64,000 bases of DNA, taken from NCBI GenBank assembly GCA_964514995.1, contig CAZETA010000002.1, forward strand, positions 10,530-74,529, in the 5' to 3' direction. The notes beneath the pieces are model-generated. The model made no database searches. It worked only from the letters and a program-made list of their open reading frames with translations, and was not told where the DNA came from. This stretch comes from an uncultured Gammaproteobacteria bacterium (lineage in GTDB: Bacteria; Patescibacteriota; Patescibacteriia; Magasanikbacterales; GWA2-37-8). This document shows, one piece after another, positions 1 through 64,000 of this stretch. Numbering within the stretch: position 1 is the stretch's first letter; every line of letters begins with the position of its first letter. A program made the position numbers and the translations under genes.

Positions 1-1
1 G

Positions 2-1204
2 TTGCCGGCATACCTTGTTCGTTTTGAACTTGCCCACATCGGTAAATATCCATTTCCTTCAACTTTGTTAGAAGTAACTGTTGGATTGTTATTTTTGGTG
101 TGGTTGAGTAAGTATGCACGAGAGGATTGGGAAAGAATTAGGGCTACTATACAAAGTCATGGGCTATTTTTTGTCGGGTTAGCCGCATTTTTTTTAGCAT
201 CTGTTATCAGTATCTTTGTCAGTGACATGGTATTTTACTCGCTCGGGGAGTGGCGGGCATATTTTCTGGAGCCGATGATTTTCTTTTTGATTCTTTTGGG
301 ACGAAAGGATGTTTTAAAAACTATAGATTTGCTCTGGGCATTAATTTTTTCGACAGTGAGTATTAGTGCGTACTCAGTGTTCCAAGAATTTGCTGGCTGG
401 GGGATTGCCACACCTGAATGGACAAATGCTGCTACCCGCCGCGTCACGGCTTTTTTTACTTCGCCCAATGCAGTTGGATTGTATCTGGCGCCCATTTTGC
501 CGATTATGTGTGCTGTAATTCTAAAACAGTGGGAGCCTTTAAAGAAATTGAATATCAAAACAATCGGATTATTAGGCGTGTCCTTTCTAGCTGTGTTAGC
601 TCTATTATTTACTAAATCACAAGGTGCGTGGATTGGTTTGGGTGCGGGCATACTTGTGTTTTTATTTTTTTTGGGATTTAGAAATATTACCATTGGTTTG
701 GCAGTGGCTGGAATTGTCATGGCGTTGGCAATGCCGTCTATACGCCAAGCTTTATTATTTCAAGATCAAGCCGGTAAAAACCGTCTAACATTATGGAGCT
801 ATTCCTGGACTTTTTTGAAACAAAATCCGAAGAATTTTATATTAGGCACAGGTGTGCGCCAGTTTTTCAGAAAAATCCAGAAACCATACTATGATAAAAA
901 GGTAATGGAACGGCTAATCTATCCTCATAATATTTTCTTGAATTTCTGGACAGAAATTGGTTTGGTAGGTGCGTTGGCGGCGACTTCTATCATTGGCTAT
1001 GCAGTGTATTTAGCCAACAAAATCAGAAAACTTAATAAAATATTAGGCGCTGGATTTATGGGAGCGTTGACGGCGCTAGTCGTACATGGGCTTGTGGATG
1101 TGCCGTATTTTAAGAACGATCTGGCATTTTTATTTTGGATTTTAATTGCCAGTATAATCATTGCCTATGCGTATTTATATAAAAACCAAACCAGCGGCGC
1201 ATGA
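2..1204 (+). CDS. O-antigen ligase-like (Wzy_C/WaaL family) polytopic membrane protein, 5'-partial at window edge
   Basis: Many predicted TM helices; the motif region 'YPHNIFLNFWTEIGLVGALA' resembles the Wzy_C periplasmic loop. The ORF runs from the window edge. Confidence 0.5.
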   Translation: MPAYLVRFELAHIGKYPFPSTLLEVTVGLLFLVWLSKYAREDWERIRATIQSHGLFFVGLAAFFLASVISIFVSDMVFYSLGEWRAYFLEPMIFFLILLGRKDVLKTIDLLWALIFSTVSISAYSVFQEFAGWGIATPEWTNAATRRVTAFFTSPNAVGLYLAPILPIMCAVILKQWEPLKKLNIKTIGLLGVSFLAVLALLFTKSQGAWIGLGAGILVFLFFLGFRNITIGLAVAGIVMALAMPSIRQALLFQDQAGKNRLTLWSYSWTFLKQNPKNFILGTGVRQFFRKIQKPYYDKKVMERLIYPHNIFLNFWTEIGLVGALAATSIIGYAVYLANKIRKLNKILGAGFMGALTALVVHGLVDVPYFKNDLAFLFWILIASIIIAYAYLYKNQTSGA

Positions 1205-1385
1205 GAATAAGGTAGAAAAGAACGACGAAACACATTTTACAGTTTGGGTGAAAGAACCGCCGCAGAATGGATTAGCAAACAGGGGAGTGATAAGAAATCT
1301 GGCAGAATATTTTGATGTGCCGCAGTCTACAGTTGTAATTAAAACAGGGTTTACTAGCAAGAGTAAAATTATTGAAATTACATAA
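1161..1385 (+). CDS. DUF167 (YggU-like) small protein
   Basis: 74 aa; the pattern 'THFTVWVKEPPQNGLANRGVIRNLAEYFDVPQSTVVIKTGFTSKSKIIEI' matches the YggU/DUF167 architecture. It overlaps the upstream gene end. Confidence 0.5.
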   Translation: MPMRIYIKTKPAAHENKVEKNDETHFTVWVKEPPQNGLANRGVIRNLAEYFDVPQSTVVIKTGFTSKSKIIEIT

Positions 1386-1393
1386 CTTTGCCA

Positions 1394-1480
1394 ATACTTT
1401 TTGTCACCAAAAAGTATCAAAAAGTGTTGGGGCCGCAGAACTCCCCGCCTCGGCGGGTCAAACAGCTGTCGCCCCAAACC
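1394..1480 (+). repeat. Conserved intercistronic structured element, copy 1 (perfect 8-bp hairpin ACTTTTTG-tcac-CAAAAAGT, then GTTGGGGCCGCAGAACTC ... TCAAACAGCTGYCGCCCYAAACC)
   Basis: Near-identical to 31221-31319. It starts 9 nt after the DUF167 stop and ends about 40 nt before the malic-enzyme ATG. The long-range pairing GGGGCCGCAG/CTGTCGCCCC encloses a variable hairpin. Confidence 0.6.
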
Positions 1481-1519
1481 TCGAGATGTAAAATAAGTTG
1501 TTTTAAAAATTATTACAGT

Positions 1520-2662
1520 ATGTCAGATGTCTATAAAGATTCCTTAAAACTCCATAAAAAGATTCGTGGAAAACTGGGAGTAGTGAGTAAGATAAAAATA
1601 AAGAATAAAAAAGATTTGTCCTTGGCATATACTCCTGGCGTGGCTGAGGTATGTCGGGTAATCGGAAGAGACAAAAAAATGGCGCGTGAATATACGCTCA
1701 AGAGAAATACGATCGCGGTTGTTTCCGATGGGTCGGCTATTTTGGGCCTGGGCAATCTCGGGCCGGAAGCAGCAATTCCGGTTATGGAGGGCAAGGCAGT
1801 CTTATTCAAGGAATTATCCGACTTGGACGCTTTTCCGATTTGTCTTGATACTCAAGATGCAGAAGAAATTATAAAAGCTGTAAAGTACTTAGCGCCCGTG
1901 TTTGGCGGTATAAATTTGGAAGACATTTCTGCGCCTCGTTGTTTTGAGATTGAAGAGAGGTTAAAAAAAGAATTAAGCATTCCGGTCATGCATGATGATC
2001 AGCATGGTACGGCCGTGGTGGTTTTGGCAGCGATGATTAACGCCATGAAACTCAAAAAAATGGATAAGACCAAAGCAAAGATTGTAATTAGTGGCGCCGG
2101 AGCAGCCGGAACGGCGATAACAAAACTATTGTTGTTATACGGATTTACCAACATAGCTGTCTGTGATTCAAAAGGACTTTTGCATGAGGGGAGGACTGAT
2201 CTTAATGCTGCTAAGAGGGAATTAGCGCAAATCACTCGTCAAGAAAAACAGACTGATAAAAGTTTAAAAGAATCCTTAATGAATGCGGATGTGTTTATTG
2301 GTGTGAGCGGCCCTAATATTATTGGCGCAGAAGAGGTGGTGAGCATGAATAAAAAGCCGGTTCTATTTGCGTGCGCCAATCCTGTGCCAGAGATTATGCC
2401 TGACGTTGCCAAAGCTGGTGGCGCCTATATTGTAGCTACTGGTCGTTCTGATTTTCCTAACCAGCTTAATAATTTATTAGTGTTCCCCGGCGTTTTTAGA
2501 GGCGCGCTTGATAATAATGTAACTCAGATTACCGATAGTATGTTAATCAAAGCCGCCGAGAACTTGGCTCGGTATGTAAGAAAATTGAGCCCTGAAAATA
2601 TTTTGCCAAATCCATTGGATAGAGGTGTGGTCAGGGTGGTGGCACGGGCAATCAGAGGTTAG
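1520..2662 (+). CDS. NAD(P)-dependent malic enzyme (short MaeB-type)
   Basis: Malic-enzyme N-terminal and NAD-binding motifs (LAYTPGVAEVC, VSDGSAILGLGNLGP, GAGAAGTA). Start reassigned to the internal ATG at 1520; the ORF-track start at 1388 lies inside the repeat element. Confidence 0.85.
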   Translation: MSDVYKDSLKLHKKIRGKLGVVSKIKIKNKKDLSLAYTPGVAEVCRVIGRDKKMAREYTLKRNTIAVVSDGSAILGLGNLGPEAAIPVMEGKAVLFKELSDLDAFPICLDTQDAEEIIKAVKYLAPVFGGINLEDISAPRCFEIEERLKKELSIPVMHDDQHGTAVVVLAAMINAMKLKKMDKTKAKIVISGAGAAGTAITKLLLLYGFTNIAVCDSKGLLHEGRTDLNAAKRELAQITRQEKQTDKSLKESLMNADVFIGVSGPNIIGAEEVVSMNKKPVLFACANPVPEIMPDVAKAGGAYIVATGRSDFPNQLNNLLVFPGVFRGALDNNVTQITDSMLIKAAENLARYVRKLSPENILPNPLDRGVVRVVARAIRG

Positions 2663-2673
2663 ACAAATAAAAA

Positions 2674-2698
2674 ATCGATGTAGTCATCGATTTTTTTT
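2674..2698 (+). terminator. Rho-independent terminator (ATCGATG-tagt-CATCGAT + T8)
   Basis: Perfect 7-bp stem followed by a T-run, 12 nt after the malic-enzyme stop. It sits between convergent genes. Confidence 0.6.
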
Positions 2699-2717
2699 GG
2701 CCGATCTCTTTTAAGGA

Positions 2718-3197
2718 CTAATTGGATGGTGGAGGCAGTGTTGTTGATTTCTGTTTCTTCCAAAATATTAAGCTCAAAATAAATAAAGTTGTAGAGGTCG
2801 CGGCTGAACCCATGCAATAGAGGCAAATAGATTTAAGTATAAACAGTTGGATATAGACAAAACCAAGTGAAGCTAAAAAACCAAGCGTAGTTATACAAGC
2901 AACGAGTTTCAGAACCGTTACTTTTTTTGTTTCAAGATAGACTGCGCTCAAAATCATTACAGTTAGATAGAATAATGCGCCAAACAGAGCGGTGGGTATG
3001 CCGTAAAGGACGGAGTATTTACTAGTGAGCACAATTTCACAGCCGTGCAAAATAGAGCAGGGAACCGGAGTTCCTAAAAAATGTTTAATCGACAAGTAGG
3101 TTGCGTCGGCAAAACCAAGGGCGCTGATAATAAGAAAGGCAACAGGTAGCCAATTAGGAATTGTTTGCTTGTTGGATAATTCCACGGAATTGTTCAT
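2718..3197 (-). CDS. Vitamin K epoxide reductase (VKOR) family membrane protein
   Basis: Loop Cys pair (PCSILHGC) and TM CXXC (CLYC); 4-5 TM helices. Confidence 0.75.
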   Translation of the reverse strand: MNNSVELSNKQTIPNWLPVAFLIISALGFADATYLSIKHFLGTPVPCSILHGCEIVLTSKYSVLYGIPTALFGALFYLTVMILSAVYLETKKVTVLKLVACITTLGFLASLGFVYIQLFILKSICLYCMGSAATSTTLFILSLIFWKKQKSTTLPPPSN

Positions 3198-3918
3198 AGC
3201 TTTGAGGGTTTTGAATTTTTTGATTATTTAAGAAGAAGGTGGGAGTTCCGTCTATCTGAGCGGTACCACTTTGGACATCGGCTTCAATGTTGTTTTTTAC
3301 CTCGCTTGAGTCGAAGTCGGCTTTAAATTTTTCTAAATTTAAACCCAATTTTTCCGCATAGGTATTAAAAATATCTTTAGCATTCTTTTCTTCAGACCAG
3401 AATCTTTGGCCGTCAAACAGCAAGTCGTGCATTTCCCAAAATTTACCCTGCATTCCCGCCGCCTCTGCGGCCTGGGCTGCGATTCTGGCATTACCATGTT
3501 GCTGTAAAGGGAAGTGTCTGTACACAACTGCTAAGTTTGGAAAGTCCTTAACGAGTTGCTTGACCAGCGGATAGTAGGCGCCGCAAGCAGGGCATTGAAA
3601 ATCACTGTATTCAATCAGGGTAACTTGGGATTTTGTATCTCCAACTTGTTGGCCGCCGTCCTGTAAAGGCGCGCCTTTTATCCAGTCCGTTTCATCAGCT
3701 GCCCGAACACTGCCGCCAACAAAGTTTGTGCCAGGGTTTTTTGAGGCCATGGCTACCATGATGGCAATGGTACCTCCGACAAAAATAGTAATAAAAGACC
3801 ACAACAAGACTGAAGTCAGCCGTTTTTTCCGCTGCTCAGCCAGTTGTCTGTTTATTTTCTCTTCCTTTTTTAATTCCTGCCGTTCTTTTTTGCTTAAGTC
3901 TTGAGTGTTATCTTCCAT
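3154..3918 (-). CDS. DsbA-like thioredoxin-fold thiol-disulfide oxidoreductase (membrane-anchored)
   Basis: CPAC active site (YSDFQCPACGAY) and an N-terminal TM anchor. It overlaps the VKOR gene by 44 nt, consistent with a VKOR-DsbA redox pair. Confidence 0.75.
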   Translation of the reverse strand: MEDNTQDLSKKERQELKKEEKINRQLAEQRKKRLTSVLLWSFITIFVGGTIAIMVAMASKNPGTNFVGGSVRAADETDWIKGAPLQDGGQQVGDTKSQVTLIEYSDFQCPACGAYYPLVKQLVKDFPNLAVVYRHFPLQQHGNARIAAQAAEAAGMQGKFWEMHDLLFDGQRFWSEEKNAKDIFNTYAEKLGLNLEKFKADFDSSEVKNNIEADVQSGTAQIDGTPTFFLNNQKIQNPQSYEQFRGIIQQANNS

Positions 3919-3998
3919 ATTTTGGGTGTTATTACTAAATAATACGGTTATTATATTTCATGGCCAGCTTTACGTCAACTACACAGTATAGTAGGTGT

Positions 3999-4721
3999 TT
4001 ATCTGTTGTATTTTTTTGGTGAAACTTTGGAGAAAAACGGTAGATACATGTCTTTGCTCGTTTCAATAAGCAATTCTCGGTGATTTATTTTTTCACAAAA
4101 TTCTACTGGCGCATTCGTGATTATTGCTAAGGGTTGTTGTTCTCGGCCCTCGCCCATTGTTAATACTCCGGCAGTAGCCAGACAGTCGGCGATATTCGTG
4201 GTAGAGAAAACAAATTTTTTGCCAAACAGATCGGGAGTGCCGATATAATTTTTAAGCCCCCGAAAACCTGCGTATCCTAGGGTCACGCCAGTCACGCCGG
4301 CGCGCAGCGGCATTACACGGCTGTCGGTAATTAACACGCCAAGATTTTTGATCTTAAATTTTTTTTGTAGCTGGGTGCGCAGATATGCAGCGGTTTTGAA
4401 ACTATCCTTGGGCAATAAGATTAATTTTCCGTTGGCGTTTGATTCGTCGATGCCGGCAGAAGCCATAATCATACCATCCTTTATAGTCATCCAGACATGG
4501 GGAGTGTTGGTGGGCACGGCCATTTGACTCTCGGCGCGGATTAGCGCTTCTCTTTCTTTTTCATTCTTAATAATCGCAGTCCGTTTTTCTGAGAGGGCGA
4601 CAACTTTTGAAGTGACAACCAGGACTGATTTTTCAGGCAACTTTTTGATATATTGGTTTATAAAATTAAAAAGATTTTCTCCTTCTCGGAATATTCTTGT
4701 CTTAATAGGTCTGACTAGCAT
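3999..4721 (-). CDS. CofE-like (F420-0:gamma-glutamyl ligase family) protein
   Basis: 'VLVVTSKVVALSEKR' and an overall CofE-like fold signature. Confidence 0.55.
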   Translation of the reverse strand: MLVRPIKTRIFREGENLFNFINQYIKKLPEKSVLVVTSKVVALSEKRTAIIKNEKEREALIRAESQMAVPTNTPHVWMTIKDGMIMASAGIDESNANGKLILLPKDSFKTAAYLRTQLQKKFKIKNLGVLITDSRVMPLRAGVTGVTLGYAGFRGLKNYIGTPDLFGKKFVFSTTNIADCLATAGVLTMGEGREQQPLAIITNAPVEFCEKINHRELLIETSKDMYLPFFSKVSPKKYNR

Positions 4722-4722
4722 A

Positions 4723-5253
4723 TCACTTCTTAATTTTATAATGAATCAGGATTGTGTCTCGTTTGTTTATTTTTTTAATGGATATTAGTTTTACTTTGCT
4801 TGTTGCAGTTCCGCCAATAAACATATCTTTTCCGCGTCCAAAAATCAATGGCTCAATACTAATAAACACTTCGTCCAGCAGTTCATTTTCTAGCATATAT
4901 CTGTATACTGATCCGCCGCCTAGCACAGCCACGGTTTTGTATGTACCTAGAATTGGTTGGAGGTCTATTGTTGCAGGGTTTACAAACGTAACCGAACCAC
5001 GTTTTTGAATGTTCTTAATTCGACTGGACAGGACAAATGTATTGCGCTGGCGCAGTCGAGCGGCCGCGGCCGTATAGGTATTTCGTCCGACAACGACGGC
5101 TTCCGTCTCGGCTAGGGATTTTTGCAAGAATTGCCAGTCTTCGGGGCTGGTCCAGTCAGGCATCTTTTTCGTAGTCAGAGAAATTTTTCCGTCCACGCTG
5201 GCGGCTATGAAGGCGGTATATTTTGTTTTAGACTGCGGTTGTTTGGTTTTCAT
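4723..5253 (-). CDS. RibD C-terminal domain / dihydrofolate-reductase-like reductase
   Basis: 'FIAASVDGKIS...VVVGRNTY...VAVLGGGSVY' is typical of RibD_C/DHFR-like proteins. Confidence 0.6.
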   Translation of the reverse strand: MKTKQPQSKTKYTAFIAASVDGKISLTTKKMPDWTSPEDWQFLQKSLAETEAVVVGRNTYTAAAARLRQRNTFVLSSRIKNIQKRGSVTFVNPATIDLQPILGTYKTVAVLGGGSVYRYMLENELLDEVFISIEPLIFGRGKDMFIGGTATSKVKLISIKKINKRDTILIHYKIKK

Positions 5254-5887
5254 TTCGTTCCTTTAGAAGATAAATACCCACATATGAAAGCGGTGTATAT
5301 AACGCCCCCATTGCCACCTTGTATAGCCACCAGGCAATGATGATACTTACCAGGGTATTAGTCGGGTACACACCGACAAAAGCGATGATCATAAAGATGA
5401 CTGTGTCTAAAAATTGTGACCAGATATTAGATAGAGTTGATCGTAGCCAGAATTTTTTTTCACCAAATTTGCTACGGAAGAAGAAAAATGACAACACATC
5501 TTGATATTCGGCGATTAAGAAGGCGACAAGCGAGGCGATGGCAATGCGTACGGATACCCCAAATACATCATTATATCCTGCTCGCACCCACTCGCTTTTT
5601 GGTGACCAAGGCATGGCCAGCGATATTAAGGAATAGGCGATAAAGAGAGCTGTGGCAACAAAACCGGCGAGGACAAAAAATTTAGCCATTCGTTTGCCGT
5701 AGACCTCACCGACGACATCAGTCATCAAGAAAACAAAAGGAAAGTAGAAGACTGATACCGATAAGTTCGTGCCAAAAACAAAAGGCATTAGTTTGAGCCC
5801 CAGGGTATTAGCCGCGAACAGGGATACGAGGTAAATTCCTAGAGCGATAATTAGTTTTTTAAATGATTTTTCGCTGAGTTGAATCAT
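5228..5887 (-). CDS. YhhQ/DUF165-family (queuosine-precursor transporter-like) membrane protein
   Basis: Polytopic membrane protein with a YhhQ-like C-terminal region. Start reassigned to Met22 (ATG at 5887). Confidence 0.45.
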   Translation of the reverse strand: MIQLSEKSFKKLIIALGIYLVSLFAANTLGLKLMPFVFGTNLSVSVFYFPFVFLMTDVVGEVYGKRMAKFFVLAGFVATALFIAYSLISLAMPWSPKSEWVRAGYNDVFGVSVRIAIASLVAFLIAEYQDVLSFFFFRSKFGEKKFWLRSTLSNIWSQFLDTVIFMIIAFVGVYPTNTLVSIIIAWWLYKVAMGALYTPLSYVGIYLLKERNENQTTAV

Positions 5888-6131
5888 AGAGAAACTTAAA
5901 TAAGTAAATGAGAAATAAAAAACCGCCGATAGGGCGGGCACAGCAAACACAAAAAAGAAGCCCGTCTATCGCAGAGAGGAAATACGGCCAGTGAAGCTGG
6001 ACCAGGTGGTTGTGTGTTTATTATTTAACATAGGTTTTCATAGGTTTTTATGCTTGGAGGCATTATAGCAGGAGGTATGGATTTGGCAAGAGGTTATTTT
6101 TAGAAATAGACATCTTGGTTCTATTAACAAC

Positions 6132-6159
6132 AAAAAACCATCCTTTTTCTAGGATGGTC
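6132..6159 (-). terminator. Rho-independent terminator on minus strand (GACCATCC/GGATGGTC + T6)
   Basis: rc reads GACCATCCTAGAAAAAGGATGGTTTTTTG, downstream of the GC-rich minus-strand ORF. Confidence 0.45.
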
Positions 6160-6414
6160 TCTGTTAGTCGGGATTGTGGGACGAAGTTGGAACATATTTA
6201 TTCCAACATTAATCTGTGTCAGATACTATACCAGCGCATTAAATTTTTGTAAACAAAAAGACCTCCGTAATATTTACAAAGGCCTTTATGTTGAATTTAT
6301 CAAGGCTACTCTCGTTATGGCTTTAGATAGCTAAAACGATAACGAGATGGAATAGCCTTGATGAGCGCAACCCCAGAGCTCGCCAGCCGAAGCCGGAAGA
6401 TCGGGGTCGCCCGC

Positions 6415-6873
6415 CTAGAACAGGTCGAGGTCGCCGAGCTCGAGCACCCGGACCTGCGCGGGCTTCTCGCGGACGAGGTACGCGTCGTAGTTGCGGACGC
6501 GGTTCTTGTCCTTGGAGAAGAGGGTCGCGAGGTGCCACGTCTCGTCGCCGATCTGGATCGAGCCGTCCTCGTTCACCTTGACCTCGGTGCCCTTCTTCTT
6601 GGCGTTGGTGAGCGACAGCCGCGGGCCGTCCTTGCAGACGATGCCCGAGATCTTCTCCGCCGGCATGACCACCTCGCCCTTGACGTTGACGTAGGTGAGG
6701 TTGGTCGGCACGGCGAACGCGAGGTCCGGCTCCGGCGTGATGATCGGCTCGCCGTACTGGCCGGGGCTGACCATGTAGTACTGCCGCTCGCCGTTCGGAC
6801 CCAGGTTCAGGATCTTGTACTCGCCGGTCGTCTCGTCGATCTCCACCGTCCACTGCTTGTTCGTCGCCTGCAT
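6415..6873 (-). CDS. Hypothetical protein encoded in a ~65% GC foreign-looking island (about 152 aa)
   Basis: Protein-like translation (MQATNKQWTVEIDETTGEYKILNLGPNGERQYYMVSPGQYGEP...) with extreme GC3 codon bias. GGAGG RBS 7 nt upstream of the ATG. The two overlapping long ORFs in this island are Arg/Ala-rich antisense artefacts. Confidence 0.5.
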   Translation of the reverse strand: MQATNKQWTVEIDETTGEYKILNLGPNGERQYYMVSPGQYGEPIITPEPDLAFAVPTNLTYVNVKGEVVMPAEKISGIVCKDGPRLSLTNAKKKGTEVKVNEDGSIQIGDETWHLATLFSKDKNRVRNYDAYLVREKPAQVRVLELGDLDLF

Positions 6874-7107
6874 CGCAGACCTCCAGGATGCCCGAACTTG
6901 TCGGGCGTGTGGTGCCTTACCTAAACGGACCGCCCGTTTTTGGTTTGGCAGAGTTGCTACGCGTCCTCCTTGAAGGGCGCGCACGCCAGTATAATCGTAA
7001 AATTACCATTATACAGGCGTATAAGACAACAAAATACTATACTATAATTTATAGCTTTTGTCAATGAAAATGCTTGGAATTATTTTAAATACTTATTAAA
7101 GTAGCTA

Positions 7108-7136
7108 TTGACTTACAACTTATCATTTGCTATCAT
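7108..7136 (+). promoter_or_regulatory. Sigma70-like promoter (TTGACT-17-TATCAT) upstream of helicase gene
   Basis: Consensus-like hexamers with a 17-nt spacer, 23 nt upstream of ATG 7159. Confidence 0.35.
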
Positions 7137-7158
7137 TTAGTATTATAATCTAATTTCT

Positions 7159-9213
7159 ATGGAAGAAGACAATAATCTTAAAAAAGAATTTGGCAACTGG
7201 TTTTCAATTGAGGAGGCTTCGGACTACCTGGGCATGGGGAAAACCGTGTTATATACTCTTGCGCGCGAAGGGAAGATTCCTGCTAGTAAGGTTGGAAAAA
7301 AATGGTCCTTTGAGAAAGAGCAATTAAATACTTGGCTTCGTGCTAATCAACCGATGAATTCTTTTTTTACAAATTTGGACTATAAAATTGAGGACAATGA
7401 AGAGTTGCGCGACCCTCAACGTGAGGCCTATTTACGAGTTTATGACTTTTTTCAGTCAGGTAAAAATAAAGCAATACTGCAAATTCCGGTTGGGTGTGGT
7501 AAGTCAGGTTTAGCTTCTATTCTTCCTCTTGGTATCGCTAGAGGGCGCGTTTTAATTATTGCGCCAAATTTAACTATAAAGAAAAATCTTTATGATGCTA
7601 TGGATATAACAAATCGCCAAAAGTGTTTTTGGCGAAAAGCAAAAGTTTTAAGTAATGCACAAATGGTATCCGGCCCATTAGCCTGTACCCTAGAAACAGG
7701 TAATATTTCTGTGGCTGAAAAAGCACATATTGTTATTACAAATATACAGCAGCTTTCAACGAATGTAGATAAATGGTTAACCCAATTTCCAGACCGTTTT
7801 TTTGATATGATTATTATTGACGAGGCACATCACAGCGCAGCGGATAGTTGGAAAAAAGTACTGGATCGTTTCCCAGAGGCCAAAGTTATCCATATGACAG
7901 CTACGCCATTCCGTAGTGATCAGCAAGAAATAGATGGTGAACTCGTGTATCGCTATTCGTTTAAGAGTGCAACCCTTAAAGGATATATTAAAAGATTAAA
8001 GGCAAGTTATGTTGCGCCAAAAGAAATAGAGTTGTCCTTTACTGACGGTACGGGGAAAAGATATACACTTGAGGAAGTTCTTAAAATGAAAGAGGATGAT
8101 TGGTTTAGTAGAAATGTCGCACTGGCAAAACCTTGCAATCAGCACATTGTTGAGAGTAGTTTAGAAAAACTTGAGAATTTGCGACAGACGGGTACTCGCC
8201 ATCAGATAATTGCTGTAGCATGCAGTATAAATCATGCAAAAGATATTCGTGCTATTTATCGTGAGCGAGGATTTAATGCAGATATAATTCACAGTAAACA
8301 AGAGCAAAAGGAGCAAGAAGAGGTATTAAATAATCTTTATAACGGTACTTTAGATTGTATTATTCAGGTTCAAATGCTGGGCGAAGGCTTTGACCATCCT
8401 AAATTAAGTGTCGCAGCAATTTTCCGTCCTTTTCGTACTCTGGCACCCTATATTCAATTTGTAGGTCGGATCATGCGTGTAGTTGTACAGAATGATCCTG
8501 CTCATCCAGACAATTTAGGACATATTGTCACTCATCTTGGGATGAATCTTGACCAGCGTGTAAAAGAGTTTAAACAATTTGAAAATGACGACCAAGCTTT
8601 TTGGGAAAAAGTTGTTGGTGGTGCAGAACCAGAAGTTCCTCCGGCTGTACGTAATGGCTCAGGCCGACTCACCGTTTCTGAAAACGATGTTGTTGTTAAT
8701 GATGAAGTGGTAGATTCATTATGGGAAGAAGATTTTGCTGATATTGATGAGAAACACATTATTGACGATTTAAAAGACAGGTTAAAATTGTATGGGCTTG
8801 ATCCGGACAAAGCGGAAGAAATTATAAAAAGCGCAAAACGTGGCGGAATAACACGCAACGCGCCAACCGAAGCTTTTCCTGTTCAACCGCAAAAAGAATG
8901 GGAGGAATTAAAACGCCGTGTCAGTGATCAGAGTACTAGGATCGCAAAGATTCTATTAAATAATTTATCTCTAGATATAGGGGGGGCAGAGTTAGCATAT
9001 AAATACACTAGTCTTAAGGCTAGGGCCAAGAATAATTTAGTTTCCGCAATAATGCTAGTTAGTCATGAAATTAATTCACGTCTGGGCAAGGAAAGGTCAC
9101 AGTGTAGTAGTGAGGATTTTAAAAATATTTTGGAACCTAAAGTACTTGAGGATATTCTTCAAACTTTAGTCCGTCGTGTGCATAAAGCGAAAAGTGAATA
9201 TGAAAGAAAATAA
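7159..9213 (+). CDS. Excisionase-type HTH fused to SF2 DEAD/DEAH-box (ResIII-type) helicase with helicase C-terminal domain and a ~200-aa uncharacterised tail
   Basis: N-terminal HTH (NWFSIEEASDYLGMGKTVLYTLAREGKIPASKVGKKWSF); Walker A (PVGCGKSGLAS); DEAH (IIIDEAHHSAA); motif VI (QFVGRIMR). Confidence 0.8.
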   Translation: MEEDNNLKKEFGNWFSIEEASDYLGMGKTVLYTLAREGKIPASKVGKKWSFEKEQLNTWLRANQPMNSFFTNLDYKIEDNEELRDPQREAYLRVYDFFQSGKNKAILQIPVGCGKSGLASILPLGIARGRVLIIAPNLTIKKNLYDAMDITNRQKCFWRKAKVLSNAQMVSGPLACTLETGNISVAEKAHIVITNIQQLSTNVDKWLTQFPDRFFDMIIIDEAHHSAADSWKKVLDRFPEAKVIHMTATPFRSDQQEIDGELVYRYSFKSATLKGYIKRLKASYVAPKEIELSFTDGTGKRYTLEEVLKMKEDDWFSRNVALAKPCNQHIVESSLEKLENLRQTGTRHQIIAVACSINHAKDIRAIYRERGFNADIIHSKQEQKEQEEVLNNLYNGTLDCIIQVQMLGEGFDHPKLSVAAIFRPFRTLAPYIQFVGRIMRVVVQNDPAHPDNLGHIVTHLGMNLDQRVKEFKQFENDDQAFWEKVVGGAEPEVPPAVRNGSGRLTVSENDVVVNDEVVDSLWEEDFADIDEKHIIDDLKDRLKLYGLDPDKAEEIIKSAKRGGITRNAPTEAFPVQPQKEWEELKRRVSDQSTRIAKILLNNLSLDIGGAELAYKYTSLKARAKNNLVSAIMLVSHEINSRLGKERSQCSSEDFKNILEPKVLEDILQTLVRRVHKAKSEYERK

Positions 9214-9454
9214 ATCTCCCAGAGGAAAAACCCCTTCACTTATTGGTTCAGCTAACGGTAGGCCAAAAAGAATAATTGTCCAAAAAAAGAGTGAATGTAA
9301 GCGATGTCACTGTGATATTTTAGTTGGCCATGATTGTTTCGGTATTCCAAAAGCAACTTCTTCTTTTGGTAGTATCAGAAGATTTTGTAAGGAGTGTTTT
9401 TATAAAATTATCGAACAAACTCGCGTTGATTTAGAAGAGTTAAAGACTTTATAG
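9200..9454 (+). CDS. Small zinc-ribbon protein (CxxC...CxxC), overlapping helicase stop by 14 nt
   Basis: CKRCHC and CKEC pairs in a basic N-terminus; overlap with the helicase gene suggests translational coupling. Confidence 0.5.
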   Translation: MKENKSPRGKTPSLIGSANGRPKRIIVQKKSECKRCHCDILVGHDCFGIPKATSSFGSIRRFCKECFYKIIEQTRVDLEELKTL

Positions 9455-9465
9455 CCTTAAAAGGT

Positions 9466-9939
9466 TCATTTATTCCCAGCAATAAACTCATTCAGCCAAT
9501 GAGCGTCATCCTTAGCTAGTATCAAAAGCCCATCAGGATGATTAGACTCTTCTTTTCCATTTCTATCTTGTGAAGGTGAAGAAGTCCAAATACTCACTAT
9601 CCAAACACCGCACATGCTGGCTAGTATACCTTTTTCAATCTTAACATTTTGAATAGCTTTAATCATTATCGTGCGGGATTTTTTTAATATAATACCCCAG
9701 TTAACTTCTATTTTATTTTTATCTACCGTAAAAGTATTTGCCTTAGTGTCCAGTAATATCCAAATTGACATTGGTAGTACCAAAATTAAAACAGCCACCC
9801 AGAAGAAAGAAAACCAGACAGTAAAGCTCCATAAAAATATTAAAGGGGTAGATAGTAACAGGAGAGGCAGTACTAATTTTAGAATTTTATACCATCCAGC
9901 CTTAGCTGGTAACTTGTTAGTTTCTCCTACCTTGATCAT
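9466..9939 (-). CDS. bPH_2 (YdbT-like, DUF304) membrane-flanked PH-domain protein
   Basis: Two N-terminal TM helices followed by a PH-like domain; opposite strand to its neighbours. Confidence 0.5.
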   Translation of the reverse strand: MIKVGETNKLPAKAGWYKILKLVLPLLLLSTPLIFLWSFTVWFSFFWVAVLILVLPMSIWILLDTKANTFTVDKNKIEVNWGIILKKSRTIMIKAIQNVKIEKGILASMCGVWIVSIWTSSPSQDRNGKEESNHPDGLLILAKDDAHWLNEFIAGNK

Positions 9940-10248
9940 ATAACGTAAAGTTAAATAAATAATAAATTAAAAACAAAAACGGCCCCTTTATCCGGGCGGC
10001 AACCTTTCGGTCGCCCTATCACCTTTCGGTGAAAGACCACAAGTAGTACCCGGTCAAAAAGACCGTTTTCTACTTGTGGATTTGATGACCATGCCCTAGA
10101 TTTTATCTAGAGTTTAGGTCTAAATTGTCGTGATTATATTACCACGCCTTTTTAGCCTTTGCAATCTTGACTTTTAGCTATTATCCGTTCAAAATAAGCC
10201 ACATTCCTGGCCTTCCTATTATCGGTTAGTTTAACTATAAGAATACGT

Positions 10249-11202
10249 ATGGATAAAATTAACCTTCAAGAATATTACATTGAAGAACATGTTTACAAGG
10301 GCGATTACTACAACCCTAATTTTATAATTACTGTCGCCGTTGCAGAACTAAGTAAGCGCTTAGTGTATCTTTCCCGTAATGGTTATACCATAGGCAAATA
10401 TAAAAAAGCTGATCAGACACATAGAGAACCGCCTAAGTCCTTGTCCCAACTTGAATACACGACTAATTTCCACTTCTTAATAGCAATAAGAAAGAATTTT
10501 AGCATTGATAATAGCAAGACGAAACTTATCATTCTGAAATTACTTAACAAAAAAGGGTTTAAAAAGGAGATTGCAAACTTAAATCACCTTATCCATAGTG
10601 GAGAAAAATATTATCAAGAATTTAGAAAATTGGCATTTGAACTATTAAAATCTGACCTTAACCCGCGGGATAATAAAAATTTTGAAGCTATCAAAAAAGA
10701 TAGGGGTTTTAACAGTAAAGAGCTTGAAAAACAATTCTTATACAGTGTTTACATAGACCATCTAAAAAGAAAATTCAAAATACCAGATCAGTATAATTTT
10801 GTGCTAGAAACTATTATTGAAAAAGGATTTGATTACACAATTGATTTTATCGATACTCTTACTTTAAACAATTTAGCCTACTTGGATTACTATAATTGTA
10901 TCCCTTACTTTATACCATCACACAATTATCTTGGCTGTAAGTACGCTCAACAACCTGAGCATAAAAATATAATAAAATCTTTGCCAATAGTCTATTACTT
11001 TAGTCAAAAATATCTTAAAGATACGGTTACTGATCTTCCGGCTATTAATTATGAATCTTATTATTCTGTATACAGGCTAACAAAACAAAAACCCGGGTTA
11101 ACCGATAAAGAAATTGCCGAACAACTATTAGGGGCATGTGGAAAAAAGGAAGTTGATAGAATTAAGCAAACTAGAGCGCGTTTAAGACATCTTCTAGCAT
11201 AA
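10249..11202 (+). CDS. Hypothetical protein with a possible C-terminal HTH (element-associated)
   Basis: No recognised catalytic motif. The C-terminus 'LTDKEIAEQLLGACGKKEVDRIKQTRARLRHL' resembles a sigma-region-4/LuxR-type HTH. Confidence 0.45.
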   Translation: MDKINLQEYYIEEHVYKGDYYNPNFIITVAVAELSKRLVYLSRNGYTIGKYKKADQTHREPPKSLSQLEYTTNFHFLIAIRKNFSIDNSKTKLIILKLLNKKGFKKEIANLNHLIHSGEKYYQEFRKLAFELLKSDLNPRDNKNFEAIKKDRGFNSKELEKQFLYSVYIDHLKRKFKIPDQYNFVLETIIEKGFDYTIDFIDTLTLNNLAYLDYYNCIPYFIPSHNYLGCKYAQQPEHKNIIKSLPIVYYFSQKYLKDTVTDLPAINYESYYSVYRLTKQKPGLTDKEIAEQLLGACGKKEVDRIKQTRARLRHLLA

Positions 11203-11223
11203 AGTGACATTAAAATTTTTTAT

Positions 11224-11424
11224 TTGTCACCATTTTGGCTAACCATAGCCATTTTTTTGTGTTATGGTGGATCAATGCCACTTAAATTCAGCCCACAACT
11301 TATTGAACGCCTGCAGAGGCATTTTCGTGAGCGCTTTGATGTTGAGGTTAGTGACGAAAAGGCCGAAGAGTATCTGCATTCATTAGCAGAGTTGTTTGGG
11401 CTATTTACTGATTTGCCAGATTAG
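11224..11424 (+). CDS. Small hypothetical protein (likely start at ATG 11275)
   Basis: Short ORF immediately upstream of the primase gene with no motif; low support. Confidence 0.3.
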   Translation: MSPFWLTIAIFLCYGGSMPLKFSPQLIERLQRHFRERFDVEVSDEKAEEYLHSLAELFGLFTDLPD

Positions 11425-11433
11425 TGTTTTCAC

Positions 11434-13255
11434 GTGCCGCCTTTGGCGGCCGTGAAAATGCTATCAGTTATTTTAGATAAAATTATATTACAGTATATGG
11501 AAGATATAAATCCTTGTTACCAAGCCGCATTAGCTTATTTAGCTAAGGGTTTTTCAGTTATTCCCATTATGAGAGGCGATAAAAAGCCATGTATTAAATG
11601 GCAGTTATTTCAAAAACAATTGCCTAGTATTGATGAAGTAAATAATTGGTTTAAAACTTTTCCTGATGCGCAAGTAGGTATTGTTACTGGCAAAATCTCT
11701 AACCTTATTGTTATTGATATAGATAAAAAAACTGGCGGGTTAGAATCCGTCAAGAATATTCATTTACCAGTTACCGCTATTGTTGAAACTGGTGGGGGGT
11801 GGTTTCCATTATTACTATCGTCTTCTTTCTGGGGTAGAAATAAAAAATTCAGCTGGTCAGATTGCTCCTGGTATAGATATTCGGGCCGAAGGCGGCTATG
11901 TAGTTGCTCCTCCCTCTATCCATTCGTCAGGTAATCTTTATCAATGGGTAAGCTCTTTAGAAGAGCAAGAAATTGCTTTGTGCCCAGATTGGTTACTCAA
12001 AGAAAATACTAAACAATATAAAAATAAGCTTAATACAGCAGAATTACCAAATTTAATTATTAGTGAAGGCAGCAGAAACAATGATCTGGCCCGTTGGGCT
12101 GGTTTGGTTTTAAGTAAGTTAGAAAGAGATGACTATGAATTAATCGGGTGGCCCTGGTTGCAAAATTTAAATGAAAAACAAGTTAGACCTCCATTATTAG
12201 AAAAAGAACTTCGGACTATCTTTGATAGCATAAAAAGATCAGAAACCTCTAAATTAAATAATAGCTCTGATACGCCTGTAAATATTGCGCCGGTATTATG
12301 GCAAGAATTTAATAAATTAGAATTCCCGCCTGAACGATGGCGAATTAACAGTCTTATCCCCTTACAGGGAGTGGTAATCATTGCCTCTCCATCTGGTGAA
12401 AAGAAAACATGGCTAGCTATGGAAATGGCCAAATCTATTTCTCTTGGTGAAAACTTTCTTTTATACCCTGATTTTGAAACAAAAAAATCCAATGTCCTAT
12501 ATATTGATATGGAAATGTCACAAGATGAACTACAGCGTCGGGGACGACTGCTTGGCTTTAATTTATCAAAAGATAATATTTGGCTGTTAAAAAGTGATAG
12601 TTTTAATCTTAATAATGACCAGGTGGCCAAACAATTATTTGAGTTTATCCAAGAAAAAAGTATTGAGGTTATTTTTGTTGATACGCTCCGAGCCGTAGCT
12701 GGTGGCATGCCTGAGGAAAAAGCTGAAGAAGTGCGTAAGTTTTTTAATCGTTTAATGCCTTTAAAAAACAAAGGGGTTGTGGCTATATTTCTTGATCATT
12801 GTCGTAAGCCATTGCCCCATGAAGGTAAGGTGCCTAAAAAGGAGCAACTATTTGCTAGCCAGGATAAGGTTGCGTCTGTTGAGGCGCTTATGATGATTCG
12901 TAGCGAAGGCAGAAGTAATATTATTAGAGTCTATAACGTCAAAAATCGTATAGGTAAAGAGTTTGCCCCTTTTAGTATTCTTATTGAAGACCAAGGAGAT
13001 AGAACTACTCTATCATTTGGTGAAATAATACAAGAGAAAGAAACTAAAAAAATAGATGAGGCGAAAGGGTTAATTATATTTAATCTTAAGGAAGGTCCGA
13101 AAACACGTCAGGAGATTTTGGCTATCGGCGATGCTCAAGATATTAAATCACGTAATATGTCAGACGCATTACGTCAGTTAGAGAAAGATAAAATAATTCT
13201 TGCCAAGAAAGTCGGTAAGGAAAACCAGTATTTTTTGCCAATAGACGAGCCATAA
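11434..13255 (+). pseudogene. Prim-Pol (bifunctional primase-polymerase) plus P-loop (AAA_25/RepA-like) primase-helicase, split by a 1-nt frameshift in a G6 tract
   Basis: Prim-Pol motifs IDIDKK and (T)GGGG-FHYYY are split across two frames at the G6 run 11794-11799. The downstream P-loop region reads IIASPSGEKKTWLAMEMA and VLYIDMEMS. Confidence 0.7.
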
Positions 13256-13388
13256 AGATGGTTGCCACGATTGGTTTATCAATCGTGGCAAAGTGGCAAG
13301 GTATATATACTATAATGATTTTTGCCACGGTCACTTTACAGTTTTATGTAGAAACAGTAGGGTAAGGGTATTCTAAGGCTCATAAAAT

Positions 13389-14858
13389 ATGAAATACATC
13401 GCTTATTGTCGTAAATCTACGGAATCTGAGGATAGGCAGGTTTTATCTATAGAATCACAAGCAAATGAAATGTATAAGAGTGCTGAACGTAATAATGTTG
13501 TGTTAGATAAAATTTTTACCGAAAGTATGTCGGCCAAAGCCCCGGGCCGCCCTGTATTTAAAGAAGTGATGGCCTATATTGAAAAAAATGGTCCTTGTAT
13601 TCTGTATGTTTGGAAATTAGATCGTCTGGCCCGGAATGCTTTTGAAGCCGGTCAGATTTCGTGGTTCATGGATAGGAAATTAATTATTGAAATTCGTACG
13701 TTTGAAAAAGTATATAAAAATATTTCTGACGATAAATTTTTCATGAGTTTGGATTTTGGTATTGCGAAAAAATATGTTGATGATTTAAGTACTAATGTAA
13801 AGCGGGGGATACGAACAAAAATAGAAAAGGGCGGTTGGCCGAGTAAAGCTCCATTTGGATATGTAAACGATAGAGGGAATAAAGTTATTTTTCCTGATTT
13901 AGTAATGGCGCCCCTTATTACGGAGATGTTTAATTTATATTCTAGCGGTGGTTGCAGTATTAAAGACCTGGTAAATATCATGTACGAAAAGGGCTTGCGT
14001 ACATTGAAGGGCTATAAGGCCAGTAAAAGCGTTTTACATCGTACTCTTACCAATCCAGTGTATTGCGGATTTATTAGGAAAGATAATAAGCTTTTTGTTG
14101 GCAATCATGTGGCGATTATTTCTAAAGATATTTTTGATAATGTCCAAGATATAATTAATGGAAAAAACAAAAGTAGAAAGCAAGTCTATAGTTTTCCGCA
14201 TCGGGGATATATGCGATGCCATGTTTGTGGATGTGCCTTAACTGGCTCACTTAAAAAGGGTCATGTGTATTACTACTGCACAAACGGCAAAGGTATTTGC
14301 CAAGAACAAAAGAAAGGGTATTTACGCTCTGAAGTAGTAGATGGCTTAATGGCTGATATTTTTGGAAGGATTGAATTTGATGAGGAAACCATTGAAATAA
14401 TGTACCTGGCTAAAAAGGAAGAAATGGCTTATGACAAGAATTATGCTGTAACTGCCATACAGAATCTTACTAAACAGGCTTCTCTGGCCCGTGAGAAGCA
14501 GGGTAAGCTGGTAGATAGTTATTTGGCTGGTAATATTCCTGAAGACCTTTATAACGCAAAAATACAGGCTCTTAATAATGAGGTGGTTGCTGCAGAGTCA
14601 CAACTCAAGAAATTACAGCAAAAGCATATTAATATTGAATCTACTTTGGAACTCACTAGAAAGAAGTTTTTATCCGCTTCTGTAGCCAAAAAAGAATTTC
14701 TTGAGCAAGATAATATAAAAAAGCGTAAAGTGCTTGGAAATGTACTTTGGAACCTCACTATTGAAAATAAGGATTTGGCTTCATATAAACTAAAAGACCC
14801 CTACCAAAGGATGGCGGAGGTCTCCAAAAACTGCACTTTTGCCGAATTGTCGGGGTAG
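13389..14858 (+). CDS. Large serine recombinase (integrase)
   Basis: N-terminal resolvase catalytic motif (YCRKSTESEDRQ...SIESQ), recombinase domain, Cys-rich zinc ribbon (CHVCGCAL...YYYCTNGKGIC) and a C-terminal coiled coil. The TAG stop overlaps the tRNA-Pro 3' end. Confidence 0.85.
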   Translation: MKYIAYCRKSTESEDRQVLSIESQANEMYKSAERNNVVLDKIFTESMSAKAPGRPVFKEVMAYIEKNGPCILYVWKLDRLARNAFEAGQISWFMDRKLIIEIRTFEKVYKNISDDKFFMSLDFGIAKKYVDDLSTNVKRGIRTKIEKGGWPSKAPFGYVNDRGNKVIFPDLVMAPLITEMFNLYSSGGCSIKDLVNIMYEKGLRTLKGYKASKSVLHRTLTNPVYCGFIRKDNKLFVGNHVAIISKDIFDNVQDIINGKNKSRKQVYSFPHRGYMRCHVCGCALTGSLKKGHVYYYCTNGKGICQEQKKGYLRSEVVDGLMADIFGRIEFDEETIEIMYLAKKEEMAYDKNYAVTAIQNLTKQASLAREKQGKLVDSYLAGNIPEDLYNAKIQALNNEVVAAESQLKKLQQKHINIESTLELTRKKFLSASVAKKEFLEQDNIKKRKVLGNVLWNLTIENKDLASYKLKDPYQRMAEVSKNCTFAELSG

Positions 14859-14923
14859 TGGGACTTGAACCCACAATCCCCTGGTCCCAAACCAGGTGCT
14901 CTAGCCAATTGAGCCATACCCCG
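14851..14923 (-). tRNA. tRNA-Pro (anticodon TGG)
   Basis: Cloverleaf by eye: acceptor CGGGGTA/TACCCCG, anticodon stem CCTGG/CCAGG with loop TTTGGGA, T-arm GGGTTCAAGTCCC. Confidence 0.85.
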
Positions 14924-14972
14924 TATTTTGTTTGTGGCACGCTTAGCGTGCCAGCCACAACGCTCAGCGTTG

Positions 14973-15044
14973 TGCCGCGGGTCAGAATTGAACTGACGAC
15001 GCCAGCCTCTTCAGGGCTGCGCTCTACCACTGAGCTACCACGGC
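14973..15044 (-). tRNA. tRNA-Phe (anticodon GAA)
   Basis: Acceptor GCCGTGG/CCGCGGC, D-arm TAGCTCAGTGGTAGAGC, anticodon loop CTGAAGA, T-arm GTCAGTTCAATTCTGAC. Confidence 0.85.
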
Positions 15045-15049
15045 GTTTG

Positions 15050-15123
15050 TGGACCCTATCGGGCTCGAACCGATCACCCCCGCGTTGCAAACGCGGTGCT
15101 CTACCAAATGAGCTAAGGGCCCT
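15050..15123 (-). tRNA. tRNA-Ala (anticodon TGC), with G3:U70
   Basis: Acceptor GGGCCCT/AGGGTCC includes the G3-U70 identity pair; anticodon loop TTTGCAA; T-arm ATCGGTTCGAGCCCGAT. Confidence 0.85.
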
Positions 15124-15267
15124 TAAAAAAGTAAGCATATTCTAGCAATAATTAACATAAACGTCAACTGGTGCTATAGTAATATAAGTTGCTTATATAC
15201 ATCCAAGCTTTATTATGGCGACAAAGCGTTTAGTGTCTTATAATAATATTAAATAATTTTTTAGATT

Positions 15268-15600
15268 ATGCCAAATGAAACAAGATCAAGCTCAGAATTT
15301 AATAGGCTCGAAATATCTCAAAAATTAGCAGAAGTTTTTTCAGAAAAAGAAAACGTTTCCGAGGAAGAAATTGCATCTATAAAACAACGGTTATCACCTG
15401 AAGATGGGGTGACGTTTGATTCTTTAACGCCCGAAGAAAAATTGTATATATACCTTTTGGATAAGTGTAATTTGACTGATGATGAATTGAATTTCATTGT
15501 AAATCATACAATGCCGGCCCTAGATGCTCATGATTTGAATAATCACGCGTTTGCATATAGGGCCTTAAGGCCCAGGTTAAAACCACAAACAGCTAGTTAA
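15268..15600 (+). CDS. Hypothetical acidic protein
   Basis: ORF only; no motif. Confidence 0.35.
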   Translation: MPNETRSSSEFNRLEISQKLAEVFSEKENVSEEEIASIKQRLSPEDGVTFDSLTPEEKLYIYLLDKCNLTDDELNFIVNHTMPALDAHDLNNHAFAYRALRPRLKPQTAS

Positions 15601-15620
15601 TTTTTAAATTTTGACAAATA

Positions 15621-15650
15621 AAATAGACAGTTCTTGGCTGTCTATTTTTA
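15621..15650. terminator. Bidirectional rho-independent terminator (ATAGACAG-ttcttgg-CTGTCTAT, A-run/T-run flanks)
   Basis: Perfect 8-bp stem between the convergent 15268-15600 (+) ORF and recA (-). Confidence 0.55.
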
Positions 15651-15658
15651 ATATAGTA

Positions 15659-16732
15659 TTATTCTTCAGTTGGTGGTGGTACCTCGTCTCCATCTTCACT
15701 TCCTGATTCTTCTTCTGGAGCCTCGCCTTTTTCTACGACTTCCCAAATATCTTTGGAAACGGCCTTTAGTAGTTTAGGATTATCTTTGAGGTATTTCTTG
15801 GCAGTCTCTCGGCCTACACCAAATTTTTCTTCCTTATAGCTATAAGAATTACCCGATTTATTAATGACTTTGAAGATTACGCCATTATCAAGTACATCAC
15901 CGGAAACTGAGATGCCTTCATTATACATAATATCGAATTCACAGGTGCGGAATGGCGGCGCCACTTTATTTTTTACGACTTTGGCCTTTACGCGATTGCC
16001 GATAATTTTATCACCTTGTTTGATTTGGGCTGCACGTCTGACTTCAATACGGAGTGAAGAATAAAACTTCAAGGCATTACCGCCAGTAGTAGTTTCTGGA
16101 TTGCCAAAGACAATACCGATCTTCATACGGATTTGATTGATAAAGATTACTACCGTTTTTGACTTACTGATGATGCCCGTCAGTTTGCGCAGAGCTTGGC
16201 TCATGAGGCGCGCTTGCAAGCCCATGTGTGATTCACCCATGTCGCCTTCGATTTCCGCTTTTGGCACAAGAGCTGCGACTGAGTCGACGACAATGACATC
16301 GACGGCATTTGAACGTACGAGCGTTTCTACGATTTCTAGAGCCTGTTCGCCGGTATCTGGTTGAGAGATGAGCAATTCGTCAACTTTGACGCCAATCTTT
16401 TTGGCGTAGTCCGGATCAAGCGCATGTTCAGCATCCACAAAAGCGGCGATGCCGCCCATTTTTTGAACTTCAGCGACGACGTGTTGGGCGAGGGTGGTTT
16501 TACCACTGGCTTCCGGACCGTAAATTTCAATAATACGACCGCGTGGTACGCCGCCAACCCCTAGGGCGATGTCAAGCGATAGACAGCCGGTCGGTACCGC
16601 GTCCACCTGCATGGTTTTTGCCTCTCCGAATTTCATGATAGCGCCGTCACCGAATTTACTTTTGATTTGTTCAATCGCACTCTCTGCGGCCTTCAATTTC
16701 TCCTTTACTTCGTCTGATAGCTGTTTTGCCAT
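15659..16732 (-). CDS. recA: Recombinase RecA
   Basis: Walker A ([11 protein letters not shown]) and a full-length RecA-like sequence. Confidence 0.95.
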
Positions 16733-16768
16733 ATCAGCATTATATTAAGATAAATTAAAATACTCTAG

Positions 16769-17470
16769 TTACATTTTTTTCTCATCGGCACTGAGGGTGA
16801 GAGTGTTTGGTTTGACTATTATATGCCGAGTTTCTGTGGTTATTTTTCCATGCTTTTTGATGGCTGATATAGTAATCGTATTTACTCCGTTTGACAAGTC
16901 CAGAACAATTTCGAATCGGCCTTTATCATTCGGCATGGCTTCCTTGCCATTTACCATGAGCCGCACTTCTTTGTCTGTTTCACCCTGCACAACAGCGGTC
17001 AATTTATTAGATATCGCACCGTCATTGGGTGAAAAGATAGTAAGTTTTGGAGGTTGGAGAATGCCGTTAACTTGCCAAATTAGATAACCGGCAAATCCAA
17101 GCAAGAACAGAGCTGTTGTTACCGAGCGAACGACAGTAGACATAGAATTGAGCAGCCAAAATCGCAATGTAGTTTTTGGGTGGATGGTGGGGGTGTTATG
17201 CAGGTCTGATTCTTGCGAAAATTGATAGAGCAGACTTGCCGGATTCAAGTCAAGTATTTTTGCGTACTCTTTTATGTAGGCGAGTCTATGTGCTTTGGCG
17301 AGCGGCAGTTCTTTAAAACGGGCCGCTTCGATTGCTTCTAAGTATTTGAGGGGAATTCTGGTTTTTTTAGATATGTCGGCAAGGGACAGCTGTTTTTGCT
17401 CACGGATTTTTTTGAGGCGTTGGCCTACGCGCAGTTGCGGTTCTAAATTTTTAAGACAAAAAACGGCCAT
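16769..17470 (-). CDS. RodZ-like HTH/transmembrane cytoskeleton-associated protein
   Basis: N-terminal XRE-type HTH (LKKIREQKQLSLADISKKTRIPLKYLEAIE), a single TM helix and a C-terminal beta-rich domain. Confidence 0.55.
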   Translation of the reverse strand: MAVFCLKNLEPQLRVGQRLKKIREQKQLSLADISKKTRIPLKYLEAIEAARFKELPLAKAHRLAYIKEYAKILDLNPASLLYQFSQESDLHNTPTIHPKTTLRFWLLNSMSTVVRSVTTALFLLGFAGYLIWQVNGILQPPKLTIFSPNDGAISNKLTAVVQGETDKEVRLMVNGKEAMPNDKGRFEIVLDLSNGVNTITISAIKKHGKITTETRHIIVKPNTLTLSADEKKM

Positions 17471-17514
17471 ACTTTTAAAAACTCTAAATACTAAATCTTT
17501 AATTCTAAATTCAG

Positions 17515-19848
17515 CTACGCAAAGTTTTGGTTGTCTGTTTTTTCCGGCTCATCAAAAACCGGTGCGCCGCCTGAGTTCATGGTCTGTTCATTTGCCGGCA
17601 TTTCTTCTTCGGCGTCAGGTCGCATATGTTCGGTAAACACTTCTCTTGGTTTGGCGCCGTCTGCTGGACCTACTATACCAGCTTCCTCCATTTCGTCCAA
17701 GAGACGAGCGGCTCGGGCGTAGCCGATCTTCATTCGTCGTTGTAAGAGCGAAGCGCTCGCTTTACCTGATTCCATAACAACGTGCTTGGCCTCGTCAAAG
17801 AGCGGATCATGGTCACTGCTGGAGCCGTCAAACATATTGATAGTTCCGCCGCTCAAAGCGCTATTTTTTGAAACGATTGAATCGTCGTAGACGGGCGGTT
17901 CGTCGCCTTTCAGGTGGTCTATAACTCGTTTCATCTCCTCTTCTGAGACAAAGGCACCCTGGACGCGTTTTGGCTTAGATAGTTCGGCGGTCAAAAACAA
18001 CATATCACCGCGGCCAAGGAGTTTTTCCGCGCCGGGACAATCTAGGATCGTGCGAGAATCGATAATAGAGGCAACGGAAAAGGCGATACGGGCTGGGATA
18101 TTTGCTTTCATGAGCCCGGTAATAACTTCCACGCTTGGTCGTTGTGTGGCGACGATGAGGTGAATACCGACAGCACGAGCCATTTGAGCTATACGGATAA
18201 TGCCGGCCTCCACTTCGCTTGCGGCCATGGCCATCAGATCAGCAAGTTCGTCAATGACAAAGACGATGTATGGTAGCGGCTCGGCGGCAGATTTGTTATA
18301 TGAGCCGATATCACGCTTGCCTGCTTCCGCAAGTACTGTAAAGCGTCTATCCATTTCGCCAATAGCCCATTTGAGCGCATTAACAGTTTTTGCAGGATCG
18401 GTGATAACTGGTGTGAGCAGGTGTGGAATGCCGTTATACGGAGTCAGCTCTACCCGTTTTGGATCAACCATGATCATACGCAACGTCTCGGCGGTATTTT
18501 GATAGAGTAGACTCAAGATCACAGTATTAATACACACTGTTTTTCCTGAACCGGTCGAACCGGCAATCAGTAGATGCGGCATTTTCAAAATATCGCCAAA
18601 CCAGACTTTGCCAGCCACGTCTTTACCGAGCGCAATCATCATGTTGTGTTTGTCAGGATTTTTGAATTCAGGACTCTCTAATAGCTCGCGCAGGGTTACC
18701 ATAGCCACTTTCTGATTTGGGACTTCGATACCCACGAGCGCCTGGCCGGGAATCGGAGCCTCGATACGAATTGGGTGTGCAGCCAATGCTAGCGCCAAGT
18801 CGTTGCCCAAAGCGGTAATGCGAGTTAGTTTGACGCCTTTGGCTGGTTTTAAGGAATACTGTGTTACGGTGGGTCCAACCCGAACCTCGCCCATCTCTAC
18901 TTCGATACCAAAGTTTTGGAATGTGTCTCTGATTACTTCGGCATTGCTTTTGATATCGCCGGAAGTTGGTTTGCTTTTAGAGGTAAATAGCAGATCTACT
19001 GGCGGCAAGTCGCGGATGATTGGCTTGGGCGGTTCGGTCATGGCCGGCGCGGTGGCGACAGTGGTGTTTGTGACATCGGCTTCCTCTTCGGTATTTTCTT
19101 CAACCTCTTTGTTCGCGAGATGACGCTGCTGGAACACTCGTTCTTCTTCGCCGTCCTCCTCCTCCTCATCCTCGTCTTCTTCCTCGCCAGTTTGGTAATC
19201 ACCCTTAATATTAAAGGCGACTGTCGAGGCTTCCTTTTTAAATGATCCAAAAAAAGCAATAATTCTTTGACCAAACCAGCCTAATACGCCAAAAAATTTT
19301 TTATGCAGCTCTACGATCTGTGCAAGTGAGGTATTAAATAAAAAGATAATGCCAATGAGTAGGAATGCGATCAAGACCATGGTCGCGCCCCAGGCACCAA
19401 CATATATTTTGAGCGGCCAGGAGAGTAGGAGTCCGACAAGACCGCCGCCAAACCCTTGTTGGGCATCAAGAAGCATCTGTTCTATCGGTCTTTGGAGATG
19501 GATTAGGCCGTTGAAACCAAGAATAAACAAAATTGATCCGATCCAATGAGTCGGACGATATTCATACTCAAGGTCCTTGACCATGAGAATTGCCACAAGA
19601 ATGATGATAATGGGAAATATATAGCGCACTTGGCCAAAGGTGATGGCAAGCAGCGAATCGATAAATTGACCGGCCACTCCGGCCATAGAAAAGAAACTAA
19701 GCGCTGATAATCCGCCGACGATAAATAAAAAAATAGCTAGCAGTCCGCGTCCGATATCAGGATTGAGATTGATGCGTTCGCCTAAGCTTGGTTTGCGAGT
19801 TTTGTGTCTTCCCATATGATTTAACGAAATCATGTCGAGTAACGTCAT
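17515..19848 (-). CDS. ftsK: DNA translocase FtsK/SpoIIIE
   Basis: N-terminal TM helices, acidic linker, Walker A (GSTGSGKTV) and a C-terminal gamma domain (LLQRRMKIGYARAARLLDEME). Confidence 0.9.
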   Translation of the reverse strand: MTLLDMISLNHMGRHKTRKPSLGERINLNPDIGRGLLAIFLFIVGGLSALSFFSMAGVAGQFIDSLLAITFGQVRYIFPIIIILVAILMVKDLEYEYRPTHWIGSILFILGFNGLIHLQRPIEQMLLDAQQGFGGGLVGLLLSWPLKIYVGAWGATMVLIAFLLIGIIFLFNTSLAQIVELHKKFFGVLGWFGQRIIAFFGSFKKEASTVAFNIKGDYQTGEEEDEDEEEEDGEEERVFQQRHLANKEVEENTEEEADVTNTTVATAPAMTEPPKPIIRDLPPVDLLFTSKSKPTSGDIKSNAEVIRDTFQNFGIEVEMGEVRVGPTVTQYSLKPAKGVKLTRITALGNDLALALAAHPIRIEAPIPGQALVGIEVPNQKVAMVTLRELLESPEFKNPDKHNMMIALGKDVAGKVWFGDILKMPHLLIAGSTGSGKTVCINTVILSLLYQNTAETLRMIMVDPKRVELTPYNGIPHLLTPVITDPAKTVNALKWAIGEMDRRFTVLAEAGKRDIGSYNKSAAEPLPYIVFVIDELADLMAMAASEVEAGIIRIAQMARAVGIHLIVATQRPSVEVITGLMKANIPARIAFSVASIIDSRTILDCPGAEKLLGRGDMLFLTAELSKPKRVQGAFVSEEEMKRVIDHLKGDEPPVYDDSIVSKNSALSGGTINMFDGSSSDHDPLFDEAKHVVMESGKASASLLQRRMKIGYARAARLLDEMEEAGIVGPADGAKPREVFTEHMRPDAEEEMPANEQTMNSGGAPVFDEPEKTDNQNFA

Positions 19849-19920
19849 TTGAAACTCGGCGCCGGTGCCTATTGTAGCACAAATGACTATTCAGAGAAAG
19901 AATTTATAACTAAAACCCCG

Positions 19921-19957
19921 CATCAGAAAGACGCGGGGTTGTTTTTTCTGCAAAAAG
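19921..19957. terminator. Bidirectional rho-independent terminator-like hairpin (CCCCGC-11nt-GCGGGG) with A-run/T-run flanks
   Basis: Lies just outside the ftsK start, in the long ftsK-rpoB intergenic region. Confidence 0.45.
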
Positions 19958-20329
19958 CTGCGACAAGAATTGCATGTTTTAACTAACGGATCAAATTTAG
20001 AAAACTTTCTTTGAACAAAGAAATGTTCAAGAGAAAAGAGAGAGATTTGTTTAATAAATCCGATCTGGTTGAGACATCAACTCTTGCGCAACTTGCTGAA
20101 GAAAATTTTTTTAAAAAAAATTATGAATCTATTTTATAGTGAAAAAATATTTTGTCAAGGATGAATAATTATTTTTTGTAAAATTATCTTTCCTAAATTT
20201 TTGTCTGTATTTTATATGGATGAAGATTTTTATATACAGTTGACGACGTAATAAAAATTTGCTAAATTTTTTAGTTAGATTGCCGAGTTAGGTTGGTGCT
20301 ACTGCTGTAGACATTTATTTAAGTGTATA

Positions 20330-20690
20330 GAGCGGTAACACCGACCATGGGGATGGTCGGTGAGTATGGCGGCCTCCAAAATCCAGGAGGCTCTTCTCGT
20401 CGGGGGTATCTAGCCAATGCCGAACCAGACTGCGAAGAGAGGCGGTCGTCAAGATCGCAAGCAAGCGCGCCACAGGGCGCGTGAACAAGGCCAGGAGGCC
20501 CGACGGGCCCGACGGGCCCGACAGCGGGCACAGCGGGCCGCTGGCGGCCACTCGGCCACCAACAAGGAGGTGGCCACCCTGCCGCCGTCCGAGCCGAACT
20601 ACGGCCCGGACGATCGCTAGCACCGGCTTCGCGCCAGTGCCGCGGAAAGGAGCTGCCCGAGGGCTCCAGTCGTGACTATGGGTAGAAAAA
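20330..20690. other. GC-rich (~65%) anomalous segment in the AT-rich ftsK-rpoB intergenic region, with tandem GCCCGACGG repeats; possible small basic ORF 20417-20620 (+)
   Basis: Abrupt compositional shift. The ORF has GC3-biased codons and a G-run RBS-like (GGGGG) about 10 nt upstream. No conserved RNase P/tmRNA/SRP motifs found. Confidence 0.4.
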
Positions 20691-21179
20691 TTCTATTTAT
20701 AGCCACGGAGCTCTCAGAATATTGTATAAAAACATGCCACGAAAGTGGCTGTTTTTTATTCTTAGAGAACTATACTTCGGATATTCTGTGGATAAAAATG
20801 TATAAAATAATGAAACTGAGCATGTTTTTTATCTAAAATTAGGCAAATAAACATATTTTCTTGACAAAAGTTATCCAATTTTAATTGCTTGACATTACTA
20901 TATAATTAGCGTAGTATGTAGATACTTGAATACTTCTAGAAAGAGAGAGACCAAGTTTTTAGCTTAAACTAGCGCAAAAGTAGTCCTGCCTTTGGTAAAA
21001 GACGGGGCGAAGCCTTGCAAGGAATAAAAATTTTTACATGCCGGCCTTGCTTTTATTAGCTAACCTTTAAGAAAAAAGTGACCAAACGCCCTCAAGGCGC
21101 CGTTTTTTGTTTCTGGACGTTGCCGAAAAATTCCTTTCCATTTTAATTTGTTAATTGCTAACTGTTAATAAATCAACAT

Positions 21180-24100
21180 ATGCCAATCTTCAAGCGTCAG
21201 GCCCTCAAGACAAAAGAACGACAATTTTTTACGAGCATTCGTGATGCTATGCCCGTACCGGATTTGATCGATGTGCAGAAAAGTTCGTATGATTGGTTTT
21301 TAAAATTCGGCATTAAGGATCTTTTTGAAGAAGTTTCTCCGATGACTGACTTTACCGGCCGTGATTTGGAGTTATATTTGGAAAATTATTATTTGGATGA
21401 ACCGAAATTTGATGAGGTGGTTTGTCGCGAACGAAATTTGACTTTTGAAGCGCCATTACGTGTAACAGCTCGGCTCGTCAACAAACGTACCGGACAAACC
21501 AAATCTCAGGAAATTTATTTGGGAGATATTCCGCTCATGACCCAACGCGGTACTTTTATTGTTAATGGTATTGAGCGAGTAGTGGTTTCTCAGCTTATCC
21601 GTTCTGCGGGTGCGTTCTTTACAGCTGAGAATATTCGCGGACGTCGGTATTATGGCGCAAAGATTATCCCAAATCGCGGCGCTTGGATAGAAATTGAAAC
21701 TGACATGAATAATGTGGTGTGGATCAAGGTTGATCGTAAGCGTAAAATGGCTGCGACATCGCTTCTGCGTGCGTTTGGATATGAAGATGATGCAAAAATT
21801 ATTGACTCGTTTAAGAGTGTGAATAATCATCCAACTGTTGATTATATTGACGCTACGATAAAAAAAGATGTTGCTAAGAATCAGGAGGAAGGGCTTATTG
21901 AAGTCTACAAGAGAATTCGTCCCGGAGATTTGGCGACCGCAGATAATGCCAAGAGCTTGATCTTTGCCATGTTTTTCAATTTTGATCGGTATGATTTAGG
22001 CAGGGTCGGTGTCTATAAATTTAACACCAAGTTTGATCTGGGGTACAAAGACAATGATTATGATAAAAAAGAAAATAGAGTTTTGTCTCCGGAAAAATTA
22101 TTGGCTGTGCTTAAAGAGGTTATCCGTCTCAATGTGACTCAAGAAGAGCCTGATGATATTGATCATCTTGGCAATCGTCGTATTCGTGCGGTAGGTGAAC
22201 TGGCACAAAATAGATTCCGTGTCGGACTTGCTCGTATGGAGCGTATTGTCAAAGATCGCATGAGTACTCAGGATATGGAAGCACTTTCTCCAAACAAACT
22301 TGTTAATGCCCGGCCGGTTATTTCAGCTATCCGTGAATTTTTCATGAGTTCGCAGCTTTCACAGTTCATGGATCAGACCAATCCGTTGTCTGAACTTGAG
22401 CATAAGCGTCGTGTCAGTGCTTTGGGTCCGGGCGGTTTGTCTCGTGATCGAGCCGGCTTTGAAGTTCGTGATGTGCACACTACTCATTATGGTCGTATTT
22501 GTCCGATTGCTACTCCGGAAGGTCCGAACATCGGTTTGGTAAACCATTTGTCTAGCTTTGCTCGAGTAAATGAGTTTGGATTTATTGAAACTCCATATCG
22601 CAAGGTGCTTAAGTCAGTGACTAATGATCCAAAATTCACGGAAGGCGAAATTTTGCTAGACGAAGTTGAAGGTATTAAAGCAGGCACAAAAATTACCAAA
22701 GATTTGGCGACGAAGCTTGCTAAGGTAAAGATGAAAGAAATTCCGGTGCGTCCACGCGTGACCAATGAAATTGTTTTCTTAAATGCTTTTAAAGAAGAAA
22801 AAGCCAAAACAGCCTCTGCCACTACCCAGATAGATGCGGATGGGTATTTTGTTCAAGAAACTGTGCCGGCCCGTATTCATGGTATTCCGGGTGTAGGCAG
22901 GACTAGTGAACTTGAATATGTTGACGTGGCTTCAAATCAAATTATTAGTATCGCTACTTCCTGTATTCCATTTTTGGAACATGACGACGCCACTCGCGCG
23001 CTCATGGGTACAAACATGCAACGTCAGGCAGTACCGTGCATCAAGCCACAGCCGCCGCTTGTAGGTACAGGTACGGAAGAAAGTGCCGCCTATTATTCGG
23101 GCTATATTATTTTGTCTGAAGTTGATGGGGAAGTGGCTGAGGTTGATGGGAACCATATTGTCATAGTTGATAAAAAAGATGTAAGACATACCTACTATTT
23201 GAATAAATTTGTCCGATCTAACCATTCAACTTGCGTAAATCAAACGCCGATAGTGAAGTTGGGAGAGAAGGTGAAGAAAGGTCAGGGACTCACCGATGGT
23301 CCGGGCATCAAAGACGGCGAACTCTCGCTTGGTCAGAATATGCTCGTGGCCTATATGGTCTGGGACGGGTATAACTATGAAGACGCGATTATCGTCTCCG
23401 AACGTGTTGTGCAGGGTGATAATTTTACCTCTATTCATATCGAGGATTATGTCATTGATGTCCGCGAAACAAAATTAGGTCCGGAAATCATTACTGCCGA
23501 TATCCCGAACGTCAGCGAGGAAAAATTAAAAAATTTGGATAGCGAAGGCATTGTGCGTATTGGAGCGGAAGTAAAATCCGGCGACATTTTGGTTGGTAAG
23601 ATTACACCAAAAGGCGAAACAGAACTTTCTGCCGAAGAGAGATTGCTTCGCGCTATCTTTGGTGAAAAAGCTCGTGATGTCCGTGATTCTTCTTTGTATC
23701 TTGAACACGGTGAACATGGCCGTGTAATTGGTATTAAAATATTTTCTACAGAAAATGGCGACAAATTGCAGCCGGGAGTTATCAAGCAAGTTCAAGTGCG
23801 TGTAGCTGATCAAAGAAAGATTCAGGTTGGAGACAAGATGGCCGGTCGTCATGGCAATAAAGGTGTTATCTCGCGCGTCGTGCCTGCAGAAGATATGCCA
23901 TTTTTGGCTGACGGCACTCCTGTTGATATTATCTTGTCCCCGCTTGGTGTTATTTCTCGTATGAACCTCGGACAGCTTTTAGAAACTCATTTGGGCTTAG
24001 CCGCTAACGCACTTGGTTATAAGGTTGCTACTCCGGTATTAAATGGTATTACCGAAGCACAGATCAAAGAAGAATTAGCCAAAGCCGGCCTGCCGACAAG

Positions 24101-24626
24101 CGGTCAGGTAACTCTGTATGATGGCCGTACCGGTGAACCATATGACCATAAAGTAACTGTTGGCTATAATTATATGCTTAAACTAAACCACATGGTTGAG
24201 GATAAGATCCATCAACGCTCAATTGGTCCGTATAGTTTGATTACCCAGCAGCCATTGGGCGGTAAGGCGCAGTTCGGTGGCCAGCGTTTCGGGGAAATGG
24301 AAGTTTGGGCGCTTGAAGCATATGGCGCGGCACATACCTTGCAGGAGATTTTGACCATTAAATCCGATGATGTCCCAGGACGTTCGAAAGCGTATGAAGC
24401 TATAATTAAGGGTGAGCCGATCAGCAAAGTTAACTTACCTGAATCATTTAATGTTTTGGTAAGAGAATTAAAAGGTTTGGCGTTGGACGTGGAATTATTG
24501 CAAAAAAACGAATCAGGCGATTTTAATCCGATGCCAGACAGCAAGGCACAAAAGGAAATCAACGATAACAGGTCGACCAGTGAAGAAGAAAGTCAGGCCA
24601 GTGGCCGAAGACAAGCCGATAAATAA
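21180..24626 (+). CDS. rpoB: DNA-directed RNA polymerase beta subunit
   Basis: Full-length RpoB with conserved blocks (e.g. [21 protein letters not shown]). Confidence 0.97.
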
Positions 24627-24634
24627 TCTTTAAC

Positions 24635-27600
24635 TTGATTAATTATAACCATATGTCTGACAATTTTTCTCCTACAGACTTTAGCGCCATACGTCTTAAG
24701 CTTGCATCTCCGGAAGTGATTAAAGGCTGGTCTTATGGCGAGGTGAACAAACCAGAAACTATTAATTACCGTACTCAAAAACCGGAAAAAGGCGGTCTTT
24801 TTGCCGAAGAGATTTTTGGCCCGGTTAAAGATTGGGAATGTTATTGTGGTAAATATAAAAAAATTCGTTATAAGGGAATTGTGTGTGATAAGTGTGGCGT
24901 AGAAGTGACCCACTCTTCGGTTCGTCGTGAGCGTATGGGGCATATTGAGCTTTCCGCTCCGGTAGCCCATATTTGGTTTTTACGCTCAGTGCCTTCTAAG
25001 GTTGGCTTGGTGCTGGACCTTTCCGCTCAGGCGCTTGAGAAAGTCGTCTATTTTGCCGCCTTCATCATCACTCATGTAAACGAAGAAGAAAAAAAGAAGA
25101 CTGCTGATCTCTTGCGCCAGGAATATAAATCAAAGAAAAAGCAAATTGAAAAAGAGTCTCAGGATGCGATTAAAGGCGCTAACGATAAAAAATTGGGCGC
25201 GCAAGCGCTTGAAAAAGTGCAGGAAGAAACTGAGAGAAAATACAAAGCGCTGGACGAAGATTTTCAACAGGCAGACAAAGAGCTGAAAGAATTGCAAGTT
25301 ATGAAAATTGTTTCCGAGAACAAGTACCAGGAACTGTCTTTGCGCTATGGCCATTTGTTTGAGGCTTCTATCGGCGCTGACGCGGTGCGTAATTTGTTGT
25401 CTCGTATCAATTTGGAAGAAACCGTTAAAAAGTTAAATGAAGAGGAGCAAAAGATCAAAGGCTCGAAGTTAGAGCGAGTTATTCGCCGCAAAAAAGTCCT
25501 CAAGAGTTTCTACTTGAACAAGATTCGTCCTGAGTGGATGATCCTTCAGGTAATTCCAGTTATCCCGCCGGACCTGCGTCCGATGGTCGCTCTTGATGGC
25601 GGACGTTTTGCTACTTCTGACCTTAACGATCTCTACAGACGTGTAATCAATCGCAATAATCGTTTGCGACGTTTGTTGGAACTTGATGCGCCGGAAGTCA
25701 TCTGTCGCAACGAAAAACGCATGTTGCAGGAAGCTGTTGACGCGCTCGTGGATAATAACGCCAGGCAAGCCAAGACGGTGACTGCTTCTACCGGTCAAAA
25801 GAGGCAGCTGCGATCACTTGCTGATATTCTCAAAGGCAAGCAAGGACGTTTCCGTCAAAACTTACTTGGTAAACGTGTTGACTATTCAGGCCGTTCCGTA
25901 ATCGTCGTTGGTCCGAATCTTAATATTGATGAATGCGGTTTGCCAAAGCGAATGGCGCTTGAGCTTTTCAAGCCGTTTATTATGAGTGAAATTATTAAGC
26001 GTGAATTGGCTCATAACGTCCGAAGCGCTTCCAAGTATATCGAAGCAGAACACGATGAGGTTTGGGATATTTTGGAAGATTTGACGAAGAAAACTCGCGT
26101 ACTCCTAAACCGCGCACCAACTCTGCACCGCCTCGGTATTCAGGCTTTCCACCCAAGGCTCATTGAAGGTAAGGCTATCCAGCTTCACCCACTTGTCTGT
26201 ACCGCGTTCAATGCCGACTTCGACGGTGACCAGATGGCTGTGCACTTGCCGCTCACTGTAGAAGCTCGGTGGGAAGCGGATAATTTGATGGCGGCAGAAA
26301 AAAATATTTTGAAACCCGCTACGGGCAGTCCGGTTATTACTCCTACCAAGGATATCGCCCTGGGCTGTTACTATTTAACGAGAGTCGCAACCAGCGATAC
26401 TGGCGAAAATCTGAAGTATTTCAGCTCTGAAAAAGAAGCTATTCTCGCATACCGTTCCCGGGTGATTAGTTTGCAAAAAAGAATTAAAGTCCGTTTTCAA
26501 GATATGAGCCGGTTCCCCGAAGGCGCGAATCCGATCATGGAAACATCAGTGGGTAGAATTTTGTTTAATAAAATTTTACCGGCAAAATTGCCATACTTCA
26601 ACGAAACAATTATTGGTAAAAAGCTTGGGTACATTATTCGTTTGTGTTTGGAGCTTTTGCCTGATCAACAAGAGGTCGCCGATTTCTTGGATGAACTAAA
26701 AAATCTCGGTTATCGCTATGCGACTAAGTCAGGTTACTCACTGGGCATGGACGACTTCCCTGAAATTGCGGAAAAGCCGGGCATCTTGTCTGAGTCAGAT
26801 AAACTAGTGGCTACGGTGGAAGAGCAGTATCAAGAAGGGTTGCTTACCCAATCGGAACGCCATGTGAAAATCTTGGAAATTTGGTCTAATACCAAAGAAC
26901 GGGTTGTGGCCAAAAACCAGCAGATTTTGGATAAAGATGGTCCGGTATTCGCGATGATTGATTCAGGTGCTCGTGGTAGTTGGGGCCAGCTTGGTCAGGT
27001 TATCGGTATGAAAGGTTTGGTGGCCTCAGCTTCTGGTGACACTATTGAGCTTCCTGTAAAAGGGAATTTCAAAGAAGGTTTCGAAGTGCTCGAATTTTTC
27101 AACTCTTCTCACGGTACCAGAAAAGGTTTGACTGATACGGCGTTACGTACCGCCAATGCTGGGTATTTGACCCGACGTCTAGTTGATGTATCTCAAGATG
27201 TGATTGTGTTTGAAGATGATTGTGGCGATACAAACGGCGAACTCTTCACTGTTCTGCAGTCAAAAGAAATGGGTGAGAAATTATCTGAACGTATTTGGGG
27301 TAGATACACCCTTGAAACAGTCAAATCCGGCAGTAAGATTTTAGTCAAAGAGGGCGAGGTTATTGACGATAAAACCGCTCGCGCGATTGATGAGTATAAG
27401 ATTGAAGCAGTAAGAGTTCGCAGTATTTTGCAATGTAAAATGCAAAAAGGTGTCTGCCGCAAATGTTATGGCTTCGATCTTTCTAAGAACAAACCAGTAG
27501 AATTTGGTGTGGCGGTTGGTATTATTGCCGCTCAATCTATCGGTGAACCTGGTACCCAGCTTACTATGAGAACTTTCCATACCGGTGGTGTGGCGGGAGG

Positions 27601-28528
27601 CGGCGATATTACACAAGGTTTGCCTCGTGTAGATGAGCTTTTTGAAGCTCGTACGCCAAAGAAGCAAGCCATGCTAGCTGAAGTGGCGGGTGAAATTGAG
27701 ATCGAAAAAGCTGACGGCAAAATCATTACTTCACCAAGCGGTAAGAAAATTTTTGAAGGACGCCGTGGTCAAGAAATTATTCGTATTCATTTCTCCGGCA
27801 TGGATGAGATGAAAATCAAGACCAAATCGGAAGATGAAATCATGGTCAAAGACGGGGATTTGGTACAAAAGGACCAAATCATATTAGTGCGCGGCGCTTC
27901 TGGAGAAGAGGTGGCAGCTAAGTATCCAAGTACTGTTAAGATTGAAAAGAATACTTTGACTTTATCCTATGAAGGTCCGCATGTGCGTGAGTATATCGTA
28001 CCGATTGGTTATAAATTGCTGGTGAAAACCGGAGATAAGGTAGAAAAGGGCGATCTCCTCACCGACGGCAGTATCAATCCGCACCAACTTTTTGAGCTCA
28101 AAGGCCGGGAAGCGGTACAGCGCTACATCCTACAGGAAGTGCAGAACATTTATTCTTCTCAAGGTCAGAAGGTGAATGACAAGCACGTTGAACTTATTAT
28201 TCGCCAGATGTTTAGCCGTGTTTATATAGAAGATGCGGGTGAGACCGATTTGTTGCCGGGAGAAGTGGTAGAAAAATCACAAGTTGATTTTTCTAATCGT
28301 CAAGTCAAAAAAGATGGCGGCAAGCTGGCCGTAGGCCGAGAATTGTTCCTTGGCATCTCTAAGGTCGCTCTCTCTACCCAGAGCTTCTTGTCAGCAGCTT
28401 CCTTCCAGGAAACAGCAAAAGTCCTTATCAATACTGCGATCACTGGTAAGATTGACTATCTCGATGGTCTCAAAGAAAATGTCATTATTGGTAGACTGAT
28501 TCCAGCGGGAACCGGGTTTAAACAGTAG
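24635..28528 (+). CDS. rpoC: DNA-directed RNA polymerase beta' subunit
   Basis: Zn-binding CxxC..CxxC N-terminus, NADFDGD catalytic motif, and trigger-loop/bridge-helix regions. Confidence 0.97.
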   Translation: MINYNHMSDNFSPTDFSAIRLKLASPEVIKGWSYGEVNKPETINYRTQKPEKGGLFAEEIFGPVKDWECYCGKYKKIRYKGIVCDKCGVEVTHSSVRRERMGHIELSAPVAHIWFLRSVPSKVGLVLDLSAQALEKVVYFAAFIITHVNEEEKKKTADLLRQEYKSKKKQIEKESQDAIKGANDKKLGAQALEKVQEETERKYKALDEDFQQADKELKELQVMKIVSENKYQELSLRYGHLFEASIGADAVRNLLSRINLEETVKKLNEEEQKIKGSKLERVIRRKKVLKSFYLNKIRPEWMILQVIPVIPPDLRPMVALDGGRFATSDLNDLYRRVINRNNRLRRLLELDAPEVICRNEKRMLQEAVDALVDNNARQAKTVTASTGQKRQLRSLADILKGKQGRFRQNLLGKRVDYSGRSVIVVGPNLNIDECGLPKRMALELFKPFIMSEIIKRELAHNVRSASKYIEAEHDEVWDILEDLTKKTRVLLNRAPTLHRLGIQAFHPRLIEGKAIQLHPLVCTAFNADFDGDQMAVHLPLTVEARWEADNLMAAEKNILKPATGSPVITPTKDIALGCYYLTRVATSDTGENLKYFSSEKEAILAYRSRVISLQKRIKVRFQDMSRFPEGANPIMETSVGRILFNKILPAKLPYFNETIIGKKLGYIIRLCLELLPDQQEVADFLDELKNLGYRYATKSGYSLGMDDFPEIAEKPGILSESDKLVATVEEQYQEGLLTQSERHVKILEIWSNTKERVVAKNQQILDKDGPVFAMIDSGARGSWGQLGQVIGMKGLVASASGDTIELPVKGNFKEGFEVLEFFNSSHGTRKGLTDTALRTANAGYLTRRLVDVSQDVIVFEDDCGDTNGELFTVLQSKEMGEKLSERIWGRYTLETVKSGSKILVKEGEVIDDKTARAIDEYKIEAVRVRSILQCKMQKGVCRKCYGFDLSKNKPVEFGVAVGIIAAQSIGEPGTQLTMRTFHTGGVAGGGDITQGLPRVDELFEARTPKKQAMLAEVAGEIEIEKADGKIITSPSGKKIFEGRRGQEIIRIHFSGMDEMKIKTKSEDEIMVKDGDLVQKDQIILVRGASGEEVAAKYPSTVKIEKNTLTLSYEGPHVREYIVPIGYKLLVKTGDKVEKGDLLTDGSINPHQLFELKGREAVQRYILQEVQNIYSSQGQKVNDKHVELIIRQMFSRVYIEDAGETDLLPGEVVEKSQVDFSNRQVKKDGGKLAVGRELFLGISKVALSTQSFLSAASFQETAKVLINTAITGKIDYLDGLKENVIIGRLIPAGTGFKQ

Positions 28529-28552
28529 TAAAAATTCATACTAAACAAAAAA

Positions 28553-28574
28553 GGCTCCTCGGAGCCTTTTTTGT
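28553..28574 (+). terminator. Rho-independent terminator after rpoC (GGCTCC-tc-GGAGCC + T6)
   Basis: Stem-loop plus T-run 25 nt after the rpoC stop. Confidence 0.7.
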
Positions 28575-28630
28575 TTCTATATTGACGTTCGGGGCTAGGT
28601 AACTTATTATTTAAAGGTAATTAAAATGTA

Positions 28631-29413
28631 ATGCATATGTCAGAATTAGAAAGACGCATAGGTAACCAAGTCCTGCACAGAAAAACTAACGTTGAAATTA
28701 AGCGGGGCGGTGAGGAATTGGGCAAAGGTTTGACTGAAGGAACAGTGCGCAGAGTTGATATTACTATTTTTGGGGATAAAGGGAAGACACGGAATGCACA
28801 TTTAGCTGAAAAGATATTCGATCATCCACAGTTAACGTCAGAAGCTAAGAAAGATGCAATTGATGAAATATTAAAAATACATGCAGAGCTCAAGGCGTTA
28901 GGCTTTCCAACTATCCCTACTATGCGTACAGAGATCGGAAATGATAGTAGTATTCTTATGACTGATCTGACAGACAAAGGGGCAAATGAGGTAGTAAGTG
29001 TCCCGGATTGGGGTGGTGGCCCAGAAAGATCGGGAAAATTTTATCAAACAGATTATAAAGTAGAGATTTCAAATGCAGAACAATTAAGTCAGTCATTAGC
29101 AAGTTTATTTGAGCAGACTATAGAAAAAGGCTGTACCGTAGCTTTCCCCGATGCATTTTTTATGATTATTAATAAGGCCTCGAAGGAGGGTAGGATTATT
29201 TTTGGTGATTTGCTTGAAATTAGCTTTATCAATATACCTGAAGATCCTAGCGTGCGTGAGGTTTTTATGGAAAATAATTTTGAGGTATTTAGCAGTTTTA
29301 TTTTAGATATGCGTAAGCATACACAGGCACAGCCGCCACTCTCAATGAGACCTTTGAGAGAAGTCAGAAAAAAGTACCTAGATAAATATAGGGCTATGAG
29401 ATCGGGAGGATAA
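28631..29413 (+). CDS. Hypothetical protein
   Basis: 260-aa ORF with no recognisable motif. Confidence 0.45.
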   Translation: MHMSELERRIGNQVLHRKTNVEIKRGGEELGKGLTEGTVRRVDITIFGDKGKTRNAHLAEKIFDHPQLTSEAKKDAIDEILKIHAELKALGFPTIPTMRTEIGNDSSILMTDLTDKGANEVVSVPDWGGGPERSGKFYQTDYKVEISNAEQLSQSLASLFEQTIEKGCTVAFPDAFFMIINKASKEGRIIFGDLLEISFINIPEDPSVREVFMENNFEVFSSFILDMRKHTQAQPPLSMRPLREVRKKYLDKYRAMRSGG

Positions 29414-29416
29414 TTT

Positions 29417-30454
29417 ATGAAAAAAAATGTATTAATAGTAGGAGTGGTTTTATTTTTTATTTTTGTAGTATCAGCTTTATGGCATCTAAGGCCTGGAGGG
29501 AATGCAGAAAGCGATTTTTTTGCTAGCAATCGGTTGAGAAATCAGTTTCCCATCGCTGCTAACCGAGAAGATATTAAAAAACAAGTAACCCTCCAATTTT
29601 TTGGTGACATAATGCTGGATCGTGATGTTGCTCGGGCGATGGGTAAGAATAATTTAGATTATATCTTTGCCAAGGGCACGTCATCAAGTAGTGTTTTTAT
29701 CACTGCAGATCTAACCATTGCAAATCTGGAAGGTCCATTTGCGCCAAGCCGTGTACCCACCAGCAAATCCATTGCCTTTCGATTTGATCCCAAGTTGGCA
29801 GCACAACTCAGAGGGTATGGTTTTGATGGATTTAATTTGGCAAATAATCATAGCTATGACATGGGTAGGCAAAACCTCGTTTTTACCAGAAACACGTTAG
29901 AAGAAAACAATTTGTTTTATTTTGGTGATGAGTATAGCCAGGGTCCAGAATACACCTATATAGCCGGAGAAAAGGAAGGACTGCCATTTACCATTGCTTT
30001 TGTGGGTTTTAATGACACTGAACATTCTCTTAGTTTGGAAAAGGTAAAAATGGTTATAGCAGATGCAAAAAGTAAAGCAAAATTTGTAATTGTTAATATT
30101 CACTGGGGAGAAGAATACCAGCAACATTCAAATATGAGGCAGCAGACTCTAGCCCACCAAATAATAGATTGGGGAGCGGATGCAATTATTGGTCATCATC
30201 CACATGTAGTACAGGAAATGGAAGTATATAATGATAAGCTAATCTTCTATTCTCTCGGTAATTTTATCTTTGATCAGTATTTTTCAAAACCAACACAGGA
30301 AGGAATTAGCGTAGGACTGACCATGTCTGAAGACGGAAAAATTGACTGGACAGCACTGCCTTTTTTTAGTAAAAAATCGCAGGTGCAGTTGATGTCAGGA
30401 GCACAACGAGACGTGTTTATGGAGTGGTTTGAGCAGAATAGTAGAATGAGGTAG
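29417..30454 (+). CDS. CapA/PgsA-family metallophosphatase-like (poly-gamma-glutamate capsule biosynthesis family) protein
   Basis: N-terminal TM anchor; motifs LQFFGDIMLDR, ANLEGPF and NLANNHSYDMG are typical of the PGA_cap family. Confidence 0.6.
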   Translation: MKKNVLIVGVVLFFIFVVSALWHLRPGGNAESDFFASNRLRNQFPIAANREDIKKQVTLQFFGDIMLDRDVARAMGKNNLDYIFAKGTSSSSVFITADLTIANLEGPFAPSRVPTSKSIAFRFDPKLAAQLRGYGFDGFNLANNHSYDMGRQNLVFTRNTLEENNLFYFGDEYSQGPEYTYIAGEKEGLPFTIAFVGFNDTEHSLSLEKVKMVIADAKSKAKFVIVNIHWGEEYQQHSNMRQQTLAHQIIDWGADAIIGHHPHVVQEMEVYNDKLIFYSLGNFIFDQYFSKPTQEGISVGLTMSEDGKIDWTALPFFSKKSQVQLMSGAQRDVFMEWFEQNSRMR

Positions 30455-30487
30455 TATTAGAAGCGATGTTAACAATAAGTATAGTTT

Positions 30488-31213
30488 ATGAGCGGACATT
30501 CAAAATGGCATAACATACAGGCGAGGAAAGGCAAGCAGGACGCTTTGCGTAGTGGGCAATTTACCAAGATTTCTAAGTTGATTAGTATTGCGGCAAGAGG
30601 TGGCGGTGATCCGACCGCTAATTTTTCATTGCGCATTGCCGTTGATAAAGCCCGGGCTGTCGGTATGCCTAAAGACAATATCGAGCGGGCGATCAAGCGA
30701 GGCACCGGTGAGCTCGAGGGGGCGCAAATTGAAGAAGTGTTGTATGAGTGTTATGGTCCGGGCGGGGTGGCGGTACTCGTCAAATGTTTAACCGATAATA
30801 AGAATCGCACGGTATCGGACATCAAACATATTTTTTCCAAGCACGATGGTTCTATGGCTGGAGCTGGCAGTGTGTCGTGGATGTTTCAGCAGTTGGGAGT
30901 GATTACGATTACTAAAGACCAGCTAACAATAAATAAAATTGATCGAGATATGTTTGATTTGCAAGTGATTGATGCAGGCGCAGAAGATATCGAAGAAGAC
31001 GGAGAGTTGATTATTAAAACCAAAATAGAGAATTTTCAGAAAGTGTTAAGTTCTTTAAAAGAAATGAATGTAGAAGTAACTGAATCTGGTTTGCAGTGGG
31101 TGGCGAAAGATACAGTTCCGGTAAGTGTCGAAGTATCTGAGAAACTGCAAGGATTATTTGAGGAATTGGACGGGAGTGATGATGTTGACGATTACTTTAC
31201 GAATGCAGAGTAA
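30488..31213 (+). CDS. yebC: YebC/PmpR-family DNA-binding regulator
   Basis: MSGHSKWHNIQARKGKQD N-terminus and a full-length YebC pattern. Sits immediately upstream of ruvC, the classic arrangement. Confidence 0.85.
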   Translation: MSGHSKWHNIQARKGKQDALRSGQFTKISKLISIAARGGGDPTANFSLRIAVDKARAVGMPKDNIERAIKRGTGELEGAQIEEVLYECYGPGGVAVLVKCLTDNKNRTVSDIKHIFSKHDGSMAGAGSVSWMFQQLGVITITKDQLTINKIDRDMFDLQVIDAGAEDIEEDGELIIKTKIENFQKVLSSLKEMNVEVTESGLQWVAKDTVPVSVEVSEKLQGLFEELDGSDDVDDYFTNAE

Positions 31214-31220
31214 ATTACCT

Positions 31221-31319
31221 ATACTTTTTGTCACCAAAAAGTGTTGGGGCCGCAGAACTCGTCTGACTGACAGGCTGGTTTTGCAAGTAGGTGAGTTCAA
31301 ACAGCTGCCGCCCTAAACC
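31221..31319 (+). repeat. Conserved intercistronic structured element, copy 2
   Basis: Same 5' hairpin and conserved 5'/3' blocks as 1394-1480. Starts 8 nt after the yebC stop and ends 16 nt before the ruvC ATG. The 3' closing-helix arm covaries with copy 1 (G:T becomes G:C). Confidence 0.6.
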
Positions 31320-31335
31320 CTATAACACAAAGATC

Positions 31336-31851
31336 ATGTCTATTTTGAAAAATAATAACAACGAAGTGATTCTTGGTATAGACCCTGGTTTTGGGAGAGT
31401 CGGCTATGGAATAGTAAAAAAAGACGCGAGAGGTGAGTGGAGGATGGTGGTGTTTGGTTGTCTAGAAACTTCGTCTAAGAAAAGTTTTGTGGAACGAATT
31501 GCTGAGATACACGAAGAGCTAAATGCGATTATAAAAAAACATCAGCCAACTCGGATGGCGGTAGAAGAATTATTTTTTTTCAAAAATGTGAAGACTGCTA
31601 TTGAGGTAGGACAGGCTAGAGGAGTAATACTCCTGACTGGAGTAGAGAATAAGTTGCCAATAGATGAATTTACACCGCTGCAGGTCAAACAAGCGATTAC
31701 CGGTTATGGTAGGGCAGAGAAGGGGCAGATGCAAAAGATTGTGGCTATGATTTTGGGGATGAAGGAAGCAATCAAATCTGATGATGCGGCTGATGCCTTG
31801 GCTGTGGCGCTGTGTGCAGGGCAGAGTTTGTGGGCTAGTAAGTTAGGATGA
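31336..31851 (+). CDS. ruvC: Holliday junction resolvase RuvC
   Basis: ILGIDPGFGRVGYGIV N-terminus and conserved acidic residues. Start moved to the ATG at 31336, after the repeat element. Confidence 0.9.
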   Translation: MSILKNNNNEVILGIDPGFGRVGYGIVKKDARGEWRMVVFGCLETSSKKSFVERIAEIHEELNAIIKKHQPTRMAVEELFFFKNVKTAIEVGQARGVILLTGVENKLPIDEFTPLQVKQAITGYGRAEKGQMQKIVAMILGMKEAIKSDDAADALAVALCAGQSLWASKLG

Positions 31852-32241
31852 TTGTATTTTTTTAAAATCCTTTCTTCCTAGAACAAGAAAGAATAGAATC
31901 GCGATTGGCAGAACTTCTTTATTTAGAGATATGGCTGCGCCTGGGGCAAGCTGGATTGCCATTTCTTCTACATCACTCACTGCCAGAATCGGCAGGAGTA
32001 AAATAATTAGAATAATGGTCAGTATATAGGCCCAACGTTTTTGTTTGAAGAGAAATAATGTCGGAATGCTTATTGCAATGATTAGTAGAGCGGATACGCT
32101 TGTGACAAAATTACTGAGGGTGGCAAATTCACCGCCGCCTCTCGGTCCGGTGAAAGAAATATAAGACAGGATTATGTTTGTGATTACAAAAATAAGTAGC
32201 AGTCCCATGGCGATTTTTGTTGTAATTGAGAGATTCTTCAT
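31843..32241 (-). CDS. Hypothetical small membrane protein
   Basis: About 4 TM helices; no motif. Confidence 0.4.
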   Translation of the reverse strand: MKNLSITTKIAMGLLLIFVITNIILSYISFTGPRGGGEFATLSNFVTSVSALLIIAISIPTLFLFKQKRWAYILTIILIILLLPILAVSDVEEMAIQLAPGAAISLNKEVLPIAILFFLVLGRKDFKKIQSS

Positions 32242-32331
32242 ATCTTTTACATTAAAGCTATGTGTGTTAAGATTATAAAACTAATAAAATTATACTGCTC
32301 GACTATATATAAAGCAATATTTTAGACAATT

Positions 32332-32793
32332 ATGGATCGGCCAAAACTTATCCTTATCCTCCCCAACATCCGTAGTGGCCACAATGTCGGCGCGATTTTT
32401 CGTACGGCTGATGGTGCTGGCGTGGATAAATTATATCTAACCGGTTACACTCCCTGTCCGCCGCATCCGCAAGTAGACAAGGTATCGCTCGGGGCGGAAA
32501 AGTGGATGCCGTGGGAATATCGCAAGCAGCCTGGTAAGTTGCTTAAAGAATTAAAGCAAATGGGGTATACTATAGTAGCCTTAGAACAAATAAAAACGAG
32601 CCAGGATATATTTGCCTGGCAGCCAAAATTTCCCTTAGTCCTTGTTGTAGGGAATGAAAAAACCGGAGTTTCTAAATCGCTACTTAAGTATTGTGATGAG
32701 GCAGTAGAAATTCCGATGCGAGGTAAGAAAAACAGCCTAAATGTGAGTGTGGCCACAGGAATTGCCATATATCACATGGCCCGTCATCTTTAA
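32332..32793 (+). CDS. SpoU/TrmH-family RNA 2'-O-methyltransferase (small form)
   Basis: SPOUT motifs: HNVGAIFRTADGAGVD, VVGNEKTGVS and SLNVSVATGIAIY. Confidence 0.7.
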   Translation: MDRPKLILILPNIRSGHNVGAIFRTADGAGVDKLYLTGYTPCPPHPQVDKVSLGAEKWMPWEYRKQPGKLLKELKQMGYTIVALEQIKTSQDIFAWQPKFPLVLVVGNEKTGVSKSLLKYCDEAVEIPMRGKKNSLNVSVATGIAIYHMARHL

Positions 32794-32796
32794 AAT

Positions 32797-33519
32797 ATGC
32801 AATCAACAATCCAATTATTTCATCATTTCTACGAAAATCTGCCGCCGCTCGTGTCCGAAGAAGTGGTTTTGTCTATGCAGAATGAATTACAACGATTGGA
32901 AAACAATCCGAATGTTACCATAGAAGAAGTAGAAGAAAGCATGGTCAAATTTGGGTACGAAGTTTGGCCGTGGAATCAGGCCTTCAAATTTTTTCTCACC
33001 GCTGTTGAAGATAAGATGGGGAAGCACTTCCTCTTGCCCCGAATGAGTGCAGGCTTACATGCCAAGTATCAAAATTTTATAGCTTGTAATGGTACTCTGA
33101 GAGATTTGCAGACCGGTAGACCAGCTTCGTTTTTTACTTCCGAAGAACGAGCCGAATTATGTGAAAAGCTCGTGGATATGCGACTACATTTGCGAGAGTA
33201 TGTTAAGCGGGATGTGGTAAGTCTGAATAGAGAATTATATTTGGAAAAAGTATCTGAATATCAAAATTTATTAGAAAAAATTAAGTTTAATCTCGAGTCG
33301 TTGCGGAATTTTTTGGAAAAAGAAGAAGATGGATCTCCGCTGGTGGGAGAGATTAATGCCAAGATAAAAGATTTTGAACACAGCCTATGTTTGCTTGGCA
33401 CGGAAATGGATTATGAAGCAGTGTGTCAGGTACAGGATTTTTTTGTGGGCAGAAAAAAAGACCTCGCCAGAATGCGAGGTATCAACGTGCCGGTGGAGTT
33501 TGATTTTTATAGTAATTAA
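32797..33519 (+). CDS. Hypothetical protein
   Basis: ORF only. Confidence 0.4.
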   Translation: MQSTIQLFHHFYENLPPLVSEEVVLSMQNELQRLENNPNVTIEEVEESMVKFGYEVWPWNQAFKFFLTAVEDKMGKHFLLPRMSAGLHAKYQNFIACNGTLRDLQTGRPASFFTSEERAELCEKLVDMRLHLREYVKRDVVSLNRELYLEKVSEYQNLLEKIKFNLESLRNFLEKEEDGSPLVGEINAKIKDFEHSLCLLGTEMDYEAVCQVQDFFVGRKKDLARMRGINVPVEFDFYSN

Positions 33520-34499
33520 CTAATCAGCCGAGGTTTGATAGAAGGAAACTGAGAAATGGCTTTGGCCATTTCTTTTTGCGTGAGAAGTTTTTTGTCCGGG
33601 TCGTGAGAAGTGATGGCAGCACAGCTATTCGCAATTCCCCATTGTAAAGCAGTGGGAGTGTCTTTCTTATAGAATTTTGCAGCCAAATAGCCTGCCGAGA
33701 AGGCATCGCCAGCGCCGGTTTTTGTCACCACTTCAACTGGAAAACTCTCAGTGTGCCAGACACAATCTTTGTTTCCAGCCCAAGCGCCACGACTACTATC
33801 AGTAATAACTATTTCCTGAGCACCGAGATTTTGCAGGTTTTTGATAAGGGCAATAGCATCAGTTGGCTGGCTTGCTGGTGTGCTACAAATTGTGCGGGCT
33901 TCTTCTATATTTACAATGAGTAAATTCGTACGGGCAATAACTTCTTTGACTAGATCGAGCTTTTGTAATTGTACGGTGCCCGGATTATAAGCTAAAGAAA
34001 TATTTCGGTTTCTGTATACGTGTTGTAATAGTTTTTTTTGTATGGCTTCGTAACCTTCACTGAGACTGGTGTAGTATGCCCAATCTGTTTTTGGCAGACT
34101 GGTCGGAAATTTATAATTTCTTTTTTGGTGGTAGGAAAGAATAGTTCGTTCTTGTTTGAAATTTAGTACGACTGAATATCTGGTTTTTGCCTTTGGATCG
34201 CTAAATACCATTTTGGTATTTACTTTGTTTTTCTTTAACATTTCCAGAAGCATGTTGCCGTTAGCGTCTTTGCCAATAGAAGAAATAATACTGGTTTTTA
34301 GACCAAGAGCAGCTGCAGAAACAGCAACGTTCGCTGCATTGCCACCTACAGATTGGAAACTGTCAGTGATCGGAATTTTAGCGGCGTAATTGAGGCAAAG
34401 TTGGCAGTTATGTTGATTGAGGTCGCACTCAAGTGTGGCGTTGTCAATCATTATATGTGTGTCAATCACGCTGTCGCCGATAGTGAGAAGGTTGGGCAT
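33516..34499 (-). CDS. PfkB-family carbohydrate/ribokinase-like kinase
   Basis: GGNAANVAV and TGAGDAFSAGYL motifs. Confidence 0.8.
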   Translation of the reverse strand: MPNLLTIGDSVIDTHIMIDNATLECDLNQHNCQLCLNYAAKIPITDSFQSVGGNAANVAVSAAALGLKTSIISSIGKDANGNMLLEMLKKNKVNTKMVFSDPKAKTRYSVVLNFKQERTILSYHQKRNYKFPTSLPKTDWAYYTSLSEGYEAIQKKLLQHVYRNRNISLAYNPGTVQLQKLDLVKEVIARTNLLIVNIEEARTICSTPASQPTDAIALIKNLQNLGAQEIVITDSSRGAWAGNKDCVWHTESFPVEVVTKTGAGDAFSAGYLAAKFYKKDTPTALQWGIANSCAAITSHDPDKKLLTQKEMAKAISQFPSIKPRLIS

Positions 34500-34521
34500 A
34501 TTCTAAATTTGTTCGCCGCTT

Positions 34522-35105
34522 CTATCTTTTTAATGAAGACTTTGCTTCAAGTCTTTTGTTGAAATAGATTAGGCCGGCGATAAAAGCTGTTGTTGGGAGT
34601 AGGATAATTATAGGAAACATTATTAAAACATCCTTGACTTCTTGGGATAATTGCAAGTATCCATTAGGAATTTCTGTCCAGCCTGGATTGAATTCTTGCG
34701 AAATTAGATAACTTAACAGAAAGAAGCTTATCCATGCTCCTAATAAGACCCCAAGGATTAACTGGCGGTGACGGTACATATTTAAACCTTTTTTGACTCT
34801 GTTTGCTCCCTGCGATCTTCAGGATAGCAAACGTGCCTATGATGGCCGGTGAGAATCTCAATGAGTTCTATCCAGCTGCCGACAAAAAGGCCGATCATAG
34901 CCAAAGAGAATATTTTATTGCCAAGCCAGAGTGAATATACGAGTAAACAGGCAGAGGCCAGAATAAATACAGCGTCCTGTCGGCGTTCGGCTTCTAAGAA
35001 TACTCCATAGGTAAGTAGAATTGCGCCAAGACCGGCAACTACATTCATGATGATGTCTATCAGTGGCCAAGGCATGGTGGGGAATAGGTTGAGAAATGAT
35101 TCCAT
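34522..35105 (-). pseudogene. Membrane protein gene split by a 1-nt frameshift in a T6/A6 homopolymer (34791-34796)
   Basis: ORFs 34782-35105 and 34522-34779 fuse into one ~193-aa polytopic membrane protein if the homopolymer gains one base. The third overlapping ORF is the frame reached by losing one base instead. Confidence 0.5.
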
Positions 35106-35122
35106 AGATGTTTAGTAAGGAT

Positions 35123-36070
35123 TTATTCTTTCCATCTATTAATATACTCTATTGCTGCCAAAGCCGCAATAATTCCTTGGCCCGCGGCAATACCGATTTG
35201 TTTGTAGGCAACGGTGGTCACATCGCCGGCGGCAAAGACACCAGGTAAATTAGTACGGCATTTTTCGTCTACCACAATTTCTCCCACTTTGTTTTTATCT
35301 ACACCGTCAACAAATTGTGAGTTCGGAATTTGTCCAATATGCACCATGACCCCGTCAGCGGCGATTTCTTTTTCTGTGCCGGTTGTATCTTTATACGCTA
35401 CCCCAGAAACTCTGTTTTCACCCATAATTTTTGTGGTTTCGGCCTCGTAGATAACTTCTATATTGCCCAGTGTTTTTAGTTTTTCAATCAGGATATTTTC
35501 ACCTTTCGGGAAGCCATAATTTTGTTCGGCAGTATTGGCAAATTTACTGATCAAGTAGACCTTTTTGGCAATGCCAGCCATCATGAGGGCGGATTCTAGG
35601 GCGGCGTTGCCGGAGCCGATAGTCACCGTAGTTTTATTCTTAAACAATGGGCCGTCGCAGACCGTGCAGTAGGTAATACCTTTTTGGTATAGTTCCTGTT
35701 CACCGGGAATGCCAAGGTGGCGAGGGTGAATACCGGTGGCAATAATCACGGTTTTAGTTTCAAATTCTTGCGTCTCACCATTTCCATTTTCAGCTATGAC
35801 TCTGTAATGATTTTTGACGGGAGTAATAGCAGTAACCCTCAATCCCTCTCGAATATCCACGCCATATGATTTGACATGTTCGGTAAATTTTTTTGCCAGT
35901 TCAAAGCCTTGGATATTAATAATTCCCGGCCAGTTGGCGACTTCTCCTGAAAGAGCTACTTCTCCGCCAGTGTCTAGCGTGATAATTTTAAAATTTAGAT
36001 TTCTTCGCGCTGAGTAGATGGCAGCGCTAGAACCGGCCGCAGCCGCGCCGATGATAATAAGATCGAGCAT
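35123..36070 (-). CDS. trxB: Thioredoxin reductase
   Basis: FAD motif (IIGAAAAGSSAA), redox CTVCDG, and an NADPH-binding GxGxxA region. Confidence 0.85.
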   Translation of the reverse strand: MLDLIIIGAAAAGSSAAIYSARRNLNFKIITLDTGGEVALSGEVANWPGIINIQGFELAKKFTEHVKSYGVDIREGLRVTAITPVKNHYRVIAENGNGETQEFETKTVIIATGIHPRHLGIPGEQELYQKGITYCTVCDGPLFKNKTTVTIGSGNAALESALMMAGIAKKVYLISKFANTAEQNYGFPKGENILIEKLKTLGNIEVIYEAETTKIMGENRVSGVAYKDTTGTEKEIAADGVMVHIGQIPNSQFVDGVDKNKVGEIVVDEKCRTNLPGVFAAGDVTTVAYKQIGIAAGQGIIAALAAIEYINRWKE

Positions 36071-36071
36071 A

Positions 36072-36725
36072 TTAGATAGTTATTTCTCCTATGGCTTGGA
36101 CTAATTTTTCATGTTCCACTTCCGGATCTTCGGCTTTGAAGAAGGCGCTGCCAACATATAATTTGTTCGCGCCAGCGTCTACCACTGACTTGATAGTTGA
36201 TTCATTGATACCGCCATCAACTGAACAGATTATATCCAGGCTCAATTGTTTGAATTCTTTTATTTTTTCTAGTACCTCTGGCACAAATGACGAGCCTTGG
36301 TGACCAGGATGTACGGTCATAAATAAGAGTTCATCTACCAGATTGAAATACGGTTTGGCTTTGTCGAGTGGGGTGTCCGGATTTAGGGCAATGCCAACTT
36401 TCCAGCCGTGATTACGGATATGGCGGATGCATTCTTCGACGTCAGTTTCCGCTTCAATATGAAACACGACGCTTTGTACCGTAGACACGTCTTTCCACAT
36501 GCCGATTTCAGTCAGCGGATCTTTGACCATCAGATGCAATTCAAAATAGGCCTCCGTATTAACATCGTTAACTTGTTCTCGTTCGCTAAAGGATTTGTTA
36601 TCAACAAGCAACCCATCCATGACATCTATCTGAATGGAGGAAAAATCTTTTGTAAGTTTGTTTACCTGTTCTTTGAAGGATTCGAAGTTGTCGGTGAGAA
36701 TAGCGGGGACAATGAGGGGGAGCAT
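36072..36725 (-). CDS. rpe: Ribulose-phosphate 3-epimerase
   Basis: IQIDVMDG, HLMV, VHPGHQG and DGGIN motifs. Confidence 0.8.
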   Translation of the reverse strand: MLPLIVPAILTDNFESFKEQVNKLTKDFSSIQIDVMDGLLVDNKSFSEREQVNDVNTEAYFELHLMVKDPLTEIGMWKDVSTVQSVVFHIEAETDVEECIRHIRNHGWKVGIALNPDTPLDKAKPYFNLVDELLFMTVHPGHQGSSFVPEVLEKIKEFKQLSLDIICSVDGGINESTIKSVVDAGANKLYVGSAFFKAEDPEVEHEKLVQAIGEITI

Positions 36726-36730
36726 ATAAT

Positions 36731-37177
36731 TTATTTTTCTAATTCTTTAATTTTATTGTTCCTTCGCACAAACCGTTCGTCGCCGTCAAATTTTGTATCT
36801 AAAAATTTTTTTACTATAGCTTTGGCAAAATCTACAGAAGGCAGTAGTCGCGCCCCCAGGCAAAGAATGTTGGCGTTATTGTCTTTGCGGCCCAGCTCGG
36901 TAGCTCGAAGATTATATCCTTGGACAGCGTACGCACCTTTTACCTTGTTAGCTACAATACAGGTGCCTTGGCCGCTACCGCAGATCAGGATACCCATATT
37001 TTCTGTACTTTCAGCCACTTTTTTGGCAAGCGGTATGGCATAATCAGGAAAATCATCTGTTTCTATCAAAACTTCAGGGCCTAGGTCCTTTACATCTCTT
37101 TTCAATTCAGTTTTTATATATCCAGTAAGTTCTTTTTTGAGCTGAAAACCGGCATGATCAGAGGCGATGTAGAGCAT
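36731..37177 (-). CDS. rpiB: Ribose-5-phosphate isomerase B
   Basis: LYIASDHAGFQLK N-terminus and a GILICGSGQG catalytic-Cys region. Confidence 0.85.
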   Translation of the reverse strand: MLYIASDHAGFQLKKELTGYIKTELKRDVKDLGPEVLIETDDFPDYAIPLAKKVAESTENMGILICGSGQGTCIVANKVKGAYAVQGYNLRATELGRKDNNANILCLGARLLPSVDFAKAIVKKFLDTKFDGDERFVRRNNKIKELEK

Positions 37178-37281
37178 ATAATTCTGCTTAAATATGAGTA
37201 TAATTGTACCTGGTTATAATTTTTTTTACAACCCTATATTTTTTGACTCAAAGCAGCATTTTTGGTATTGTTAGAGACACT

Positions 37282-38136
37282 ATGAAGGTAAGACTACCAG
37301 ATATGGGAGCGGGTAGACCGCCAGAAGGCAAAGAGGTAAAGGAAAGCGCTAAAATACACAAACTTTGTGAGCCTATTTTTAGACACCTGCGAGAATTAAC
37401 AGATCCTAACATTCAATATATCAGAGATGTGGCTGTAGACCTAAATGGTAGGGTTCTAAATATGTACGGAATAGAGGAAGTCCCCAGGGTGCCCACCCCG
37501 GATCAAAGACTTGAAGCGCAAGGTTTTTGTAAAAAATTAATACATGACATCAACCAGTTGTTTAGAGATAGGCCTGATCTAGCGGAAAGACAACCGCTGC
37601 AAGAGATTGTAGAGTATGTGGATCAAGTGCTAATGCCTTATATAAATACAATATCAGCTACTGAAGATGTAGAAGTAGAAAGGCGAGCCAAAGTTTTAGG
37701 TGATTACGAATCACCACATTTATCACTTAGGAGTGTATTTACTTTGCTAGCAGAAATAAAGGATGACTCAATAAAGATGTCAGTTACTTTACCTATTAGA
37801 CATATAAATACAATGTTGGTTTGGATCGATGAAGGGGCGACTCATAAGGGCGTTGATTTTAGGCAGGCGCTAGAATCAGGTAAGAATCAACTGGCTAAGC
37901 TAATTTATCGTTGTATAACCCTTGACATTAACGATCAAAAGCGTTTAAGCCTTATCAAAGAACAAGTTGATGGTGTGGTCTCAGAATATTTATTAAATAT
38001 GGGGGCAGCAGAGAAGCAGAGGCAACAAGATGAATACCGGAGACTAGTTAAAGTTGTAGTGACTACCAGTAAAGATAGGCCACGAAAAAGCAAAGGTATG
38101 TATACTCCTCAGCCTAAGGGTGGACGGAAAAAGTAA
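37282..38136 (+). CDS. Hypothetical protein (start uncertain; ORF opens at 37204)
   Basis: ORF only; start placed at the internal ATG 37282. Confidence 0.4.
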   Translation: MKVRLPDMGAGRPPEGKEVKESAKIHKLCEPIFRHLRELTDPNIQYIRDVAVDLNGRVLNMYGIEEVPRVPTPDQRLEAQGFCKKLIHDINQLFRDRPDLAERQPLQEIVEYVDQVLMPYINTISATEDVEVERRAKVLGDYESPHLSLRSVFTLLAEIKDDSIKMSVTLPIRHINTMLVWIDEGATHKGVDFRQALESGKNQLAKLIYRCITLDINDQKRLSLIKEQVDGVVSEYLLNMGAAEKQRQQDEYRRLVKVVVTTSKDRPRKSKGMYTPQPKGGRKK

Positions 38137-38160
38137 AATCGAAAGTGTAATTAAAAGAAT

Positions 38161-41145
38161 ATGTACAACTCAAATAAAGAAGAACAAGAAATATTGAAAT
38201 ACTGGGAAGAAAAGAATATTTTTGAAAAATCTATTTCCAGTAGGCCCGAAGACAAACCCTATCATTTTTATGATGGGCCGCCGTTTGCGACTGGTTTGCC
38301 GCATTATGGGCATATTGTTGCTTCGACCATGAAAGACGCGGTGCCGCGTTATTTCACCATGCGCGGATACAGAGTAGAGCGCAAGTGGGGTTGGGATTGT
38401 CATGGACTGCCGGTAGAAAATATTATTGAAAAAGAGCTTGATTTGGCGTCAAAAAAAGATATTGAAGAGTATGGTATTGATAAGTTCAATGAAGCCTGTC
38501 GGGCCACGGTGCTCAAATACGCGAATGAATGGCAGAGAACCATCAAACGCATGGGCCGGTGGGTGGATATGCAGGATGATTATAAGACCATGGACCCAAG
38601 CTTTATGGAAAGCGTCTGGTGGGTATTTAAACAGCTGTGGGACAAAGAGTTGATCTATAAAGATTACAAAGCCATGCATATCTGTCCGCGCTGTGCGACT
38701 ACTCTTTCTAATTTTGAGGTAACACAAGGGTATAAGGATATTAAGGATATTTCAGCAACGGTTAAATTTAAGGTACAAGATCCTGAGAAGTATAATTTAC
38801 CAGAAAATACCTATATTCTTGCGTGGACAACTACGCCATGGACTTTGCCTGGGAATGTATTGTTGACGGTAAATCATGACATTGAGTATCTGGTACTAGA
38901 AGTTGAAGGCGATGATAACAAATATATTGTTGCCCGAGAACGAGTTGAGACGGTAATGAAAGATAAGAAGTATACTGAAATAAAAAGGTTTAAAGGTGCT
39001 GATTTGGTTGGTTTAGAATACGAACCACTGTTTAGTTATTATAAAGATACGCCAAATGCCTTTAGAGTGGTAGCGGCAGAATTTGTTTCTACTACCGATG
39101 GAACAGGTGTGGTGCATATTGCGCCGGCCTTTGGCGATGATGACTTCCAGGTTGGCAAGCGTGAAAATGTTCCGCTCGTGCAGCATGTATCTATGGATGG
39201 CAAATTTGTCTCAGAAGTGACTGATTTTGCTGGTATGGAAGTAAAACCAAAAGACGATAACACTAAGGCGGATGTAGAAATTATCAAATGGCTTGCGCAT
39301 AACAGTAAATTATTCAGTAAAGAAAAAATTGAGCACAGTTATCCACATTGTTGGCGATGCGATACCCCGCTTCTAAATTACGCCACCACCAGTTGGTTTG
39401 TCCGTGTAACCCAGATCAAAGAGCAATTACTGAAAAATAATCAGAATATCAATTGGGTGCCCGAACATATCAAAGAAGGCCGGTTTGGTCAGTGGCTAGA
39501 AGGTGCGCGTGATTGGGCGATTTCCCGCAGTCGGTATTGGGGCACGCCACTACCAGTCTGGGAGTGTATCGGTGAGAAGTGTGAACACAGATTAGTGATT
39601 GGTTCTGTAGATGAGTTTGAAAAGCTGTCTGGACAGAAAATAACCGACCTACATAAACATATTATTGATGGTATAGAACTTTCGTGTGAGAAGTGTGGTG
39701 GTACCATGAAACGCATCCCAGAAGTATTGGATTGTTGGTTTGAGTCTGGGAGTATGCCGTATGGCCAGATGCATTACCCATTTGAGAATAAGGCTAAATT
39801 TGAGGGCAGTTTTCCGGCTGAATTTATTGCCGAAGGTCAAGACCAGACTCGGGGATGGTTTTATACTCTCCATGTCTTGGCAACGGCCCTTACGATGGGA
39901 GATGAGCCCGCAATTCCAGTAAATCGTTCAGAGCCGGCATTTAAAAACGTTATTGTTAACGGTATTGTTTTGGCTGAAGACGGACGCAAGATGAGTAAAC
40001 GATTGAAGAATTATCCTGAACCGGAAATCGTGTTAGAAAAATATGGCGCTGATGCGTTGCGATATTATTTGCTTACCTCGCCAGTCATGCAGGCGGAGAG
40101 TTTGAATTTTTCTGAAGCTGGCGTGCGAGAAATGTATAATAAGCTGATTAATACGGTGTATAATGTTTTGGAATTTTATAAAATGTTTGCTGACAATGTC
40201 ATCCTGAGCGAAGCGAAGGATCCCTCCCGATTGGACAAAAGGGATTCTTCTGCGAAGCCTCAGAATGACGGGCCAGAAAATGTACTGGATAAATGGATTT
40301 TGGCAAAGCTGCAAATTTTGGTAAAAGAAGTCACTGAAGGCATGGAAAGTTATAAATTAGTTGAGGCGAGCCGACCGATAGTAGAATTTGTGACCGAATT
40401 ATCACAGTGGTATGTTCGCAGATCTCGCGATAGATTCAAAGGCGAGAACGAGCAAGATAAACAGGCTGCCCTTGTCACGTTGCGTGAAGTATTGTTAACC
40501 ATTTCCAAGATAATGGCACCGTTTACCCCGTTTATTGCTGAAAAAATATATCAAGCGGTAGGTGGAGAGCGAGAAAGCGTTCATTTGGAAGAGTGGCCAG
40601 CCTTTTCTGAAGCTTCGGCGAACGAAGCCCGGGTTATTTCAGAAATGGAAACAACACGTAAGATTGTTGAGGTCGGATTGGCGTTGCGTGCAGAAACCGG
40701 AATCAAAGTACGGCAACCTTTAGGACAATTAAGCATTACCAATAAACAGTTATCGGAAAATTTTTTTGGAATCATCGCTGATGAATTGAATGTAAAGACA
40801 GTGCAGGTAGCAGAAAATTCTAATGATACAACTTTGGTTTGGAAAACAGAAGGAGATTTGGCGGTCGGTCTGGATATTATTATTACCGATCAGCTCAAGA
40901 AAGAAGGCGTCCTTCGCGAAGTTGTCCGGACTATCAACCAGATTCGCAAAGATCAAAAATTGACTATCTCTGATCGGGTAAAAATTGTCTATGAGGCAAA
41001 AGATGAGTTGTTGCAGTCGGTATTTACGGATTATAATGAAGAAATTAAAAAATCTGTGTTGGCAGATGAGGTGGTAGTAGGAGAAGCTGGTCAGGAGGTA
41101 GAAATTGGGGAGGGAAAGGTAATGATTTTGGTGGAGAAGGTATAA
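38161..41145 (+). CDS. ileS: Isoleucyl-tRNA synthetase (type 2-like)
   Basis: Class I HIGH (PHYGH) and KMSKS (KMSKRL). 'PPFATGLPHYGHIVASTMKDAVPRY...WDCHGLPVE' is IleRS-like. Confidence 0.85.
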   Translation: MYNSNKEEQEILKYWEEKNIFEKSISSRPEDKPYHFYDGPPFATGLPHYGHIVASTMKDAVPRYFTMRGYRVERKWGWDCHGLPVENIIEKELDLASKKDIEEYGIDKFNEACRATVLKYANEWQRTIKRMGRWVDMQDDYKTMDPSFMESVWWVFKQLWDKELIYKDYKAMHICPRCATTLSNFEVTQGYKDIKDISATVKFKVQDPEKYNLPENTYILAWTTTPWTLPGNVLLTVNHDIEYLVLEVEGDDNKYIVARERVETVMKDKKYTEIKRFKGADLVGLEYEPLFSYYKDTPNAFRVVAAEFVSTTDGTGVVHIAPAFGDDDFQVGKRENVPLVQHVSMDGKFVSEVTDFAGMEVKPKDDNTKADVEIIKWLAHNSKLFSKEKIEHSYPHCWRCDTPLLNYATTSWFVRVTQIKEQLLKNNQNINWVPEHIKEGRFGQWLEGARDWAISRSRYWGTPLPVWECIGEKCEHRLVIGSVDEFEKLSGQKITDLHKHIIDGIELSCEKCGGTMKRIPEVLDCWFESGSMPYGQMHYPFENKAKFEGSFPAEFIAEGQDQTRGWFYTLHVLATALTMGDEPAIPVNRSEPAFKNVIVNGIVLAEDGRKMSKRLKNYPEPEIVLEKYGADALRYYLLTSPVMQAESLNFSEAGVREMYNKLINTVYNVLEFYKMFADNVILSEAKDPSRLDKRDSSAKPQNDGPENVLDKWILAKLQILVKEVTEGMESYKLVEASRPIVEFVTELSQWYVRRSRDRFKGENEQDKQAALVTLREVLLTISKIMAPFTPFIAEKIYQAVGGERESVHLEEWPAFSEASANEARVISEMETTRKIVEVGLALRAETGIKVRQPLGQLSITNKQLSENFFGIIADELNVKTVQVAENSNDTTLVWKTEGDLAVGLDIIITDQLKKEGVLREVVRTINQIRKDQKLTISDRVKIVYEAKDELLQSVFTDYNEEIKKSVLADEVVVGEAGQEVEIGEGKVMILVEKV

Positions 41146-41269
41146 ATTTTTGGTCTTGTTATTAATAATTGAGTGCTTGACATTCCTCGCTTGTTACCCT
41201 AAAGTATGATAGCTAAAGGTCGAAAAGAGGGGGGGCTAAGATTTAAGGTAAATAACATTTTATATAACT

Positions 41270-42187
41270 ATGAAAAATAAAATTTTAGCCTTGGCGACCA
41301 CTGTAGCTGTTTTTGTTTGTGCTATAGTTGCTGTAAAATTTGTCAGGGCAACTTCAATTAACAATATATTGCCAGTTGAAGACAGCGATTCTCAATCCTT
41401 TATTCCTAGCAACTCTTCTATTCTACCCGGAGATCATCATAAGATGGTGAATGAGAATGAATGTGACGGGGATCAAAATTTTAACTATACAAATAGTGTT
41501 GGGAATGCAGAGTCCTATGGATTAGATCTTTCTTCTGTTCCTAACAATGCTTTTATCACCTCTATAACTATAACACCTTGCGCTTCTGGTAATGCAGCTA
41601 TACCACCTACAACTTCTCCTGCGGGCGCCCGGATGGATGTTTTTTATCGACTGAATCATGTGGTGAACAGTAGTGTGGGCACATATTTTTTTGATGATAC
41701 GAACAAAATTCCTGCACCACTTCCTCCAACTCAATTTTCTGGCTTATCTATTTTAAAGGCAGCAGGTACTCACCTGCAGGTTGGTGCTCAATACATATCC
41801 GGCACGGCTGGAGTTCGTTTAAGTCAAATAGTTACAGATATCTCATACGTTCAAGTTCCTATCTTTAGTACCAGCTCGCCAGCTACAGTCAGTTCAATAA
41901 AAAAGTTTTCCGCAACCTTAAATGCCCAGGCCAATCCAAATACTAAGGCTACGACTGGTTGGTTCCGATATAGCAATATTTCGCCGGGAACGTGTAATGA
42001 TGTATTTGGCACCAAAGTTCCCTCATTAGGTATTGCGCTTGGTTCTGGGAACCTTCCTGTTCCTTACTCAACTAATGTAACAGGACTTTTTTCAGGAACA
42101 CGTTACTACTATTGCGCTATTGCAAGTAATGCTGACGGTGTAAGTTTTAGTGCTCTACAATCATTTGTTACGTTACCTTCGTTTTAG
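41270..42187 (+). CDS. Hypothetical secreted/surface protein with N-terminal signal anchor
   Basis: N-terminal hydrophobic segment; Ser/Thr/Asn-rich body. Confidence 0.45.
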   Translation: MKNKILALATTVAVFVCAIVAVKFVRATSINNILPVEDSDSQSFIPSNSSILPGDHHKMVNENECDGDQNFNYTNSVGNAESYGLDLSSVPNNAFITSITITPCASGNAAIPPTTSPAGARMDVFYRLNHVVNSSVGTYFFDDTNKIPAPLPPTQFSGLSILKAAGTHLQVGAQYISGTAGVRLSQIVTDISYVQVPIFSTSSPATVSSIKKFSATLNAQANPNTKATTGWFRYSNISPGTCNDVFGTKVPSLGIALGSGNLPVPYSTNVTGLFSGTRYYYCAIASNADGVSFSALQSFVTLPSF

Positions 42188-42204
42188 TTTTAAAACCCCA
42201 AAAA

Positions 42205-42232
42205 AGCAGCCCGTAAACAGGCTGCTTTTTGG
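42205..42232 (+). terminator. Rho-independent terminator (AGCAGCC-cgtaaaca-GGCTGCT + T5)
   Basis: 17 nt after the 41270-42187 stop. Confidence 0.65.
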
Positions 42233-42302
42233 TTTTAAATGGTTTGACATACCCTTGTTTTTACGGTAAATTACCGTAGATTTAAGTTATAATCTGCATA
42301 GT

Positions 42303-43268
42303 ATGTTAACGTTCAAACAAGCCTATGATTTGGGAATAAAGCTAGGTATGGAAGCTGACCCTCGTGGACAAAAAAGCGTTAAAAGATATTTAGAAAGAGT
42401 CAAGAAGGAATATGATGATCTCAAACCGGATGATAAGAAATATTTTGATACAGAAAAATTGGAAAATCCCTATGACGATTGTCGTATCAATTGCGGAAAT
42501 AATAGCGCTCCGGTAAAGCGAGTGTTGGCGGGTATAGATATCAGCCCTGGAGAAATTTTATTAGCCACTCAGCTCAACGAGCGCGGCAAGAAAATTGACG
42601 CGGTTATTGCCCACCACCCAGAAGGTGCGGCGCTTGCCAGCTTGCACGGCGTTATGGATATGATCGCTGAGATGTATGAGAATTTGGGAGTGCCGGTGCA
42701 TGTGGCTGAGCGGCTTATGGCGGAGAGAATCAATGAAGTTGGGCGTGGTGTGCACCCAGCCAACCACTATCAAGTGGTAGACATAGCTCGTGAGCTTGCG
42801 GTAAATTTTATGAACATGCATACTCCGACTGATAATTTAGTAACTAAATTTTTGGAAGATTTTTTGGCCAAGAAAAAACTTGAAACCGTGGGTGATGTGA
42901 TGAGCGCTTTGATGGAACTTCCCGAATACCAAGAAGCAAAAAAACGAGGAAATGGACCAAATCTGTTTGCGGGCAACCCAAAGAATAGAGTGGGTAAATT
43001 ATTTGTGGAGATGACTGGCGGCACCAATCCGTCTAGTAAGGTCTATTCTGAACTTTCTCGCGCGGGAGTTAGCACGTTAGTAGGAATGCATATGCGCGAT
43101 GAGTCGCGGGAAAAGGCTGTAGAATTTCATATGAACGTTTTGATTGCTGGACATATGTCCTCCGATTCACTCGGCATGAACTTGTATTTAGATGAACTAG
43201 AAAAAAGAGGTGTGGAAATCGTGCCGTGTGGTGGGCTCATTCGAGTCAGTCGAGTAAAGAAAAAATAA
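42303..43268 (+). CDS. NIF3-like (DUF34/YqfO-family) dinuclear-metal protein
   Basis: Approximate NIF3-like patterning (IAHHP..., MHTPTDN, LIAGHMSSD); moderate support. Confidence 0.45.
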   Translation: MLTFKQAYDLGIKLGMEADPRGQKSVKRYLERVKKEYDDLKPDDKKYFDTEKLENPYDDCRINCGNNSAPVKRVLAGIDISPGEILLATQLNERGKKIDAVIAHHPEGAALASLHGVMDMIAEMYENLGVPVHVAERLMAERINEVGRGVHPANHYQVVDIARELAVNFMNMHTPTDNLVTKFLEDFLAKKKLETVGDVMSALMELPEYQEAKKRGNGPNLFAGNPKNRVGKLFVEMTGGTNPSSKVYSELSRAGVSTLVGMHMRDESREKAVEFHMNVLIAGHMSSDSLGMNLYLDELEKRGVEIVPCGGLIRVSRVKKK

Positions 43269-43271
43269 CTT

Positions 43272-43841
43272 ATGATTTCAGTTATCGCCGGTAAAATTAT
43301 CTCTAAGGATGAAAATAAAATTACCGTGTTGACTGCCGGCGGAGTTGGGTATGAAGTAATGGCTAGTGTGCGTTCTGTTGAGGGTTGGGAGGTGGGGGGA
43401 GAAGTACAGGTGCTTACGTATTTAGCTGTTCGAGAAAGTGCGCTTGAGCTATACGGTTTTGCTAATGTTCAAGAAAAAGACCTGTTTGAAAAATTTTTAT
43501 TGGTGAGCGGGATTGGGCCTAAGACTGCTCTGCATTTACTGTCTGTAGGTACCGTGCAAGAAATTTCCACTGCTATTGCCAATGAAGATCTGGCTTATCT
43601 GACCAATGTGAGCGGGATTGGAAAGAAAACTGCAGAACGAATTTTGGTGGAGTTGAAGAATAAAATGGTGGCAGGTGTAATGGGAGAAGCTGGAATTGAC
43701 GGATCATTGGGTGATGTCATCGAAGGCTTGATGGCCCTTGGCTACTCTCAAGTTGAGGCTCGAAATTCCGTAAAAGATTTAAAGATTGCCGGGAAAAATA
43801 GTGAACAGATTCTGAAAGAAGCGCTACAAAGAATCAAATAA
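43272..43841 (+). CDS. ruvA: Holliday junction branch-migration protein RuvA
   Basis: OB domain (GVGYEV), helix-hairpin-helix repeats (VSGIGPKTA, VSGIGKKTAERI) and C-terminal domain III. Confidence 0.85.
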   Translation: MISVIAGKIISKDENKITVLTAGGVGYEVMASVRSVEGWEVGGEVQVLTYLAVRESALELYGFANVQEKDLFEKFLLVSGIGPKTALHLLSVGTVQEISTAIANEDLAYLTNVSGIGKKTAERILVELKNKMVAGVMGEAGIDGSLGDVIEGLMALGYSQVEARNSVKDLKIAGKNSEQILKEALQRIK

Positions 43842-43869
43842 ATTAAATTTAATTCATTAATGTAAACAT

Positions 43870-44634
43870 ATGCAGTTTGTCGTTACAGTGCTGCCTTGGG
43901 TAGTCCTTGTTATAATCTTAGGTCTACGCACAGTGCAACAGTATGAAAAAGGCGTGGTATTTCGTTTAGGTAAGATAGTTGGCACTAAAGAACCTGGCTT
44001 AAACTGGATCGTACCATTTATCGATCGGTTGAAAAAAGTCGATCTTCGCACCATCACACTCCCGGTTCCAACCCAAAAGATAATTACACGAGATAATGTG
44101 TCTGTGGATGTCTCGGCAGTAGCCTATTACAAGGTGGTTGATACGGTGAAGAGTATTGTAGCTATAGAAAATGTGATGAGCGCGATCAATCAGATCGCTC
44201 AGACTTCTATTCGCAATATCGTTGGTAAATTCCAGCTTGATGAAATTTTAAGTGAACGTGAACAAATCAACAAAAGCATTGCCGCCGTACTTGATGCTCA
44301 CACCGAAGCGTGGGGAGTTGTAGTCTCTGTGGTTGAAATAAAAGATATTGAGTTACCGGAAGGCATGCAGCGTGCTATGGCCAAACAAGCAGAGGCAGAA
44401 CGCGAAAAACGAGCGAAGATTATTGCTGCGGAGGGTGAGTTCCTCTCTTCTCAGAAATTGGCTGAAACCGCCGATGTTATGGCAGCTCATCCGATTGCCT
44501 TACAATTGCGTAATTTGCAAACGATGGCTGAGATCAGTGTAGAAAAGAATTCTACCATAATCTTCCCGGCCCAGTTTATGAGTACTATTGCCGACATTAA
44601 GAAGTTTATGGGTCAGGAGCATGGAACTATGTAA
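43870..44634 (+). CDS. SPFH/band-7 (stomatin/HflK-C-like) membrane protein
   Basis: TM anchor plus an SPFH domain (QYEKGVVFRLGK...), then a coiled-coil region. Confidence 0.8.
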   Translation: MQFVVTVLPWVVLVIILGLRTVQQYEKGVVFRLGKIVGTKEPGLNWIVPFIDRLKKVDLRTITLPVPTQKIITRDNVSVDVSAVAYYKVVDTVKSIVAIENVMSAINQIAQTSIRNIVGKFQLDEILSEREQINKSIAAVLDAHTEAWGVVVSVVEIKDIELPEGMQRAMAKQAEAEREKRAKIIAAEGEFLSSQKLAETADVMAAHPIALQLRNLQTMAEISVEKNSTIIFPAQFMSTIADIKKFMGQEHGTM

Positions 44635-44654
44635 AGTAGTAAATAAAACACAAA

Positions 44655-44678
44655 AAGGCGCCTATAGCGCCTTTTTTG
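44655..44678 (+). terminator. Rho-independent terminator (GGCGC-ctata-GCGCC + T6)
   Basis: After the SPFH gene stop. Confidence 0.6.
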
Positions 44679-44759
44679 TTGCGGTTTATTTGATTGACAG
44701 TTCAGGCAGATTTGAGTATTATGGAGCAGATTCGTATAATTCGCCACTTAAAATAATAT

Positions 44760-45749
44760 ATGAACAAAGATAATCTTATATTCTACGAAAATAGAAAATT
44801 AATCGGAAAGGCATCAATTTTGGGCGTCCCATTGGATCTTGGAAAGGATGCTGAAGGTACGATGTTTGGCCCGGATTATATCAGAAAATGTGGTCTGAAA
44901 AAAATGTTTGAGGCCAGCGGCTTGTTGGCAACTGACTTGGGCAATATCGAATGTGTGGAGAGGAAAAATGCTGTCATGGGTGAGAAGAATCTAAAGTATT
45001 TAGGCGAGATTGTCCGAGTGCTAGAAAAGACAGCTGAGACTGTTAGCAACGAAGTTGCGTCCAAAAGCAAGGCGGTAGTGTTGGGAGGTGACCATACAAT
45101 CGCTATTGGAACCATTTCTGGCGCATCTGTGGCGTGTAAAGGCGATTTGGGTGTCATCTGGATTGATGCGCACGGCGATATGATGACTCACGAAAATACA
45201 TTGTCTGGCAATATTCACGGCATGCCTTCCGCTGTTGTACGAGGTTTGGGACATTCCAAGCTAGTCGATGTGTTGCAACCAGGAGCAAAAATTAAAAAAG
45301 AAAACATCGTGTATATCGGACTAAAGGATTTGGACCAGGCAGAAATAGACTTGATCAGGAAGGATAAATTACATGCTTTTACCATTATGGATTTGATGCG
45401 TAGTGGTTTTGAGCCGGTATTTCAGGCGATCATTGATTTGCAAAAAAGGGTAGGCAATGTCTGGATAAGCATTGATATGGACTCCATTGATTCAATGTAT
45501 GCGCCAGCGACTTGTTTAGCTTCACCCGACGGCCTTACGAGAAGAGAGGTTGTCAGCTTAGCAAAATTTATTGGCAAAAATTGTCAGGTGGTGGGTCTGG
45601 ATGTGGTAGAGATTGCCCCGGAATTTGATGTAGAAGAGAAAACCGGTCGGCTGGCCGTAGAGCTCATATCCTATTTTCTTGGCGCTGATTACGGATGGTA
45701 TGCGCAGTATATGGATAAAGAGATTGAAAAACAGCAGGAACGATCCTAA
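44760..45749 (+). CDS. Arginase/agmatinase/formiminoglutamase-family ureohydrolase
   Basis: Mn-binding motifs GGDHTIA, DAHGD and SIDMDSID. Confidence 0.8.
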   Translation: MNKDNLIFYENRKLIGKASILGVPLDLGKDAEGTMFGPDYIRKCGLKKMFEASGLLATDLGNIECVERKNAVMGEKNLKYLGEIVRVLEKTAETVSNEVASKSKAVVLGGDHTIAIGTISGASVACKGDLGVIWIDAHGDMMTHENTLSGNIHGMPSAVVRGLGHSKLVDVLQPGAKIKKENIVYIGLKDLDQAEIDLIRKDKLHAFTIMDLMRSGFEPVFQAIIDLQKRVGNVWISIDMDSIDSMYAPATCLASPDGLTRREVVSLAKFIGKNCQVVGLDVVEIAPEFDVEEKTGRLAVELISYFLGADYGWYAQYMDKEIEKQQERS

Positions 45750-45760
45750 GTTGAATATTA

Positions 45761-45790
45761 AAAAAGCCCGACGTTGCGCCGGGCTTTTTA
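45761..45790. terminator. Bidirectional terminator-like hairpin (GCCCG.../...CGGGC) between convergent ureohydrolase and gatB
   Basis: A-run upstream and T-run downstream of a GC hairpin. Confidence 0.5.
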
Positions 45791-45792
45791 GT

Positions 45793-47343
45793 TTATTTCA
45801 ATTTTTCTCTGAGTAGTTTTTCCGCAACCACAGGATCAGCTGAGCCTTCGGTGGCTTTCATCACCATGCCTTTGAGGAACTGGAGGATTGCTTCTTTGCC
45901 ATTTTTGAACTGTTCCACTTGTTGCGGGTAGTTTTTGATAATTTCTTCTACCACGGTCGCAAGTCTCCCCTCATCGCTGATTTGGCCGTAGCCTTTTTCT
46001 TCCATGACATGGGTTGGATCAAGATCAACACCTGAGTCAAGCATTTCTGCTAGAATTTTTTGGGCGTTGGTAGAATTTACTCGATTGCTATAAATCAAGG
46101 CGATAAGCTCAGCAAAATTTTCCGGTTTGAGTTTTAGGACTTTAATATTAATACTGCGCTCAGCCATGGCACCGACCAGTTTGTTGGTAATCCAGCCACC
46201 GGCAAGTCGCGCTACTTGCTGTTTTTTGTTACTCAGAATTTCATTCGTATCAGTTTTTGACTCATTTAAGTTGTATAGCCAATCATTCAGTTCGCTCATG
46301 ACTTCTTCAGCATATTCAGCCCAGGCTCTATCTGCTGCCAACATTTCAGCATCAGCGTAGGAAAAGCCGTATTCGTCTCGGAAGCGTAAGCGTTTATCGT
46401 GTGGTAGTTCAGGCAAAGAAATATTTCCAGCCACAGTGAGCGGATGAAACGGAGGGATATCCGGTTCGGGGAAATAGCGATAATCAGCAGAGGTTTCCTT
46501 TTCGCGCTGCATGACCGTCTCGCCTTTGCTGTCGTCCCAACCGCGAGTCTGTTGTTTCCAGGTTTCACCTGTAGCGAGCATTTCGGTTTGGCGTTTAATT
46601 TCAAATTCAATGGCCTTCTCTACAGCTCGGAATGAGTTGATATTTTTTACCTCTACTTTCGGGTTGAGGATATATCCATCCACGGGTTTTATTAAGCCAT
46701 TATCATTGGTAAATCTTCCTTCTTCCTGTAGAGAAATGTTCGCTTCGCAGCGCATATTGCCCTTTTCCATGTCCGCGTCGCTTATTTCCAGGTAACGAAA
46801 AATATTTTGTAGTTCTTGGCAGTACGCCTTTGCTTCGGCAGAGCTTGTAACATCCGGCTCGGAGACGATTTCTACCAGCGGTACGCCAGCACGATTGAAG
46901 TTTACCAGCGTGTTGCCGGAAGCATCATGTGATAATTTTGCCGTATCTTCTTCCATATGCACGCGAGTCACGCCAATGCGGGCCTTGTCGCGATAATTTT
47001 TAGTTGGTAGAAATTCCAGATCAATATAGCCATGTTCGCCGATCGGTTGGTCGTATTGAGAAATCTGATAGGCTTTGGGCAAGTCAGGATAGAAGTAATG
47101 TTTACGGTCAAATTTACTGTTTTTATTTACCGTGCAATGCAGTGCCTGGGCAATTTTTGCGGCCCAAGCGAGCGCCGTTTGGTTTGGAACGGGCAAAGTG
47201 CCGGGTTGGCCGAGGCATATTTCGCAGATGTTGGTGTTTGGTTCAGAGATAAATGGATCATTTTTACAGCTGCAAAACATCTTGCTCTTTGTCTTTAGTT
47301 CCACATGGATTTCCATGCCGATGATAGGAATATATTTTGGCAT
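45793..47343 (-). CDS. gatB: Asp/Glu-tRNA(Asn/Gln) amidotransferase subunit B
   Basis: IGMEIHVEL...FCSC..........CEICLG N-terminal motif and a YqeY-like tail. Start placed at Met12 of the ORF. Confidence 0.85.
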   Translation of the reverse strand: MPKYIPIIGMEIHVELKTKSKMFCSCKNDPFISEPNTNICEICLGQPGTLPVPNQTALAWAAKIAQALHCTVNKNSKFDRKHYFYPDLPKAYQISQYDQPIGEHGYIDLEFLPTKNYRDKARIGVTRVHMEEDTAKLSHDASGNTLVNFNRAGVPLVEIVSEPDVTSSAEAKAYCQELQNIFRYLEISDADMEKGNMRCEANISLQEEGRFTNDNGLIKPVDGYILNPKVEVKNINSFRAVEKAIEFEIKRQTEMLATGETWKQQTRGWDDSKGETVMQREKETSADYRYFPEPDIPPFHPLTVAGNISLPELPHDKRLRFRDEYGFSYADAEMLAADRAWAEYAEEVMSELNDWLYNLNESKTDTNEILSNKKQQVARLAGGWITNKLVGAMAERSINIKVLKLKPENFAELIALIYSNRVNSTNAQKILAEMLDSGVDLDPTHVMEEKGYGQISDEGRLATVVEEIIKNYPQQVEQFKNGKEAILQFLKGMVMKATEGSADPVVAEKLLREKLK

Positions 47344-47453
47344 AACAATAGGCTTAGTATGGTATAAGACTATCATTTTTATCTGCGATTGGCAAACAAT
47401 AAAAAAATTAAAACCCCCGACTAATCGAGGGTTTTAATTGGGGTTTTTGATCT

Positions 47454-48212
47454 TTACACTGAGGGTGGGGCAGTAGGTGTTTCTCTTGCGACAGGATTTT
47501 CTTTGGCGCTATAGAATAGTATTACACTTGCAGCGGTAGAGATCGGCATTACGGCCATGCTTATAAATGAGCCGAGTAGACTTCCCAGAGCTTCCTGTAG
47601 GAAATCCGCTATAGGGATTTGTTTGACTACCTCCATGAGAAATGCGTTTGGAAGTAGAACTAGGACAGCACTCACAACACCAATGATAGCTAATCTGCCC
47701 GCGATACTCCACCAACGTCCGACTACCAAAGATTTACTTATGCTAAGAGCATTCATACCGCGAGCATTTTCAAGCGCAACTGCATACACTGCAAAGTTGT
47801 ACCAAACCGCAAAAATAATGCCCGGGATTATAAATAGTATGGTGCCGCCGAGTACTATCAAGGATGTCAAAATCGACACCCAAATAAAAGGCAGGATTAC
47901 ATGGTTGGATGCTTTGAGGTTTTCCTTCCAATTGAGCGGCTGACCTAAGGTAGCTGCCCGCGCGGCTCGAATGAGCGCGATTGATGCCCAAATTGTGGTA
48001 ACTAAGCTAGCAGAAAAAAGTGCCACAATAAGTATGCTGGTCACACCGTCTGAAGCCGGAAAAAAAATCGAAAGATAAAGTGACAAGGCGCCCAAAATTG
48101 ATAGTAGTAGAGTTGGTAAAAATAGCACGGCTATATAAGGAATAAATTCGCGCCAATGTCTTTTGTATAATTGGAAGCTTTCTGAGAGGATTTCAGACGC
48201 TGTTTTAAGCAT
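47454..48212 (-). CDS. Hypothetical polytopic membrane protein
   Basis: About 6 TM helices; no motif. Confidence 0.4.
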   Translation of the reverse strand: MLKTASEILSESFQLYKRHWREFIPYIAVLFLPTLLLSILGALSLYLSIFFPASDGVTSILIVALFSASLVTTIWASIALIRAARAATLGQPLNWKENLKASNHVILPFIWVSILTSLIVLGGTILFIIPGIIFAVWYNFAVYAVALENARGMNALSISKSLVVGRWWSIAGRLAIIGVVSAVLVLLPNAFLMEVVKQIPIADFLQEALGSLLGSFISMAVMPISTAASVILFYSAKENPVARETPTAPPSV

Positions 48213-48243
48213 AGTGTTAAGCTTATATGGTTAAGAGTGAATG

Positions 48244-48948
48244 TTATAAAGATAGGGTACTCTTTAAAAATTCAATTGATTCTTGCTTCATTATATCAAT
48301 AGCTAGATCAGTATTCAAGAGTTCTATCTTTGTGCCTCTATTCTGAAAAAGTTTTTGATACTCGGTCGACAGATATGTGGACATAGCTTTTTGTTGGAAG
48401 TCTAGCTTGTCAAAAATAACATCATCTTGTTTTTCGTACCGGGTTGCAAGCCGCTGTTGGGCGGTTTCCGGGCTCATTTCGATGATACAGAGGTAATCAG
48501 GCCTGTGTTCCAGAGCTAGAGCATTCCCTGGCAGTGTGCTTAGCCAATCAAGACTTAAATTTCCATTAAGCGATTGATAGCAGAGAGAGGTTGAGACGCC
48601 GCGGTCTTGGATGATATGTTTGTTATCTTTGAGAGCGGGGAGGATAATTTTTGTGTACAGGATGAGTCTATCTAGAGAATAAGCCTGGGCGATGGCCTCG
48701 TCAGCGTAGCTAGTTCCATTTTTAATCAATTCTTCACGGATGACTTTACCAATGCCGGTATAGGTAGGCTCGGCGCTCAAAATAAAATTATAGGGCCTGA
48801 TCTCTTCGTAATTCGGATAGCGATTGTTTTCCAGCAGGTATTTTTTGAGGTCAAAGACAGAGAAATTTTGTTCCTCTAAATATTGTTTCCATGCTTCCAC
48901 AATTGTACTTTTTCCGCCACCTTCGATGCCGTCGATCATGACGAACAT
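48244..48948 (-). CDS. tmk: Thymidylate kinase-like P-loop kinase
   Basis: P-loop (DGIEGGGKST), TxEPxxT-like (SAEPTYTGIGKVIR) and a DRxxxSxxxYQ-like block (DRGVSTSLCYQ). Confidence 0.6.
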   Translation of the reverse strand: MFVMIDGIEGGGKSTIVEAWKQYLEEQNFSVFDLKKYLLENNRYPNYEEIRPYNFILSAEPTYTGIGKVIREELIKNGTSYADEAIAQAYSLDRLILYTKIILPALKDNKHIIQDRGVSTSLCYQSLNGNLSLDWLSTLPGNALALEHRPDYLCIIEMSPETAQQRLATRYEKQDDVIFDKLDFQQKAMSTYLSTEYQKLFQNRGTKIELLNTDLAIDIMKQESIEFLKSTLSL

Positions 48949-48953
48949 ACTGT

Positions 48954-49448
48954 TTATTTTTTAGAATATGTAACAAAAGAATAACCGGAATGATCTTCGC
49001 GCCAAGTTTCTTGCCAGGTATGCATATCAATGATTGGAAAAAATACATCACCGTCTGGCTCCTGGTCGATCCAGGTGATATAGAGCGTGTCAACTCGGTC
49101 TATCGTTTGTTTGTAAATGCTGGCCCCGCCGCAGATAAACACATCTTCGTCTTTTAGTTTATCCCAGACTTCGTCCAGAGAATAGCATACGCGGACGCCT
49201 TCGGGCGGTTGAAACTCCTTATCAATAGTTACCACTACCGTGTCTCGGCCGGGAAGTGGCTTACCCAAGTATCCGAGGATAGATTCAAATGTTTTTTGTC
49301 CCATCACACAGGTTTTGCCTAAAGTGGTTTTTTTGAAATACTGAAAATCCTCTGGTACGTTCCAGGGGATTTTGTTATTTTTTCCAATACAATTGTTTTT
49401 TGCCACCGCGGCAATGAGAGAAAAAGACATGTTAGACAGCGATATCAA
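48954..49448 (-). CDS. folA: Dihydrofolate reductase
   Basis: 'LIAAVAKNNCIGKNNKIPW...DFQYFKKTT...VMGQKTFESI' DHFR signature; overlaps thyA by 17 nt. Confidence 0.8.
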   Translation of the reverse strand: MISLSNMSFSLIAAVAKNNCIGKNNKIPWNVPEDFQYFKKTTLGKTCVMGQKTFESILGYLGKPLPGRDTVVVTIDKEFQPPEGVRVCYSLDEVWDKLKDEDVFICGGASIYKQTIDRVDTLYITWIDQEPDGDVFFPIIDMHTWQETWREDHSGYSFVTYSKK

Positions 49449-50304
49449 ATTTGATAGTTGGATAGCTTTGATAATTTAATATTTCCGTATCTTCAGCCTT
49501 CCAGTCAAAAATTGAGGTAAAATTATTTGTTTGTATTCTGGGCAGAGGGTAGAGGTTTGGATCTCGGGCCAACTGTTCTTTCAAGCCCTCAACATGGTTG
49601 AGGTAGATATGTGTATCAGCCAAGAAGCCAACGAGCTTGCCTTCCTCGTAGCCGGTTTCTTTGGCTAGGAGATGGAGCATAGTGGCGTAGCTGGCAATAT
49701 TGAAGGGAAGTCCGAGAGCAACATCTACTGACCGCTGGTTCCATAGTACATTAAGTTTTCCATTTATCACCGTTACTTGGAAGCCATAATGACAGTAGGG
49801 CGGCACAGCCTTGTCTACGTCCATGGGATTCCAGGCCATGACGAGCATTCTGCGGCTGGAAGGGTCTTTTTTGAGGGTGTCTACTAATTTTTTCAGTTGA
49901 TCAATTCCTTGGCCTGTATAGTCCGTATCATAGGTTTTGTAGGTAGCGCCGAAATGCCGCCATTCCCAGCCATAGATAGTTCCAAGATCACGCTCATCGA
50001 GCATTTTTTTCTTTGTTTCTTCATCTTTGCCGTATTGCACCTTTAACGGCGTGCACCATTCATCCCAGATATGATTGTTTCTATCTTGCAGCCATTTTTT
50101 GTCGGTAATGCCTTTGATAAAAAATTCAAGTTCTGAAGCGACAAGACGGTAGGGGACCTTCTTCGTTGTCAGGAGTGGAAATCCTTTGGACATGTCGTGC
50201 TCAAACATAGCTCCGGCAATCGCAATAGTGCCCGTACCAGTACGGTCTTCTTTTTTTTCGCCATGTTCTAATATCTTACGGATTATGTCCAGGTAGGCTT
50301 GCAT
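49432..50304 (-). CDS. thyA: Thymidylate synthase (ThyA)
   Basis: DRTGTGT near the N-terminus and a full-length ThyA pattern including catalytic Cys (PPYCH). Confidence 0.92.
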   Translation of the reverse strand: MQAYLDIIRKILEHGEKKEDRTGTGTIAIAGAMFEHDMSKGFPLLTTKKVPYRLVASELEFFIKGITDKKWLQDRNNHIWDEWCTPLKVQYGKDEETKKKMLDERDLGTIYGWEWRHFGATYKTYDTDYTGQGIDQLKKLVDTLKKDPSSRRMLVMAWNPMDVDKAVPPYCHYGFQVTVINGKLNVLWNQRSVDVALGLPFNIASYATMLHLLAKETGYEEGKLVGFLADTHIYLNHVEGLKEQLARDPNLYPLPRIQTNNFTSIFDWKAEDTEILNYQSYPTIKFDIAV

Positions 50305-50306
50305 AG

Positions 50307-50570
50307 CTATTCAATTGTTTGTTGTGGGCGTCCACCTGTTTGTTTGGGCCTCCTTGGCTTTTCTAAGGCCGCCCTAGGAATTGGTGGAGGTGTCTTTTTT
50401 CTTTTTTCAGCTTCTTCATCTAATTTTTGAGAAAACTGAGTTTCAGTTGCTATTCTCTTTTCTAGGTTTGCTTGCATCTCTGCTACCGCCGGATCAACTT
50501 GATTGATAACATCGTCCATATGCCTTTCTTTACTTCTTAGCATGTCTGGGATTCTTGGTCTTTCGCTCAT
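50307..50570 (-). CDS. Small hypothetical protein (basic/Pro-rich C-terminus)
   Basis: ORF only. Confidence 0.3.
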   Translation of the reverse strand: MSERPRIPDMLRSKERHMDDVINQVDPAVAEMQANLEKRIATETQFSQKLDEEAEKRKKTPPPIPRAALEKPRRPKQTGGRPQQTIE

Positions 50571-50600
50571 ATATTTAATTTTAAATAAATGAATTTATAT

Positions 50601-51032
50601 TTACGCTCCCGTACTCCCAAATCCGCCACGACTGACTTCGTTCATTTGATCCACTTCTTCCCACTCACCTCTGTCTATGCGGACAAAGACAGCCTGGCCG
50701 ATACGTTCGCCTTTGGCGACGCTCACTTCTTGGTCAGTGAAGTTGTATACCTGCATCATAACTTCGTCTTGTTCGCCATGGTAGTCTTGATCAATTATAC
50801 CAATCCCATTACGCAGGATCAAGCCTTTTTTTCTGGGTGTGCTTGAGCGGCTGGCGACCATGAGCATGTAGCCCTCAGGGACTTCTATTATTAGATTAGT
50901 TGGTAAAAGAACAAGCGCTTTTGGTTGGATGGTCATGTCGATGCGGCTGGAAAGATCAAAAGCGACCGCTCCGCTTGTTTGATAGGCGGGGAGGGGGATA
51001 GAGGTGTCAATTCTTTTGATTTTTACCTGCAT
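50601..51032 (-). CDS. dut: dUTP diphosphatase
   Basis: dUTPase motifs (SGAVAFDL, RSSTPRKKGL, GIGIIDQDYHGE). Confidence 0.85.
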   Translation of the reverse strand: MQVKIKRIDTSIPLPAYQTSGAVAFDLSSRIDMTIQPKALVLLPTNLIIEVPEGYMLMVASRSSTPRKKGLILRNGIGIIDQDYHGEQDEVMMQVYNFTDQEVSVAKGERIGQAVFVRIDRGEWEEVDQMNEVSRGGFGSTGA

Positions 51033-51040
51033 AAACTTGT

Positions 51041-51607
51041 TTATTTTTTAGCCTTAATATCCGTTAGAATTTTTTCCATGTTAACAAAAAATTCTTCCTT
51101 AGTACCATCGTTAGTCAATGTATATTCTGCTTGTTTGCCTAGTTCTTTGATGAGCATATCAGCCTCAGCTTGTTCGTCTTTTAGAAATTGTTCAAAGGTT
51201 TTGTCGGCTTCGTCAGGATTTTCCTGGCGTAACACCATACGCTCCCATCGTGTTTTTGCATCAGCGGTAATATAGATGAGATGAAAACCTGTCAGCTCTT
51301 GCAGGTAGGTAATATCAGTCGGACGACGGATGCCTTCAACCGCGACGATGTTATTTTTGTCATTCAAAACATCTTTTACAATAACCTTGCTCATAATATC
51401 TTGTCCGTAGCGACTGCGCAGAAAAGTAGAGATATCTTGCAGGTTTTCTCGGGTTTTTTCTACATAGATTCTGTCAAGAATATCTCGCAGCATGGTGGAG
51501 AATCGATAGGCGTTTATGTCGTATTTTCCTTTCAGATATTGACAGATTGTGCCTTTGCCGCCGGCCAAATCACCGACAAATCCAAGGATTATTTTGTTGT
51601 TTTCCAT
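51041..51607 (-). CDS. P-loop nucleoside/nucleotide kinase-like protein (family uncertain)
   Basis: P-loop GDLAGGKGT; sits within the nucleotide-salvage cluster. Confidence 0.4.
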   Translation of the reverse strand: MENNKIILGFVGDLAGGKGTICQYLKGKYDINAYRFSTMLRDILDRIYVEKTRENLQDISTFLRSRYGQDIMSKVIVKDVLNDKNNIVAVEGIRRPTDITYLQELTGFHLIYITADAKTRWERMVLRQENPDEADKTFEQFLKDEQAEADMLIKELGKQAEYTLTNDGTKEEFFVNMEKILTDIKAKK

Positions 51608-51616
51608 AAAGAATAG

Positions 51617-52108
51617 TTATTTTGCCCAATCGCAAATATATTGGTGGTATTTAATCTGCGCCCCGTCAAGCATTCTTCTGGAGGCTTTCCAAACATCCGT
51701 ATCATGGTATTTATCACTTTCAAAGATTATTTCCGTGATACCATTTTGGATAAGAGTTTTAGCACATTCGTTGCATGGGAAAAGCGTGCAATAAATTTTT
51801 CCACCCTTTACTGAGACGGCAGAATTATAGACGGCATTTTCTTCGGCGTGACAGACAAAAGCATATTTTGTTTCCAAAAATGAACCTTCTCGTTCCCACG
51901 GGAGTTGGTCGTTATCGATGCCTCGAGGGAAGCCGTTGTATCCCATACCGACCACAACATTATCTTGATTGACGATGACAGCCCCAGCTTGGGTGGAAGG
52001 ATCTTTTGAGCGTTCGGAAATTACATGCGCCATCCGCATGAAACATTCATCCCAAGAAATGTAGTTTTCTCTTGCTGTTTGCATATCGTTTAAATTATAT
52101 TTATACAA
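51617..52108 (-). CDS. dCMP/cytidine deaminase family (ComEB-like) zinc deaminase
   Basis: Zinc-binding HAE and PCxxC (CHAEENAV...LFPCNECAKTL) motifs. Confidence 0.8.
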   Translation of the reverse strand: MYKYNLNDMQTARENYISWDECFMRMAHVISERSKDPSTQAGAVIVNQDNVVVGMGYNGFPRGIDNDQLPWEREGSFLETKYAFVCHAEENAVYNSAVSVKGGKIYCTLFPCNECAKTLIQNGITEIIFESDKYHDTDVWKASRRMLDGAQIKYHQYICDWAK

Positions 52109-52142
52109 TAAAGTCTAGCAAAACAATATTGCCTTGGCAAAT

Positions 52143-53195
52143 TTATATACTATGCAACTTTTTGTATTTTTCCGCCTCAAAAATGATTTTTTTGGCCACG
52201 GATAATGTATAGGCCGGACGGGCACTTAGGGCGGTTTCGTTGCATAGCATGATACCGTCCGCCCCGTCTAAGACAATATTGGTAAGGTCCAAAATATCCG
52301 AACGCAAAGGAATGTAGTTGTGGATACTGCCTTCCAAAATTTGTGAGGAGATGATGATTTGTTTTTTGTAATTCTTCACGGTTTGAATAGCTTCTTTCTG
52401 GACAATACCGAGGCGTTCAAACGGTATATCTAACCCAAGTTTGCCTCGATTGAGAAGAATCAATTGATAAAAATCATCCTGGCAGATTTCTTCTAAATGT
52501 TGTAAGGCTGTTTGTGTTTCTATCCGGGCGATAATTTTTGGCCGCCAGCTAAGTTCGGACAATTGTTTTATTTTTTCATTAATTACAGGGCTGGCATAGG
52601 AAATCGCCAGGTAGTCTGGCTTGACTTCTTCAAGAGCGGCTAATATGGTCCGCTGCCTGTCGATATAACTTTCGTGTTCGGTATGTTGGTGGATATGAAT
52701 AGCTAAGTTGGACTGGATAGTGCCTTCATTAAGAATTTTCACCCTGATCGTATCTTTATTTATAATTTCGGTGATTTGAAGGGCGATCTTGCCCTGGTCG
52801 ATAGAGGTAATTTGGTTGATGTATACTTGGTTGCCTAATTCAGGTGTGTGTATGTAGATAAATTCATCGTTTGGTTCTTCGGTTTTTAATTCTTTGATCG
52901 GAAACGCGGCTCGAATTCCGGAAACAGATTTAAGAGTTAATTCTTCATTTTCTAGTACCACTCGCGGATGTTGGGGGCTTGTTAGCCGCATTTGGTTTGA
53001 AGGAAGATTGACAATGATTTTTGCAGAAGAGTTTAGTTCGTCAATTACTCGCATGCCTTTTTTTATCCGCTCTACGCTTTCTTCGATTGGTCCGGGAGAA
53101 AAATTATATCGTAAAGCATCGGCACCAGCCAAAATAATCTTTCTGATTTTCTCTTCAGAGAATTCACTGAGGCTCAAAGAGGCAACGATAAACAT
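52143..53195 (-). CDS. Pyruvate-kinase-barrel-like protein lacking the canonical C-terminal domain
   Basis: PK-like blocks: IIARIET..AL.HLEEI, NRGKLGLDIP, IISSQILEGS and LDGADGIMLCNETA. Confidence 0.5.
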   Translation of the reverse strand: MFIVASLSLSEFSEEKIRKIILAGADALRYNFSPGPIEESVERIKKGMRVIDELNSSAKIIVNLPSNQMRLTSPQHPRVVLENEELTLKSVSGIRAAFPIKELKTEEPNDEFIYIHTPELGNQVYINQITSIDQGKIALQITEIINKDTIRVKILNEGTIQSNLAIHIHQHTEHESYIDRQRTILAALEEVKPDYLAISYASPVINEKIKQLSELSWRPKIIARIETQTALQHLEEICQDDFYQLILLNRGKLGLDIPFERLGIVQKEAIQTVKNYKKQIIISSQILEGSIHNYIPLRSDILDLTNIVLDGADGIMLCNETALSARPAYTLSVAKKIIFEAEKYKKLHSI

Positions 53196-53278
53196 ATATA
53201 GGGTAGAGTAGCTAATGTGGGTAGTGTACCTAGATTGTCTAGAAAAGCAAATCCCGCCTTGTCGGCGGGATTTGTGGT

Positions 53279-53953
53279 TTAAGCGCTTATTTTTACTGAC
53301 GGGCTCATCGTAGAGCAGAGGGTAATGTTTTTTAGGAAGGTTCCTTTGGCCGTGGCCGGCTTGGCTTTCTGTAAGGCATCTAAAAATGCTTGGATATTTT
53401 GTTTTAGTTTGTCTTCGCCAAAGCTGATTTTGCCGACTGCCTGATGGACATTTCCGCCATCGTCATTTTTGAAGGTGACTTTGCCTGTTTTGAGATCTTC
53501 AACCATTTTTTTGATATTGGTGCCAACAGTATCAGATTTTGGATTCGGCATGAGGCCTTTTGGACCGAGGACTCTGGCGACGGCTGCCATCTTCGGCATC
53601 ATATCAGGAGTCGTGATAGCTATATCAAATGAGAATTTGCCGGTATCTTTGATTTTTTTGATATCTTCTTCACCATAGACAAAATCTGCGCCAGCTTCTT
53701 TTGCCTCTTTTTCTTTTTCGGGGGCGACAAAAGCAGCAACGGTCTTTGATTTGCCGGTACCATGCGGTAAGACTACCGTAGCCCGAACTTGCTGTTCGGT
53801 TTTTTTGGTATTGATGCCTAAGTTAGCGTGAATTTCAACGGTTGCATCAAATTTTGTGATAGACACTTCTTTGAGAAGCTTGAGGGCTTCATCAAGTGAG
53901 TAGACCTTATTTTTGTCTACTTTAGCCAGACTGGCTGCCATTTTTTTTGACAT
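53279..53953 (-). CDS. rplA: 50S ribosomal protein L1
   Basis: Full-length L1 pattern; start moved to the MSKKMAAS Met. No rplK (L11) gene upstream. Confidence 0.9.
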   Translation of the reverse strand: MSKKMAASLAKVDKNKVYSLDEALKLLKEVSITKFDATVEIHANLGINTKKTEQQVRATVVLPHGTGKSKTVAAFVAPEKEKEAKEAGADFVYGEEDIKKIKDTGKFSFDIAITTPDMMPKMAAVARVLGPKGLMPNPKSDTVGTNIKKMVEDLKTGKVTFKNDDGGNVHQAVGKISFGEDKLKQNIQAFLDALQKAKPATAKGTFLKNITLCSTMSPSVKISA

Positions 53954-54012
53954 AAAATTATAGGTTAAGTGGTACAAACCCCCGAGTGTTCGGGGTCCCA
54001 CTGATGAGGGAG

Positions 54013-54041
54013 AGTATATATGGAAAGGGCGATTTTGTCAA
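54013..54041 (-). promoter_or_regulatory. Sigma70-type promoter for rplA (minus strand: TTGACA-17-TATACT)
   Basis: Consensus hexamers with a 17-nt spacer, followed by leader hairpin CCCCGA-acac-TCGGGG before the rplA start. Confidence 0.55.
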
Positions 54042-54057
54042 TATGCATAGGTTTTTA

Positions 54058-54086
54058 TTGACAAGCAGTGGTATTTCATCTATACT
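54058..54086 (+). promoter_or_regulatory. Sigma70-type promoter (plus strand: TTGACA-17-TATACT), divergent from the rplA promoter
   Basis: Consensus hexamers with a 17-nt spacer; drives the small GC-anomalous ORF 54192-54446. Confidence 0.55.
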
Positions 54087-54191
54087 GAAGCCTTGTTGAT
54101 TTTTGTTTTGGGGAATTTTGCATAATTTTTTGTGTAAACTTTCCCCGAAATAAGAAGTTTAACCACAGACTAACAGGTCGGGGGGCCTGTT

Positions 54192-54446
54192 ATGATTGGA
54201 GACCGAGAAGAAATGGATGGTCCAGTCTGCCGTCACTCCTTCTATTCGTTGAGCTACACGTCTACAGGTGCTGATGGCCAGCCCAAGGTGCGCCTTCGGC
54301 AGGTTGTGTGTAGGTCGTGTGGAGAGGGAAGTGGCGTCATGCAGGTCTCTCATGACGCGACCGTTGGCCACGAGTCAATTGAATCTCGTCCCGAAGAGCT
54401 TGCCACGAGTGCATGCCCCATCGTGAATGCCCTGTTCACGATTTAA
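54192..54446 (+). CDS. Small Cys-rich (C-x2-H ... C-x2-C) hypothetical protein in a GC-elevated segment
   Basis: Promoter upstream, G6 RBS-like 8-13 nt before the ATG, and a terminator downstream. Composition is atypical for this genome; a structured ncRNA is an alternative. Confidence 0.4.
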   Translation: MIGDREEMDGPVCRHSFYSLSYTSTGADGQPKVRLRQVVCRSCGEGSGVMQVSHDATVGHESIESRPEELATSACPIVNALFTI

Positions 54447-54530
54447 GCACGTCACTTTCACCGTCGTCCCGCCTTTAGCGGATAAAGTAGTTATCCATTA
54501 GAGGCGACGGTGAATTTCTTTATTATATAC

Positions 54531-54566
54531 AAAACACTCTTTTTGCGAAGGGTGTTTTGTTTTTTA
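54531..54566 (+). terminator. Rho-independent terminator (AACACTCTT-tttgcg-AAGGGTGTT + T-run)
   Basis: 9-bp stem with one G:U pair, then TTTTGTTTTTT. Confidence 0.55.
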
Positions 54567-54685
54567 AGACCCTTGTCAACTATTACAGTGTGTAGTAGAA
54601 TATATAAGTTAATTTTAATTTTTATATTCTAATTCGTTTAGAAATAATCAAGAACATTTGATTGTTTCTTTCCTTCATTTCGTAC

Positions 54686-55171
54686 ATGAAAAATAAGTTA
54701 GGGGTATTGGTAAGTTTAGGCGCGTTAGTAATTTTGGTGGGAGCCGGCTGTTCTTCAAAAACCAGTGTTACTACCGAGGCCAATAATGCCGACAGGACCG
54801 CAGAGACGAATTCTGCTAATATGACACAGCCAGAATCAACTACTGAAACTCAACCAGCGAGTGAAACTGAGACTAGGCCAGTAGTAGAAGTAAAAACCGA
54901 AACTACAGTAAAAACAGAGGTAGAAACAGGCAGATCAATGCTCACTATGGCAGAAGTTGCCAAACATAATGTAAAAGAGGATTGCTATATCGTAGTGCGA
55001 GACATGGTGTATGATGTTACCAAAGGTATCGATCAGCATCCAGGCGGACCAGATAAGATTATTCCTTTGTGCGGCAAAGACGCTACAGCTGCTTTTTCCG
55101 GTCAGCACGGAGGTCAGCCGCAGCCAGAGGCAGCGCTTGCCAGTATGAAAATCGGCGCACTACAGAAATAA
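54686..55171 (+). CDS. Lipoprotein with C-terminal cytochrome b5-like heme-binding domain
   Basis: Lipobox (LVGAGC), a T/E-rich linker, and HPGGPDKIIPLCGKDATAAF typical of a cyt-b5-like domain. Confidence 0.5.
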   Translation: MKNKLGVLVSLGALVILVGAGCSSKTSVTTEANNADRTAETNSANMTQPESTTETQPASETETRPVVEVKTETTVKTEVETGRSMLTMAEVAKHNVKEDCYIVVRDMVYDVTKGIDQHPGGPDKIIPLCGKDATAAFSGQHGGQPQPEAALASMKIGALQK

Positions 55172-55226
55172 TTATTCATAAATAAAAAAGACCTCATAAA
55201 TGGGGTCTTTTTTATTATGTATATTT

Positions 55227-55775
55227 TTATTTCAGCAGATGAGAAAATTTTTGTTTGAGTTTGACGATCTTGGGGTCAATTACAATTTGGCAGTATGGTT
55301 TGTTCTGGTTATTGGCGTAATAATTTTGATGATAGTCTTCGGCCGGGTAGAAAACGTCTAAAGGCTTAATTTCGGTCACAATAGGTTTGCTGAATGTTCT
55401 GTTATTGGTTAGATCTTCGACAAATTTTTCCGAAGCCCGTTTTTGTTCATCGGTAGTGTAGAAAATTGCGGAGCGGTATTGGTTGCCGATGTCATTACCT
55501 TGCTGGTTGAGAGTGGTGGGGTCATGTGAGGAAAAAAACACAGACAGCAATTCTTCCATACCAATAATGCTCGGGTTGTAGTCGATTTTGATGGCTTCGG
55601 CATGCCCTGTATCGCCACCGCAGATTTGTTCGTATGAGGGATTTGGCACCGTGCCTCCCGTATAGCCGGAAGTTACGCCCTCGACGCCTTTGAGTCGGTT
55701 AAAAATCGCCTCCACGCACCAGAAGCAGCCACCAGCGAAGATAATTGATTGAATAGAACTCATCTTATCTTGCAT
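55227..55775 (-). CDS. msrA: Peptide methionine sulfoxide reductase MsrA
   Basis: GCFWC active-site motif. Confidence 0.9.
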   Translation of the reverse strand: MQDKMSSIQSIIFAGGCFWCVEAIFNRLKGVEGVTSGYTGGTVPNPSYEQICGGDTGHAEAIKIDYNPSIIGMEELLSVFFSSHDPTTLNQQGNDIGNQYRSAIFYTTDEQKRASEKFVEDLTNNRTFSKPIVTEIKPLDVFYPAEDYHQNYYANNQNKPYCQIVIDPKIVKLKQKFSHLLK

Positions 55776-56343
55776 TCTTGAGAGCTTTTGCCCACCACAA
55801 GAGCTGAGCGATCATTTTTTGGGCCTGATCGGTCGCTTTTGCGAACATATCGGCAGCTTGAGCGTGACCGAATAGGACAGGGAAGTATTCGTTGCCGAGG
55901 AAGTGTACTGCTTCACGAACTGGCGCCATTTGTAGTTCTACAGCCATTAGACGTAAGTGTTCCACAGCTCGAGCGCCACCGACACTGCCATAACTCACAA
56001 AACCGACAGTTTTATTGTTCCATTCTTGGTAAACCCAATCTAAGGCGTTTTTAAGAACTCCCGAAGTGCTATGGTTGTATTCTGGAGTAACGATAACATA
56101 GGCATCTCCCTCTGCGATTTTGGCGGTAAATCTGGCTACCTCGGGGTTTTTGTATGGCTCTTGTTTATAGGCTGGGCTGACCGGTTCGTTGAAAAATGGC
56201 AGGTCAAAATTTTTTAAATCCAAAATTTCAACATTCACACCTTCTGCCTTTTTTAATTCCTCGGCGATCCAAGCGGCCGGCTTGTCGCCGAACCTGCCTT
56301 CACGAGTGCTGCCGACAATGACTTTAATAGAAAGGTTATTCAT
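55765..56343 (-). CDS. NAD(P)H-dependent FMN reductase (flavodoxin-like fold)
   Basis: FMN_red-like motif 'IVGSTREGRFGDKPAAW...VIVTPEYNHSTSGVLKNALDW'. Confidence 0.75.
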   Translation of the reverse strand: MNNLSIKVIVGSTREGRFGDKPAAWIAEELKKAEGVNVEILDLKNFDLPFFNEPVSPAYKQEPYKNPEVARFTAKIAEGDAYVIVTPEYNHSTSGVLKNALDWVYQEWNNKTVGFVSYGSVGGARAVEHLRLMAVELQMAPVREAVHFLGNEYFPVLFGHAQAADMFAKATDQAQKMIAQLLWWAKALKNAR

Positions 56344-56412
56344 AGTAGGTATGTTTAAAAATAAAATACTACGGAGTGTAGTATAGCAGAAAAAAACAAA
56401 TGCGCAAGTCGA

Positions 56413-57327
56413 TCAGTTTAGTTTTTTGATAGCGCCAGTGTCGCCATTTATTTCTACCACATCTCCGTCTTGCAATTTGAGTGTGGCGTTACGGGCGCCA
56501 ATAATTGTTGGTATTGTATACTCCCGGGCAATGATAGAAGCGTGCCCGAGCAATCCGCCTTCGTCAGTGATAATGCCTTTCGCAGTAGATAGTTTAGAAA
56601 ATTGATAAGGGAGCGCCGCTTTTAGCACGGCGATTTTATCTGTAAAATCAGCTTGGTCGTCCCATAGCTTCACTTCGCCAGACACAGTGCCAGCATAGGC
56701 GACATTGCCTTTCAAAAATATATCATTACTGCTTTCTTTGTCTGGTTTATCAAAAAAAGCTATAGCTCGATCAACGATAGGCAGCACCTCCAGACAAGTG
56801 GCAACGGCCTTTTCGTCGCCGAGCTCTTGAGCAAACTGTTGAGTTTCGGTGACAAACTTTTTCCATCTGATAAATTTATTTTTATCGAAGACAGCTAAAC
56901 CGCCGTGATGGCCTTGTTCGTAAAACTCGATGATTAATTTGCGATGATAAATACCGGCCCAGGGACTTAGGATTCGTATATCCGTGTCCTCCGGATGGGG
57001 TTGGGTATGAGTGAATCTATCTTCGGCTAAAATGCCGACATGCGGCAGTGGATGAAAGTCAGGAGTAATATCATGTTTTGCTATATATTCTTTTAGCGCC
57101 GCCTCTTCCTCGCTGTCCTTGGGAGGAAAAAGTGATACCTCCTCTTCTGGTTTAACCCAAGGCCAGACTGTGCGACAGACGAGGATATCCATTTGTTTGT
57201 CCCGGAAGGTGACTGGATAGCTGGAGATGACCATAGCAGCTTCGCCAGTCACATACCAATCGCTGGGATTTATGTTCCAGGTGAGTAATAATTTTTTTAA
57301 ATCAGTCAGTGCAGCAGTAGGGATCAT
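56413..57327 (-). CDS. Protein with C-terminal PEP-utilising-enzyme mobile domain; N-terminal region uncharacterised
   Basis: 'GIITDEGGLLGHASIIAREYTIPTIIG' phosphohistidine-domain signature. Confidence 0.55.
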   Translation of the reverse strand: MIPTAALTDLKKLLLTWNINPSDWYVTGEAAMVISSYPVTFRDKQMDILVCRTVWPWVKPEEEVSLFPPKDSEEEAALKEYIAKHDITPDFHPLPHVGILAEDRFTHTQPHPEDTDIRILSPWAGIYHRKLIIEFYEQGHHGGLAVFDKNKFIRWKKFVTETQQFAQELGDEKAVATCLEVLPIVDRAIAFFDKPDKESSNDIFLKGNVAYAGTVSGEVKLWDDQADFTDKIAVLKAALPYQFSKLSTAKGIITDEGGLLGHASIIAREYTIPTIIGARNATLKLQDGDVVEINGDTGAIKKLN

Positions 57328-57620
57328 AGATTTTTGTATAGTTTACTAATTTATAGTATATCAGTGATATTTTTTTTGCCAATATACAAAAACCCGCTCA
57401 AATTCTTGGGCGGGTTCGTTGGGCTTTAATTATTTTCTTTTCTTGCTAGCCTTTTTTGCTAGCATTTCTCGCTTGGCCGCTAATCTCTTCTTGGTTTTTG
57501 GAGAGTGCCTTGATTTTGATAATTTTTTTAGTCCGGTTGGTCTTTTAGCCATAGGAATGTAATTAGAAATTTGAATAATGAATATAGTATACCAGAAAAA
57601 TGAGAAAATTTCAAGAGCAA

Positions 57621-58202
57621 TTATTTTATTCCCATGAGTTTTTTTAGTGCTTTCATTTTTTTCGGATCAAGTTTTGCTTCAAGTAGAGTGGTTTTTAGAT
57701 AATTATCTTCTTTTCGTTTTAGAATAATATCCACAAATTTATCAAACGTAACACTGATTAGTTTTATTTTTTCTCCGCTATCTAGTTTTTGTTCAGATAC
57801 CTGTTTGCAATCTTTGGCAATGAAATAAAATACGGCCCAGTCAACTTTAAGTACTGGTTGAAAGGATTTTAGCAATGTCCATTTATTAGAGGTATAACCT
57901 GTTTCTTCAAGCAATTCTCTTTTTGCCCCTGCGAGAGGTGTTTCTCTATCTTCAATCCTTCCAGTCAGTAGTCCAATCTCTGCTTTTATGCCAGGCTGGA
58001 CTTCGTTGGCGATAATAATTTTATCGTCTGTGGTGACGGGAATGATAACCGCAGAGTCATCACGTTTTATTTTTTCAAAAGATGCAGTGCTGCCATCATA
58101 CATCTTTTGCGGCCATTGATAGACATCAAAAATTTCGCCTTGGAAAACACGTTTGGCGTGGGAGGGGATTGGTTGTTTTGATTTTGGTCGGATGATTTTC
58201 AT
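57621..58202 (-). CDS. NUDIX hydrolase
   Basis: Nudix box GRIEDRETPLAGAKRELLEETGY. Confidence 0.75.
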   Translation of the reverse strand: MKIIRPKSKQPIPSHAKRVFQGEIFDVYQWPQKMYDGSTASFEKIKRDDSAVIIPVTTDDKIIIANEVQPGIKAEIGLLTGRIEDRETPLAGAKRELLEETGYTSNKWTLLKSFQPVLKVDWAVFYFIAKDCKQVSEQKLDSGEKIKLISVTFDKFVDIILKRKEDNYLKTTLLEAKLDPKKMKALKKLMGIK

Positions 58203-58744
58203 AGCTGATTTTGTTTTTTAGTAGCTAACCACTGATGAATAAGTTCTTGGTGATGTGGTTTGCAGAGACAGCACCATACATCAGGATGTTCCGCTTGCTC
58301 TCGCCAATGATCTTCCATATTCATCCAGCGCACTTCTGAAACCTCGCCATCAGTTTTTGTTAAATCGATAGTTGGCTCGTTAAATAAAATTACATATCGT
58401 TCGACAAAAACTTTTTCTTCGGGTTTTGTTATGGCCTCTATTAAGAAAAGATCTTCTTCTGAAATGTTAATGCCCGCTTCTTCTCGCAGTTCGTTTACGG
58501 CCGTTTGTTTGAAGGTTTCATGTTCTTTGACATGTCCACCAAACCAGCTTGCCCATTTGCCTGGGTTTGCAGTGAGGTGGGGAGCTCGTTTGGAGCAGAG
58601 AATCTGCCCGGCATTGTTTACTAGCCAGACGCAAGCAATACCGTACCAGTATTTATTTGGTTTAGCTTTGACTTCTGACTTAGGTCGACCCTCAGTCGGA
58701 TTTTTGTTTTCATCAAAACACTGTAGGATTTCTTCTTGGGTCAT
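58199..58744 (-). CDS. NUDIX hydrolase (second, adjacent)
   Basis: Nudix box GGHVKEHETFKQTAVNELREEAGI. Confidence 0.75.
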   Translation of the reverse strand: MTQEEILQCFDENKNPTEGRPKSEVKAKPNKYWYGIACVWLVNNAGQILCSKRAPHLTANPGKWASWFGGHVKEHETFKQTAVNELREEAGINISEEDLFLIEAITKPEEKVFVERYVILFNEPTIDLTKTDGEVSEVRWMNMEDHWREQAEHPDVWCCLCKPHHQELIHQWLATKKQNQL

Positions 58745-58754
58745 AGTTTTTGTA

Positions 58755-59372
58755 TTATAGTTCTATGCCAAAAGTCTGTAAATCCTGCCTTAATTGTTCG
58801 TTATTTTTGAATAATATCGGATGGTAGCCAATCTCCTCTGCTTTTTCCAGACTTTTTTGTGCGTCGTCTATAAAAATGGTTTCTTGGGGCAAAACCTTTA
58901 GCCGAGTAAATAGTATTTCAAATATTTCTTTATGGGGTTTTTGACAGCCAACTTCGGCGGAGACGATGGCCGTGTCTACCATACCAGAGATTTTGTATTC
59001 ATCCCATTCTTTTTTGACAGCCATTGTAGCGTTGCTTATGATACCAATTTTAAACCCTTGTTTTTTTAAGATGCGAAACCAAGACAGTAGCTCTGTGTTC
59101 AGTCTTTTATCCAATTGGCGTTGTCGAATGAGAATTCGCGCTTCGTCTTCTTTGGTTCGGTTTTGTTTAAAGCTGAGGGCTGTTTGTATGGCCACTTCTT
59201 CGAAACTTTTATTCTCCACGTTGATGAGGTAATTTAGGCTAAAATATTTCTTGCGAAAATCTTCTGTGGGTATATGAAACAATTCGGCCAGCAGACTAAA
59301 AATGTCTCCCGGCGGGTAGAGAGATATCACTCCATAATAATCAAAACAAACAGCTTTAATACCAGAAGGCAT
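58755..59372 (-). CDS. HAD-superfamily hydrolase
   Basis: Motif I (VCFDYYGVI) and motif IV (IFIDDAQ). Confidence 0.7.
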   Translation of the reverse strand: MPSGIKAVCFDYYGVISLYPPGDIFSLLAELFHIPTEDFRKKYFSLNYLINVENKSFEEVAIQTALSFKQNRTKEDEARILIRQRQLDKRLNTELLSWFRILKKQGFKIGIISNATMAVKKEWDEYKISGMVDTAIVSAEVGCQKPHKEIFEILFTRLKVLPQETIFIDDAQKSLEKAEEIGYHPILFKNNEQLRQDLQTFGIEL

Positions 59373-59377
59373 ATTTT

Positions 59378-60601
59378 TTAGAACGCCGATTCCTGTTTTA
59401 TATTAGGGCGCAAAACCTTAAAAGATAAGAGGAAACAAACAAAAATGAGTATGCATGCCAGCAAAAACGGATAACGGATTGATAGTAGCGTAGCCACGCC
59501 ACCACCCGCGATCGGTCCGATGATCATACCGATGCTTTGGTAAGAACTGCTGATACCCATCATACTGCCTTGTGATTTGGCGTCAGTTTCTTGGGAGAGA
59601 ATGGTCGGGATTAGTGTCTGCGCAATCCCGTTAAATAGAGCTAAAATTATGACTCCGAGAACGAATACGGCAACTGAATGAGAGATGGCGATGATCAAAA
59701 ACGAAAGAGCGGTAAAGAGTATGCTGGTACTAAAAGCTTTCTTAATGCCGAGTTTGTTGGAGAATCTGCCCACAATCAGATTCTGAGTGATTAGTCCTAT
59801 GATACCAAATAGTGTGAAGAGGTATGAGTTGGCGGTATCAGACAGATGCAGTACATTCATAGTAAACGGCTGGAAACCGTAGATAAGAGCCGCCGCAAAT
59901 GAAAAGAAGAACAGCAGTGAAATCAGAAATGTCATACCGACGGCTGGGTCAAATAGCGCGTGCCAGAGTTTTGGTAGATCAAACAGCTTGCCTTCTTTGA
60001 CTTCGCCCATGTGGGCGTTAGTTTCCGGTAGATAGAAGAATGTAAGTACAGCAGCCAGAACGGTCACTATGCCGGCAATAATAAACGGTAGGGCCGTGGA
60101 TATGGAAACAGTAAAGGCGGCGATTGCGGGGCCAAAAATAAAGCCAAAATTAAAAGCTGAACTAATGGTGCCAAATGCCTTGGCCCGCTCCTCAGGTTTG
60201 GTTGAGTCAGAAATTACGGCAAAGGCAACGGGGATGTTACCTGCAGTGAGGCCATCAAGCGCCCGCGCAAGGAATAAGACTATCGAGTTGGGAGCAAAAG
60301 CCATGAGGAAAAATGATGCGGCCGTACCCAAAATAGAAATAATAAGCATCGGTCTACGGCCGTATTTGTCTGACATACGTCCGATGATGGGGGTGGAAAT
60401 AAACTGGAATACCGAATAGACAGCAAACAGCATTCCGTTTTCAAAATCAGATAAACCAAATTTTTTGGAGTATCCGTACATAAGCGGAATGATGATGCCG
60501 TAACCAAGCATGTTGACGAGCGCAATAAGCGCAATAATAAGAATGTTTTTGTTTTTAATTATCATATACAGGTAAACTAAAAATGAACTATGTGTGCGCA
60601 A
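59378..60601 (-). CDS. MFS transporter
   Basis: 12 TM helices; MFS signature GRMSDKYGRRP. Confidence 0.8.
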   Translation of the reverse strand: MRTHSSFLVYLYMIIKNKNILIIALIALVNMLGYGIIIPLMYGYSKKFGLSDFENGMLFAVYSVFQFISTPIIGRMSDKYGRRPMLIISILGTAASFFLMAFAPNSIVLFLARALDGLTAGNIPVAFAVISDSTKPEERAKAFGTISSAFNFGFIFGPAIAAFTVSISTALPFIIAGIVTVLAAVLTFFYLPETNAHMGEVKEGKLFDLPKLWHALFDPAVGMTFLISLLFFFSFAAALIYGFQPFTMNVLHLSDTANSYLFTLFGIIGLITQNLIVGRFSNKLGIKKAFSTSILFTALSFLIIAISHSVAVFVLGVIILALFNGIAQTLIPTILSQETDAKSQGSMMGISSSYQSIGMIIGPIAGGGVATLLSIRYPFLLACILIFVCFLLSFKVLRPNIKQESAF

Positions 60602-60642
60602 GTATAGCAGATAGTTCAGGTTTTATCTAGAGGGGAGCCCGG

Positions 60643-60882
60643 TTATTTTTTTACGACCACAATCGTGCATTTGGTTACGACCGCCGTAATAGCGCCGACG
60701 GCAGCCAAAACGGGTACGAGGATAACTCCGACTGCGCCCCAGGTAAGGGGGATTTCCATAATTACTTCACCGGTTTCTTTTTTGATGATAATTTTTCTGG
60801 CATTGCCGGCTTCAATAATTTGTTTTACTTTTTCTTTTATTTCCTTGCTGGAAATTTTGAACTCTTCTTGTTCTTCGGGCAT
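60643..60882 (-). CDS. Small DUF4342-like protein
   Basis: 'KEKVKQIIEAGNARKIIIKKETGEVIMEIPLTWGAVGV...VVTKCTIVV' resembles DUF4342. Confidence 0.4.
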   Translation of the reverse strand: MPEEQEEFKISSKEIKEKVKQIIEAGNARKIIIKKETGEVIMEIPLTWGAVGVILVPVLAAVGAITAVVTKCTIVVVKK

Positions 60883-60908
60883 ATAGTATTAAAGATTGGT
60901 AGCTTAAA

Positions 60909-61289
60909 TTAGTCGCTAACCACGACCGAAAATCCCCCATACGCCATGCGTTGCATATCGAATGGCATTTCTTTGTTCTTTTGCTGGTCAGGGTGCATGG
61001 CCGGATCTTTCATCACTTTAGCATTTACTTGATCGCGATGTTTTTTATTTTTGAATTCTATATAGGAAAACCAAACTGTCTCGGTTGGTTTGGCCTTGGC
61101 CATGATAGGGAAGGTAAATGTAATATAGGGCGGTTTGGCGTCGTTAATTTTACATTCTTTGTATCCAAGCGCGCCATATTTGAGCCAAATTTTCGCGCCC
61201 TCTCTGGCCATGTTGCGGTACGCAGCCTCTTTCTTTTTAGGAATCACGAGAACAAATCCGTCCACATAGCCGACGTTGCTTTTTGACAT
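60909..61289 (-). CDS. DUF1428 (YbaA-like) family protein
   Basis: 'YVDGFVLVIPKKKEAAYRNMAREGAKIWLKYGALGYKEC' resembles DUF1428. Confidence 0.45.
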   Translation of the reverse strand: MSKSNVGYVDGFVLVIPKKKEAAYRNMAREGAKIWLKYGALGYKECKINDAKPPYITFTFPIMAKAKPTETVWFSYIEFKNKKHRDQVNAKVMKDPAMHPDQQKNKEMPFDMQRMAYGGFSVVVSD

Positions 61290-61308
61290 ATAGTTTAAAA
61301 TTAATGAG

Positions 61309-61623
61309 TTAATGCTTTATTTTTTTAGACTTTCTCTCTAATATCCATTTCTGTGAAGAATTCATGGGTTTGTCCTTGCGATGAGTGCAGCCCATCCAAC
61401 AACAGGGGCGACGTATGCCGTCTTTCAATTCCGACACCACTCGCGCCACATGGTCTTTTCTCGTTTCTGCCTGCTTTACTGAGATAGTCCAACAGATCCA
61501 TTCGTTGCGCGCGAGCGGGGTAATGCCCTCCCATTTTTTTAGGGCCATTTTGTCAGTAGCCAGCGCTTTGCGCAAATCTGTCGGCAGTTGGTGAGGGAGA
61601 TTGAGAGGTTCTTTTTTAGACAT
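61309..61623 (-). CDS. YdeI/OmpD-associated family protein
   Basis: 'LRKALATDKMALKKWEGITPLARNEWICWTISVKQAETRKDHVARVV' resembles the YdeI family. Start moved to the ATG at 61623. Confidence 0.45.
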   Translation of the reverse strand: MSKKEPLNLPHQLPTDLRKALATDKMALKKWEGITPLARNEWICWTISVKQAETRKDHVARVVSELKDGIRRPCCWMGCTHRKDKPMNSSQKWILERKSKKIKH

Positions 61624-61912
61624 AGCTATTTCTGCGAAAAAGTATCTCAGGTTAGATGCAAAAAAATATTTATGATACCACTGTATCATAGAGTTTGCAT
61701 TCCGCCCAGCGCTTAGTTTTTTGGCACAGCCGTATCTTACGGCAAGATGCCATATTTTCTGTGGATAAAATATTTTGACATAAAATTTTTATACTACTAC
61801 AATGTGTAGTAGATATTGAAATCATGTGTTCACCTAACCATACCGCCTATGTAATATATACTCAGTTTAATTTTATTATGCAATACATTTAAAATACTAG
61901 AATATTTATAGT

Positions 61913-62731
61913 ATGTTCGAAAATATTTCAGGTAAACAGGGGTTTGTCTTTGGCCTCCTTTCCGGAGCGGGGCTGCTAGCCGTTATTGGTTCGGCTATCA
62001 TGGGTTCGCTGGTGTTAACCAGAGAGAAAAGCGCCTTGGTCAGTACTCAGCCCGTCCAGGTAGCCGCCAATCAACAGGCCGCAAATCAGCCGGCTGCGCT
62101 GCCAACCAATATTCCGAAAACCAATAAGCCAAAGGCCGAGCTCTTTGTCATGTCTTATTGTCCGTACGGTATGGATATGGAACAAAACGCCTTTATTCCA
62201 GCGTACAATTTGCTCAAAGATAAGGCAGATATTAGCGTGAAGTTTGTCTCCTATGCTATGCATGGCAAACAAGAAGTAGAAGAAAACACCCGTCAATTTT
62301 GTGCTCAACAACAAGATGCCGATAAGTATTTCAAATATTTAAATTGCTTCAATGCTACCAACAACAGCGCCAATTGTTTGCAACAAGCCGGACTGGATGA
62401 GAAGAAGCTAAACCGTTGTATCGATGATACAAATAAAAAATACGGTATTTTGGATAAGTATAACGACCAGAGCACATGGCTTAGCGGCAGATATCCGCTC
62501 TATCCTATACATGAAGAATTAAATAATACATACGGCGTACAAGGATCGCCAACGCTGGTTATTAACGGCGCTCAAGTGAATGCTGATCGTACGCCGGCTG
62601 GAGTCGCAGCAGCTATTTGCGCTGCCTTTAACAAGGCGCCTGCCGAATGCGATCAATTCTTGGCGCAGGCGGCAACGGTACAACCGGCAGTGGCGACAAA
62701 TCAAAATACGGGCGGAGCGTGCGGGGGATAA
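61913..62731 (+). CDS. Hypothetical secreted protein (N-terminal TM/signal; Cys-rich mature domain)
   Basis: Signal anchor then a Gln/Ala-rich linker; no confident family. Confidence 0.4.
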   Translation: MFENISGKQGFVFGLLSGAGLLAVIGSAIMGSLVLTREKSALVSTQPVQVAANQQAANQPAALPTNIPKTNKPKAELFVMSYCPYGMDMEQNAFIPAYNLLKDKADISVKFVSYAMHGKQEVEENTRQFCAQQQDADKYFKYLNCFNATNNSANCLQQAGLDEKKLNRCIDDTNKKYGILDKYNDQSTWLSGRYPLYPIHEELNNTYGVQGSPTLVINGAQVNADRTPAGVAAAICAAFNKAPAECDQFLAQAATVQPAVATNQNTGGACGG

Positions 62732-62789
62732 AAATTAGTGCGGGCAATAGCCGACCGTCATGCTTTTCGGCTGGCGGTCGGTTTTTTTG

Positions 62790-64000
62790 TTATATAATTA
62801 TTTTTTGATCTGCGAAAATTTTTTGTTCAAGTCGACCAAAATCGTATTCTCGTGGGAAATTTTTTTCAAAAAGCCGCATCGCCGGTTCGTCTGTATATTC
62901 GTTTCGTCGCGCAGCCAAATGCATAGCTAAAATCATTTCTTCAGGTTCCCCGACACAATCAAGCGGTTTGAATCCCTTGATGCCAAGCAATCGTCTGAAG
63001 ATTGGCAGGAGCCGCCTTCTATTATAGAGATCAGCGCCAAAGATATTAACCAATTCTTTTTTTGGCAGAAACGCCGAAAAACAAGCAAAGAGAAAAACGC
63101 ATTTGGGGCATCGGTTACACCAGTAATTTGTACGCGACAGACGCTGGACTAAGCGCGGCTCCCAAAAATATGTATTGCAACTGGTAACATCATAGAAGTA
63201 TTGGGGGTAGGCTGCAAAACGCTGTACGATTTCAAGCTCGCTATACTGCCGTAACAACGAATGTGTGGAGATGCTCGGAGTTATACATGATCGAATATAA
63301 TCGTTGATGAGTTTTTCTGCCTCAGAGGATTTACACCACTGATGATTGACTGGCAGATCGAGGTAAGTGAGATTGCCAAAATCAGCGCTGCGTTCGTTGG
63401 AAAAAACGATTGCATCGTAGCCCAGCACTTCAGCAAGCAAAACCGAAATAAAAGTGAACATCGAGACCGATGGATACGCGCCGGACAAAAACATCCACGG
63501 GTCACGCCGACGAATCACGCGCACACTTTTTGCGCCCACAAGCTTGGCTATGCGTTCGTGAGCGGGCGTAGGAGCGAACGCGAAAAAATCAAAGTCTGTC
63601 TTTGACGTTTTTAACATTTCTGCCGACAGAATAGAATCTTTACCCGCGCCGTTTAGGAGTAGTGACCGTGCGGGCAGTGTGAGTTGTGTGGGCGGCGGTA
63701 GTGTAATGGTATCGTCGTATGGAAAGGCGATGAGATCGTGAAAGTCGATTTTGTTAGCATAAAAAAATTCTGCCAAGCCGTTGAGGTAGAGGGTGTCCCA
63801 AAATTTAGCCTGCTCACGAGTAAGTGAGAATCCTTTGATATTGATATTACGTGTCCGAAAAACAGACCAGTAGTTGATGCCGAGGATAAGAAGCAGCGCT
63901 TGTAGGGTTGGCTCTAAGACGGATTTGGGAACCGCATCCCATAATTCCGGCGGTACATCGGGGAAGTATAGTTGGTCGGTAAAAATTTTAGTGACGCCAA
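62790..64000 (-). CDS. Hypothetical PP-loop-like (GAGKDS) protein with a C-terminal CxxCxKC motif; the reading frame stays open upstream to the window edge, so likely 5'-partial
   Basis: The ORF-track start at 63776 is a TTG. The frame has no stop from 63777 to 64000 and translates protein-like (…ELWDAVPKSVLEPTLQALLLILGINYW…). Confidence 0.35.
   Translation of the reverse strand, partial: GVTKIFTDQLYFPDVPPELWDAVPKSVLEPTLQALLLILGINYWSVFRTRNINIKGFSLTREQAKFWDTLYLNGLAEFFYANKIDFHDLIAFPYDDTITLPPPTQLTLPARSLLLNGAGKDSILSAEMLKTSKTDFDFFAFAPTPAHERIAKLVGAKSVRVIRRRDPWMFLSGAYPSVSMFTFISVLLAEVLGYDAIVFSNERSADFGNLTYLDLPVNHQWCKSSEAEKLINDYIRSCITPSISTHSLLRQYSELEIVQRFAAYPQYFYDVTSCNTYFWEPRLVQRLSRTNYWCNRCPKCVFLFACFSAFLPKKELVNIFGADLYNRRRLLPIFRRLLGIKGFKPLDCVGEPEEMILAMHLAARRNEYTDEPAMRLFEKNFPREYDFGRLEQKIFADQKIII

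Follow-up and report, generated by a model that had tools for sequence, protein, structure and literature searches.

The window analysed here, a 64,000-nucleotide stretch of DNA, carries two copies of a structured intergenic element that belongs to a previously uncatalogued family absent from Rfam 15. The element is a unit of fixed architecture that is inserted or deleted whole in intergenic spacers, is present in multiple copies and in either orientation, and has a patchy distribution among lineages. Where copies are retained, they are conserved far above neutral expectation and show in-place compensatory changes. The explanation that we favour, and to which we give an even chance, is that these are non-autonomous dispersed structured intergenic elements of the Patescibacteria (CPR), similar in kind to the ERIC, REP, REPIN and Correia elements, co-transcribed and kept by selection. 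Patescibacteria represent a large and mostly uncultivated share of bacterial diversity and have tiny genomes in which intergenic bases are under pressure. To our knowledge, almost nothing has been established about their non-coding elements, expression signals and mobile DNA. On the basis of YebC homologues, the window belongs to this group, close to MAGs assigned to Parcubacteria and Magasanikbacteria.

The two copies in the window

Copy 1 (1392-1485, + strand) is found between a DUF167 gene (1161-1385, +; PF02594, E-value: 2.5e-16; stop codon TAA at 1383-1385) and a malic enzyme gene (1520-2662, +; PF00390 and PF03949). It starts 8 nt past the DUF167 stop codon and ends 35 nt short of the malic enzyme ATG (1520). 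Copy 2 (31219-31324, +) is found between yebC (30488-31213, +; PF20772 and PF01709; stop codon TAA at 31211-31213) and ruvC (31336-31851, +; PF02075, E-value: 2.9e-46), starting 7 nt past the yebC stop codon and ending 12 nt short of the ruvC ATG (31336). The initial annotation had reported two repeated structured copies between these same gene pairs; Pfam confirms the flanking genes, and both copies are present with all of the sequence features described for them. Our covariance model of the family, R1, matches copy 1 with 90.2 bits (E-value: 1.8e-19) and copy 2 with 83.7 bits (E-value: 5.9e-18). No other copy is detected by R1 in the window, the next-best match scoring 16.6 bits. This third match (5590-5710, +; E-value: 0.035) has a long insertion in the first hairpin and poor junctions; it is probably noise, though it could be a very decayed copy.

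Each copy begins with a small hairpin (P0), followed by a long-range helix (P1) that encloses the core. In copy 1, the P0 arms (1394-1403 and 1408-1417, +) form 10 bp around a TCAC loop (1404-1407), and are followed by the A-rich linker CAAAAAGTG (1418-1426, +), which repeats the P0 3' arm and is deleted in copy 2. The P1 5' arm TTGGGGCCGCAG (1427-1438, +) and 3' arm CTGTCGCCCCAA (1466-1477, +) flank a core (1439-1465, +) made up of the junction AACUC, the hairpin CCCGCC-TCG-GCGGG (1444-1457) and the junction UCAAACAG, and the C-rich tail ACCTC occupies 1478-1482. In copy 2, the P0 arms (31223-31230 and 31235-31242, +) form 8 bp around the same TCAC loop, the P1 arms are TTGGGGCCGCAG (31244-31255, +) and CTGCCGCCCTAA (31305-31316, +), and the tail ACCCT extends to 31321. 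The copy 2 core (31256-31304, +) contains AACUCG, a variable domain (hairpin GUCUG/CAGGC, then GGUUUUGCAAG) and the junction UUCAAACAG; within it, CAGAAC may alternatively pair with GUUUUG. Copy 1 is distinguished from copy 2 by an extra 10-nt repeat, ATCAAAAAGT, and by a shorter central hairpin. A derived P1 arm, GGGGCCGCAG, including a C.C mismatch, is common to both copies, which suggests recent copying within the genome or gene conversion.

The perfect hairpin with a tcac loop noted earlier corresponds to the 20-nt palindrome ACTTTTTGTCACCAAAAAGT, of which the window has two occurrences and no more (1396-1415 and 31223-31242); not one of 100 shuffled sequences contained it twice. Similarly, the conserved blocks GTGTTGGGGCCGCAGAACTC (20 nt, at 1424 and 31241) and TCAAACAGCTGYCGCCCYAAACC (23 nt, at 1458 and 31297) are confined within the window to the two copies, with a chance expectation of 0.00 for each. 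Predicted + strand folds containing P0 and the long-range P1 have minimum free energies of -36.9 kcal/mol (copy 1) and -38.1 kcal/mol (copy 2), with z-scores of -3.8 and -3.7, respectively. The core TTTTG-N4-CAAAA, counting both elements, is observed four times in the window against 0.5 expected, with further palindromes of this type at 6245-6258 (TTTTGTAAACAAAA) and 51866-51879 (TTTTGTTTCCAAAA).

When the window was compared with Rfam 15 at the gathering threshold, only a LOOT RNA and three tRNAs passed, and relaxing the E-value to 10 yielded, for the two element regions, spurious miRNA, snoRNA and P14 matches far under the cut-offs. The LOOT match (RF03000, an orphan structured RNA family of unknown function) is full-length (9998-10120, -; 82.8 bits against a gathering threshold of 46.4, E-value: 4e-14), and the three tRNA genes are clustered at 14850-15122 (-; 63-70 bits). 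In the papers searched, whether by sequence or by topic, the element is not described.

A family of structured elements

A metagenome scan with the pattern ACTTTTTNTCACCAAAAAGT returned 91 stretches, of which approximately 30 distinct ones contain the whole element. The R1 model was built from 25 sequences, and a match with an E-value below 1e-8 was taken as a bona fide member. Loci on the contigs of relatives and of metagenomes are given L-numbers here. The palindrome scan and R1 identified 32 bona fide members from diverse Patescibacteria, with members lacking the exact palindrome (L050 3727-3848 and L046 1803-1912) recovered by R1. Family members are about 120-165 bp in length and share an architecture in which a U5/A5 hairpin (P0) and an A-rich repeat of the P0 3' arm precede a 12-bp P1 around a variable core, with a CCCC tail at the end. 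The consensus begins with YYTW, P0 (ACUUUUUG-UCAC-CAAAAAGU, 8-10 bp) and WAC-AAAAAGUG, continues with the P1 5' arm YYGGGGnnnnAG, AACUCGCC and a variable core of 14-70 nt, and closes with GCUCAAACAG, the P1 3' arm and AAACCCC. To this, the subgroup that includes the window copies adds a 3' extension, TTGTACAAGTAG, and then about 25 AT-rich nt. The junctions AACUCG and CUCAAACAG are nearly invariant in the alignment of members; in the distant members L069, L046 and L060 the junction sequences differ, and the central domain is not conserved.

Across the 32 members, 94.7% of alignment cells at paired positions are standard pairs. Both sides have changed in 14 of the 22 pairs, and compensatory changes are found in 11 of the 12 pairs of P1. 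The observed covariation score was not reached in any of 500 shuffles, and pairing fell to 38-60% in a control in which the 3' partner was slid by 1-3 columns. Support for the long-range helix had been drawn in the initial annotation from a lone G:U to G:C change between the window copies; this change is weak by itself, but the helix is real and covaries, with overwhelming support once relatives are added. Conserved unpaired nucleotides accompany covariation-supported helices, as is general for structured RNAs. The outer pairs of P0 also covary across the family (U-A, A-U and C-G, with A-U exchanged for U-A between subgroups), and the variants TCCTTTTG/CAAAAGGA and CTCCTTTTTG/CAAAAAGGAG, from L050 and L046, still pair. 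Because both versions of P0 are found in a single genome (L050), it is pairing that has been kept, as opposed to a fixed half-site for a protein. That the palindrome core hardly varies is due in part to the use of the palindrome as the search pattern.

Alternative pairings are predicted as well. According to RNAalifold, two CAAAAAGU repeats are alternative partners for the 5' arm of P0, and in several members of the subgroup CAGAAC can pair with GUUCUG within the core. Two further interactions were rejected: a pseudoknot joining the P0 loop to a 3' GGUG was found in only a few members, and the complementarity of the tail ACCCC, as an alternative partner for the 5' GGGG, is inconsistent beyond the G-run.

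A helix-based pattern returned only chance matches in GC-rich coding DNA when run against genome contigs and viral contigs, and a BLAST search against phages and plasmids gave no match to the element. The viral contigs (L121-L125) yielded five matches, each to the palindrome alone (23.6 bits). In human gut and IMG/VR contigs, the same 20-nt palindrome is found in an unrelated conserved context (…ggaatcacACTTTTTGTCACCAAAAAGTctgtcttgagc…), again as a palindrome-only match of 23.6 bits; these loci include L022, L026, L034, L038, L048, L051 and L074, among others, as well as the viral L121-L125. In a second unrelated context (L058, L063, L064, L067, L070, L085, L097, L098 and L108), the palindrome lies between cgtgcg and cgaac and is followed by short-repeat arrays (gtcgaa/cgactttgtcg). 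This second context is a different repeat family from another organism.

Gain, loss and constraint at orthologous sites

The element is found directly 5' of ruvC in five further lineages (L007/L008, L013, L014, L015/L016 and L096), in which YebC is 78-86% identical to that of the window. In L007 and L014, a minus-strand DUF3601 gene lies between yebC and the element, which still adjoins ruvC; location after a stop codon is therefore not a defining feature. In L110, L111 and L112 (YebC 73-77% identical), yebC and ruvC are separated by 1-9 nt (TAAtATG or a 9-nt spacer) with no element, and no R1-type element is found anywhere in 62 kb of L110-L112. In the window's clade, the yebC-ruvC junction is a hot spot for insertions, the structured element being one of several sequences found there. 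DUF3601 genes (-) are located there in L007 (10723-10974), L014 (1544-1795) and a JGI contig, and L111 has an unrelated 126-aa ORF at this junction (10719-11099). Approximately 6 kb from the ruvC copy of L015 is a bAvd/23S_rRNA_IVP-domain gene (10335-10649, -), of the accessory-protein type associated with diversity-generating retroelements.

At the malic enzyme locus, the element is present in the window and in L119/L120 (enzyme identity of 85%; 121.6 bits), and the site is empty in L114-L116 (90% identity; DUF167, 18 nt, ATG) and in L117/L118 (84%). The AT-rich 3' extension and spacer that runs from copy 1 to the malic enzyme ATG (1486-1519, +) has been gained or lost jointly with the element, as it aligns with the spacer of L119 (...ttttacagtATG) and is missing at the empty site of L114. 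L114-L116 are from the same assembly as L007, whose ruvC copy is present. Presence of the element tracks neither the order of gene identity nor the neighbouring acetyltransferase gene, so at least two events of gain or loss of a discrete unit are required. A small MITE-like repeat had been listed as one possible role in the initial annotation, and this alternative fits the dispersed, present-or-absent behaviour. Alignment of the flanks of the copies identified no consistent terminal inverted repeat (TIR) or target-site duplication (TSD), and comparison of filled and empty malic enzyme sites likewise gave neither, at a resolution limited by the AT-rich flanks.

Among the orthologous ruvC copies, identity within the element is 0.72-0.83, compared to 0.33-0.42, for most pairs, at fourfold-degenerate sites of yebC and ruvC, a value near saturation. 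For the closest pair, the window and L013, the corresponding values are 0.73 and 0.64. P1 has followed a compensatory path: position 5 is U-A in L077 and L020, C.A in L068, L014 and L015, U.G in L013 and C-G in the window and L007, and position 6 is A-U in L007 and G-C in most copies. Strong purifying selection with compensatory change at one orthologous site is unusual for a purely selfish repeat, and counts against the repeat model.

Placement relative to genes

Members of the window subgroup (5' edge TATAC or AATAC) are located on the sense strand between co-directional genes at six of six independent loci (p = 0.03). Specifically, these are yebC-ruvC; DUF167 or an acetyltransferase, followed by malic enzyme; gatC-gatA; comEC followed by a methyltransferase; uvrB-uvrA; and two tRNA-synthetase-like genes. 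The elements begin 5-20 nt past a stop codon and end 11-70 nt before a start codon. The earlier description of the element as lying 8-9 nt after stop codons inside operons thus holds, with this wider spacing, for the window subgroup, but does not extend to other lineages. In those with the 5' edge CCTTAC, eight loci are between convergent genes. Antisense copies between co-directional genes are found in L025 (pdxS-pdxT, with 17-18-nt spacers), L030 and L081, and one copy, 5' of ruvB in L069, is between divergent genes. Copies may also be paired: L050 has an inverted pair (3520-3644, +, and 3727-3848, -) 80 nt apart and 3' of rpsF-ssb-rpsR, L046 has a diverged tandem pair (1803-1912 and 2022-2138) 5' of rarA, and L072 has a tandem pair in which a decayed copy at about 940-1020 ends 7 nt before an intact one. 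The copies of L096 and L024 are decayed and internally deleted. Three exact-palindrome matches are found on contig Ga0209212_1000006 and three on JACCDN011077714.1, and overall there is approximately one copy per 30-150 kb (two in the 64-kb window). In L068, roughly 60 nt of the element are read as part of the ComEC ORF (3785-5413), which ends ...ILFVTKKYQKVLGRQNSPH*; it appears that the original ComEC stop codon was replaced by the insertion and the protein lengthened.

With placement this varied (antisense, convergent and paired), the element can be neither a classical 5' leader nor an ordinary terminator. The initial annotation had held that further copies placed randomly with respect to genes and lacking structural conservation would indicate a simple dispersed repeat. 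The search for further copies gave a divided answer: placement relative to genes is variable, and structure is strongly conserved. A plain dispersed repeat is therefore not an adequate description of the element, and nor is a classical cis-regulatory leader. A riboswitch or other 5' leader was rejected, as copies do not consistently lie in the sense orientation within the 5' UTRs of a coherent set of genes; the downstream genes are heterogeneous.

Another possibility, which we regard as doubtful, is that the element is a cis-acting regulatory RNA on the + strand, that is, a protein- or ligand-binding leader or intercistronic element that would control the downstream gene (ruvC, malic enzyme, uvrA, ruvB, rarA and others), for example by gating translation initiation or processing. 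The uniform sense placement of the window subgroup shortly before start codons hints at an RNA-level or promoter-level role. The element also remains with ruvC despite a divergent upstream gene in L007 and L014, and it is found 5' of ruvB (L069) and rarA (L046) in other lineages. Strong constraint on the copies, a covarying P1, conserved and A-rich unpaired segments, and the two alternative pairings (that of P0 with one or the other A-rich repeat, and that of CAGAAC with GUUCUG) are likewise what such an RNA would be expected to show. However, copies lie antisense inside operons in L025, L030 and L081, many are at 3' ends between convergent genes, and the downstream genes are heterogeneous (malic enzyme, gatA, a methyltransferase and thioredoxin). 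Furthermore, the central domain is unconserved, the junctions differ in L069, L046 and L060, and neither the mismatch counts nor the folding z-scores given below favour one strand.

Strand, promoter, terminator and coding analyses

G.U and A.C mismatches are equal in number (17 and 17, in part reflecting alignment shifts). In 27 of the 32 members the minus strand has the lower raw minimum free energy, but this bias is compositional, because z-scores from dinucleotide shuffles do not differ between strands (means of -3.9 for + and -3.6 for -, p = 0.28); both strands fold far better than shuffles. Upstream of the 32 members, the minus strand has no -10-like hexamer at a fixed distance (5 of 32 have one at -12/-13) and the plus strand has no conserved promoter. 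The 5' edge TATACT is itself -10-like, and a promoter scan reported TTTACG-18-TATACT at 31196-31225 (copy 2), from which a start site would fall inside P0; scan matches at both copies are at chance level.

A terminator scan detected nothing over copy 1 and, in copy 2, one weak internal 5-bp stem plus TGGTTTTG, which agrees, for the + strand, with the earlier statement that the copies are not terminators. P0 is followed by A-rich sequence, and the minus-strand U-run does not start until 5 nt past P1. An intrinsic terminator was therefore rejected on both strands, neither having a GC-rich stem with an immediate U-run. Coding potential was also rejected: compensatory substitutions exclude it, and the ORF through copy 1 (1388..) and the ComEC read-through in L068 merely mirror sequence conservation.

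These data bear on whether the element is an independently transcribed sRNA gene, on either strand, with minus-strand P1 and CACUUUUUG as the terminator. The copies are intergenic and in any orientation relative to their neighbours, and the minus strand has a GC-rich P1 followed by U-runs, the lower raw free energy, and tandem GA dinucleotides flanking the inner helix. Against this, no fixed -10 or conserved promoter is found on the respective strands, the difference in stability vanishes after composition is controlled for, and the U-run begins 5 nt beyond the stem. In addition, copies located 5-20 nt from flanking ORFs leave no room for an sRNA promoter. We consider an sRNA gene to be improbable.

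Neighbouring genes

A repair, recombination, replication or DNA-uptake gene directly adjoins the element at 10 of 22 independent loci (11 of 44 flanking genes). The products are RuvC, RuvB, UvrB, UvrA, RarA (twice), RecR, RecQ, photolyase, HolA and ComEC; one further locus, L050, follows the rpsF-ssb-rpsR operon. In the case of RarA, the element lies 5' of the gene in L046 and 3' of it in L055. In a binomial test, this enrichment has a p of about 1e-4 at a 6.5% background and 3e-3 at a 10% background, for a gene category picked post hoc. The recA loci of L114 and L117 have no element. Because of the post hoc category and these element-free recA loci, we treat the enrichment as an unexplained lead and not as proof of a regulon. 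It is nevertheless left unexplained by a repeat model, and counts against one. Directly 5' of recA in both L114 (7086-7787) and L117 (18491-19192) is an HTH_19/HTH_25 (XRE-like) gene, a candidate damage-response regulator with no link to the element.

Two explanations start from these neighbours. It is unlikely, in our estimate, that the element is a new class of structured RNA/ssDNA motif functionally coupled to CPR genome maintenance, with its repeat-like behaviour secondary. Such a module might mark or co-regulate ruvC, ruvB, uvrAB, rarA, recR, recQ, phr, holA and comEC through a dedicated binding protein or, alternatively, the structure might become active when DNA is single-stranded. We judge it quite unlikely that the element acts at the DNA level in a functional connection with genome-maintenance genes, whether as a protein-binding site, as an uptake- or recombination-type signal with a distribution like that of the Neisseria DUS, or as an operator-bearing cassette. 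Adjacency to such genes on either side and in either orientation would be compatible with a DNA-level role, as would the equally good structure on both strands and the perfect palindrome of P0, which overlaps the -10-like TATACT. However, the gene category was chosen post hoc, and the element is missing not only from recA (L114 and L117) but also from yebC-ruvC in L025, L110 and L112. Its frequency of about one per 30-150 kb is far under the density of uptake sequences. Compensatory P0 changes within one genome (L050a compared to L050b) indicate base pairing instead of a fixed half-site, and a 120-nt covarying structure exceeds the needs of an operator.

The Leptospira LexA-type motif is TTTGN5CAAA. 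An SOS/LexA operator was rejected for the present element: such a palindrome would be expected at the promoters of core SOS genes (recA and lexA), but the recA loci of L114 and L117 are element-free, and half-site changes are compensatory within one genome.

Proposed behaviour and significance

If the copies are dispersed structured elements, as we favour, they may have spread through a structure-specific enzyme, probably one acting on ssDNA, which recognises the hairpins together with the conserved unpaired bases. Such an enzyme would explain why helices covary between subfamilies while junctions stay fixed. Among the Pfam-annotated flanking ORFs, no transposase, recombinase or Y1 transposase adjoins any copy. 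In the window, the element parts genes that abut in relatives, and so it is either co-transcribed or a source of expression signals for ruvC and malic enzyme. Inside an operon (yebC-ruvC or DUF167-malic enzyme), it would be co-transcribed and fold in the mRNA, where an intercistronic folded module might uncouple cistrons that formerly abutted. The module would probably have an influence on the stability or processing of the mRNA, or else provide the downstream gene with expression signals; an effect of this kind on the host would explain its retention.

With its length of about 120 nt and textbook covariation, the element provides a concrete handle on CPR non-coding DNA: Rfam does not contain it, selection retains it within core operons, and it recurs beside genes for recombination and repair. 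Should it prove mobile, a structure-specific mobilisation system new to CPR would be indicated; should it prove regulatory, no regulon-like RNA or DNA signal for CPR genome maintenance would have preceded it. Either way, the covariance model is now usable for annotating CPR genomes.

Comparison with known elements

Several known systems were considered and rejected. Integron attC sites have core sites in the order 5'-RYYYAAC ... GTTRRRY-3' and follow a cassette ORF; the present element instead reads 5'-GTTGGGG ... CCCCAAAC-3' on both strands, and the neighbours are core housekeeping genes. PATEs, which derive from IS200/IS605, carry a pair of similar subterminal hairpins (LE and RE), and their left end has a fixed target tetranucleotide; the present element has only one small hairpin (P0), and its left flanks vary (TTAC, TTGC, CTAC, TTCC and others). 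Likenesses to retrons, HDV-like ribozymes, hairpin ribozymes, K-turns and the Cas9 nexus did not fit the written-out sequence.

Like MIRUs, the elements of the window subgroup are intercistronic in operons and have a single orientation with respect to transcription. MIRUs, however, are tandem units of 40-100 bp with short ORFs that overlap the flanking genes and provide translational coupling, while the present element has no such ORF logic, and its compensatory substitutions are incompatible with coding. Similarity to Correia elements (CREE/NEMIS) and other MITEs is found in the dispersed, non-autonomous nature of units of about 100-150 bp, in insertion polymorphism, in the predicted co-transcription and folding within mRNA, and in the possible presence of promoter-like sequence at the ends. 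As in MITEs, the units are short, non-coding and multi-copy, with both filled and empty sites. In contrast to MITEs, they have no TIR and no TA or other target duplication, and have covarying helices in place of a conserved TIR.

REP/BIME elements and REPINs are mobilised by RAYT (Y1 HUH) transposases. Like these, the present elements are structured extragenic palindromes that may be single, inverted or tandem, prefer 3' ends and convergent genes, are probably co-transcribed, and are long-persisting and conserved. They differ from REP elements and REPINs in having no GTAG-type head, in combining P0 with a long-range P1 instead of being simple palindromes of 20-40 nt, and in their far lower copy number; among the annotated flanking ORFs, no RAYT gene adjoins a copy.

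ERIC/IRU elements are imperfect palindromes of about 127 bp in enterobacteria. There is no sequence similarity between these and the present element, whose host belongs to the Patescibacteria, and ERIC forms one long imperfect palindrome, unlike the combination here of a small hairpin with a long-range helix, conserved internal loops and a variable core. In other respects the two are alike: both have a similar length, occupy transcribed intergenic sites (including those within operons) in both orientations and at low to moderate copy number, are present or absent at orthologous sites, have no known transposase, and are conserved across genera beyond neutral expectation.

Follow-up and report, generated by a model that had tools for sequence, protein, structure and literature searches.

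In the 64,000-nt stretch of DNA analysed here (the window), a genuine GC-rich island is occupied by one stand-alone transcription unit, which extends from a sigma-70 promoter close to consensus as far as an intrinsic terminator and has a 3' untranslated region (UTR) of about 165 nt. The DNA of the island is native to the Patescibacteria (CPR) lineage, and the unit has been inherited vertically in a Patescibacterium that is Magasanikbacteria-like. It encodes a small protein of 152 amino acids with almost only G or C at the third codon positions (GC3). That the gene is native and that its GC3 is actively maintained is concluded with high confidence, while the cause put forward for it, selection on mRNA stability or RNase resistance, is a tentative reading of sequence features. 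The statement as a whole, a native and maintained unit with RNA-level selection as the cause, is given a probability of about 0.5. The coordinates of the features are collected in Table 1.

Table 1. Features of the island and of its upstream neighbourhood (window coordinates)
Feature	Position	Strand	Remarks
Promoter	7036-7064	-	TTGACA-17 nt-TATAGT, 11 of 12 consensus positions; in AT-rich DNA just beyond the GC island
5' leader	6874-7029	-	About 155 nt, transcription start inferred; proximal 116 nt (6874-6989) GC-rich
CDS	6415-6873	-	152 aa and TAG stop; start ATG at 6873; GC 0.647; GC1/2/3 = 0.59/0.35/0.99
Small 3'UTR hairpin	6383-6396	-	CCGGC-UUCG-GCUGG; also kept at the four remaining loci of subgroup A/L033
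Bipartite 3'UTR hairpin	6299-6362	-	64 nt; AUCAAGGCUA..CUCGUUAUCG...CCAUAACGAG..UAGCCUUGAU; compensatory and G-U-compatible changes in 6 loci
Intrinsic terminator	6247-6287	-	14-bp stem (U-G pairs on the minus strand), then UUUUGUUU; conserved with the gene
tRNA-Ala(tgc), tRNA-Phe(gaa), tRNA-Pro(tgg)	14849-15122	- (strand of the gene)	Conserved upstream synteny anchor
Integrative element	7065-14780	+	About 7.7 kb, boundaries approximate; low GC (31-38%); between tRNA-Pro terminator and gene promoter

The island, its gene and its transcript

The maximal GC segment covers positions 6365-6987 with 65% GC; the window as a whole has 42%. The first-pass annotation had placed the island at 6358-6990, and it did so correctly: this interval has 64.5% GC, z = 6.3 against all other 633-nt windows (mean 41.7%, sd 3.6%, maximum 52.4%). 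In 100-nt windows, GC is 58-70% within 6350-6999 and 22-40% just outside. The GC-rich tract is one contiguous block, which takes in the non-coding leader and trailer and ends at the transcript boundaries. No transposase or integrase gene was found inside 6242-7064, and no flanking direct repeats of the att type were found around the island.

Three long open reading frames overlap in the island, 6323-6853(-), 6358-6924(+) and 6415-6984(-). The minus-strand frame 6415-6873 had been singled out, from its composition, as the sole real gene among them, and this is borne out by 54 close homologues at 47-86% identity (best E = 1e-83), whose N-termini align with that of the window gene at MQ..KQW; the family comprises 142 clusters at 50% identity. 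The two other long frames are open because the third positions of the real gene are without A or T (A 0.00, C 0.54, G 0.45, T 0.01), and homologues of lower GC3 have 1-10 stops in the same-strand alternative frames. The gene is indeed the extreme codon-usage outlier that it had been taken for, with a GC3 of 0.99 versus a mean of 0.40 (range 0.27-0.52) in the other 59 open reading frames of the window, z = 9.3. Its GC2 of 0.35 equals the host value, GC2 is also host-like across the homologues (0.31-0.42), and the G + C excess is confined almost wholly to synonymous third positions and UTR stems. At loci with GC3 of at least 0.7, A is shunned at third positions more than T (A3 0-0.09, T3 0.01-0.21). 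In addition, NNC is favoured over NNU, and A is the most strongly avoided third-position base. The coding sequence has a predicted folding energy of -187 kcal/mol, and the same protein recoded with the codon usage of rpoBC has -118 kcal/mol. Against synonymous shuffles, the native sequence shows no consistent excess of structure (z = +0.5, -2.7 and -1.2), so a specific conserved fold inside the coding sequence is not supported, and any selection would act on general composition and not on one particular fold.

The homologues inspected have a perfect TTGACA -35 box and a good -10 box upstream, the latter often TG-extended. The 5' leader of the window gene can form two hairpins, AACGG-GCGGU-CCGUU and GCCCGA-CAAGU-UCGGGC, and carries the Shine-Dalgarno sequence GGAGG at 6884-6880 on the minus strand, 6 nt before the ATG, as the gene's own ribosome-binding site (RBS), which had been recognized before. 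The leader sequence is kept in L001, L030 and L033, and an RNAalifold consensus supports its structure weakly, with 3 compensatory pairs from only 4 sequences and no net covariation term. Some homologues (P0005, P0006, P0008 and P0009) have an N-terminal extension of about 45 amino acids; that the leader is a decayed form of it was rejected, as tblastn against five leaders gave nothing meaningful.

In the 3'UTR hairpins, compensatory and G-U-only changes occur at 14 of the 48 pairs, and a G-U pair of the small hairpin is replaced by G-C in L005. The motif of the bipartite hairpin is found in 12 of the 43 fetched loci, once in each and always just downstream of the gene, and once in the 64-kb window; it is a gene-specific, undescribed RNA element. 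Rfam gave no family at the gathering level in 6200-7100. The best match below threshold, an Rfam trpB motif in the 3'UTR, was rejected as due to chance, since its score of 34.8 bits falls short of the required 59 and it is absent from four homologous loci. A terminator about 250 nt after the stop codon, noted in the first pass, is present as a terminator-like site at 6162-6133(-), and a nearer one, which the stop codon precedes by 128 nt (6287-6257(-)), is the site kept along with the gene. The DNA homology between the window and L001 spans exactly 7064-6242, with the -35 box at one end and the terminator at the other; the sequences on either side are unrelated.

The gene encodes a small cytoplasmic protein modelled as all-beta (AF2, pLDDT 95.4, pTM 0.87), and no relative of known structure or function was detected. 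It had been described as lacking a recognizable motif, and none appeared: no described protein family or fold was matched significantly in the structure and family libraries searched, Foldseek of the model gave neither a propeller nor any other fold, and PADLOC gave no defence-system match. A weak profile match (E = 0.0015) relates residues about 61-139 to two blades of NHL-repeat beta-propellers (Brat, PDB 4zlr, 1q7f, 5ex7) through the common pattern D.G.I.V.D..N.R...F. Unlike the case of true members, this match is far under the membership level, and 152 amino acids are too short for a propeller unless the protein is oligomeric. The C-terminal tail ELGDLDLF is kept at or near the C-terminus in nearly all family members, and this acidic-hydrophobic peptide (ELGDLDLF-COOH) probably docks onto a partner protein. 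We take it to resemble C-terminal docking peptides of the β-clamp-binding (QL[SD]LF) or SSB-Ct (DDDIPF) type. Such peptides are short acidic-hydrophobic motifs at the extreme C-terminus that bind a hydrophobic pocket of the partner. No SSB gene for comparison of the tail was present in the fetched loci, and the exact protein of the window is not on record in public assemblies.

Descent of the gene and maintenance of its GC3

Every named homologue belongs to the Patescibacteria (Magasanikbacteria, Gracilibacteria), and all homologues detected lie in CPR contexts of low GC. The flanks of all fetched loci have 27-48% GC. The gene has a GC3 of 0.54-0.94 versus 0.15-0.44 in its neighbours at about 20 distinct loci from different projects. 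Several loci of the data set are near-duplicates, so the independent observations are fewer than the loci. Distant members of the family (L041, L043, L012 and L029) have little or no GC3 excess; the trait is a property of a sub-clade and dispensable for the function of the protein. A search of the literature on codon usage or GC3 of Patescibacteria, and on hypothetical proteins that Magasanikbacteria express strongly, found nothing relevant.

The position of the gene is conserved as well. The trio of tRNA-Ala, tRNA-Phe and tRNA-Pro lies upstream of it in the window, L001 and L005, directly so in the latter two, and L030 and L031 have genes on both flanks in common with the window. In at least seven other loci (L003, L016, L017, L022, L023, L037 and L039/L040) the gene is located upstream of pgi, so the high-GC3 trait is present at two different chromosomal positions. 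The mobile DNA at the locus is the neighbouring low-GC element, which lies outside the transcription unit of the gene and carries an HTH-ResIII helicase, a bPH protein, LOOT RNA, Prim-Pol, AAA_25 and a large serine recombinase, the last with a 76% identical counterpart at the same place in L031. The Rfam RNA LOOT of this element sits 3 kb from the island. In L001, tRNA-Pro precedes the gene by 276 nt, and no element intervenes. That the gene is cargo of the element was rejected, because in L001 and L005 it follows the same tRNAs, in L001 clearly without the element, and there are no att-like repeats. A phage origin was also rejected: blastn of the phage collection gave no match, and there was no IMG/VR relative, viral contig or PHROG match.

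Synonymous sites of the syntenic orthologues are about saturated and GC3 nevertheless persists at 0.77-0.99. The synonymous identity was 0.58 for L003/L016 and 0.66 for L003/L022, while 0.57 and 0.65, respectively, were predicted from codon usage alone. Next to the gene, pgi and the genes for malic enzyme and a DsbA-like protein come just as near to saturation, with a GC3 of 0.35-0.44. Furthermore, the protein diverges faster than the neighbouring PGI (59-74% versus 70-90% identity in the same genome pairs). The genes for S12, S7, L27, L1, EF-G, EF-P and RpoB/C of the same genomes have a GC3 of 0.33-0.46. Ordinary expression-linked codon bias is excluded, because the ribosomal-protein and elongation-factor genes are without the preference of this gene.

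These observations bear on two other accounts of the origin of the island. The first-pass annotation had proposed that the island was recently acquired from a donor of high GC, which might be the host if the organism is an episymbiont, and such a horizontal transfer is suggested by the extreme compositional contrast (65% versus 42% GC), the sharp boundaries, the mobile element adjoining the gene and a codon choice which we take to be Actinobacteria-like. Neither form of the proposal survives, and the probability left to it is very small: no donor lineage appears, as the family was found only in low-GC Patescibacteria contexts; synteny is kept across relatives and the site is not patchy; promoter, UTRs and terminator are common to the relatives; and GC3 outlasts synonymous saturation instead of decaying toward host composition, while GC2 remains like that of an AT-rich host. 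The adjoining element is itself low in GC and is missing from L001, which keeps the gene. An assembly chimera, a vector or a contaminant is suggested by the abrupt change of composition alone and is improbable in the extreme, since the same gene with its UTRs and flanks has been assembled independently in other projects. It lies in AT-rich CPR DNA in independent JGI, ENA, NCBI and Logan assemblies, the flanks of the window recur on both sides in L030 and L031, and the phage collection gave no match.

Possible causes of the high GC3

The native unit with a maintained GC3 thus calls for a force that acts on the nucleic acid and upholds G + C lineage after lineage, most likely selection on the transcript. 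An mRNA with saturated GC3 and hairpins as caps would offer few AU-rich single-stranded sites to endoribonucleases and would be protected at both ends, so that it could be unusually long-lived and high-yielding in an AT-rich cell. High expression and stability of the transcript are what we infer from these features, and selection for stability or RNase resistance is the cause that seems to fit best, though it is put forward with less than even confidence. In a more special form, to which only a small probability is assigned, GC3 would serve survival and translation of the mRNA under an AU- or A-directed endoribonuclease that destroys the bulk of AT-rich mRNA; alternatively, the GC-rich transcript of about 780 nt would be a dual-function RNA. 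Candidates for the destroying agent are toxins of toxin-antitoxin or abortive-infection systems and phage- or host-derived nucleases. If true, the endoribonuclease version would parallel, in nature, the engineering trick of the "ACA-less mRNA".

Three other forces have to be weighed against selection on transcript stability. Known effects of GC-biased gene conversion (gBGC) in bacteria are small GC3 shifts, not a rise from 0.4 to 0.99, which counts against a conversion hotspot here. Such a hotspot of homologous exchange, caused for example by diversifying selection, would let heteroduplex repair push AT to GC regardless of fitness, and it agrees with the contiguous GC-rich block spanning the non-coding leader and trailer and with a protein that evolves faster than PGI; gBGC itself is documented in bacteria (PMC4450053). 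It is unlikely nonetheless, as the tract halts at the transcript boundaries, leaving the promoter and the first ~40 nt of the leader AT-rich, as A3 is lower than T3, which is unexpected from a strand-symmetric mutational or conversion bias, and as the trait persists at two chromosomal positions. Translational selection in one hyper-expressed gene is a slightly weaker candidate. C- and G-ending codons would be decoded fastest or most accurately, and in slow-growing CPR with small populations only the most abundant protein would pass the drift barrier; the near-consensus promoters of the homologues inspected, the strong GGAGG in the window and the subgroup A copies, the preference for NNC over NNU and the avoidance of third-position A are in line with it. 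Ribosomal proteins, EF-G, EF-P and RNA polymerase, however, follow no such trend at GC3 0.33-0.46, the stems of the non-coding UTRs are GC-rich too, and by general codon-optimality rules G-ending codons would not be favoured over A-ending ones in AT-rich genomes. Dual coding, in which GC3 would keep open an overlapping frame, with the antisense frame 6358-6924(+) that reads the reverse complement of the codons as the candidate, has a very slim chance. The antisense frame is stop-free in 13 of 18 homologues, and TTA, CTA and TCA, the codons that would put stops into it, number 9 where the third-base usage of the individual genes predicts 21.9, but the loci are not independent and TA avoidance also disfavours TTA and CTA. 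Moreover, the predicted antisense product is of low complexity, with R, A, D and L in abundance, the frame has stops in L005, L016, L024, L010 and L013, and neither a promoter nor an RBS of its own was identified.

Significance and comparison with known systems

Atypical G + C is a standard signature of horizontal transfer, and this locus is a clean counter-example. Islands of this kind should not be flagged by genome scanners as foreign or contaminating DNA. The locus is also a natural test-bed for whether silent-site G + C is driven by selection on RNA, translation or biased gene conversion, with the contrast lying within one genome at one gene and replicated across lineages with and without the trait. 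Should the endoribonuclease or the dual-function version hold true, this would be the first natural single gene with synonymous G/C fixed by RNA-level selection while the rest of the genome is AT-rich. In addition, a CPR-restricted and probably abundant protein is brought to attention, with no match in the structure libraries searched and a conserved, putative docking-type tail.

Among known systems, genomic islands called by atypical G + C or codon usage share with this locus a sharp discontinuity, a codon-usage outlier and the vicinity of tRNA genes and a recombinase element. Unlike acquired islands, this one has no mobility genes and no donor, occupies the same syntenic site in relatives and is atypical at third positions only. 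Large structured non-coding RNAs such as OLE, GOLLD and ROOL, themselves rich in GC, came to light because intergenic regions of high GC stand out in AT-rich genomes, and the present island, too, is GC-rich in an AT-rich genome and has conserved hairpins. In contrast to them, it is protein-coding, as the amino-acid sequence is kept despite turnover at synonymous sites and the AF2 model has high confidence, and Rfam gives no match. A likeness in architecture is offered by the "armoured" stable bacterial mRNAs, such as those with the ompA 5' stabilizer hairpin, the STAB-SD of Bacillus thuringiensis cry3A and the 3' retroregulator of cry, in which, as here, a stand-alone, strongly promoted gene has a 5' hairpin by a strong Shine-Dalgarno sequence and stable 3' hairpins before the terminator. 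Their stability comes from UTR elements only, whereas here the whole coding sequence is recoded with G and C at its synonymous sites.

Finally, a genome-wide favouring of G + C in bacteria was reportedly described by Raghavan et al. in 2012. Genome-wide selection or gBGC favouring bacterial G + C (Lassalle et al. 2015, PMC4450053) and fitness effects of synonymous changes at the RNA level (Mittal et al. 2018, PMC6112741) have also been published. As in the genome-wide cases, synonymous G/C is favoured here independently of classical codon adaptation, but those are weak genome-wide tendencies or laboratory constructs, while the present case is one natural gene with a GC3 of 0.8-0.99 in a genome near 0.4.

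The GC-rich island and its gene family

The observation reported in the first-pass annotation is confirmed and is far from random; the reading frame chosen was correct, the proposed origin was not. The gene concerned (hereafter the GC gene) is native, restricted to the CPR (Patescibacteria), and over a long history of vertical inheritance has kept its silent sites almost entirely G or C. The mean GC content of the window is 41.9%, and in 100-nt windows it is 58-70% across 6350-6999 vs 22-40% in the flanks; the top-scoring GC segment is 6365-6987 (65% GC). The island as originally delimited (6358-6990) holds up, at 64.5% GC and z = 6.3 against all other 633-nt windows (41.7 ± 3.6% GC, maximum 52.4%). 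Among its three long overlapping ORFs, the real frame is, as proposed, the minus-strand one beginning with the ATG at 6873 and encoding a 152-aa product. The two extra ORFs are a geometric result of third positions without A or T, one ORF reading every codon in reverse complement and the other starting on codon position 3, and the same-strand alternative frames contain 1-10 stops in homologues of lower GC3 (G + C at codon position 3). The GC gene has a GC content of 0.647, with GC1/2/3 of 0.59/0.35/0.99 and third positions of A 0.00, C 0.54, G 0.45 and T 0.01. Across the window's 59 remaining non-overlapping ORFs, GC3 is 0.27-0.52 (rpoB/rpoC, 0.39/0.44; ribosomal protein L1, 0.43), so the codon usage described as foreign-looking is indeed an outlier (z = 9.3).

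A word-indexed search gave 54 homologues (47-86% identity, E down to 1e-83), all annotated "hypothetical", with Magasanikbacteria, Patescibacteria group or "bacterium" as named sources. An exhaustive profile search gave 142 clusters at 50% identity. Additional named members come from Gracilibacteria and Patescibacteria; searches of IMG/VR and of a phage collection turned up no relative. The family is also carried, in DNA of 36-46% GC, by MAGs labelled 'uncultured Gammaproteobacteria' (L010, OZ246405.1, 1.23 Mb; L011; L013), labels that may be wrong, the family being otherwise Patescibacteria-only. About 40 loci (~25 distinct) from GTDB genomes, JGI and ENA metagenomes and Logan assemblies were compared. 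The homologue likewise forms a GC island in nearly every one (GC3 0.54-0.94 vs 0.15-0.44 in neighbour genes; flanks 27-46% GC), and in a 27%-GC genome its GC3 of 0.30 is twice the neighbours' 0.15. No copy found is more extreme than that of the window. The excess is missing in some distant members (L041, 0.31; L043, 0.54 vs ~0.48; L012; L029), and therefore the trait marks a sub-clade.

In the family alignment, the conserved core motifs are KQW, GxYGxPII, EPDLAF, KIAGIIC.DGPRFSLTNA, DGSIQVG and LFSKDKNR..YDAY; the C-terminal tail, ELGDLDLF, is conserved as well. The terminal DLDLF-COOH, which we take to resemble clamp-binding (QL[SD]LF) and SSB-Ct (DDDIPF) peptides, is a putative docking element. 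The AF2 model is all-beta, with 13 strands and one short helix (pLDDT 95.4, pTM 0.87); Foldseek gave no match to it in PDB (best E = 0.57) or BFVD (best E = 0.15). Pfam, PHROGs, NCBIfam and PADLOC gave nothing above noise, and a broader 64-sequence profile weakly matched two NHL blades of Brat (E = 0.0015). Some members (P0056, P0058, P0061, P0074 and P0076) have an N-terminal amphipathic helix, e.g. AISGIISGVKNAISKIG, with a disordered linker, which suggests membrane tethering; others (P0005, P0006, P0008 and P0009) share a conserved ~45-aa helical N-terminal extension, MKPSFD..ALMRELS..EQFALVNSDNRP.LK.FL, and P0055, at 426 aa, is a tandem duplication. A signal peptide and a conserved operon partner are both lacking.

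The transcription unit and its neighbours

The GC gene is packaged as a hairpin-capped transcript of its own.

Features of the GC-gene locus and adjoining DNA (window coordinates)
Feature	Position	Strand	Remarks
Promoter, GC gene	7064-7036	minus	TTGACA-17-TATAGT, 11/12 consensus
Leader	7029-6874	minus	~155 nt; final 116 nt GC-rich, conserved hairpins
GGAGG	6884-6880	minus	6 nt ahead of ATG
CDS	6873-6415	minus	
UUCG hairpin	6396-6383	minus	
Bipartite hairpin	6362-6299	minus	64 nt
Terminator	6287-6257	minus	14-bp stem + U tract
Second promoter-to-terminator unit	6133-6253	minus	directly after GC gene's terminator
Its promoter	6253-6225	minus	TTTACA-17-TATAGT with TG
Its terminator	6162-6133	minus	
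Promoter, transporter leader	6089-6062	minus	TTGCCA-16-TATAAT; followed by leader, both within 5888-6090
Vut_1/YhhQ-type transporter gene	5228-5887	minus	just after leader hairpin
Integrative element	~7065-14780		31-38% GC
HTH_17-ResIII/DEAD helicase	7159-9213		PADLOC PbeA-like and type IV REase-like matches
bPH_2 protein	9466-9939	minus	
LOOT RNA (RF03000)	9998-10120	minus	82.8 bits vs gathering 46.4, full model length
Prim-Pol	11458-11934		
AAA_25	12419-13255		
Large serine recombinase	13389-14858		Resolvase + Recombinase domains; 3' end overlaps tRNA-Pro

The DNA of the window is 83% similar to that of L001, a homologous locus on a 359-kb contig, over a stretch that begins at the -35 box and ends at the terminator, exactly 7064-6242, and the flanks are unrelated. 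A perfect TTGACA and a good, often TG-extended, -10 box occur in the upstream regions of homologues inspected. Of the 48 pairs in the 3'UTR consensus structure (6 loci), 14 show compensatory changes; several changes fit only as G-U, an indication of structured RNA from the sense strand. The long-hairpin motif occurs in 12 of the 43 fetched loci, once per locus and always directly after the GC gene, and a single time in the 64-kb window. The 5'UTR structure is weakly supported (four sequences, no net covariation), and no Rfam family matches. The pgi-linked subgroup (L016, L022, L023 and L037) carries a conserved leader of another kind, ATGCGCATTACCTAYAATGG.GTTGTG.GCAGA.G.CAA, which lies ~60-110 nt ahead of the start codon. 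Gene callers sometimes translate it as MRITYNGVVRR... (P0038 N-terminus), and it could represent either a leader peptide or an RNA stem (GCGCA...UGCGC).

The second unit contains the hairpin GUUGGAAUAAAUAUGUUCCAAC, is kept in sequence in L030, a locus of the closest relative, and has no Rfam match; it could be a ~85-nt sRNA or attenuator. At the end of the ~170-nt transporter leader is a terminator-like hairpin, GCCCGCCCUAUCGGCGGUUUUUU (about 5925-5945); the leader matches no Rfam family at E <= 5 and looks like a riboswitch or attenuator.

Vertical descent and adjacent mobile DNA

The tRNA-Ala(tgc), tRNA-Phe(gaa) and tRNA-Pro(tgg) genes precede the GC gene on the same strand, 7.7 kb away in the window, 276 nt upstream in L001 and 1.3 kb upstream in L005 (71-kb contig), and the tRNA-Pro terminator is conserved between window and L001. 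In other loci (L003, L016, L017, L022, L023, L037, L039/L040) the gene lies directly upstream of pgi. The closest relative shows the window's genes on either side: L030 has orthologues of the window genes at 656-3816 (including malic enzyme, 76% identity), and the serine recombinase of L031 is 76% identical to window 13389-14855.

Third-base identity was measured at codons sharing the amino acid and first two bases, the expectation being set by each gene's codon usage. Observed and expected values were 0.58 and 0.57 (L003/L016), 0.66 and 0.65 (L003/L022) and 0.56 and 0.55 (L005/L033). The neighbouring pgi (GC3 0.35-0.44) is also near synonymous saturation, as are the malic-enzyme and DsbA-like genes of window and L030 (0.52 vs expected 0.44-0.48). 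Synonymous sites are approximately saturated; an unconstrained import would long have drifted to host composition. Muto and Osawa reportedly found in 1987 that the three codon positions correlate in GC, and on that basis the proteome of an organism with GC3 near 1 should show GC2 near 0.5; GC2 is 0.35 in the GC gene and 0.31-0.42 across the family, the host average. Compared across the same genome pairs, the protein has diverged faster than its neighbour PGI (59-74% vs 70-90% identity; window gene vs L003, L016, L017, L022 and L023), and this fast divergence coexists with a strongly constrained nucleotide composition.

The mobile DNA of the locus is the low-GC integrative element, inserted between the terminator of tRNA-Pro and the promoter of the GC gene, in which the LOOT RNA sits between the bPH gene and a 317-aa ORF. 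L001 has the GC gene and no element, and the equivalent site in L031 holds a recombinase and a REP_ORF2-G2P gene; att repeats looked for at the element were not found. Synteny, synonymous saturation, host-like GC2 and low-GC mobile DNA next door thus contradict the recent acquisition from a high-GC donor that had been suggested; the GC gene was not recently acquired.

Maintenance of G and C at silent sites

Expression-linked codon bias of the ordinary sort is ruled out as a class effect, since in the same genomes GC3 is 0.33-0.46 for S12, S7, EF-G, L27, EF-P, L1 and RpoB/C; translational selection of some unusual kind is possible. GC-biased gene conversion (PMC4450053) is also a possible driver. 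The GC-rich tract matches the transcribed region and no wider neighbourhood, and A-ending codons are shunned more than T-ending ones in GC3-rich loci. An overlapping antisense gene in the reverse-complement frame, which would keep GC3 high, is unlikely. In its favour, codons creating stops in that frame number 9 vs 21.9 expected, a deficit counted over non-independent loci.

The most economical reading of the strong promoter and SD, the 5' hairpin beside the SD and the stacked 3' hairpins is, we infer, selection that would favour a very stable, RNase-refractory, high-output mRNA. The CDS folds at -187 kcal/mol vs -118 ± 8 for the same protein in rpoBC codon usage; against synonymous shuffles there is no consistent extra stability (z = 0.5, -2.7, -1.2), so any selection acts on composition rather than on one specific fold. 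Experiments have documented that synonymous composition can affect fitness at the RNA level independently of translation (PMC6112741). No description of a comparable case was found in the searchable literature, and the GC-gene locus has affinities with compositional outlier genes and with stabilised mRNAs, both of them known kinds.

Follow-up and report, generated by a model that had tools for sequence, protein, structure and literature searches.

We confirmed that a block of GC-rich DNA lies between ftsK and rpoB in the window, by which we mean the whole stretch of 64,000 nt that was analysed. Comparison with an orthologous locus suggests that this block is the body of a self-contained monocistronic mRNA of ~485 nt that is translated into a small arginine-rich peptide, a reading to which we give a probability of roughly 0.6. 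The proposed unit would run from an extended -10 promoter through a leader, a G-run, an ATG at 20417, a 67-codon open reading frame (ORF67) and a 3′ hairpin to an intrinsic terminator (Table 1), and its length follows from the positions of the promoter, with its predicted start, and of the terminator. The unit is a new and very small family, although as an orphan small basic gene with structured UTRs it belongs to a kind already known; we found no earlier description of it in the literature searched. The direct importance of such a lineage-restricted orphan unit with two known copies is modest. More notable than the unit itself are two points described below, a synonymous GC bias that is conserved and the organisation of the ftsK-rpoB spacer.

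Composition and context of the GC-rich block

GC content is 0.668 over positions 20330-20690, compared with 0.304 in the left flank (19849-20329) and 0.329 in the right flank (20691-21179); the block of ~65% GC with abrupt borders reported in the initial annotation is thus measured at 66.8% against 30-33%. Among 361-nt windows taken across the 64 kb (mean GC 0.419, sd 0.049) the maximum of 0.670 falls at 20322-20325. The block, ~5 sd over the mean, is effectively the top 361-nt window and is tied only with an island at ~6.4 kb, which, as had been stated, it resembles in composition and not in sequence. Inside the block, 100-nt windows reach a GC content of 0.76-0.78. The surroundings, an intergenic region of 1331 bp, had been described as AT-rich and non-coding. 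They are AT-rich, but the description fits only in part, as a small RNA on the minus strand and an rpoB leader, both conserved, are also found in them.

The GC excess would have several sources: a product rich in Arg, Ala, Gly and Pro, codons ending in G or C and in-frame expansion of 9-nt repeats, alongside the GC-rich stems of the UTRs. The DNA of ORF67 is 72% GC. The same protein written in native codon usage is expected to remain at 59%, because those four residues dominate the product, and the rest of the excess is due to synonymous sites. The UTR stems stretch the island to 20339 and 20670.

Table 1. Coordinates of features in the window and, in the last row, in the orthologous contig L092.
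Feature	Position	Strand	Basis or remark
Gene of the first GC island, 152 aa, GGAGG ribosome-binding site, GC3 0.99	6418-6873 (island 6360-6990)	minus	
LOOT RNA (RF03000)	9998-10120	minus	82.8 bits, gathering threshold 46.4
Three-tRNA cluster	14850-15122	minus	syntenic in L092 at 1877-2147
FtsK	17515-19848	minus	Pfam
Conserved small RNA	19910-20124	minus	promoter 20131-20158, TTGACA-16-TAAAAT, 11/12
Promoter of the unit: TTGACG, 17-nt spacer, TG-extended -10 TAAATT (TGCTAAATT)	20240-20268	plus	consensus scan, 9/12 + TG
5′ leader, ~140 nt, three hairpins	20276-20416	plus	helix list; start placed from the -10 position
Hairpin A	20300-20337 (inner stem 20311-20326)	plus	helix list
Hairpin B	20339-20362	plus	helix list
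Hairpin C	20372-20391	plus	helix list
Shine-Dalgarno-like GGGGG	20402-20406	plus	10 nt before the ATG; putative ribosome-binding site
ORF67 (P0001), 67 codons: MPNQTAKRGGRQDRKQARHRAREQGQEARRARRARQRAQRAAGGHSATNKEVATLPPSEPNYGPDDR	20417-20620	plus	ORF list
Tandem repeat GGCCCGACG x2.9	20497-20522	plus	Tandem Repeats Finder, 100% match
Tandem repeat ACAGCGGGC x2.0	20521-20538	plus	Tandem Repeats Finder, 100% match
3′-UTR hairpin, 57 nt, outer stem GAGGGCUCC / GGAGCUCUC	20659-20715	plus	helix list
Inner stems of the 3′ hairpin	20672-20674/20704-20706 and 20676-20687/20691-20702	plus	helix list
Intrinsic terminator (AAAAACAUGCCACGAAAGUGGCUGUUUUU + U run)	20728-20762	plus	terminator scan and helix list
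Conserved rpoB leader, ~190 nt	~20925-21112	plus	tandem promoters, TTGACA at 20861 and 20889
RpoB	21180-24626	plus	Pfam
ORF74, 74 codons	L092 8469-8693		starts at the ATG aligned to that of ORF67

The proposed transcription unit and its ortholog

The ortholog, L092, lies in a 457-kb contig from another metagenome project and has a further copy (L098) in a second Logan run. Its locus has the same order as the window (ftsK, small RNA, slot, rpoB), with FtsK 80% identical and the flanking coding DNA ~75% identical. Promoter, leader hairpins, an aligned ATG, an open frame, the 3′ hairpin and the terminator are all retained there. Because the site is occupied in the same way in a genome that has diverged to 80% identity in FtsK, the unit appears to be old and maintained, not a recent arrival.

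In the promoter, which is found at the same place in L092, the -35 element (TTGAC..) and the TGCTAA.TT of the extended -10 element are conserved. The leader is 79% identical at the nucleotide level over 20253-20337, and the sequence of hairpin A is almost invariant. The consensus fold of the two leaders has 28 predicted pairs, one with a compensatory change, several with one-sided changes and none broken; hairpin B is only partly recovered in it and hairpin C is not predicted. The G-run that had been noted 10 nt upstream of the ATG is present, and its equivalent in L092 is a GGGAG 9 nt before the start; as a Shine-Dalgarno-like element the run is weak, and it lies 9-10 nt from the ATG. Downstream of the frame, the 3′ hairpin is 81% identical. 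None of its pairs is broken, one shows a compensatory change and three are altered on one side only; the terminator is conserved with one compensatory pair. Over the whole trailer, terminator included, four pairs are changed on both sides and 0 of 39 predicted pairs are broken.

The whole unit folds much better than shuffled controls (z -9.2). Taken by parts, z is -3.6 in the window and -4.4 in L092 for the 5′ leader, and -5.1 and -9.3 for the 3′ trailer. For the ORF region the values are -5.1 in the window and -0.8 in L092, so that the excess fold of the window core is absent from the ortholog. The structured RNA that the initial annotation offered as an alternative to an Arg-rich ORF is in this way borne out for the leader and the trailer, where compensatory changes are seen, but not for the GC-rich core.

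Evidence for translation of the open reading frame

The 67-aa ORF of the initial annotation is present in the ORF list. Its upstream extension is blocked by a TAG in the same frame (20411-20413), which stands two codons ahead of the ATG. Both tandem repeats that had been reported were recovered, in a different register. They are in frame and encode ARRARRAR and QRAQRA, and since a period of 9 equals three codons, repeat expansions preserve the reading frame. By codon counts the 67 residues include 14 Arg, 3 Lys and 11 Ala, and the product is strongly cationic and has no hydrophobic segment.

Codon usage sets the frame apart from the genes around it. GC at the first, second and third codon positions is 0.78/0.61/0.76 in ORF67 and 0.65/0.54/0.78 in ORF74 of the ortholog, and the bias towards G/C-ending codons noted earlier thus holds against a GC3 of 0.40 in the long native genes of the window; the corresponding value in L092 is 0.34. 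Lysine is encoded by AAG in 3/3 cases in ORF67 and in 10/10 in ORF74, compared with 30% and 18% in the respective native genes. The core of ORF67 holds 45 A to 14 T, so that in a structured RNA with every position of the core paired, most of the A residues would find no U to pair with. Power at period 3 has a p value of 0.0015 in L092 and a marginal one of 0.079 in the window, where GC1 is about equal to GC3.

The two products are 33% identical, with K7, R8, R11, R14, K15, R18 and R22 conserved. The in-frame pair is the best of 18 same-strand frame pairs, with a local score of 63 (z 4.3, p 0.002 from residue shuffles), and it is also the best globally, with a score of 60 compared with 5-32 for the other frames. 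Of the 24 identical residues, 13 are encoded by different codons, and the core has no alignment between window and L092 at the DNA level, unlike the UTR modules with their 79-81% identity. The start, the frame and the length are therefore kept and the best similarity is in frame, in one ortholog. All family statistics rest on these two members, and the low complexity of ORF67 inflates similarity scores.

Searches for further members returned the same pair. A word-indexed search of 5.8e9 proteins, run with the single sequence and with a two-sequence profile, found only ORF67 and the L092 product, as did an exhaustive HMMER search of 1.84e9 representatives. Pfam, NCBIfam, PHROGs and PADLOC gave nothing significant for six local ORFs and the slot genes of relatives. 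The nhmmer search with UTR profiles added no copies among all fetched loci and the window.

We conclude that ORF67 is probably translated, at the probability of about 0.6 given above, and name as grounds the in-frame similarity, the periodicity (marginal in the window), the repeat period, the GC3 bias, the AAG lysine codons, the A:T asymmetry and the core fold that is not conserved. The Arg-rich ORF proposed at the outset draws its support from the ortholog in the position of the start, the in-frame similarity and the period-3 signal, together with the in-frame 9-nt repeats and the GC3 bias.

Alternative explanations

The unit might instead be a structured non-coding or dual-function RNA of ~485 nt, whose hairpin modules would be the functional parts, with the core as a fast-evolving spacer and the open frame as an incidental feature. 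We consider this possible, if rather unlikely. The strong fold of the whole unit and of the window core fits it, as do the compensatory changes in the UTR hairpins around a core that cannot be aligned as DNA, the near invariance of hairpin A and the lack of further members of the ORF family. The UTRs are more conserved than the ORF, as would be expected were the RNA itself the functional part, and we estimate the chance of open frames of 67-74 codons in DNA of 65-72% GC at roughly 0.15-0.27 each, so that they are no rarity there. On the other hand, the core of L092 folds at chance level, and a predicted long-range helix of the window (20291-20299 / 20620-20628) has, by inspection, no counterpart there. 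In-frame similarity, the period-3 signal (marginal in the window), period-9 repeats, AAG-only lysine and a strong A>T asymmetry argue for coding in the core, and no Rfam family matches the unit.

This last result answers the Infernal scan proposed in the initial annotation, which had seen no hallmarks of RNase P, tmRNA or SRP. Rfam 15 (RNase P, tmRNA, SRP, 6S, riboswitches and GOLLD/ROOL/OLE/HEARO) gave no match at gathering thresholds over 20250-20770. At E<=10 the scan gave, over the unit, only two matches far below threshold: P24 on the minus strand (20.7 bits, gathering threshold 100) and FtrA on the plus strand at 20682-20756, in the 3′ trailer and terminator (19.5 bits, gathering threshold 134). 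RNase P, tmRNA and SRP are absent at both levels. ARAGORN predicted 0 tRNA or tmRNA genes in 19800-21300, and Rfam found only tRNAs on the L092 locus.

The rationale of searching GC-rich intergenic regions, as outlined in PMC8632094, is that structured RNAs are enriched where the long intergenic regions of an AT-rich genome contain GC-rich segments, and this enrichment also speaks for an RNA here. The unit is like the candidates outlined there in being a GC-rich island in an AT-rich intergenic region, with strong folding and compensatory changes in hairpins. It differs from them, as far as they are outlined in that source, in that its conserved structure is found only in the flanks and its core carries coding signatures. 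The case is a caution for GC-based discovery of non-coding RNAs, as the structured signal appears here to come from the UTRs of a small gene.

Recently acquired foreign DNA of high GC content, for example from an actinobacterial host or a phage, and left as a non-functional remnant of horizontal transfer, was also implied as an explanation, and we hold it to be very improbable. A GC content of 0.67 with sharp borders in a genome of 0.42, codon usage unlike that of the host and a slot that varies among relatives would all agree with such an origin. L092 nevertheless carries the unit at the orthologous site, with a native-looking promoter and terminator. BLASTN of the segment, as had been suggested, gave 0 matches to phage records and a single 34-bp match to plasmid records, and a search of IMG/VR with both UTR motifs of the unit and with the protein families of the two GC islands found no relative. 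No homolog of the protein of the other GC island is labelled as coming from a high-GC lineage, and three of the homologous genes are likewise GC3-rich in AT-rich genomes.

A real gene on the minus strand, in the form of a 102-aa ORF at 20315-20623, is less probable still. Open minus-strand frames exist in both genomes, and the matching minus-frame pair has the second-best local score (49, z 3.9). This frame, however, is the codon-register antisense of ORF67, and its similarity is therefore inherited; globally it scores far less (5-32). A conserved promoter is missing on its right side and a terminator on its left, whereas those signals that are conserved (promoter, start context and terminator) all face along the plus strand.

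An assembly chimera or binning artefact, for which composition alone would speak, is excluded for practical purposes, since a Logan per-run assembly (SRR13287419) is identical to the window over 19502-21162, both AT-rich flanks included, the ortholog with the same flanks occurs in L092 and L098, and the block is internal to its contig, between syntenic genes.

Predicted peptide and its possible function

Our best guess is that the product of ORF67 is a polycationic peptide that binds nucleic acids. An Arg-rich helical motif is present: AlphaFold2 places residues 11-42 in a helix (pLDDT 82-87) with disordered ends, and the Arg-rich stretch reads TAKRGGRQDRKQARHRAREQ...ARRARRARQRAQRAA. An Arg/Ala helix of 32 residues is typical of polycations that bind nucleic acids, among them arginine-rich motifs (ARM) and protamine- or H1-like tails. 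What is conserved in such binders is the composition and not the sequence, in keeping with an identity of 33% between ORF67 and ORF74.

ARM peptides that bind RNA include the N proteins of phages lambda and P22 and HIV Rev and Tat. The product of ORF67 resembles them in its small size, its mostly disordered chain and its helical stretch rich in Arg, and its gene adjoins conserved RNA hairpins and lies just upstream of the terminator-containing rpoB leader. It differs from them in having no homology to N-like families in Pfam, PHROGs or NCBIfam and a non-phage context; its Arg tract is much longer, at ~32 residues, and no boxB-like target can be named for its putative binding.

Bacteria also have polycationic proteins of the protamine or histone-H1 type, such as Chlamydia Hc1, Pseudomonas AlgP and the tail of mycobacterial HupB. 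ORF67 shares with these a low-complexity composition rich in K, R and A, short in-frame tandem repeats and a sequence that diverges fast while composition is kept (33% identity, compared with 80% for FtsK). Unlike them it is much shorter (67 aa), lacks a globular DNA-binding domain and matches nothing in Pfam or NCBIfam. Small basic ribosomal proteins (bS21, bL34, bL36 etc.) gave no Pfam or NCBIfam match at E<=1, and the only PDB sequence match is to the low-complexity tail of uS17m (E 0.014).

We propose that the mRNA would be translated into a polycationic peptide in which residues 11-42 form one long Arg/Ala helix between disordered ends, and that by analogy with ARM or protamine/H1-like peptides it would act by binding nucleic acids. 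Since it is nearly invariant, hairpin A of the unit's own leader is a candidate recognition site, which could mean autoregulation. In addition, hairpins at both ends and a GC-rich body may slow exonucleolytic and AU-directed endonucleolytic decay of the transcript.

We also considered a type I toxin-antitoxin pair and rejected it: the product is cationic and not hydrophobic, there is no conserved antisense promoter, and the long-range helix between the 5′ and 3′ parts is absent in L092.

The ftsK-rpoB spacer in related genomes

A metagenome scan with a 24-nt anchor motif conserved between the window and L001 collected 16 loci, of which 14 are relatives. The other two, L082 and L083, come from an unrelated organism of 63% GC and were left out; the motif occurs there once, just past an amidohydrolase-like gene, apparently by chance or as a REP-like element. 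By its RpoB, the genome of the window is closest to two metagenome-assembled genomes (78% and 74% identity), one of them labelled Candidatus Magasanikbacteria, and the next best matches are other Patescibacteria. We therefore place the window in an uncultured member of the Patescibacteria (CPR) near Magasanikbacteria. Two members of the RpoB cluster, P0003 and P0004, were examined as a closer strain and set aside, one contig being unrelated and the other holding only the interior of rpoB.

The 14 related loci share one order. After ftsK and a small RNA, both on the minus strand, come a variable slot, the CTGTGGATAA element, the promoters and leader of rpoB, and rpoB itself. The slot corresponds to 20160-20860 of the window, between the promoter of the small RNA and those of rpoB, and where it is filled by orphan ORFs these encode 68-169 aa on either strand. 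Only the window and L092 carry the GC-rich unit there. L001, the closest relative by RpoB (78%), has an unrelated 117-aa ORF; L086 and L089 have ORFs of 83 and 68 aa, L097 one of 74 aa and L085 one of 169 aa. Homologous minus-strand ORFs of 131-145 aa occupy the slot in L093, L096 and L088, and L084, L094 and L095 have nothing in it. Since the contents of the slot vary in this way among relatives, the GC-rich unit is accessory, a cassette placed where genes turn over readily. None of the slot products of relatives matches Pfam, and the four that were also run against PHROGs matched nothing there. Several slot ORFs of relatives have a higher GC3 than the host genes, among them those of L001 (0.72 and 0.53) and L085 (0.71 and 0.54). 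A hairpin that L001 appeared to share with the unit was not confirmed by nhmmer.

The small RNA to the left of the slot is predicted to form a rod-like hairpin of ~165 nt (z -10.3) with an unpaired CUCUCUCUUUUCUCU tract, and its intrinsic terminator lies at 19914-19940. Its conservation extends over 14 CPR loci, with compensatory changes at 15 of 43 consensus pairs. Rfam assigns it to no family, the only match being RsaE-like at 31.7 bits against a gathering threshold of 79. It could alternatively be a cis-acting leader of ftsK.

To the right of the slot, the rpoB leader ends in a terminator-like hairpin, AAACGCCCUCAAGGCGCCGUUUUUUG, which suggests that it is an attenuator. The leader is conserved in L084-L086, L089, L094, L095 and L097. 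Its 5′ AGAAAGAGAGAGA is complementary to the UCUCUCUCUU tract of the small RNA, except in L001.

The CTGTGGATAA element (= TTATCCACA), at 20788-20797 of the window, resembles a DnaA box and is found to the right of the slot in most loci; a similar DnaA-box-like TTATGCACA stands to the left of it in some (L089/L095/L097). Despite these sites an origin of replication at the slot is unlikely, because the cumulative GC skew does not turn there, and oriC was rejected. An integron cassette or transposon was likewise rejected, as the sole flanking inverted repeat (20150-20174 / 20845-20869) consists of two divergent -35 regions.

The spacer of this clade thus appears to be an organised region with a novel conserved small RNA, a variable slot and an attenuator-like, conserved rpoB leader, in which accessory small genes could be sought.

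The other GC-rich island of the window

Only two ORFs of the window exceed a GC3 of 0.75, namely ORF67 and the gene of the first GC island at ~6.4 kb. The latter is likewise monocistronic and has a promoter of its own, a GC-rich 5′ UTR whose structure is conserved, a long hairpin on the 3′ side and a terminator. For its product 54 homologs were found. Source organisms are named for four of them, all Patescibacteria/CPR (Candidatus Magasanikbacteria, Patescibacteria group) or unclassified bacterium; three other named entries read only 'hypothetical protein', and most are nameless. At three loci of homologs, in differing genomic contexts, GC3 is 0.74-0.85 compared with 0.27-0.44 in neighbouring genes, and in one homolog (L100) the UTRs have the same layout, down to a terminator and a long AU-rich hairpin on the 3′ side. 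The AlphaFold2 model of the product is all-beta and globular (pLDDT 96), and since its best PDB match has E 0.48 and TM < 0.3, the predicted fold may be new.

The two units are thus alike in being monocistronic, with their own promoter, a structured 5′ UTR, G/C-ending codons, a 3′ hairpin and a terminator. Their sequences are unrelated, and an all-beta protein of 152 aa with 54 homologs and a GC3 of 0.99 contrasts with a low-complexity helix with one homolog and a GC3 of 0.76. The homologs of the first island are GC3-rich across species, and IMG/VR contains no relative of either family. In this lineage, the anomaly in GC therefore appears to be a conserved property of particular native genes and not recent foreign DNA. 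Sharp GC islands in CPR metagenome-assembled genomes need not, then, mean contamination or foreign DNA; both islands of the window would be native conserved units with GC-rich synonymous sites.

The slowed decay proposed above could also account for the design common to both islands. It is doubtful, though conceivable, that the block is one example of a class of 'GC-armoured' monocistronic CPR orphan genes, with its peptide as an ARM-type regulator that acts on the leader hairpin. Such a class would be defined by synonymous sites kept at G/C from species to species (a GC3 of 0.74-0.99 in genomes of GC3 0.27-0.44) and by conserved long hairpins capping both ends of the transcript. If it exists, it would imply selection on mRNA composition, for example in favour of transcripts that evade AU-directed endoribonucleases or that are extremely stable in episymbionts of slow growth, or alternatively an unrecognised pool of GC-rich genes circulating among Patescibacteria.

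Two further RNA features were located in the window (Table 1): a LOOT RNA well above its gathering threshold, and a cluster of three tRNAs that forms the third-highest GC peak of the window.
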